Origin: Candidatus Nanohalobium sp.
GTDB lineage: Archaea > Nanohalarchaeota > Nanosalinia > Nanosalinales > Nanosalinaceae
Direction: 5' to 3'
NCBI GenBank assembly: GCA_042216335.1
Contig: JBDGTY010000013.1
Coordinates: forward strand, 1 to 23,432
DNA: 23,432 nucleotides
Positions within the stretch are counted from its first letter, which is position 1. Every line of letters starts with the position of its first letter. Positions 1 through 23,432 of this stretch are shown in pieces. The notes beneath the pieces were generated by a model. The model had not been told where the DNA came from, did no database searches, and saw only the letters and a list, made by a program, of their open reading frames with translations. Made by a program: the position numbers and the translations under genes.

Positions 1-45
1 ACCAACGCCACAACCTTTATATGTGTCACTATACAATAACAACAT

Positions 46-165
46 ATGATCGCAATGAGTCAAACTGAATACAACTCGATCGCATCCCAGCCCCTCGAGG
101 AGCTAAGGGCTGAAACTCCTGAAGTCAAAATCGAACTGAAACATGCTGAGATCGTCACAGGGTGA
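46..165 (+). CDS. Small hypothetical protein (39 aa), not in ORF track
   Basis: ATG 46 to TGA 165, MIAMSQTEYNSIASQPLEELRAETPEVKIELKHAEIVTG. TTTATA at 16-21 is at leaderless spacing. Its GGTGA end serves as the SD of the next gene. Confidence 0.55.
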   Translation: MIAMSQTEYNSIASQPLEELRAETPEVKIELKHAEIVTG

Positions 166-171
166 TCTAAG

Positions 172-477
172 ATGGAGAAACTTGGCACTGTAACTCAAAC
201 AGCCGAAGTAGGAGATATTCATTACAAATTTAGGAGAGATCGTTTTGATAGAGATGGTGAGGACTTCGAGCACTATATAATTAAAGCAGTTGAGGAAGAT
301 GGTAGTGAAGAAATCCTAGAATCTAAAACTGTTCAAGGTTTGGAAGATGAAGAGGATTATCAATTCGATCAACTCTACGATCGTGTATTCAATGAAACCA
401 AGCAATCAGGATCAAGTTCGTGGGGAGAAACAACAGAAAAGTTGGAAGAAGGCTACTCTCCGAGAGGCGATCTTTGA
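172..477 (+). CDS. Acidic hypothetical protein
   Basis: 101-aa D/E-rich ORF; GGTG SD 7 nt upstream of the ATG. Confidence 0.75.
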   Translation: MEKLGTVTQTAEVGDIHYKFRRDRFDRDGEDFEHYIIKAVEEDGSEEILESKTVQGLEDEEDYQFDQLYDRVFNETKQSGSSSWGETTEKLEEGYSPRGDL

Positions 478-968
478 TGGTTTCTGAATTAACACAAGAT
501 TTGGAAAAAGCTGGAGAATATGATAAGAGCGTGCTTGAGGGCGTAGGAGGCACCAGAGCTAAGATAGGTGATTTCGTTGAGCTGATTAGTTCTTATGATG
601 TTGCGGCTGATCCTGAGAAGGATAGGTACATCGTTCAGGATGACGTCCACCAGTACTCGGTTCAGATAGCAGATATTAGTGAAGAGAAGGCTGGGGACGG
701 ATCTGATGAACTTGTTGGAGAAATTTTCGTGGAAAAATCTCAGTCGGGTTTCAGTAATGAGGCAGTTTCAAGATACAACGTGCTTTCTGATCAGGATATT
801 GAAGAAGATCCTGGTGACGGGGCACTATACAATGACAGAAGTGAAGGTTTAGTAAACGCAGCTGATAGAGCTCCTGATAGAACTGAACAGGAAATGAATG
901 AAAAAGGTGATGACGAAATTCTAGAACCGGACACGGAAACAGGCTGGGGCGTAGCGGATAACCTCTAG
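477..968 (+). CDS. Acidic hypothetical protein
   Basis: ATG 477 overlaps the previous stop (TGATG); product MVSELTQDL... is acidic. The basic extension from 420 is probably not translated. Confidence 0.75.
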   Translation: MVSELTQDLEKAGEYDKSVLEGVGGTRAKIGDFVELISSYDVAADPEKDRYIVQDDVHQYSVQIADISEEKAGDGSDELVGEIFVEKSQSGFSNEAVSRYNVLSDQDIEEDPGDGALYNDRSEGLVNAADRAPDRTEQEMNEKGDDEILEPDTETGWGVADNL

Positions 969-3059
969 CTACCTGACCTCACTCCCTACTTCCATCTCTT
1001 CTTCTGTTGTCAGCATGGTGACGTTTCCGTCTTCATCCTCTGCTGCCAGCATCATGCATTCGCTTTTCTCTCCACGTAGCTCGGTCGGTTCAAGGTTGGC
1101 CAATACGATGACATTCCTTCCTTCAAGCTCTTCCCTGCTGTAGTGGTTCTTCAGTCCTGCGCAGGTCTGGAGCGTTGCTTCTCCGACGTCGACCTGTACT
1201 TTGTAGAGTTTGTCTGCGTTCGGATGCTCTTCGACTTCCTGGACTTTTCCTGTCCTGATATCCATCTCCATGAAGTCGTCGAAGCTGACCGTGTCCTCGT
1301 TGAAACCGTGGTCCGCTGATTCTTCCTCTGATTCGTCTTCCATGTTGTCGTCCTCGCTGTCTTCCTGGTGCTGTGAAGTGTCGATCTTCTCGAAAAGTAT
1401 CTCTCGCTCTCCCAGTTCGTGGCCTGGTTCAAGCTCTCCGACAGCCTCTTCCAGATCGTTTACTCCTTCCTCTGCATCGATTTCCGTGTTGAGCTGCTCG
1501 GCCATCTCTCTGCTGGATGATGGTGTGAAAGGATACATCGCCTTGCTTAATGCGTTGATTATCTGGACTGCGACGTAGATCGTCTCCCTCCTTCTCTCCT
1601 CGTGGTTCCAGGGCTGTTCCTCGCTGAGGTACTTGTCTCCGTGTCTCGCAAGTTCGATTGCTGTCTCAAGCGCTTCCTTGACCTCGTGGTCCTCGAACTG
1701 CTGGTCGTATCTCTCCAGTAGTTCCTCGGTCTTATCCAGCGCTTCCTCATCCTGTTCTTCCAGTTCTGGTTCTGGAACCTTTCCGTTGAACCAGTCCTCT
1801 GCCAGGCTTAACGCTCTGTTGGTGAAGTTGCCGACAGTGTTGTTCAACACGCCGTTGACCTCTGACTCGAAGTCCTCCCAGGCGAAGTTTGTGTCCTCTG
1901 TGGTTGGGAGTCTTCTGGCCAGGTAGAACCTCCAGTAGTCGGGCTCGTAGTACTTGACTGCGTCGTCGATGAATACTCCGCGGTTCCTTGACTTTGAGAA
2001 CGCGCCGCCCTCCCACATCAGGTGGTTCTGGAGGAACTCCCAGTCAGGCAGCCCATACTCTATATCATCGTTCCTGGCGCCGAGAAGTATCGTTGGAAAG
2101 ATGACTGTGTGGAATATGACGTTGTCCTTCCCTACAGAGTAGATGATCTCTGCATCGCTGTCCCAGTACTCTCTCCACTCTTCATCGTCTTCAAACAGCT
2201 CTCTCGTGAACCCTATGTAGCCGATCGGTGCGTCAAACCAGACGTAAAGGGCCTTATTGTCGTAGACCTCTGGATTAAGCTTTTCGACATCTAATTCTTC
2301 TTCCTCTATCCTCTGATTTACTCTTTCGACAGGGATGCTGAAGCCCCAGTCCTGGTCACGTGTTATCGAACGCTCTTCTGCCTCTTCCAGGTCATGGAGC
2401 ACCTGGCCTTCCATATGCCCGGGGATTGGGTCTTCGTTTTCTATCCAATCTTTCAGTTCGCCCTTGAACTCTGTCAGGTCGAGAAACAAGTGATCGGTGT
2501 CCCTGAACTCTATACTGTCTCCGCCACATATCTGGCACTCTGGATTCTCTATTTCCTCTGGTTCAACAAGTTTTCCGCAGTCGTCGCACTGGTCTCCTCT
2601 CGCCAGGCCGCCGCAGTGAGGGCATTCCCCCTCGATGTATCTGTCGGGTAGGAACCTTTCGTCGTCACGGCAGTAGGCCATGTTCTGGGTTTTCTCGCTG
2701 ATCAAACCTTTGCAGTATAGTTCCTCGAACATGTCGTGGGTCTGCTTCCTGTTATAATCGGAGTGGGTGTCTGAGAAGATGGAGAAGTCGACTTCAAGGC
2801 TTTCGTATGCTTCCCTGACTTTCTCGTTCTGGCTGTCTTTAATATCTTTCGGGTCTTCTCCTCTTTCGATTGCCTCGAGTTCCAGCGGTGTTCCATGTAC
2901 GTCTCCGCCGCAGATGAACTCGTTCTCAACTCCCTTCAGGTCGAAGAACCTGTGCATCAGTTCAGCCGGCAGTACGCTTCCTGCCATGTTGCCCAGATGT
3001 GGGATTCCGTGTACGTATGGGAGTGCTGAAGTAACCGCGACCTTTCTATCTTCTGTGAT
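969..3059 (-). CDS. metG: Methionine--tRNA ligase with C-terminal tRNA-binding (Trbp111-like) domain
   Basis: TSALPYVHGIPHLGN (HIGH motif) lies in frame upstream of the track start at 2987; also Zn knuckle, YVWFDA, GKDN, FSKS and a C-terminal OB fold. Proposed ATC start at 3059 after AGGTGA; the start is uncertain. Confidence 0.97.
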   Translation of the reverse strand: MTEDRKVAVTSALPYVHGIPHLGNMAGSVLPAELMHRFFDLKGVENEFICGGDVHGTPLELEAIERGEDPKDIKDSQNEKVREAYESLEVDFSIFSDTHSDYNRKQTHDMFEELYCKGLISEKTQNMAYCRDDERFLPDRYIEGECPHCGGLARGDQCDDCGKLVEPEEIENPECQICGGDSIEFRDTDHLFLDLTEFKGELKDWIENEDPIPGHMEGQVLHDLEEAEERSITRDQDWGFSIPVERVNQRIEEEELDVEKLNPEVYDNKALYVWFDAPIGYIGFTRELFEDDEEWREYWDSDAEIIYSVGKDNVIFHTVIFPTILLGARNDDIEYGLPDWEFLQNHLMWEGGAFSKSRNRGVFIDDAVKYYEPDYWRFYLARRLPTTEDTNFAWEDFESEVNGVLNNTVGNFTNRALSLAEDWFNGKVPEPELEEQDEEALDKTEELLERYDQQFEDHEVKEALETAIELARHGDKYLSEEQPWNHEERRRETIYVAVQIINALSKAMYPFTPSSSREMAEQLNTEIDAEEGVNDLEEAVGELEPGHELGEREILFEKIDTSQHQEDSEDDNMEDESEEESADHGFNEDTVSFDDFMEMDIRTGKVQEVEEHPNADKLYKVQVDVGEATLQTCAGLKNHYSREELEGRNVIVLANLEPTELRGEKSECMMLAAEDEDGNVTMLTTEEEMEVGSEVR

Positions 3060-3117
3060 AACGAGTTCACCTAGAGAACTGTTTGGACGCTAATTTTCTT
3101 TAAACTCCTTTTTATCC

Positions 3118-3498
3118 TTAGGGCTGAAAATCCCTGTCCTCGAACTCGACCTCCAGGAACCCGTACTCCTCGTCCTCAGGCGCTCCGTCGAGCAGGTGAT
3201 CGAAGACTCTGTAGACTGCGTCTCCCGGCCTCCAGTATCTTTCCGTTCCCTCCGAATGATACAGCACCACAGTACTTTCATCCTCTGGATTTTCACCTTC
3301 TAGAGCATCTTCGCAGGTTTCGGCCAGAGCACGGCCAAAGATGCCTTCTCGGCCGTTATCCGATGCATTCTCGTACAAACTCTCGAGATGTCCTACATAC
3401 ATCCTGGTCTCGTTGTCCTCGTAGACGGTGTGCTCCTGCATTAATTCTTTCAGCTCATCTTCTCTCAGTGTGTCGCAGACCTTCCTCGCTCTCATCAT
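3118..3498 (-). CDS. Acidic hypothetical protein
   Basis: 126-aa D/E-rich ORF matching the host codon style. Confidence 0.7.
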   Translation of the reverse strand: MMRARKVCDTLREDELKELMQEHTVYEDNETRMYVGHLESLYENASDNGREGIFGRALAETCEDALEGENPEDESTVVLYHSEGTERYWRPGDAVYRVFDHLLDGAPEDEEYGFLEVEFEDRDFQP

Positions 3499-3563
3499 TT
3501 TGCTACACTACGGCAGTAAATATTCCATATGTTTTATAAGATTCTTTCCCTCTATAACGGTCT

Positions 3564-3956
3564 GTGAGTGTCTTTGACAACCTTCAAAATATGGCAGATT
3601 CCTCAGGCCTAAGAAGTTACTTCTCTACTTCAGGAGGGGATGTTCCTCAAGATGAGATTGCGGTTTTTCTGGGAGGAGTAGTAGAAAGTTATGAGAATAG
3701 TGAAGACTATCGAGGGAAGATAGAAAAGGACGTGCTGCGTGAAGGTCTTGACGTGGACGAAATTAACCTTGAGGAGGACACTCTCGCCAACTTAGTCATA
3801 AGGCATCTGAGAGGAGATAGTCTTAATTCTCAGCACAGACTGAGAATGAGTCCGGATGGAGAGGCATTGTATCAAGAAATAAGAGACGCAGCCACTATAG
3901 AGGAATCCGGAGGTTCTTACCAGGTTGAACTGGATTTCTCCTATGGCTTCAGATAA
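3564..3956 (+). CDS. Acidic hypothetical protein
   Basis: 130-aa ORF; TTTTATAA at about 3532-3539 is at leaderless distance from the GTG. Confidence 0.7.
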   Translation: MSVFDNLQNMADSSGLRSYFSTSGGDVPQDEIAVFLGGVVESYENSEDYRGKIEKDVLREGLDVDEINLEEDTLANLVIRHLRGDSLNSQHRLRMSPDGEALYQEIRDAATIEESGGSYQVELDFSYGFR

Positions 3957-4734
3957 TATTCCTCTTCAAACGGTTCAGGTTGCTTAACCCGAAGTCCGGC
4001 TGCTGGTCTTCATCGGCTGCTGCCAATATCTCTCTGTCGAGGTCGCCGCTCATCACGGCCCCGGTCTTCATACCCAAATCGTTCCCGAACTCGATGTCAG
4101 CGGCCCGGTCGCCTATCACGAGGGAGGCGGTCGGGAAGTAGGAGAAGTAGTCCTTGAAGACCTTCCGGAAACTTTTGCTCGGCTTTCCGACCAGCTCAAC
4201 CTGGGAATCATCCGCGTACTCCCTAAGAGCCTTGTTGAAAGGTTTCTGGTGCGGCTGCTCGCCCGAGGTCTTCCTGAAAGTCCTCTCCGTCGAACAGATG
4301 TACAGCTTCCCGCCATCCTGGAGGATCTTCATCGCCTTCCGGAGCTTATCATAGTTGAACTGCCGGTCAAAACCGGCCACGACCGCATCGGCATCCTTTG
4401 AGACCTTGATATCTTTCCTGTCTAACTCATCGATCAAACCTTTCTCACCGATGGCGTAGACCTTCTTGTAGCCGTCCTCGGCGATCCTCTCTGCCGCCAC
4501 GTAACCAGAAGTAAGCACCTGGTCCTCGTCCGCAGGTATGTTCATTGAGGACAGCTTCTTCGCGTACTCCTTCCGTGAGAGCAACGTGTTATCCGTTACG
4601 AAGTAGTAATCCTTTCCGACCTCTCTGATCGTATCTATCAGGTCTTCCGCTCCGATGATAGCCGAGTCCCAGTTCCAGATGGTCTTATCCAGATCGAAGA
4701 AAAAGTCGTTTTTACTCTCAAGTTCGATGTCCAT
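3949..4734 (-). CDS. HAD-superfamily class IIA (NagD-like) phosphatase
   Basis: FFFDLDKT (motif I), VTDN, GKPS, IGDRAADI; start taken at MDIELES (4734). Confidence 0.9.
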   Translation of the reverse strand: MDIELESKNDFFFDLDKTIWNWDSAIIGAEDLIDTIREVGKDYYFVTDNTLLSRKEYAKKLSSMNIPADEDQVLTSGYVAAERIAEDGYKKVYAIGEKGLIDELDRKDIKVSKDADAVVAGFDRQFNYDKLRKAMKILQDGGKLYICSTERTFRKTSGEQPHQKPFNKALREYADDSQVELVGKPSKSFRKVFKDYFSYFPTASLVIGDRAADIEFGNDLGMKTGAVMSGDLDREILAAADEDQQPDFGLSNLNRLKRNII

Positions 4735-4828
4735 ATTCACTTGTTGTGTCCTAAATTTAAGTATTTCCCGCCGTGTAGGTTGCTCACGGTGAAGAGCTTT
4801 TTTATTCTCGAAATGTTCCAACTGTTAT

Positions 4829-7303
4829 GTGGTCTGGAAAAATTTTGTCTTGGTTTTAGCGCTTCTGGCAGTGCTATCTGGGTTTGCGGCTGGAGAAGCT
4901 ACTGTTACTGATCTATCCGTGGATGTTAATGACCAAGATGGAGATGGAATTTTTGTAATGGGAAGACCTGTCAAGAGCAGATTTCATTACACTATGAATC
5001 AGCGTGTTCAGGTTTCCTTCGCGGTTGATGAGACCTACAGTATGGGTCCTGTTATAAATGGAGTTAGGGACAATATAAAGTGGTTTTACGATCAGTTGGG
5101 GGGTGGAGCTCAGGGTACTGTGGTTGGAAGTGGTTGTGATGATAAAGCCTGTTCTGACTCCGACTATCCGGGCGATCATTCTGGTTCGAGCGAGCCCCGG
5201 GATGTTGTTGATGGTAACGGCCTTACATCCAATCTTAACGATCTGAAGGAGGGTGCTGACAGGCTTGCTGAGAGGACTACGTCTGAGGGGCCTGATGACA
5301 CTATCTCGGAGGCAGTTGGTTACGGCACTGAGGCATCAGATTATACAGGGGGTGTTGAATACTACGATGACGAGTACTATGGATACGACCAATCGAATGA
5401 AAAAGCTGTGATCTGGGTGGAGGACGGCGGCGCCAGAGGATCATGTACTGGAGTATCTGACTTTTCGGAGGGTGCTCTGGGGGATTACCTTGTTGATAAG
5501 GGTTTCAAGTTCTATGCGATTGTAAGAGACCTGGGGAGCTGTAGATCTCATTTTGAAACTGCTGCAGCGCAGACGGGGGGAGAGGTATATAATCTTTCTA
5601 GTAGTCCTTCAAATTCTGACTGGCAGGATATACTTGGAGATATCTCCAGTTCCATAGAAGTCGAAGCCAACCTTACTGCGGCCGTGGATTCAAACAGCTA
5701 CTCTACAGAGAACTATGATAGCAAGCAACAGGTGAGCGGAAATGATAACTACAAATTTGTTAATGTGAATTCGGTTCGTGGTGAGCACACTTTCGTGTTT
5801 CACTGGCGGCCCACAGATCATGGCACACAGGAACTTCAGACAGGAGATTCCTTCCTGAGGATCAGGGATCCGGAAGGCCTGAAAACATTTGGTTTCAGTG
5901 GCAGCCGACAGGAAAATGTTCGATACGTTGACTTCGATGTGGAAAATGCCTCTATCCTCAGAGAAAGGTCAAAGGTGTACGTCAATTTTACAGTGGAAAA
6001 TGTGGGGAACACTGAATCGAAAATCCGGAAAGTATGGATAGCAGATGGTTCCGGATTAAGTGCCAATTATGAAAGCTATAACCTCAATCGCTTGAGTCAG
6101 GGTGAGGAGCAACGTTTCACAATTGAATTGTCAGAGTCCAACCCGATATTCTCTGATCTTGAATCTATCTATATCCGGGCCGATCCAAAGGGATACTGGG
6201 ACGGCACATCTTATGGCCACGGTAACACTCTGGAGCCGAACGAGGCCAACAACGTCGTGAACCTGGGTTATCCTCCGAGGCTTGAGGATATAAGTCCTCA
6301 GCCAACAGGCGGTGTTTCCTGGAGTGAGACTTTCCGGCCGCAGTTCACTTATGCTCATCCGAATCCTGGTACTGTCAGTGGGGTCTACAACTTCACGAAC
6401 GCCAGTGTCCGGATGGAGACGAACGCGGCCATGGATCTCACCACGAACACTGATGAAGCGGTTCTGACCACTGCAAGGGATTTCTTTGCCGATCCTGCGG
6501 AGAGGTGGTACAACTTTACAGTCAGAGTGAAGGATGGCAGGGGGGCCACGACTATCCGCACTGCGTCCTACTTTGTGGATAATCCCAAGCCTAAAGCTTT
6601 TGCTATCGAGCCTTCGGATTCGGGAGTAGTCTCAAGTTTCCCTGTGAATCTACTGGCCCGGGTAGAGGATGACAACTCGGCGTACCACAACCGGCCTCTG
6701 CAGGTGACGATCTACGACCATAATGGTGATTACCTGGCTTCCGCCAGCGTCAGTTCCGGCAATACGATTAGCCATGAATGGGAGATTCCTAACGCACTTT
6801 CCAGCCAGTACGAGTGGACTGTTGAAGTAGAGGATAAATGGGATACGGTAAATACAACTTTCACGTTCACGAAGGTAGTGGGGAGGAGCTACAGGAGCGA
6901 TCTATCCATAGATCTGAACTACTCCTCTATCGTGATGAACGCGGATAGTAACAGGTACGCACAGCTTACAGTTGAGAATAATGTGAATAACGTGAAAGAT
7001 CTTACCCTGAACCTTACAGGGGTCGAAGCAGAATTCCTCGGTGGGGGCCAGTCCAGGAGGATCTCGGCCTTTCCCGGCCAGACCCAGAGAACCTACAAGA
7101 TCAGGATAATGCCCGACTCAAAGACCGATAAAGACCTGGAGATAGTAGCAGAAAACAACAACCTGGGAATAAACACCACAAGAACCATCCCGGTGACAGT
7201 ACTCGAGAACAAGCGCAGTTCCAGAGATGTTCCAGGGCTGCAGCTGATCCACCTGTTATTTGTGGCAATAACTGCTACAGTTCTTTATTCTGTACGACTC
7301 TGA
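4829..7303 (+). CDS. Secreted, membrane-anchored surface protein with VWA, CARDB and Ig-like domains
   Basis: Signal peptide; DQDGDG Ca-binding-type loop; MIDAS-like VDETYSM and VIWVEDG; CARDB-like VENVGN...ADP...EPNEANN; many NxT/S sequons; C-terminal VPGL plus TM helix (PGF-CTERM-like). Confidence 0.85.
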   Translation: MVWKNFVLVLALLAVLSGFAAGEATVTDLSVDVNDQDGDGIFVMGRPVKSRFHYTMNQRVQVSFAVDETYSMGPVINGVRDNIKWFYDQLGGGAQGTVVGSGCDDKACSDSDYPGDHSGSSEPRDVVDGNGLTSNLNDLKEGADRLAERTTSEGPDDTISEAVGYGTEASDYTGGVEYYDDEYYGYDQSNEKAVIWVEDGGARGSCTGVSDFSEGALGDYLVDKGFKFYAIVRDLGSCRSHFETAAAQTGGEVYNLSSSPSNSDWQDILGDISSSIEVEANLTAAVDSNSYSTENYDSKQQVSGNDNYKFVNVNSVRGEHTFVFHWRPTDHGTQELQTGDSFLRIRDPEGLKTFGFSGSRQENVRYVDFDVENASILRERSKVYVNFTVENVGNTESKIRKVWIADGSGLSANYESYNLNRLSQGEEQRFTIELSESNPIFSDLESIYIRADPKGYWDGTSYGHGNTLEPNEANNVVNLGYPPRLEDISPQPTGGVSWSETFRPQFTYAHPNPGTVSGVYNFTNASVRMETNAAMDLTTNTDEAVLTTARDFFADPAERWYNFTVRVKDGRGATTIRTASYFVDNPKPKAFAIEPSDSGVVSSFPVNLLARVEDDNSAYHNRPLQVTIYDHNGDYLASASVSSGNTISHEWEIPNALSSQYEWTVEVEDKWDTVNTTFTFTKVVGRSYRSDLSIDLNYSSIVMNADSNRYAQLTVENNVNNVKDLTLNLTGVEAEFLGGGQSRRISAFPGQTQRTYKIRIMPDSKTDKDLEIVAENNNLGINTTRTIPVTVLENKRSSRDVPGLQLIHLLFVAITATVLYSVRL

Positions 7304-7466
7304 CGATGTATCCTGCGACCCTGTTCCGCAGCCTCTTTGAGGTGAATTCTCCTGTCTCTTTAAGCTCTTCTTTGTTCTCCTCGAAGTCTTCGGAGAACTT
7401 TTTCTCGTCTGCGTCTACCAGGTCCTGTGCCAGTCTTTTGACGTAGGTCTGTCTTACTCTTCCCAT
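7275..7466 (-). CDS. rps17e: 30S ribosomal protein S17e
   Basis: MGRVRQTYVKR...FSEDFEENK...SKRLRNRVAGYI signature. Confidence 0.97.
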   Translation of the reverse strand: MGRVRQTYVKRLAQDLVDADEKKFSEDFEENKEELKETGEFTSKRLRNRVAGYIVRVVQNKEL

Positions 7467-7542
7467 ACAAGTACATACAGGCGGTATAAGTTTCTTAAAC
7501 CCCTCTGCTTTAAACCCGGGAAACACCAAATAAACGGTGTTT

Positions 7543-7833
7543 ATGGCAAACATCAGGAGACTCGTCCTCGACGTGCTCAAACCGCACGAACCCTCGATCA
7601 CCCGGTTCGCACAGGAAATCAGCGAGATGGAGGAAGCAGAAGGCGTCAACGCCACCATGCTGGAAATAGATGAAGAGGTCCAGAACATCAAGATAACAGT
7701 ACAGGGAGAAAACCTGAGGGAGGAAAAGATCAAGGAACTGGTCGAGGACCTGGGAGGAAGTATCCACAGCTTTGACGAGATAGTGTGCGGGGAAGATATA
7801 GTCGAGGAAGTCGAAACACCTCAGGACAAATAA
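7543..7833 (+). CDS. DUF211 family protein
   Basis: IRRLVLDVLKPHEP...GGSIHSFDEIVCG; TTTAAA at 7509-7514. Confidence 0.88.
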   Translation: MANIRRLVLDVLKPHEPSITRFAQEISEMEEAEGVNATMLEIDEEVQNIKITVQGENLREEKIKELVEDLGGSIHSFDEIVCGEDIVEEVETPQDK

Positions 7834-7849
7834 AATAGGAGGAAGATAG

Positions 7850-8425
7850 ATGATCGAGGAGCTCAGGGAGAGCTGGCAGCGCGAAGAAGTCAGAAGCATC
7901 TCCAGAAGATACTTCATATCCAACGGATTCGACGGAACACTCACAGCAACAGGAGTAGCCGTCGGTTCTTTTCTATCCGGAGTACCGGACGGATTGACGG
8001 TCTTCAAGGTTGGGATCGGCGCGGGCATCGGACTCGCGACTTCCGGGGTCTGGAGCGTATGGGAGATAGAGAAAGCGGAGAAACTCGCCCAGTTGCATGC
8101 CCTCGAGGACTCTATGATGGAGGACCTGAAGAATACCGAGGTGCACGAAAAGAAGAAACAGGGCCGGATAATAAACTCGTTGAGCAGCGGCCTCGGCCCG
8201 GTCATCGGAGTACTGGTTCCTATCCTGCCCTTCCTTCTTGAAAGAGGAGGTTTACTGACGATGCTCCAGGCCACGATCCTGTCTGTCGCCCTGGCGGTGC
8301 TGCTTCTCGGAGCCTTCGGCGCATACATGGCCAGGATTTCACGTCAGAAGATGCTATGGGCAGCCGCACGGATGGGGCTGGCTGGGCTGGTAGTGGCGCT
8401 GCTGAACATCGTGCTGCCAGGATGA
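7850..8425 (+). CDS. VIT1/CCC1-like membrane protein (TIGR00267 type)
   Basis: RRYFISNGFDG and about 5 TM helices; usual neighbour of DUF211; AGGAGG SD. Confidence 0.88.
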   Translation: MIEELRESWQREEVRSISRRYFISNGFDGTLTATGVAVGSFLSGVPDGLTVFKVGIGAGIGLATSGVWSVWEIEKAEKLAQLHALEDSMMEDLKNTEVHEKKKQGRIINSLSSGLGPVIGVLVPILPFLLERGGLLTMLQATILSVALAVLLLGAFGAYMARISRQKMLWAAARMGLAGLVVALLNIVLPG

Positions 8426-8476
8426 AGAATCGGCAGGATACGTTTTCAATGGTTAGCTGCTGTAGGTGAAACCAAC

Positions 8477-9294
8477 TCAGATTTTGGACTGGTATCCTGT
8501 GAGTCGATGGTCTTTCTGTTCGTGGTAGAGATCTCTTGCTGTTTTCCTTAAAGGGCTTTTTTCTGCCAGTGTATCTTGTTCGCCGAATATCTTTTTCCAT
8601 GGCACGTTGTATTCCTCTCTCGGGTACCAGGGTGCTTCGTCTTCTTCCGGTGATAGACTTAGGTCTGCGTCGTCGTATCTTCTTACCACCTCCTCGAAGA
8701 GGTTCTTGGGTAAAAGGGCGTTCCTGTGGATATCTAGGTAGATGAAGTCGTCTTCAGGTTCTCCTTCCTCTGCTGGCTCAAATATCTGCGTATCTCTCTT
8801 GAGCTCCTCAAAGTCATCTATCCCGCTTTATTCATCAGGATTAAACCTCAAAGTTGGCCTCTGGTTTGACACAGGTTCTTCCACGATGTTATAAAGATTC
8901 AGCTCGATTAAGGACCTGTCTGGTAGTTTTCCATATGAGTTATTTCTGACGACAAAACTGCCTCTCTGACCCGATCCTCCATTATTGACGAAAAGGGAGC
9001 AGGACTTTACCTGTACCGGCCATCCGGCGAAATTCTCATCAAAGCCTATGTATACATCCGCAGCATTGTCCTTGAACTCGGCACCATAGCTCCATGCTGC
9101 TAGCTGCTCAAATCCGGAACCTATCAGTTTAGGCTTGTCTCCCTCAAGTTTTGGCCGGTCAAGAGATTCTCTTTTCTCTACTGCTTCTCCGGTAAAGCTG
9201 TCAGGCGTGTCAAGAGAACCGACTAGACCTGATAGATCGTCATCACATCGCTTTTCTCAAGTATCCTTTCAACCTCGTCAACAGTCCCTGCCAC
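8477..9294 (-). pseudogene. Disrupted PD-(D/E)xK-like nuclease (1-nt frameshift plus nonsense codon)
   Basis: Joining frames gives ~272 acidic codons with GSGFEQLAA...ADVYI...VQVKSC...GQRGSFVVR; frameshift at about 9244 and in-frame TAA at 8830-8828. Confidence 0.7.
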
Positions 9295-9339
9295 TACCCA
9301 CTCGAACGTACTAAAATTTTAAGTCAACTACCAGGCAGA

Positions 9340-9777
9340 TCAGTAAACCTTCTCCTTATCCAGGTATTCATGAAGGAACTTCATCGGAGGATATCCGTAG
9401 CCAGCGTCTTGGTGCCAGTTCATTCTCTTGTACTCGTCGGCGGTGACCCAGGCGAAGTTTTGATGTTCTTTCGATATTTCTACCTTGCCTTCCCAGTTGC
9501 TACAGTGTATGATAAATGTGTCTACATCGTTTTCTTCCTCTATCTCTTCCCTGACTATATCACTAATTTCTCCGAGTTGAATGCCAATTTCTTCTTTAGC
9601 TTCCCTTCTCGCTGCTTCAAACCTGTCTTCTCCTTCTGCTAAAGTTCCTCCCGGCAGCTCCCACTTACCGGCCATTCTCCCGTACAAAGTATATTTGTGG
9701 CCACTGTGTACTTTATCTTCTGAGGTTTTCTGCATTGTCAGAAAGTCTCCATCCTCATTCTCTATCAATAGTTTCAC
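9340..9777 (-). CDS. NUDIX hydrolase (probable C-terminal domain of a frameshifted fusion)
   Basis: WELPGGTLAEGEDRFEAARREAKEEIG Nudix box. Confidence 0.9.
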   Translation of the reverse strand: MKLLIENEDGDFLTMQKTSEDKVHSGHKYTLYGRMAGKWELPGGTLAEGEDRFEAARREAKEEIGIQLGEISDIVREEIEEENDVDTFIIHCSNWEGKVEISKEHQNFAWVTADEYKRMNWHQDAGYGYPPMKFLHEYLDKEKVY

Positions 9778-10223
9778 AACTTTGATTCGCTCTCCCGAAC
9801 CATATCCTTTTCTGACTCAAGATAATCGCTTAGATATTCTATGACAGGAAGAATATAGGCTGCGTTTCTATGCCAGTTCAGTTCCAAAGCCTCCTTGCTA
9901 TCTATCCATCTGTATTCTTGATGCTCTTCCTCCAGCTCTATCTCTCCGGAGAAGGAATTATTGAACATCACGAAGCAGTTGACGGTTTCATCATCCTCTA
10001 TCTCCAGCCTAACAAGATCCCTGAAATCTTCTGAATTCAGGCCAGTCTCTTCCTTAATCTCTCTTTCCGCGGCTTCAAACCTGTCCTCATCATCCTGAAT
10101 CTTTCCGCCCGGCTGCTCCCACTTGTCCGCCATCCAGCCGTAACCCGAAGATTTTTTCAGCATCAAAAACTCGCCACTATCATTCTGGATTAGGACTTTG
10201 ACGACATCAATTTTCTCTGTCAT
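9774..10223 (-). CDS. NUDIX hydrolase (probable N-terminal domain of a frameshifted fusion)
   Basis: WEQPGGKIQDDEDRFEAAEREIKEETG Nudix box. Confidence 0.9.
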   Translation of the reverse strand: MTEKIDVVKVLIQNDSGEFLMLKKSSGYGWMADKWEQPGGKIQDDEDRFEAAEREIKEETGLNSEDFRDLVRLEIEDDETVNCFVMFNNSFSGEIELEEEHQEYRWIDSKEALELNWHRNAAYILPVIEYLSDYLESEKDMVRESESKL

Positions 10224-10642
10224 AGTAAATCGAACGCTTCCAGCGCTTTAATCTCTTCTCCAAGCTTTTCACGGGCATTCTCCAGGTTAGTTCCAAGGTT
10301 CTCTGTGTCGATCCAGGTGTATTCGGAGTGATCGGTCAAAAGTTCTTCATCGATCACTTTCTCCATATCTCTGTACATGTGTTCGGCGTATACAGGGATT
10401 ATGTCGTATTCACCACCTTTCCAAATATAGTCTGGTTTGGACTTGACAGCAGTTACCTCTATGCTGAACTCCTCATCCATCTCTCTTTCCGCAGTATACA
10501 GTGAATCCTCATCCACGTGTTCTTTACCGCCAGGAAACTCCCAGTCGCCGTTATCATTCCTCCGGGCAACCAGAAAATACCTTTCTTCACCAGTTCTGGG
10601 GATGACTGTGGCAGCTACTCTTCCTGTATACCTCTCCGACAT
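10220..10642 (-). CDS. NUDIX hydrolase
   Basis: WEFPGGKEHVDEDSLYTAEREMDEEF; ATG 10642 lies about 22 nt downstream of TTAAAA. Confidence 0.88.
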   Translation of the reverse strand: MSERYTGRVAATVIPRTGEERYFLVARRNDNGDWEFPGGKEHVDEDSLYTAEREMDEEFSIEVTAVKSKPDYIWKGGEYDIIPVYAEHMYRDMEKVIDEELLTDHSEYTWIDTENLGTNLENAREKLGEEIKALEAFDLL

Positions 10643-10675
10643 AGATATAGAAAGATTCACAAATTTTAAGCAAAT

Positions 10676-11062
10676 TTAGTTTAATTCCTCTGTATCGGTA
10701 ATTTCCACGCCTTCTTCTTCGGCAACTTCTGCTAGTTCAGAGTCCTCTGTAGCCAGTTTCTCTCCTGCTTCCTTGGCTGTGGTCAGATAGGATGCGTCGT
10801 ATAAGGTTATCTCGTGCTTCGAGGCGATTTTCATAACCTTCTCTCTATCCGGCCGGATTGCTTCCATCTCCTTTTCAAGTCTGTCAATCAGCTTGATTAG
10901 TTCAGCCAGTTCTTCTTTTTCTATCCTGTTCTGGAGGTTGTGCATCTTCCAGAACACGTTCCCGGTCTCGTAAAAGGTTAAATCCAGTATCTTCTCGTCA
11001 AACAGCTTTTCGACTTCTCCTTCTGTAAGGATTTTCACGAGGCTGCTCGTGTCGAATATCAT
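10676..11062 (-). CDS. vapC: VapC PIN-domain toxin
   Basis: MIFDTSS, LTFYETGN, TLYDASY, LATED PIN motifs; ATGA overlap with the antitoxin. Confidence 0.92.
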   Translation of the reverse strand: MIFDTSSLVKILTEGEVEKLFDEKILDLTFYETGNVFWKMHNLQNRIEKEELAELIKLIDRLEKEMEAIRPDREKVMKIASKHEITLYDASYLTTAKEAGEKLATEDSELAEVAEEEGVEITDTEELN

Positions 11063-11277
11063 CTCTTCCTGTCCTCTCTGATAGATTCTACTACTTCATC
11101 CGAATCGACTTCCTGAAGTTTATCGCTTAATTTCTCTGCATCTTTCTGAATCTTTTCTCTTCTTCTCTTCTTCAGCTCTTCCTCCAAGGCTTTACGGATG
11201 ACCTCGCTGAGGCTGATATCCTCCTCAGAAACCTGTCTTTTCAGCTCTTCCGGCACTCTTGCAGAAACAGTCGCCAT
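11059..11277 (-). CDS. vapB: VapB/CcdA-like ribbon-helix-helix antitoxin
   Basis: MATVSARVPEELK...SEVIRKALEEE...ESIREDR, directly upstream of the PIN gene. Confidence 0.88.
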   Translation of the reverse strand: MATVSARVPEELKRQVSEEDISLSEVIRKALEEELKKRRREKIQKDAEKLSDKLQEVDSDEVVESIREDRKR

Positions 11278-11293
11278 AAGTGTAAACGCTTTT

Positions 11294-11313
11294 GTAATAC
11301 TTAAATGTATTAC
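11294..11313 (-). promoter_or_regulatory. vapBC promoter with palindromic operator
   Basis: Perfect inverted repeat GTAATAC-N6-GTATTAC around the TATA box (ATTTAA on the - strand), about 25 nt from the vapB ATG. Confidence 0.7.
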
Positions 11314-12116
11314 GATTGCCTTACTTTCAGCATCCAGTCGTCTATCTGCTGGGAAAGTTTTTCATCGTCTTTGTCGGCTTCAACCTCTACATCGTCGAAG
11401 AGGTCGTTGATTAGTTTGTCTGCCTCCTCTCTGAGTTCTTTCGAGGCTGTTTCCGTTTCCTTTTCGAGTTTTTCCTCAATAAGTTCTTCTATTATCTCTT
11501 TTTCTTCCTTTTTCAGGAGTTGGTCTGCCATCTTCGTTATGTCAGGTTCCAGTTCATGGTTTTCCTGTATGAATTTGGCACCAAGTAGGCCTCTCAGCAC
11601 GTAAAGGTATTTCTTGGCTGATAGATTGTAGCTTCCGCTGTCCGGGTTCAGAAACTTATCGTAATTCTGTTCGGCCATTCCTCTGTAATGGTAGGGCACG
11701 TCGGCAGGAAGATGGGACTCTACTATTTCTTGAAGTTCTTCCAGCTCTTCCTCTCGCTGATTCCAGACGATATTTTCTCCAAAAATCCACTCCAGCACAT
11801 TAAAGTTAGTCTTGAAAACCAGGTAGCCAAACTTCTTCAGCTCATAGCTCACCAGATCCATCTTCGACTGGGTAAAGGATGAATCCCACTCCTTCTCAAC
11901 CTCAAGCTGTTCACGTGGAGAATCAAGCTTCAGATGCTCCTCAGAATTAACGGCGTGGAAACCTCTGATGTCGATATCGCCGCCTTTCTCGCTTGGAAAT
12001 CCATAGAGGTGACTTCCGCTCAAAGCATAGAAAAGAGGCTCTTCGTCCTCTGCCAACTCCTCACTGGTAAATTCTCTGATCTCCTGTTTCTTCCTTTCCG
12101 AAAGTTTACTGCTCAT
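11310..12116 (-). CDS. Pol-beta-superfamily nucleotidyltransferase (PF10127, YcgL/RlaP-like)
   Basis: SGSHLYGFPS..GDIDIRG, NFNVLEW, KKYLYVLRGLL; the ATG at 12116 lies inside the last codons of ABCE1. Confidence 0.88.
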   Translation of the reverse strand: MSSKLSERKKQEIREFTSEELAEDEEPLFYALSGSHLYGFPSEKGGDIDIRGFHAVNSEEHLKLDSPREQLEVEKEWDSSFTQSKMDLVSYELKKFGYLVFKTNFNVLEWIFGENIVWNQREEELEELQEIVESHLPADVPYHYRGMAEQNYDKFLNPDSGSYNLSAKKYLYVLRGLLGAKFIQENHELEPDITKMADQLLKKEEKEIIEELIEEKLEKETETASKELREEADKLINDLFDDVEVEADKDDEKLSQQIDDWMLKVRQS

Positions 12117-13642
12117 AGAACTCTCCGCTCTTCCTCTGTTCCTGATCCTTTTGAGAACCGGGCTTGTTCGCCCGTGGCCTTCCGCTCTCTGGATCCTTCC
12201 TGAACGTGATCTCAACCTCTTCCAGGAAGTCGTTCATCGCATCCTCGATCCTCATCGGCTCGGTTGATTCTCCCTGTTTTCCGGGTTCTCCTTTGAATAC
12301 CATGCCACGGTCTGCGATGTAGTCCAGTAGGAGGAGGTCGTGGTCGATGACGAGCAGTGGTTTCTCGGTCTTCCGGGCGAAACGTTTCAGTGTCTTCCCG
12401 AGTTCGACCCTGGATTCCACATCGAGGTATGCGGATGGTTCGTCAAGAAGGTACAGGTCGGCGTCTTTGGCGAGACACATGGCGATGCCGACTCTTTGGA
12501 GCTCCCCTCCTGAAAGCTCGCTTAACTTCTGTTCGTAGAGTGGCTCCAGCGTCAAGGGTTCCGCGATCCGGGTCTCGAATTTCCGGCTATCCGGGTTCGC
12601 CACTTCTCTCACTGCTTTCTCGACTGTCTGGTCGCCGGCTTCCAGGTACTGCGGCTTGTAGCTTATGTCCATATCCAGAGATTCTCCTGTGTCTGGGTCT
12701 ATGGCGCCCGCCAGCATCTTGGCGAAAACTGTCTTTCCGAGGCCGTTCTCCCCGAAGATCGCAAGTATCTCCTCCTCGTGGATCGCGCCTTCAGCTGTCT
12801 CCAGCTTGAACTCGTCCTCTCCGAAGTCTTTAACCATCTCCTCGAACTTTGCGACCACCGGCTTGTTTTCGACCTGTGATCTCTTCGAGCGGTCGAACTT
12901 TATCTCATCTGAACGTATTCGAATGTTGTCGCTGGGCAGGTAGCCCTCCAGGTAACGGTTGACTCCCTCTTTGCTGCTTAATGCGTTGGATGCCATCCCG
13001 TAGCTTCCGGGATCGCCGAAGAAGATATTTATCCGATCCGAGATGAGGTCGAGAGTGGCCAGGTCGTGTTCTACAGCCATCACGGGATTATCCTCGGAGA
13101 GTTTCCGGATCTCTTGCCCCATGTTCAGCCTCTGCTTAACATCGAGGAAGGAGGAGGGCTCGTCGATCATGTAGATGTCGGCGTCCTTCAGGACTGTCGA
13201 GGCAATCGCCACTCTCTGGAGTTCTCCTCCGGAAAGGACGTCCACTTCCCTGTCNNNNNNNNNNNNNNNNNNNNNNNNNNNNNNNNNNNNNNNNNNNNNN
13301 NNNNNNNNNNNNNNNNNNNNNNNNNNNNNNNNNNNNNNNNNNNNNNNNNNNNNNGAAGCTGTTGTCGTGGAACTGGTGGACCTTCTCGCCCTCCTCTGCA
13401 GGTAATTGAATCATCTGGATGGCGTTATCGTATGGGTACTTGTTGATCGCCATCTTGTGAGCCTCCATCACGTCCTCCTCAGCGATGTGGAGTTCCTCGT
13501 TCTCGTCGATGTAGAAACCGCCCTCTTTTCCTGCACGATTCAAGGGGTCGTAGTTGATGACTGTTTCACGGGCCAGGTCAGGCTCGATCTTGTCCTGATC
13601 GATTACGACGACGAAGCGCTTGCTGTTTTTACCTTTCTCCAT
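12106..13642 (-). CDS. rli: Ribosome recycling ATPase ABCE1/Rli1, interrupted by an assembly gap
   Basis: Two LSGGELQR signatures, DEPS Walker B motifs, GENGLGKT and the hinge TFRKDPESGRPRANKPGSQKD. The N-terminal part (13642-13354) aligns with the RLI Fe-S domain but has no Cys. Confidence 0.95.
13255..13353. other. Assembly gap (99 N)
   Basis: Run of N. The missing part of NBD1, including Walker A, should need roughly 350 nt, so the gap length is probably nominal. Confidence 0.95.
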
Positions 13643-13673
13643 AACTGGAAGTTTACCTCAAAGAATTAAAGTT

Positions 13674-14675
13674 CTAGTTAAGCTTCCGGCTCCTCTTCCT
13701 CAGTTCATCCATGTCCAGATCCTCAAGCTCGGCAGAATAGTACCTGTCCCTCAGTTCTTTCAGCTCCTCTCTTCCGTACGGGAATGTCAGCCTCTTCCAC
13801 AGACCTTTCCATTCCATGTAGTTAGGTAGCTGGTCGGCGTACGTTCTGCCGGCGCGGAAAAGGTCCTGGAACGTGTCTAACTTTGTGGGCTCGATCACTT
13901 TCATATCTTTGATTTCACCTAGTGGTATCTCTCCGCTCTCAAGTTTCTCTATCGCAGAATCTTCCAGCAGTCCGATTCCTCCGAGGCCGCTGGGCAGGTG
14001 GACGTGATGGTCGTGCTCCACTATCATCTGCGCATCGTATTTTTCTGCAAGTCTTTGTACGTTGATTTCGCTGTCTGTTTCTCCACGCGCGTTCCTGTCG
14101 ATGTTGACAGGGTATGCGTACGTGTAAGGTATGAAGAGTTCTGCGGAGGATTCTTTAATCGTTTCACATACTTCTTCCAGTTCCTCCATATCCATGCCGA
14201 ATTCCCCGAGGAAGGGGTGCGCAGGATGAGCAAAAGCTGCGTCTTCAAGAACTTCTGAAAGCTCTTCCCCTTCTATGTTGTAGTACTCTTTTTCTTCGCG
14301 CAGTGGGAGGCCTACCAGAACCAGATGGCTGTCCCTCCTCCTGTAGGATGCCTCCACTCCGTTGATTATCGCTACCTTGGAATCTTCGTGCTCCATTACC
14401 AGGCTTCGCTCGTTCAGTTCGTAGCTGCCGCCCAGTTCTTCGGCTTCCTCACCAAGTTCCCTGAAGAAACCTTCTCTGTTTGTCCTGTAGTGTTCTGTCA
14501 GTACTATGACTGCCTTCTGGCCTTCCCCCAGTTTTTCCAGTATCTTCACCGGGTCGCCAAGATGGTTGATTCCTTTCCACTCCGGCTCCTCCGTCAGTTC
14601 GTTAACGTAATCTGTTGACTTCTCGGTGTGGAAGTGGTGGAGGAATAGGGTGTTCCTGGTTTCTGTGGCGTCCAT
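13674..14675 (-). CDS. Divergent PHP-family metal-dependent phosphoesterase
   Basis: HHFHT, LTEHY, NGVEA, SHL, AHPAHPF, HDHH occur in PHP motif order. Confidence 0.7.
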   Translation of the reverse strand: MDATETRNTLFLHHFHTEKSTDYVNELTEEPEWKGINHLGDPVKILEKLGEGQKAVIVLTEHYRTNREGFFRELGEEAEELGGSYELNERSLVMEHEDSKVAIINGVEASYRRRDSHLVLVGLPLREEKEYYNIEGEELSEVLEDAAFAHPAHPFLGEFGMDMEELEEVCETIKESSAELFIPYTYAYPVNIDRNARGETDSEINVQRLAEKYDAQMIVEHDHHVHLPSGLGGIGLLEDSAIEKLESGEIPLGEIKDMKVIEPTKLDTFQDLFRAGRTYADQLPNYMEWKGLWKRLTFPYGREELKELRDRYYSAELEDLDMDELRKRSRKLN

Positions 14676-14713
14676 GTGTGGTTTTCGGAAGCTAGTTAGA
14701 AATAAGTTTTTGG

Positions 14714-15100
14714 TCAGAGGCTGGTGTCAATCGCGCTTACAATCTTATTTTCTATGTCTCTGACCTCGTTCCTTGTCAGCCCCCATACGCGTGTCATGTC
14801 CTCTGTCTCTGCGTCCCAGATCCCGGCGTATCCATGGTTCTCAAGTGCCTCGTTCAAACTGCCTGTGTACTGGGAGGTCTTGCCGAGGTAGTGCTGGATC
14901 TCCTGGTTAGTTATCTTGCTGACAGGGATGTTGTTGAATGAGGAGCCTTCTCGCTCCGGCTTCTCGGTGATTATCTCATCCACTGCTCCGTAAACCTGTG
15001 AGAAACCGCCGAGAATAGAGGAGTTGCCGTCGGGCCTGTAAACCCACGAGGCTTTCTTCTCCCTGATAAATTCGGAAAGCTCCTCCCTAGGCCCTTTCAT
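14714..15100 (-). CDS. Hypothetical protein
   Basis: ORF directly after the nusA stop; ATG 15100 preferred over TTG 15112. Confidence 0.65.
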   Translation of the reverse strand: MKGPREELSEFIREKKASWVYRPDGNSSILGGFSQVYGAVDEIITEKPEREGSSFNNIPVSKITNQEIQHYLGKTSQYTGSLNEALENHGYAGIWDAETEDMTRVWGLTRNEVRDIENKIVSAIDTSL

Positions 15101-15104
15101 GGCT

Positions 15105-15608
15105 TTATTCAAAGCTGATCTGGTAGTAGGTTCCTGTGATCTTCTCGATGATGTCCTCTAGTTCGTCCGTGGACATGTTGATCTTGCCCTCGAACTCCTC
15201 ATCGACCACTACCTTCTTGTGCTCGCCTTCAGGAGCGAACACCGTGTTAACTGACTCGATCTCCGCCGGGCTCAGCAGTCCTTTGATGACTTCTCGGTCG
15301 CTCTCGCTCTTCTCAACGACACGGATACTTTTCTCGATTTCTTCCGCGACTTTCTTTACTATTTCTCCGCTTCTGCCGACTACCTTGGCTCCGTCGCCTT
15401 CGGCAGTTACCACGACGACAACGTTTTCCGTGTCGTAGATGTGGAGGATCTCCGAGTCCCGGAGGCTTCCGTATTCGTCGCTGAGTTCTTTCAGCTTTCT
15501 TGAGATTTTGATCTCGAGTTCGTTGATCTCGCCGTTCTCCAGCTTCTCCTCGCAGTTGCTGCAGAGAACGTCGCTCTTCAGACATACATTACAGATTGGC
15601 GCCTTCAT
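15105..15608 (-). CDS. nusA: Archaeal NusA paralogue (Zn finger plus KH domains, NusA2-like)
   Basis: MKAPICNVCLKSDVLCSNCEEKL, KH motif VVGRSGEIVK, LLSPA...VNTVFAPEG. Confidence 0.85.
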   Translation of the reverse strand: MKAPICNVCLKSDVLCSNCEEKLENGEINELEIKISRKLKELSDEYGSLRDSEILHIYDTENVVVVVTAEGDGAKVVGRSGEIVKKVAEEIEKSIRVVEKSESDREVIKGLLSPAEIESVNTVFAPEGEHKKVVVDEEFEGKINMSTDELEDIIEKITGTYYQISFE

Positions 15609-15647
15609 ATACAAGTCCGCGTCGTGAAAAATTAAATAGGTGGAGAC

Positions 15648-16142
15648 TCACCGCAGGGAAAGGAAAAGCTGGCGCCCCGACTCAACAACGGCGGCGCCGC
15701 CGACAACTAGAAGGCCGTAGAACACTATGTACTCGTTGAAGGATCCTGCGACCAGTGTTGCAGCAAGTATAGCGACTCTCTCCTGCCTGCCGATTATCTC
15801 GACATTGGAAGACCTGAGTCTGTCCTTCAGCATCAGGTGGAACGAGTTCTGGAAGCCGACGGCCACGGCTGCGAAGAAAACCGGTAGAGCAGCCGGTGAG
15901 AAAAAGTAGGCTGAGAACAATCCCAGGAACTCGATAAGATTAGCAGAGAGAGAATGCAGCACCTTCGATGTATCAGTTCGTCCCTTCATCCTCGCCACTT
16001 TCACGCCCTGCCTGTAGAGCAGGAATGAAGCTGCCACGGATGTTCCGGTTATCGCCGGGTTCCCGACGATGATGCTTGCTCCCGTTCCGAGCACCATTGC
16101 TGCTATCGATGCAAGCGTCCACATGTAGTAATTGTTTGCCAC
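15648..16142 (-). CDS. Membrane protein, degenerate CDP-alcohol phosphatidyltransferase-like
   Basis: 5-6 hydrophobic helices; G-x3-AR and C-terminal GRQERVAIL retained, catalytic Asp residues absent; GTG 16142 lies about 25 nt from TGTTAA. Confidence 0.6.
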   Translation of the reverse strand: MANNYYMWTLASIAAMVLGTGASIIVGNPAITGTSVAASFLLYRQGVKVARMKGRTDTSKVLHSLSANLIEFLGLFSAYFFSPAALPVFFAAVAVGFQNSFHLMLKDRLRSSNVEIIGRQERVAILAATLVAGSFNEYIVFYGLLVVGGAAVVESGRQLFLSLR

Positions 16143-16183
16143 TGTGAGAATGTTATCGATGTCAAGTGTTAACAGTTTTTCGA

Positions 16184-16634
16184 TGCGGAAATCCCGGGGA
16201 TTTTCCCGCAAACCGAAGATAATTCTTGTCCTGGATTTTTAGAAGATAAAGCCCGGTCGGGTGAACGCTTCCGGTGCAGGAAAAGGGGGGGAGGGGAGTG
16301 TTTTTCGAGATTTTTTCTCGAAAAGGTTCCTGCAGTCCTTCCACGTTCACCCATCTGGGCTGTTGAAAATATTGTGTTTGGGAGGAGCCCGAGCCTGAAA
16401 CAAAAAGGGGGGGGAGGGGAGTGTTTTTGCTTTGGGCTCATGACTCCTCCTAACATAGCGACGAAAATCGAAGATTTTCTGGAGTCGAAGACTTCTCTGT
16501 CTTCTGTGCCGAGAAACCTGTCAGGGTTTCGGCCCAGAAACCTTCGGTTTTCGTACTTTAGGCCTCTAAGAGGCCCTTGCTGAAATCCTGGTGGACTCCA
16601 GCTTGGCGAAAATCCTCTCGGATTTTCTGGATTC
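16184..16634. ncRNA. Large structured non-coding element with two G-string repeats (ncRNA, ftsZ 3'UTR or oriC candidate)
   Basis: About 10 inverted-repeat stems plus the direct repeat A4-5G7-8AGGGGAGTGT5 at 16281-16305 and 16402-16428; the ORFs here lack host composition. Confidence 0.55.
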
Positions 16635-16655
16635 ACAAAATTCAAAGAGTTTTGA

Positions 16656-17726
16656 TCATCCGTTCATTACTTCCAGTCCGAGGTCGTTGACGTCGCCTGT
16701 GACTTCTGTCTCTGATTCTTCGTCGATGTCTCCGAGGACGTATGGGCTTTCCACTCCTGTGATGATGGAGATTACCTGAATCTTACCCTGAAGTTCTTCC
16801 TTGACTCTTGCGCCCCAGATCGTCTGTGCCTGGTTGTTGAGTTTGGATTTGACGTGCTGCCCGACCTCGTTGATTTCGTTAAGTGTAAGGTCGTTGCCTC
16901 CTGCGACGTGGAGCAGTGCTCCGTTTGCGCCGTCGAAGTTGACGTCTAGCAGCGGGTTGCTTAGTGCTTCGTGGATTGCTTCCTTTCCTTTGTTGTTTGT
17001 ATCTGACTCTCCGTATCCTACTACTGCTACGCCTCCGTCATTCATGATCGCCTGGACGTCTGCGTAGTCCAGATTGACGAGTGAAGGCTTTGATATCGTC
17101 TCCGTTATGCCTTTGATCATCGTGGTGATGAGTTCGTCGGCTACTCCGAATGCCTGGTCGAGAGGCATGTCTCCTGCGATATCGAGGAGTTTGTCGTTTT
17201 CAATAACGATCGCGGTGTCGACGTGCTGCCTCAGTTTGTAGAGACCATCTTCTGCCTTGCTCATCCTTGCGCCCTCGATCTCGAATGGCATAGTCACTGT
17301 TCCAATCACTATGCAGTCCTCCTTCTTCGCGATCTCTGCAAGTACAGGTGAGACTCCTGTTCCTGTTCCTCCTCCCATCCCTGCGGTGAGGAAGACCATG
17401 TCAGCGTCCTTGAACAGGTTTCTCAGTTCGGCACGGTTTTCTTCGGCGGCACGGGACCCTGTCTCTGGGTCTCCACCTGCTCCAAGGCCCTTAGTCAGGT
17501 CTCTTCCTACCAGTATCTTCCTGTCAGCGGAAGACATCTCCAGGTGCTGCTTGTCTGTGTTGATTGCGACAGTCTCGGCACCTTCAACATCCTTGTTCTG
17601 GATACGAGTTACCTGGTTGTTCCCGGCACCCCCAGCGCCGACTACCAGGATTTTGGCATCTCTTACATCATCTAGGTTTTCCGAGGTTTTGGAGTCGTTT
17701 TCAGCGTTGTCGATTATAGATTCCAT
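16656..17726 (-). CDS. ftsZ: Cell division protein FtsZ (FtsZ2-like)
   Basis: GAGGAGNN, INTDKQHL, GMGGGTGTG, NLDYADV, IWGAR. Confidence 0.98.
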   Translation of the reverse strand: MESIIDNAENDSKTSENLDDVRDAKILVVGAGGAGNNQVTRIQNKDVEGAETVAINTDKQHLEMSSADRKILVGRDLTKGLGAGGDPETGSRAAEENRAELRNLFKDADMVFLTAGMGGGTGTGVSPVLAEIAKKEDCIVIGTVTMPFEIEGARMSKAEDGLYKLRQHVDTAIVIENDKLLDIAGDMPLDQAFGVADELITTMIKGITETISKPSLVNLDYADVQAIMNDGGVAVVGYGESDTNNKGKEAIHEALSNPLLDVNFDGANGALLHVAGGNDLTLNEINEVGQHVKSKLNNQAQTIWGARVKEELQGKIQVISIITGVESPYVLGDIDEESETEVTGDVNDLGLEVMNG

Positions 17727-17796
17727 TGTAGTACCAGCCTTGCGTTTAGCACAACCTTTTTAAGTGCAGAGACCTAACTCTACCTGTAGAAAGACT

Positions 17797-17954
17797 GAGT
17801 CTTGCCCAAGACTCGATACATGCCCAAATACTGATTCGAACTTTGCCCAAAGTTCGAGACTGATACCAAACGTTCAATCGTAATCTGTAAGCCCGTTTCG
17901 AACTCGTGCCCGCGAGTCGAAACATGAATCATGTCATCGTCCGCCCAAGGACGA
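17797..17954. repeat. Array of four hairpins with a shared GCCC (GGGC on - strand) loop
   Basis: Stems at 17797-17814, 17836-17857, 17895-17923 and 17937-17954 differ in sequence but share the loop core. Confidence 0.75.
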
Positions 17955-17977
17955 ATCAAATCTATCTTAAACTAACA

Positions 17978-18026
17978 TTTCAACTCCCGCTTTATAAATC
18001 TTCTGTTACCTCGACGTTTCAACTCC
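17978..18026. promoter_or_regulatory. Palindromic TATA (TTTATAAA) flanked by TTTCAACTCC direct repeats
   Basis: TTTATAAA at 17991-17998; repeats at 17978-17987 and 18017-18026. Confidence 0.45.
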
Positions 18027-18106
18027 ACTGTTCACGAACGTTCACAGAACTGAAAACATTCCCTGCCCAGATTAATACTATAAGAATTCACACCTGCGAA
18101 CTACCT

Positions 18107-18385
18107 ATGGTCGACGCAGAAGAAGTCAGACAGGTAGCGGAGAACGCCAGAATCAAGGTAGAAGATGGGGAAGCGGAAAACTTTGCAGAAGACTTCGAAG
18201 ACATACTCGAGATGTTCGAAACACTCGACGAGATAGACACGGAAGGCGTCGAACCAGCCTTCCACCCGGTAGAAACAGGATCCAAAGCCAGGGAGGACGA
18301 GGAAGAGGAGACGCTGGAAAAAGAAAAAGTCTTCCAGAATACCGAAAACGAGGAAGACGGATACTTCAAAGGCCCGAGTGCATAG
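18107..18385 (+). CDS. gatC: Asp/Glu-tRNA amidotransferase subunit C
   Basis: VRQVAENARI...IDTEGVEP...REDE...DGYFKGP; CTATAA at 18078-18083. Confidence 0.93.
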   Translation: MVDAEEVRQVAENARIKVEDGEAENFAEDFEDILEMFETLDEIDTEGVEPAFHPVETGSKAREDEEEETLEKEKVFQNTENEEDGYFKGPSA

Positions 18386-18394
18386 AGTGAAATC

Positions 18395-19006
18395 ATGGAA
18401 GAGGGAGATCCTGTAGAATTTCACGACAGGCTGGCGGAAGATTATCTAGACGCCTTTTCAGAGCCCTCTGATTATCTGGAGAACTTTTTGCAAAAGCTTG
18501 ACGTTGGCTCGAAAGTTCTCGATGCTGGCTGCGGGGCCGAAGTCGACACTTCTTACATTGCTTCTGAAGGTTTTGAAGTCATAGGCGTTGACCTGTCCGA
18601 TGAGATGCTGAGGGTTGCCCAAGAAAACTTTGGCGATCTGGACTTCAGGAAACAGGACTTGAGAAACCTCGATTTTCCAGAAAACAGTTTTGATGGCATA
18701 GTAGCTTCTTTCTCCTTAATCTATCTTGAAAAATCAGATGTTCCAAAGGCTCTGGAGGACTTCAGAGAAATGATAAAAGACGACGGGCTGCTTTTCATAT
18801 CTGTACAGATAGGAGAATCCAGAGAACTCCTCGTTGACGATCCAGTGGTTGAAGGAGACATTTTCATGAACGTGGTGACAAAAAACGAGATCCACAAACT
18901 ACTCACAGAGAACGGTTTCAAGGTTATGGAGGAACACCAGAGGGAGCCTAAGTCACCTGACGAATTCAACTTCAATAAACTGTACATAATAGCAGAAGCC
19001 TCATGA
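18395..19006 (+). CDS. Class I SAM-dependent methyltransferase
   Basis: VLDAGCG, GVDLSDEML, SFDGIVASFSL. Confidence 0.92.
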   Translation: MEEGDPVEFHDRLAEDYLDAFSEPSDYLENFLQKLDVGSKVLDAGCGAEVDTSYIASEGFEVIGVDLSDEMLRVAQENFGDLDFRKQDLRNLDFPENSFDGIVASFSLIYLEKSDVPKALEDFREMIKDDGLLFISVQIGESRELLVDDPVVEGDIFMNVVTKNEIHKLLTENGFKVMEEHQREPKSPDEFNFNKLYIIAEAS

Positions 19007-19669
19007 CAGATCCAGATTAATGTAGTGCTTCACTTTTCCTTCAATTTCTCTGATTAGTTTTTCTCCGACTTTGACTTCCACCTTTTCATCAAATATCGGC
19101 CCGTCTGTTACGAAGCTGTGGAATTCTCCGTTCTCGCCGCATGAATCAACTTTTTCCGGGAGTTCTTTAACGAACTCTCTGTCTACCCTGCGACCAGCAA
19201 ATACTTCGCCTAGTTCTTCGTCCACGCAGACGGTTCTGGCTTTGAATCCGGGCTCGATGAACTCTTGAATAAGTTCCTCGGTGTCTTCTCCCCAGATTGG
19301 CAGTACTGCTTCCAGCGCCACATCTGCCATTGTTTCCTTTCTCTTTTCCCTGGCTTCTTCAAGGAATATGTCGCCGAACACAACTGCTTCGTACTCTCCC
19401 TTGTTCTCCTTCAACCTGTCCGACGCAAGTTCCTGGTATTTTTCCATTGAGCAGTTCTCCGGAATTTCTATCTTTTCCAGAGGAATGCCGATTGCTTCCG
19501 CCTGTCTCTCAATCAGTTTGGGGGACACTCCGTGGATGCTAACCCGGTTGCTTGAACCTGAAAAACAGGTGATCAATTTGTCCACGCTTATGTCATTCCT
19601 TTGCTGGATTCGATTCAGGGCCAGCGCCGAATCTTTTCCACCGCTCCAGAACATTACCGCCTTCTTCAT
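19001..19669 (-). CDS. Dph6/MJ0570-family PP-loop ATP pyrophosphatase
   Basis: WSGGKDS, VFGDIFLE, DSCGENGEFHSFVTDGPIF. Confidence 0.92.
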   Translation of the reverse strand: MKKAVMFWSGGKDSALALNRIQQRNDISVDKLITCFSGSSNRVSIHGVSPKLIERQAEAIGIPLEKIEIPENCSMEKYQELASDRLKENKGEYEAVVFGDIFLEEAREKRKETMADVALEAVLPIWGEDTEELIQEFIEPGFKARTVCVDEELGEVFAGRRVDREFVKELPEKVDSCGENGEFHSFVTDGPIFDEKVEVKVGEKLIREIEGKVKHYINLDLS

Positions 19670-19723
19670 AAGAAAAACTGTCGCTGGAAAAACTGATAAC
19701 TTTCAACTTTCCCAAAGTTCTGC

Positions 19724-20182
19724 ATGATACTGATTCTGGCCGGGAGAAAAGATATTCAGAAAGGGCCTGTGAAAGAACTATACTCGCGGTTGTCACTGGA
19801 TAAGGCCTCGGAACTCATGGAGCTGGAACCGCCCTCTGAGGTAGTCTTCGGCGACCAACTGGATAAAATCAGAAAGAAACTAGAACCAGGTACGGAGTTA
19901 ATAGGCTACTGTTTTGGAGGGACTTACGCACTTAATATTGAGGACGACTGGATCGATTCAAAGATCGTTATCGATCCGCCTGAAGGAGTAGAAGACTCAA
20001 ATGGAGAAACAATAGCTCCGGATTTCTCTACAGCAACGTTCCTGATAGGCTCCGGCAGCATGGATGAGGACGAAGTTCCGGATAGTGTTGAGTCGAAGTT
20101 CTTCGATACGGATCACTGGTTTTCAGATTCTAGAGATGGGCTTGTGGATGCCGTGGCTGAAAGACTGGAAGAAACCTATTAA
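19724..20182 (+). CDS. Minimal alpha/beta-hydrolase (dienelactone hydrolase-like)
   Basis: LIGYCFGG nucleophile elbow, candidate acid in SMDED, and DHWF His. Confidence 0.65.
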   Translation: MILILAGRKDIQKGPVKELYSRLSLDKASELMELEPPSEVVFGDQLDKIRKKLEPGTELIGYCFGGTYALNIEDDWIDSKIVIDPPEGVEDSNGETIAPDFSTATFLIGSGSMDEDEVPDSVESKFFDTDHWFSDSRDGLVDAVAERLEETY

Positions 20183-20205
20183 GACTCAAGAACTCAAAGA
20201 AAAGT

Positions 20206-20700
20206 ATGAAACTGGGAATAATATCCGACACACACGACCATTTCGACAAGGCGGAGGAGGCCGCTGACTTCTTCGAAGAAAAGAAAGTGGACAAAGTCAT
20301 TCACTGTGGTGATATGATCTGTCCCGCGACCGCCGAACTTTTCGACCGTGGCTTCGACTTCTACGCTGTCCGCGGCAACAATGATGGTGAATGGGGCCTG
20401 AAATCCAAGGTGGAAACTTTCGGAAACTTCTACAACAATATCGCAGAGCTCAAGTTTGATGGATCTGAGATCGCAGTTTATCACGGAACTGAGGAGGAGA
20501 TGGTCGATGCGATGGTAGAATCAGGAGAGTACGATTATGTTTTCCGTGGCCATACTCACGAGAAAAAGGTCAGGGAGGTTGACGGTACTGTCGAGATCAA
20601 TCCTGGAGGGGTCAGGCTGCCGTGGCAGGAGGAGAGGATTCACACGGTGATCCTCGATCTGGAGTCGGGCGAGTTCGAGTTCCACAGATTAGAGGTGTAG
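20206..20700 (+). CDS. YfcE/MJ0936-family metallophosphoesterase
   Basis: ISDTHD, HCGD, VRGNND, YHG, GHTH, INPG. Confidence 0.95.
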   Translation: MKLGIISDTHDHFDKAEEAADFFEEKKVDKVIHCGDMICPATAELFDRGFDFYAVRGNNDGEWGLKSKVETFGNFYNNIAELKFDGSEIAVYHGTEEEMVDAMVESGEYDYVFRGHTHEKKVREVDGTVEINPGGVRLPWQEERIHTVILDLESGEFEFHRLEV

Positions 20701-20704
20701 AATC

Positions 20705-20824
20705 ATCAAACTGAAGTGTCCGGAGTGCGGTGGGGAGATGAGTTTTGAAGGTTACCGACCTCTTTTTCCGGAATGTGTTGAATGTGATGAAAGTTTCCAC
20801 ATCGAAGACTGTGTTGAGGAGTAG
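20705..20824 (+). CDS. Small CPxCG zinc-finger protein (39 aa), ATC start, not in ORF track
   Basis: (M)KLKCPECGGEMSFEGYRPLFPECVECDESFHIEDCVEE*; GAGGTG SD 7 nt upstream. Confidence 0.75.
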   Translation: MKLKCPECGGEMSFEGYRPLFPECVECDESFHIEDCVEE

Positions 20825-20856
20825 GTAGTTAAAGTATTGTGGTTGTCTGGTTGGTT

Positions 20857-21153
20857 ATGTCTATGGAGTATTTGCGTCAGGAGCTGGGAGTGCCTGATGA
20901 TGCCGAGGAGAAAAGTGTGGATTCCCGTTTCGATAATGTGGATGGTTTTGAGGCACTGGAGTTCGAGGGAGATGACTACACCACGGCCTATATAGAGGTT
21001 GAGGACTTCAGAAACAAACTGGGTTTCACGCTGGACGAGGTGACAGAGTGGCTGGACACGCGTTATGAGACAGACTTTGGCTCTGTTGAGATAGATGATT
21101 TTGAGTATGGCAATGACTGGATCATCCTGAGAAGACAGAAAACAGGAGAGTGA
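20857..21153 (+). CDS. Acidic hypothetical protein
   Basis: D/E-rich; TTAAAG at 20829-20834 fits ATG 20857. Confidence 0.7.
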   Translation: MSMEYLRQELGVPDDAEEKSVDSRFDNVDGFEALEFEGDDYTTAYIEVEDFRNKLGFTLDEVTEWLDTRYETDFGSVEIDDFEYGNDWIILRRQKTGE

Positions 21154-21184
21154 ATTTTTAAGATTCCTCTGAAACCCTTTCTAC

Positions 21185-22588
21185 ATGAGCATCAGGGAAG
21201 TAGTCGAAGGAGACCAGACTGTAGATCAGGAAAGATTCCTGGAAGAGCTGAAGGAGAAAAACCAGGAACTCAACTTCATGAGAGAAATAGACGAAGACGA
21301 AAATTCTTCTGTGTCGAATACCTCTAATGAGGAATCCGGAGAAGAACTGGATAATATCCCTTTCGTGGTCAAGGACGCGATCTGCACAGAGGACACGACT
21401 ACTTCAGCAGGAAGCAAGATACTGGAAAACTATCAACCGGTATTCGACGCAACAGTAGTTGAAAGATTGAAAGAATCTGGAGCAAAGTTCTACGGCAAGA
21501 CACAGCAGGACGAGTTCGGCTTCGGAACATTCTCCACGAACTGCGCGTTCGGAACACCGAAAAACCCACATGACGACGAGAGGGTTGTCGGAGGTTCTTC
21601 TGGAGGCGCTGGAGCAGTGGTCGCAGCGATGGATCAGCCGCTTATCTCCATCGGAGAATCTACGGGAGGATCCATCACGAATCCAGCAGCATACAACGGA
21701 GTCGTCGGCATCACTCCGACCTATGGAAGAGTCTCCCGTTACGGCCTGGTAGATTACGCAAACAGCCTGGACAAGATAGGCGTTCTCGCCAAAACAGTAT
21801 TTGGAGCAGCAAAAGGATTGGAGGTAATCGCCGGTGAAGACGAGAATGACCAGACCATCAGCTCCGGGGAAGTCGGAGAGTACTCGGAACTCGAGAAAAA
21901 AGATGGTCTGAAAATCGGAGTGCCTAAACAGTACGCGGAACTTGAGGGAATCGAGGAAGGAGTCAAGGAAAACTTTGAGAACTCTCTGGAAAGGTTCAGG
22001 GGCCAGGGTCACGAAATCGTGGAGCTTGACATGCCCCTGCTCTCGGCTGATTATGCGCTACCTGCGTACTACGTACTGGCGATGAGCGAAGCTTCAACCA
22101 ACCTGGCGAAGATGTCAGGCATGCGATACGGCCTAGAGAAAGATCCGGAGAACTTTGATGACTTCAACGAGTACTTCTCCCAGGTCAGGAGCGAGGGCTT
22201 CGGCGAAGAAGCCAAGAGAAGGATACTTCTAGGAACATATACACGCCAGGCAGGATACAGGGACCAGTACTACATCAAGGCCGCAGAAGTACGGCAGAAG
22301 ATAATCAACCAGTTCAAGGAAGCGTTCGAGGAAGTCGACGTACTTGCCTCGCCTTCCATGCCAAATATCGCGCCGAAGATCGAGGAGGCAGAGGAGATGT
22401 CGCCGACCGAGATCTACGCCATGGATACTCTGACTGTCGGACCGAATTTGGCAGGGATGCCGATGATCTCCGTGCCGAACGGGAAGTCGGAGGGAATGCC
22501 GACAGGACTCCACATCATCGGCGACCACTTCGAGGAAGAGAAGATACTTGATGCAGCCTATACATACACTGGAGGTGAATCGAGATGA
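21185..22588 (+). CDS. gatA: Asp/Glu-tRNA amidotransferase subunit A
   Basis: VKDAI, GGSSGG, GESTGGSI, GEEAKRRILLGT amidase and GatA motifs. Confidence 0.97.
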   Translation: MSIREVVEGDQTVDQERFLEELKEKNQELNFMREIDEDENSSVSNTSNEESGEELDNIPFVVKDAICTEDTTTSAGSKILENYQPVFDATVVERLKESGAKFYGKTQQDEFGFGTFSTNCAFGTPKNPHDDERVVGGSSGGAGAVVAAMDQPLISIGESTGGSITNPAAYNGVVGITPTYGRVSRYGLVDYANSLDKIGVLAKTVFGAAKGLEVIAGEDENDQTISSGEVGEYSELEKKDGLKIGVPKQYAELEGIEEGVKENFENSLERFRGQGHEIVELDMPLLSADYALPAYYVLAMSEASTNLAKMSGMRYGLEKDPENFDDFNEYFSQVRSEGFGEEAKRRILLGTYTRQAGYRDQYYIKAAEVRQKIINQFKEAFEEVDVLASPSMPNIAPKIEEAEEMSPTEIYAMDTLTVGPNLAGMPMISVPNGKSEGMPTGLHIIGDHFEEEKILDAAYTYTGGESR

Positions 22589-23432
22589 GCAATTCAGAAA
22601 CTGACGTGATGATCGGACTGGAGACTCACGTCCAGCTGGACACGAATACCAAGCTTTTCTGCGGCTGTCCAAACAAGGAAGCAGAGGAAACCAACACGCA
22701 CGTCTGTGAAACGTGTCTCGGTCATCCTGGAAGCAAACCACGGCTGAACAGAAAGGTTCTGAGGCAGGCGGTCAAGACATCTCAGGCACTGCAGTGTGAT
22801 ATCAATGAGGATATCTTCTTCTCAAGGAAGACGTACTTCTACCCTGACATGTCGAAGAGCTACCAGATCACACAGTACGAGGTGCCTGTCGGAGAGGATG
22901 GAGAGATAGAGGTCAAGGTCGGCGACGAAAGGAAAGATATCGGCATCACACGCCTTCACATCGAAGAAGATCCTGCGAAGATGAAGCACGTCGGCGGCGA
23001 CATCGGAGACTCGGAATACACCAAGGTAGATTACAACAGGGCCGGAACACCGTTGCTGGAGATAGTAACAGAACCCGACTTCGAATCGCCGAAGGAAGCA
23101 AGGGCCTACCTCCAGCAGCTGGCCCAGATGCTAGAATACCTGAAGATTTACTTCTCTGAAAGCGACTACTCAATCAAGTCCGACGCCAACATATCTATCG
23201 ACGGAGGACAGAGGGTAGAGGTCAAGAACATAACGGGGACCGCAGGGATCGAGAAAGCGTTGAGCTACGAGATCTCCAGACAGAAACAGCTGAAGAAGAG
23301 AGGCCGTGAAGTGGAACAGCAGACAAGGAACTACGATGCAAACCAGGAGATCACCGAGATGATGAGGGAGAAGGAAACGGAGAAAGACTACGGATACATC
23401 TTCGACCCTGACCTCACCAGACAGGAACTCGA
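22585..23432 (+). CDS. gatB: Asp/Glu-tRNA amidotransferase subunit B (runs off the window)
   Basis: IGLETHVQL..TKLFCGC, RKTYFYPDMSKSYQITQY, RLHIEED, DYNRAGTPLLEIVTEPD; GGAGGTGA SD. Confidence 0.97.
   Translation, partial: MSNSETDVMIGLETHVQLDTNTKLFCGCPNKEAEETNTHVCETCLGHPGSKPRLNRKVLRQAVKTSQALQCDINEDIFFSRKTYFYPDMSKSYQITQYEVPVGEDGEIEVKVGDERKDIGITRLHIEEDPAKMKHVGGDIGDSEYTKVDYNRAGTPLLEIVTEPDFESPKEARAYLQQLAQMLEYLKIYFSESDYSIKSDANISIDGGQRVEVKNITGTAGIEKALSYEISRQKQLKKRGREVEQQTRNYDANQEITEMMREKETEKDYGYIFDPDLTRQEL

Follow-up and report, generated by a model that had tools for sequence, protein, structure and literature searches.

A covarying hairpin element behind ftsZ1 of Nanohaloarchaea, a probable new regulatory RNA element linked to cell division

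Behind the ftsZ1 gene of a nanohaloarchaeon lies a structured element whose stems covary and whose structure is under selection, and which occurs as a single-copy locus per genome in linkage with ftsZ1. The element appears to be a new RNA motif, with a probable regulatory role in connection with cell division. The source genome (Candidatus Nanohalobium sp.) is that of a DPANN nanohaloarchaeon, with a size of 1.02 Mb and a completeness of 96%; the stretch of DNA analysed here, referred to as the window, is a whole contig of 23.4 kb. The core of the element (16250-16457) consists of two long hairpins that display the same G-string, which reads as a C-rich string on the strand encoding ftsZ1. We tentatively propose that the core is the structured 3'UTR of the ftsZ1 mRNA, read from the minus strand, in which C-rich loops would dock a G-rich partner, a reading that we consider quite possible.

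The ftsZ1 locus and its hairpins

The features of the locus are listed below, with positions counted from the first letter of the window.

15648..16142, minus strand: gene for a membrane protein without known family, the next gene after ftsZ1
16168-16173: TATA-like GTTAAC of the membrane protein gene, 31 nt before the GTG at 16142
16185..16209: another member of the dispersed short-hairpin type, located between the next promoter and hairpin 1
16241..16249: box beside hairpin 1, A-rich on the plus strand (AGAAGATAA) and rich in pyrimidines when read from the minus strand
16250-16457: element core with two long hairpins and one copy of G7-8-A-G4-AGTG in each, which reads as a C-string on the strand of ftsZ
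16250..16361, minus strand in the favoured reading: hairpin 1, nested stems, from inverted repeats and predicted fold
16285..16300: string copy 1 in hairpin 1, G7-A-G4-AGTG on the plus strand
16362..16377: linker box rich in A/T that separates hairpins 1 and 2 (plus strand: GTTGAAAATATT...)
16378..16457, minus strand in the favoured reading: hairpin 2, the first after ftsZ1, from inverted repeats, predicted fold and a covariance-model match (16378-16457)
16407..16423: string copy 2 as apical loop in hairpin 2, G8-A-G4-AGTG when read from the plus strand and a C-string from the minus strand
16451-16457: box TAACATA after the outer stem of hairpin 2
16461..16630: accessory cluster of short hairpins, enclosed by the stem 16479-16486 / 16594-16601
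16463-16479, 16515-16533, 16538-16553, 16561-16577 and 16608-16627: the accessory hairpins
16656..17726, minus strand: ftsZ1 coding sequence, 356 aa (Pfam Tubulin and FtsZ_C; NCBIfam TIGR00065 ftsZ, 391 bits)

The gene at 16656-17726 is named ftsZ1 here because each genome has a second FtsZ elsewhere; in the source genome this paralogue, which is about 49% identical, is encoded on a different contig. The next gene encodes a membrane protein for which Pfam and NCBIfam scans gave no matches. Its start is probably the GTG at 16142, without a leader, because relatives align only from residue 23 and because TATA-like hexamers in the source genome peak 28-30 nt before start codons. With this start, the non-coding gap therefore extends from about 16143 to 16655. 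Shine-Dalgarno (SD)-like sites precede some genes of the source genome. The order of ftsZ1, gap and membrane protein gene is kept in three genomes of the same genus (G001, G002 and G003), in which FtsZ1 is 94-96% identical, compared with only 36-41% for the membrane protein. One or two genes further downstream lies the gene for a NusA-like KH-domain protein.

An earlier note, made from the letters of the window alone, had described nested stems behind ftsZ, and all stems that it named were recovered by a repeat finder. Those of hairpin 1 are 16250-16267 / 16344-16361 (18 nt, 83% complementary), 16275-16282 / 16327-16334 (8 nt, 100%) and 16302-16310 / 16316-16324 (9 nt, 100%), and the string is found on one side of an internal loop, beside the inner hairpin 16302-16324. 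Hairpin 2 has an outer stem (16381-16387 / 16444-16450), inner stems and an apical loop of 17 nt; the repeats recovered for it are 16378-16387 / 16444-16453 (10 nt, 90%) and 16385-16402 / 16422-16439. The two strings are contained in 25-nt direct copies (16281-16305 and 16404-16428) that are 96% identical. The repetition of the same G-string, also claimed in the note, is real: both 16-nt copies are in place (16285-16300 and 16408-16423) and exceed chance, with 0.02 matches expected in the window and two matches in none of the 100 shuffles. Allowing up to one mismatch, this 16-mer was found in the 1.02-Mb genome only at these two sites of the ftsZ1 locus. Only eight runs of at least seven G or C residues exist genome-wide, and two of these are in the element.

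Folding on both strands, a check that the note had suggested, was much better than that of shuffled sequences in each case, with z-scores of -8.5 (minus) and -5.7 (plus) for a stretch of 501 nt, and of -7.0 (minus) and -5.4 (plus) for the core taken as 223 nt. The predicted minus-strand fold of the window is the structure that covaries among relatives, and string copy 2 is unpaired in it. The claim that the motif is left unpaired therefore holds for the minus strand, on which the string is cleanly unpaired, but not for the predicted plus-strand fold, in which the G-string is partly paired with pyrimidines.

The proposed extent of about 450 nt for a single nested structure could not be maintained, as the stems are real but the conserved unit spans only about 210 nt (16250-16457). 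The enclosure of four hairpins (16461-16634), formed by the stem 16479-16486 / 16594-16601 (8 nt, 100%), is likewise real in the window, but it is common to one same-genus genome only (G002) and belongs to a dispersed family; in G001 and G003 the cluster is missing or different. A palindrome of the type GAAAAYC-N3-6-GRTTTTC has 25 copies in the source genome, and 20-25-mers of the accessory palindromes match many genomes of the family at other loci. Dispersed short hairpins elsewhere in the source genome have no G/C-string loops. The sharing with G002 alone and the membership of a dispersed hairpin family place the cluster 16461-16630 outside the conserved element.

Conservation at ftsZ1 and covariation of the stems

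The sample comprised 70 genomes, all of one phylum (selection at the level of order, class or phylum gives the same set), of which 50 belong to the family of the source genome. An FtsZ1 orthologue, defined by at least 81% identity, is present in 46 of these 50. The exact 12-mer of the string occurs in one or two copies in 26 of the 50 family genomes (source genome included), at sites that are all just behind ftsZ1; a reversed 12-mer, used as control pattern, gave matches in 6 of the 70 genomes. Three exact 12-mer matches in other families, in coding-like sequence, seem to be due to chance. Among the 20 genomes that have ftsZ1 and no exact 12-mer, 19 carry variant strings in hairpins (G5-10, A or AA, G3-7), and in the twentieth a contig end cuts through the string. 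In total, the element was found in all 45 complete ftsZ1 downstream regions of the family, with at least one G-string hairpin at 75-455 nt, and a regular expression identified two strings in 22 of them. In most genomes only a few nt separate the stop codon of ftsZ1 from hairpin 2.

Of 13 genomes from the other four families, 12 have runs of at least five G residues within 380 nt of ftsZ1 on its downstream side (33 runs in total, against a background of 0.16 such runs per kb per strand), and 18 of the 33 lie in predicted loops of at most 25 nt. The loop consensus is looser in these families, roughly (U)GUGGGGG(G)AA or G5-U-G5, and a UAAUAUAGGUUUU box after a stem is also seen in some of their genomes. 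These forms are likely to be homologous to the element of the family, although this is less secure than homology within the family. Across the phylum the number of hairpins varies from one to four, and the loop string is the best-conserved part, as the stems drift freely.

The identity of the next gene is variable, being the membrane protein in the window, a NusA-like KH protein in G015 and aIF5A in G036, while the element stays at the ftsZ1 stop codon. A MITE or other dispersed repeat, which had been named as a possible outcome, was rejected: both the 16-mer (with at most one mismatch) and the covariance model match only the ftsZ1 locus, the latter with a single match genome-wide at 16378-16457.

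Comparison of the regions downstream of ftsZ in relatives, proposed in the earlier note, thus revealed a conserved element, and compensatory changes are present in it. Both hairpins with their G-strings are present in G001, G002 and G003; the arms of hairpin 1 have other sequences there with complementarity kept, and hairpin 2 shows compensatory changes in the relatives of the genus. All four members of the genus keep the linker box at 16362..16377, and it recurs as GAAATAT throughout the family; AATAAG or ATAAAG boxes, similar to the box that flanks hairpin 1 in the window, are found before this hairpin elsewhere in the family.

Sequence alignment proved to be of limited use for these stems. 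Plain MAFFT alignment with RNAalifold on the four genus members recovered hairpin 2 and misfolded hairpin 1 with its G-string paired, because the variable arms were misaligned by MAFFT, and MAFFT alignments of 18 and of 8 hairpins were out of structural register. A covariance model was therefore built from four well-aligned copies of hairpin 2 and searched against 59 loci, which yielded 57 matches; some of these were partial, and five lay on the other strand of palindromic stems. In the resulting alignment of the 57 matches 91.5% of cells form standard pairs, a value that none of 500 shuffles reached (70.6% in shuffles), and all 15 pairs show changes on both sides (102 cells, 23.7 expected). 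When the partner columns were slid by 1-3 positions, pairing dropped to 41-64%. An alignment fitted by a model favours its own structure; the arm replacements read by eye and the slid controls agree with it. A permissive palindrome score compared with 30 shuffles, a comparison of low power, was higher than in all shuffles for 49 of 66 units, with a median z of 4.

Strand, proposed mechanism and competing readings

A search for transcript evidence gave no run recorded as RNA among the listed sequencing runs that contain the locus. Wobble pairs do not discriminate clearly between the strands, as the earlier note had already remarked. Folds of the plus strand contain 92 internal G.U pairs and those of the minus strand 89, and a strand-neutral palindrome alignment contains 93 G.T, 79 A.C and 108 other mismatches. 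At helix positions with strict flanks, the ratio of G.T to A.C on the plus strand is 26:41 and 10:20, and 7:8 with the strictest flank; an A.C mismatch on the plus strand corresponds to G.U on the minus strand. These counts look like the raw mutation spectrum of long helices with weak selection on each pair, and lean at most towards the minus strand.

The accessibility of the string differs more strongly. Of 45 elements with folds predicted without constraint, 41 have a string that is at least 90% unpaired on the minus strand and 5 on the plus strand, with mean unpaired probabilities of 0.96 and 0.46, respectively, a contrast that is partly compositional because a C-run pairs less readily than a G-run in any sequence. 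Runs of at least six T residues, which are archaeal termination signals, occur 15 times inside the element on the plus strand and three times on the minus strand. A run of at least four T follows hairpin 1 on the minus strand within 35 nt in 27 of 45 genomes, and none was found after this hairpin in the window or its genus. Counts of A-runs and T-runs before hairpin 1 are equal (24 and 24) and are confounded by the neighbouring promoter. Finally, with hairpin 2 a few nt from the stop codon there is no space for a minus-strand promoter of its own, a position that agrees with read-through from ftsZ1. Predicted accessibility, T-run counts and the fixed place at the ftsZ1 stop codon thus favour the minus strand, i.e. 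the sense strand of ftsZ1.

In the mechanism that we propose for the minus strand, transcription would pass the ftsZ1 stop codon, cross hairpin 2 and then hairpin 1, and stop in a pyrimidine- or T-rich stretch ahead of the next gene's own promoter. Each hairpin is a long helix of 20-40 bp, free to drift in sequence while pairing is kept, whose role would be to hold out a single-stranded C-rich string, roughly ACUCCCCUCCCCCC in the family of the window. The loops would be where a partner docks, which could be an RNA (G-rich or Shine-Dalgarno-like) or a protein that binds C-rich single strands. Docking could set the stability or the translation of the ftsZ1 mRNA; alternatively, the hairpins might be released as a small RNA derived from the 3'UTR.

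With respect to an RNA partner, the commonest form of the string in the family contains CCUCC, the same core as in the 3' end of 16S rRNA of a same-genus genome (...GGAUCACCUCCA). As SD-like sites exist in the source genome, pairing of the loops with G-rich ribosome-binding regions is possible. A CCUCC core of the anti-SD-like kind suggested for the loops is seen in this commonest form, but is missing from the G..AAGGG variant and from the other families. No G-rich stretch was found in the short leader of ftsZ1, and simple 5'-3' pairing within the mRNA is therefore unlikely.

A plus-strand origin of the RNA is a possible, if rather doubtful, alternative. The element would then be a small RNA gene convergent with ftsZ1, with one to four G-loop hairpins each followed by an AAUAU box and a U-run, and transcribed from a symmetric TATA box that would also drive the neighbouring gene in the opposite direction. 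The targets of its loops, which in the family of the window contain GGAGG, would be a protein or else an RNA rich in pyrimidines, e.g. the 3' end of 16S rRNA, to which GGAGG could pair in the same-genus sequence given above; alternatively, the loops would form G-quadruplexes. An AAUAU box and a run of 4-6 U, resembling the 3' end of a small RNA, follow hairpins in many genomes on this strand, the T run being seen after both hairpins 1 and 2, and a TATA-like box TTAAAC was found by eye 37-43 nt before hairpin 1 in 13 genomes. Given a TATA spacing of 28-30 nt, this distance would place the start about 10 nt before hairpin 1. In the window, however, the nearest TATA-like box (16235-16243) would put the start inside the covarying outer stem, and a count by eye in family f4 puts the TATA box of the neighbour at a distance of about 80 nt. 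Moreover, the linkage to ftsZ1 survives a change of the neighbour, and hence of its promoter. Runs of 5-6 T between and inside the hairpins would halt the archaeal polymerase ahead of hairpin 2, and the G-string, predicted to be mostly paired on the plus strand, would leave the conserved motif hidden. The plus-oriented model alignment contains 35 G.U and 15 A.C, in apparent support of the plus strand, but it was fitted to a plus-strand model and is biased towards G.U.

G-quadruplexes, which the earlier note had offered as one use of the G-string, were rejected as a general explanation, as many variants do not have four usable G-tracts when the sequences are read by eye. Thus, G7-A-G4 provides fewer than four tracts, while G7-A-G5, G5-T-G5 and G7-A-G4-6-A-G5 would give four, so that the structure is possible in some variants only and is not a constant feature.

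The hairpins could also be generic structures at the end of a gene, acting as a stop, an insulator or a protection of the 3' end of a highly expressed ftsZ1 without a sequence-specific partner, the conservation of the string having a trivial cause such as loop stability. The location directly past the stop codon, the very stable long stems and the accumulation of short hairpins of the dispersed family in the same gap are all compatible with this explanation, which we nevertheless consider unlikely. Generic hairpins would not be expected to have drifting stems around a loop string that is the best-conserved part phylum-wide, nor to hold two of the very few long G/C runs of the genome, and the dispersed hairpins elsewhere lack such loops. 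In addition, archaeal termination depends on U-runs rather than on hairpins.

It is distinctly unlikely that the element functions at the DNA level, as palindromes that form cruciforms or single-strand hairpins and whose G-strings are bound by a DNA-binding protein, e.g. Orc1/Cdc6. The nearly strand-symmetric mismatch spectrum of the stems would agree with this, as if both strands counted equally. A halophile-specific G-string ends origin boxes, as stated in PMC3528665; the origin boxes of the source genome end in G5-T-G5, and the hairpin loops of family f4 carry exactly this sequence. The core of the origin box is absent from the element, however, orc1/cdc6 is 300-440 kb away in five of five complete genomes, both strings have the same direction, and there is no AT-rich unwinding stretch between inverted boxes. 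DNA sites that bind proteins keep their sequence, whereas the arms of the element covary.

Transcription of both strands, in which the ftsZ1 3'UTR and a convergent antisense RNA form mirror-image hairpins and their pairing tunes the level of ftsZ1 mRNA, is an equally improbable scenario. It would explain the symmetry of the mismatch spectrum as well as the presence of end-like signals on either strand, and it has a precedent in E. coli, where StfZ is reported to be a cis-antisense regulator of ftsZ (PMC9628754). Weak selection on each pair of long helices would give the same symmetry without a second transcript.

Most improbable of all is that the G-string hairpins, on extruded DNA or on RNA, are a second target of Orc1/Cdc6 or of another reader of G-strings; if this were true, binding of Orc1/Cdc6 behind ftsZ1 would tie the supply of FtsZ1 to the replication state, a direct link between replication and division in a minimal symbiotic archaeon.

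Novelty and comparison with known systems

The favoured reading as a 3'UTR element of ftsZ1 is accompanied by a lack of matches to described families, in agreement with the suggestion that the element is undescribed. A scan of the whole window against Rfam 15 at gathering thresholds gave no matches, and a permissive scan (E up to 10) over 15600-17200 gave six weak ones, of 11-23 bits compared with cut-offs of 38-200, to unrelated eukaryotic and viral families. ARAGORN detected no tRNA or tmRNA. The statement that there is no signature of RNase P, SRP or tRNA was also upheld, since full-length candidates for the RNase P RNA (C48:1305-1644, 34 bits, E 1.5e-8) and the SRP RNA (C38:13072-13347, 84.7 bits) are found on other contigs. 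An open reading frame that spans the region (16169-16645, 158 aa) was rejected as protein-coding: it has no Pfam match, its frames, stops and peptides differ among 10 relatives, and the G-runs vary in length from 4 to 10, including differences that are not multiples of three. Stop-free frames in short elements are no more frequent than C-rich composition allows.

A literature search on nanohaloarchaeal and DPANN non-coding and structured RNA and on ftsZ intergenic regions yielded no nanohaloarchaeal regulatory RNA and no description of the element. A conserved intergenic RNA of 266 nt, STRG.4577.1, has been described from a nanohaloarchaeon with a strand-specific library (PMC7002113), and it may or may not be the same as the ftsZ1 element. 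Nanohaloarchaea are DPANN symbionts with genomes of about 1 Mb and very little non-coding DNA, and a structured sequence of 100-250 nt is kept at ftsZ1 in all Nanohaloarchaea examined. Such retention in compact genomes strongly recommends the element as a candidate regulator of cell division, which in these symbionts has to be matched to a host. Since it is recognisable, single-copy and has relatives in cultivated strains, control of FtsZ1 in a DPANN archaeon becomes directly testable. The element would also be a new family for RNA catalogues, in which archaeal entries, and above all those from DPANN, are scarce.

Several known systems share individual traits with the element. Haloarchaeal origin recognition boxes end in a halophile-specific G-string, according to PMC3528665. 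The likeness is that of a G run in a repeated element of a halophilic archaeon, but the ftsZ1 element sits in covarying palindromes and far from orc1/cdc6. It was rejected as a replication origin, as the single orc1/cdc6 of the source genome is on contig C18, which is not the contig of the element, and all four sites that match the origin-box pattern with up to three mismatches lie on C18 beside this gene; the element has no box core, and its strings are direct repeats on the same strand and not inverted.

Archaeal H/ACA guide RNAs consist of hairpins with a two-sided pseudouridylation pocket and an ANA box just 3' of them. Read on the plus strand, the element has one to several hairpins, and an AAUAU or AACAUA box that includes an ANA-like triplet (AUA or ACA) occurs 0-5 nt after most of them; this A/T box is also near-palindromic and flanks the hairpins on both sides. 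An H/ACA identity was rejected for lack of such a pocket in the predicted and covarying structures, where the string is found at the apex or on one side with 0-2 free nt opposite. Nor was a K-turn recognised, and the snoRNA models of Rfam gave no hits that reached threshold.

StfZ, a cis-antisense RNA reported to regulate ftsZ in E. coli (PMC9628754), shares with the element the attachment of an RNA-level feature to an ftsZ gene. It is bacterial and located at the 5' side, in contrast to the 3' side for the element, and structure and sequence differ, so that homology is not implied.

RNAs of the CsrB/RsmZ type are bacterial protein sponges with repeated hairpins and GGA-containing loops, and their partner is CsrA. 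Read on the plus strand, the element resembles them in its variable number of hairpins with the same GGA-containing purine motif in the loops; its loops, however, are long G-runs, and the favoured strand shows C. A strict CsrB-like sponge was rejected, because the 96%-complete genome has no match to CsrA (PF02599).

Small RNAs of the RsaE/RoxS type in Firmicutes, known for their 'UCCC motif', are about 100 nt long and trans-encoded, and pair through a C-rich string with G-rich ribosome-binding sites. Compared with these, the ftsZ1 element is archaeal, belongs to the 3' region of one gene and has far longer stems and C-runs of 4-10, but on the minus strand it likewise exposes a short C-rich string repeatedly.

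Other genes and motifs of the window

Three further features lie in the window, which also carries ftsZ1 and the conserved G-string hairpin core downstream of its stop codon (the ftsZ1 element):
~17795-17860, minus strand: TTGGGCA motif, present three times upstream of the ftsZ1 TATA box
15648-16142: membrane protein gene next to the ftsZ1 element
9340-10660: three tandem NUDIX hydrolase genes on the minus strand, after which come genes for a PIN-domain protein and an RlaP-type nucleotidyltransferase

The TTGGGCA copies are located between gatC and the ftsZ1 promoter, two of the three in the loops of small hairpins, and the triplet may represent a regulator-binding array for ftsZ1. The neighbouring membrane protein belongs to no known family. 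It is a rapidly evolving protein of the membrane or cell surface, with a within-genus identity of only 36-41%, compared to 94-96% for FtsZ1.

Dispersed palindromes and other G-strings

Short perfect palindromes of the type GAAAAYC-N3-6-GRTTTTC are scattered over the source genome (G000) at 25 sites, and frequently adjoin start or stop codons. In the window these are:
16463-16479 and 16608-16627: perfect palindromes
16188-16205, 16515-16533 and 16538-16553: related copies

Nearly identical 20-25-mers were found in many genomes of the Nanosalinaceae. Possible roles of the palindromes are as operator sites or as hairpins at gene ends.

G-strings also occur on two other contigs of G000:
C18, 1843-2321: replication origin
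C4, ~14640-14715: inverted repeat with arms consisting of a C-string and a G4-A-G4-A-G4 string

The origin has three origin boxes with G-strings, one of which is inverted, around an AT-rich stretch, and the single orc1/cdc6 gene lies directly downstream. The context of the C4 repeat is unrelated to that of the ftsZ1 element.

Start signals and universal RNAs

Among 861 long ORFs of G000, TATA-like hexamers show a sharp peak 28-30 nt before the first ATG, indicating that many mRNAs are leaderless; for SD-like 4-mers, the maximum lies between -15 and -10. The assembly is 96% complete, and ARAGORN identified no more than 11 tRNA genes in it. Candidates for two universal RNAs were located:
C48, 1305-1644: RNase P RNA candidate (34 bits; gathering score 84)
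C38, 13072-13347: SRP RNA (84.7 bits; gathering score 96.5)

The lineage has divergent versions of both RNAs.

Follow-up and report, generated by a model that had tools for sequence, protein, structure and literature searches.

The spacer in front of ftsZ in a nanohaloarchaeon, Candidatus Nanohalobium sp., contains a row of small hairpins that carry the same loop on different stems. This raises the question of whether the spacer encodes an RNA that controls the division gene, and from which strand such an RNA would be read. To our knowledge, the timing of archaeal division is largely unexplained, that of host-dependent DPANN archaea even more so, and its few regulators are DNA-binding proteins, for example CdrS. 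The window analysed here, meaning the whole stretch of DNA under study, is 23,432 nt long and comes from a genome (G000) of 1.02 Mb in 74 contigs with 49% G+C. The array sits in a 380-nt spacer (17727-18106, as delimited by the corrected gatC start at 18107) between the divergent genes ftsZ, on the minus strand, and gatC, on the plus strand. From left to right, the features of the locus are:

16656..17726, minus strand: ftsZ (FtsZ1-type), the array-linked gene; Pfam Tubulin and FtsZ_C; TIGR00065, 391 bits
17733..17741, minus strand: weak Shine-Dalgarno-like stretch AAGGCUGGU, 7-15 nt 5′ of the ftsZ AUG, with a putative Shine-Dalgarno (SD) role
17757..17763, plus strand fits better: TATA-L, TTTTTAA within the near-invariant AACCTTTTTAA, conserved in 30/30 loci
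17773..17791: Block B, CCTAACTCTACCTGTAGAA, conserved, with a small palindrome; holds the -10 AA and a predicted plus-strand start at about 17786-17788
17797..17814: hairpin 1, GAGTCTT-GCCC-AAGACTC, 7-bp stem, GCCC loop
17822..17827, plus strand: unpaired GCCCAA in the linker
17836..17857: hairpin 2, TCGAACTTT-GCCC-AAAGTTCGA, 9-bp stem, GCCC loop
17891..17894, plus strand: unpaired GCCC immediately 5′ of hairpin 3
17895..17923: hairpin 3, GTTTCGA(A)CTCG-UGCCCG-CGAGTCGAAAC, UGCCCG loop, outer stem with a bulged A
17937..17954: hairpin 4, TCGTCC-GCCCAA-GGACGA, 6-bp stem, GCCCAA loop
17966..17981, minus strand: Block C, CTTAAACTAACATTTC when written on the plus strand; -10 AA at 17978-17979, predicted minus-strand start at about 17967-17968
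17991..17998, minus strand: TATA-R, TTTATAAA, with a purine-rich flank on the right; a strong promoter candidate aimed at the array and ftsZ
18107..18385, plus strand: gatC, the right-hand neighbour; Pfam GatC; TIGR00135

Window 17797-17954 contains four hairpins with GCCC(AA) loops and two unpaired GCCC copies, and an additional GCCC copy lies at 18065. A preliminary description of this DNA had placed the hairpins and the extra copies (17822, 17891 and 18065) exactly where we find them, and the TATA-like boxes that it noted on both sides, which we place at 17757-17763 and 17991-17998, are near-invariant across the aligned loci. Its comparison with haloarchaeal cdrS did not carry over, as that comparison concerns ftsZ2. 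The gene here is FtsZ1-type, its best solved match being M. jannaschii FtsZ homolog 1 (E = 4.6e-103); six examined loci of the ftsZ2 paralogue have no array, and no cdrS-like ORF (at least 45 aa, ATG start) was found just upstream of ftsZ2 in six loci.

The constant part of the hairpins is the loop, whose core is CCAA (UUGG on the opposite strand) and of which some copies are unpaired. The arms differ among the four hairpins of one genome and covary between genomes, and the asymmetric centre stays the same. In a 30-sequence alignment that was fitted to the covariance model, and is biased toward it, 88.5% of the cells are paired, against 73.8% in shuffles. Compensatory changes occur at 17 of 26 pairs of this alignment, and the covariation score of 0.345 compares with 0.147 in shuffles, is reached by none of 500 shuffles and exceeds all slid controls (at most 0.066). 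These values bear out the earlier suggestion of selection on a loop that stays constant while its stems vary. Hairpin 4 covaries most strongly (4/4 pairs compensatory), the CUCG/CGAG core of hairpin 3 is invariant in 30/30 loci, and Block B is conserved in sequence without covarying. Because the alignment leans toward the model, hairpins were also called directly. This yielded 107 hairpins with at least 5 Watson-Crick pairs in the 30 loci and, in 51 loci, 78 unique hairpins with at least 6 pairs as well as 97 unique perfect stems around the motif, with 667 pairs in total. Compared with dinucleotide shuffles, the intergenic sequence folds with z = -4.0 on the plus strand and z = -1.73 on the minus strand.

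The spacer is 75-83% identical in all three other species of the genus, and four further genera share pieces of it. When eight spacers are aligned, two near-invariant TATA-like blocks stand out, with the hairpins between them, their stems changed and their loops unchanged. A covariance model built from this alignment and run on all 70 genomes of the order gave a full-length match in 39 of them, including G000. These matches, nearly always one per genome, cover 38 of the 49 other genomes of family f1 and none of the 20 genomes of the other four families. At all 30 loci that were fetched, the array abuts the ftsZ start and has three to six GCCC copies and zero GGGC on that strand. Among the genomes missed by the model, 9/9 loci that were read have the array upstream of the ftsZ orthologue with altered loops; the variants are UCCCAA/UCCCAC in three f1 genera, GCCCA(A) in f3 and f4, and CGCCAA in f5. 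A three-motif pattern matched 35/70 genomes, each at a single locus, whereas its reversed form, used as a control, had 9 matches in 8 genomes; at 17/19 further loci the ftsZ start lies within 330 nt of the array. The tie to ftsZ that had been proposed from one sequence thus holds across the phylum: by the covariance model of ftsZ-upstream regions, the pattern and reading of loci, the array is found upstream of orthologous, FtsZ1-type ftsZ in at least 54 of 70 Nanohaloarchaeota species genomes and 4 of 5 families, a count that sums the model matches, the loci read and the pattern loci, the other genomes not being read individually. Family f2 comprises one genome only, which is 61% complete. To its right the array has gatC in f1, f3 and f4; in f5 an Asp/Asn-tRNA-synthetase-like gene takes that place. 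One genome (G054, 81% complete) has two full-length copies of the array on separate contigs (C63:1671-1889 and C12:730-953), and L072 shows a second, partial ftsZ in one named MAG; two strains in one bin are a more probable cause than a duplication.

A chance origin of the array is excluded. Among 4370 GCCC/GGGC sites genome-wide, a perfect flanking stem of at least 7 bp occurs at two only, hairpins 1 and 2. GCCCAA has 148 copies on both strands of the 1.02 Mb, against 157 expected, and the array is the only site in the genome with at least three GCCCAA within 200 nt on one strand. The opposing case named in the preliminary description, a dispersed repeat unlinked to ftsZ, did not materialise: the stretch is single-copy in G000 by BLAST, and a REP/MITE-like repeat is rejected by its occurrence at one locus per genome, beside ftsZ. 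No small ORF conserved within the array was found. A C/D-box or H/ACA sRNA was rejected by eye, as conserved boxes, pockets or K-turns are missing. A replication origin, with ORB repeats beside orc1/cdc6, is unlikely because the single orc1/cdc6 gene (one Cdc6_C match) lies roughly 340-560 kb away in five of five complete relatives; orc1 is also absent among the 23 window ORFs scanned. T-box-like tRNA sensing was rejected too, as was mimicry of the anticodon loop, because the motif does not covary with the anticodon loop of tRNA-Pro(UGG): this loop is UUUGGGA in genera g1, g2, g7 and g19 alike, although the motif begins with G in g1 and g7 but with U in g2 and g19.

Searches of catalogues and literature point to something not described before. 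The Rfam 15 covariance models give no match at gathering score in the window, and with E up to 1 in 16100-18200 just two weak matches to microRNA models appear, at 16374-16466, outside the array. No published description of the array was found in the literature searched. Five very highly expressed ncRNAs have been reported from one cultured nanohaloarchaeal strain (Reva et al. 2023, PMC10266531); the repeated motif is not seen in the partial sequences available for them, and the strain may lack the array. The array has no counterpart among the catalogued RNA families and probably represents a new element of RNA-level control; we regard it as a new candidate regulatory RNA family with a putative function. 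As such it would belong with multi-hairpin regulatory RNAs whose loops are constant, possibly as part of a convergent-promoter module, and would be the first of its kind for archaea and for ftsZ1.

How the array compares with known systems depends on which feature is considered. The preliminary description likened it to the bacterial sponge RNAs CsrB and RsmZ, and it does share with them several short hairpins with varied stems and one loop motif, with further copies in open linkers. However, membership of the Csr/Rsm type failed on several grounds. CsrB and RsmZ repeat GGA/ANGGA in their loops, whereas the motif here is (G/U)CCCAA, with the loops GCCC(AA), UCCCAA, UCCCAC and CGCCAA; there is no Rfam match; and CsrA (PF02599) has zero matches in 5/5 genomes (G000 and four relatives), with the control matching in E. 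coli, B. subtilis and T. maritima. Moreover, the array is archaeal and fixed beside one gene, and its independent transcription is only conjectural. Iron-responsive elements (IREs) provide another comparison. The transferrin-receptor mRNA of eukaryotes has five IREs, each with a constant hexaloop, a variable stem and a C-bulge, read by one protein. If the array is a leader of ftsZ1, it would resemble them in having a constant loop on variable stems repeated in the untranslated part of one mRNA, and IRE arrays would then be the closest working analogy. They differ in loop sequence, in their C-bulge and in being eukaryotic, and a binder of the array is only hypothetical.

Other parallels concern the promoters. 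CopA/CopT and RNA I/RNA II of plasmids are sense/antisense modules. RnaG-icsA of Shigella and StfZ-ftsZ of E. coli are convergent-promoter sense/antisense modules whose transcripts, according to the portions of the reports available, are proven, and StfZ targets ftsZ itself. The array would resemble all four in having two promoters that face each other across a structured leader, where complementary loops could start pairing. It differs in that their loops vary from hairpin to hairpin, whereas those of the array share one motif and its transcripts are predicted from promoter architecture. An archaeal case is Haloferax volcanii, where, according to the available text of Liao et al. 2021 (PMC8406309), a single symmetric DNA motif at -50 of the ftsZ1 start is the binding site of CdrS. 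Both loci belong to halophilic archaea and have a conserved element 5′ of ftsZ1, Block B lying about 48 nt 5′ of the minus-strand start expected from TATA-L, but the hairpin array has no counterpart in the available text of PMC8406309.

The direction in which the array is read would be set by the two TATA-like boxes. In the host genome, TATA-like hexamers peak 28-33 nt 5′ of start codons, so most first genes are leaderless, and real promoters have an A-rich flank upstream and AA at +19/+20. A flank PWM was made from 135 of the genome's own promoters with the start-codon columns left out (training mean 2.44). With it, TATA-L scores 1.43 rightwards (plus strand) and -2.93 leftwards (minus strand), and TATA-R scores 4.24 leftwards, in the top 5% of 1950 TATA-like hexamers, and 0.05 rightwards. 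The spacing rule gives a similar picture. For TATA-L the AA at +19/+20 is present in the plus orientation in 30/30 loci and in the minus orientation in 0/30; for TATA-R it is present in the minus orientation in 28/30 and in the plus orientation in 5/30, and leftwards it is kept in 14/15 further loci. On the plus side of TATA-L, a CGAAA-type flank is present in family f4, and in genus g27 TATA-L is degenerate (TCTTTTTGTG). This evidence, a low-information flank PWM together with a spacing rule from one genome, favours both boxes facing inward, toward the array, with predicted starts at about 17786-17788 (plus) and about 17967-17968 (minus). On the plus strand, Block C reads as a short T-run and could be the end of a plus-strand RNA.

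TATA-L is also close to ftsZ, 31-41 nt from the ATG in 25/30 loci and 29-73 nt overall, which in the window's genus leaves little room for a leader with an SD. A canonical SD (GAGGUGA or GAGGAGA) stands 5′ of the ftsZ start in f3, f4 and f5, and a weaker one in the window genome; an SD before ftsZ implies that ftsZ has a leader. The SD words of the host genome are AGGTG and GAGGT, and AGGCUGAU was rejected as a true SD, as it matches the genome's GAGGUGA in part only. A helix enclosing TATA-L beats shuffles (p at most 0.05) in 11/39 loci on the plus strand and 13/39 on the minus strand; it is strong in f3, and the window's genus lacks it. Another helix, around TATA-R (AACATTT/AAATGTT), was rejected by eye, as it has a C-C mismatch in ATCTT-type genomes. 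Block B may alternatively be a transcription-factor site about 48 nt 5′ of a TATA-L-driven minus-strand ftsZ start, in which case the antisense promoter would no longer be needed. On the other side of the spacer, gatC has its own TATA-like box at 18078-18084, about 28 nt 5′ of its ATG (about 28-31 nt in the aligned spacers). Between TATA-R and gatC, window 18027-18047 contains ACTGTTCACGAACGTTCACAG, a (C)TGTTCA-N5/6-GTTCA repeat with a small palindrome, which is kept in all eight aligned spacers and visible in many of the 30 loci. In sequence, this repeat resembles an operator at which a transcription factor would act on gatC or on the rightward side of TATA-R.

The stems themselves give mixed indications of strand, and among the 12 sequencing runs listed for the locus no RNA run appears. 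Over the 30 loci the mean fold z-score is -4.39 for the plus strand and -2.60 for the minus strand, and the plus value is lower in 27/30. The minus strand is G/U-rich and has a lower raw energy than the plus strand; its G/U richness makes its shuffles fold better too, which weakens the preference of the z-score for plus. The structure-conservation index (MAFFT alignments, 25 subsets) is 0.28 for plus and 0.30 for minus. Stems are almost purely Watson-Crick, with wobble near-absent on either strand, as would be expected under selection on both strands or on DNA palindromes. Counted per locus, the internal mismatches are 13 A.C, 6 G.T and 8 other; counted per unique hairpin (n=78) they are symmetric, with 8 G.T, 7 A.C and 5 other. 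Juxtapositions at stem ends, just outside the stems, are 29 G.T, 22 A.C and 46 other. In hairpin 2, one A.C recurs in several genera (a G.U on the minus strand), and several of the G.T cases are singletons. The mirrored mismatches (29 vs 22; 8 vs 7) and the Watson-Crick stems match selection on both strands. Some loci of other families (L099 and L100 in f3, genus g27, and L102 in f4) have extra hairpins without a CCCAA loop between Block B and the first motif hairpin, one example being GGTCGGTTAGA-AGAAC-TCTAATCGATC, which contains two G.U pairs only when read on the plus strand. These pairs are a hint, specific to these lineages, of a plus-strand RNA.

What is the array, then? The hairpins are observed, as are their uniqueness, conservation, covariation, ftsZ1 linkage and promoter-like surroundings; transcription from either strand, the ends of the transcripts and a regulatory effect on ftsZ1 are inferred. 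Both transcripts suggested in the preliminary description, a plus-strand sRNA and an ftsZ leader of roughly 240 nt, stay under consideration. In the widest terms, we consider it very likely that the array is a functional, transcribed, structured RNA element linked to ftsZ1. It would be a cis-linked element of the ftsZ1 locus in Nanohaloarchaeota, made of three to seven short hairpins or open segments, each with (G/U)CCCAA on the plus strand and UUGGG(C/A) on the minus strand. More specifically, and tentatively, it may serve as a structured ftsZ1 leader of roughly 240 nt that is made from a distal promoter and opposed by an antisense RNA, with the constant loops as contact points; we see this as a real possibility, short of an even chance. 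TATA-R (17991-17998), firing leftwards from a start at about 17968, would transcribe the array toward ftsZ1 and so provide the ftsZ1 mRNA with a structured leader of about 240 nt. TATA-L (17757-17763), firing rightwards from about 17787, would produce a fully complementary antisense RNA of about 180-210 nt. The output of ftsZ1 would then be set by sense/antisense interplay, through GCCCAA/UUGGGC loop-loop contacts, duplex formation or polymerase collision, and perhaps also by a trans-acting factor that recognises the constant loops. Several observations speak against this leader/antisense model. TATA-L, at its distance of 31-41 nt, could be the promoter of ftsZ and yield a short leader; the fold z-scores prefer the plus strand (27/30 loci); the TATA-L helix is absent in the window's genus and TATA-L is degenerate in g27; and sense/antisense pairing alone leaves the identical loops unexplained.

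One rival is a sponge. A stand-alone plus-strand sRNA of about 180-210 nt, whose loops and open GCCCAA copies would titrate a sequence-specific RNA-binding protein, would start near 17787 from TATA-L and end in the T-rich 17977-18005, with TATA-R serving gatC or marking the 3′ end. Such an sRNA would agree with the exactly spaced plus-strand promoter in 30/30 loci, with the stronger plus-strand z-score in 27/30, with C/A-rich linkers that have no GGGC for mispairing, and with the unpaired motif copies beside looped ones, a feature of multi-site sponge RNAs. Position alone makes the KH/zinc-ribbon NusA-like protein, whose gene lies downstream of ftsZ1 in 29/35 named loci, a candidate binder. 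A trans-acting gene, however, does not need a fixed linkage to ftsZ1, in one orientation, in at least 54/70 genomes. TATA-R is also a far better match to a leftward promoter than to one firing rightwards, a clear terminator is missing (T-runs of 3-4 nt only), the excess of G.U over A.C expected of a one-strand RNA is not seen, and the ncRNAs of PMC10266531 lack the repeated motif in their partial sequences, with the reservation that their strain possibly has no array. On balance we find the sponge somewhat unlikely.

The symmetric mismatches suit double-stranded palindromes as well as two RNAs, and the array might instead act as DNA, its motifs or palindromes, or both, binding proteins such as CdrS-type RHH proteins at the divergent ftsZ1/gatC promoters to activate or repress, possibly via cruciform extrusion. 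The symmetric CdrS motif at -50 of the H. volcanii ftsZ1 start, in the available text of PMC8406309, is a precedent, the genome has 10 RHH_1 matches above the curated cut-off, and Block B shows conserved sequence without covariation. But half-sites read by a protein stay constant, and here it is the arms that vary and covary and the asymmetric centre that is fixed; all motif copies also point in the same direction at irregular spacing. Arms of 5-9 bp are, in addition, short for cruciforms. A DNA-level role for the array seems to us quite improbable. Least probable by far is a role as the long leader of gatC, or of the right-hand gene of the Asn-tRNA pathway, on a rightward transcript from TATA-L. 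The plus orientation of TATA-L would fit, as would the identity of the neighbours: gatC in f1, f3 and f4 and the Asp/Asn-tRNA-synthetase-like gene in f5, which we take to belong to the same pathway. Yet gatC has its own box at about 28-31 nt, the usual leaderless geometry, the spacing between TATA-R and the gatC ATG ranges over 97-199 nt (measurable in 26/30 loci), the position of the array is fixed relative to ftsZ and not to the right-hand gene, and the motif does not track the tRNA, the tRNA-Pro(UGG) loop being identical in GCCCAA and UCCCAA lineages.

If the leader/antisense model is taken further, the locus might be a phylum-wide RNA switch on FtsZ1, of a type new in archaea, in which facing promoters produce mirror-image multi-hairpin RNAs that pair through multivalent loop contacts (GCCCAA/UUGGGC). 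We consider this full form unlikely, and set it out for what it would entail. Any hairpin could contact any other, the loops being mutually complementary, and a dedicated loop-binding protein could tip the balance, with the KH/zinc-ribbon protein as the positional candidate. Such a switch, if real, could couple division to host contact in these host-dependent cells. The array offers a well-defined candidate for control at the RNA level: it is single-copy, present in at least 54/70 genomes, located before ftsZ1 and covarying, and it has two predicted starts. With it, the catalogues would gain a new archaeal RNA family, and a protein that binds its loops, should one exist, would represent a new sequence-specific archaeal RNA-binding system.

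The surroundings of the locus have features of their own. The KH/zinc-ribbon gene is at 15105-15614 on the minus strand and encodes a zinc-ribbon and KH_5 'NusA-like' protein (PRK06418, 146.6 bits; model cut-off 175); it lies on the same strand as ftsZ1 in the 29 of 35 named nanohaloarchaeal loci, and its position makes it a candidate binder of C-rich or G-rich loops. Directly downstream of ftsZ, window 16212-16655 is a stretch of about 440 nt without a credible ORF and without a credible Rfam match. It contains two copies of AAAAACACTCCCCTCCCCCCC..TTTT about 125 nt apart, shares 73-80% identity with the corresponding stretch in the three species of the genus, and includes a piece of about 25 nt, near 16459-16484, that recurs at several loci in other genera. 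In G000, an assembly 96% complete, ARAGORN detects no more than 11 tRNA genes, of which four lie at contig ends, and the 16S 3′ end was not found with two short probes; the RNA genes of this genome seem to be poorly assembled. Farther from the array, window 9340-10660 on the minus strand has three tandem NUDIX-domain genes (9340-9777, 9774-10223 and 10220-10660), followed by a PIN-domain gene at 10676-11062.
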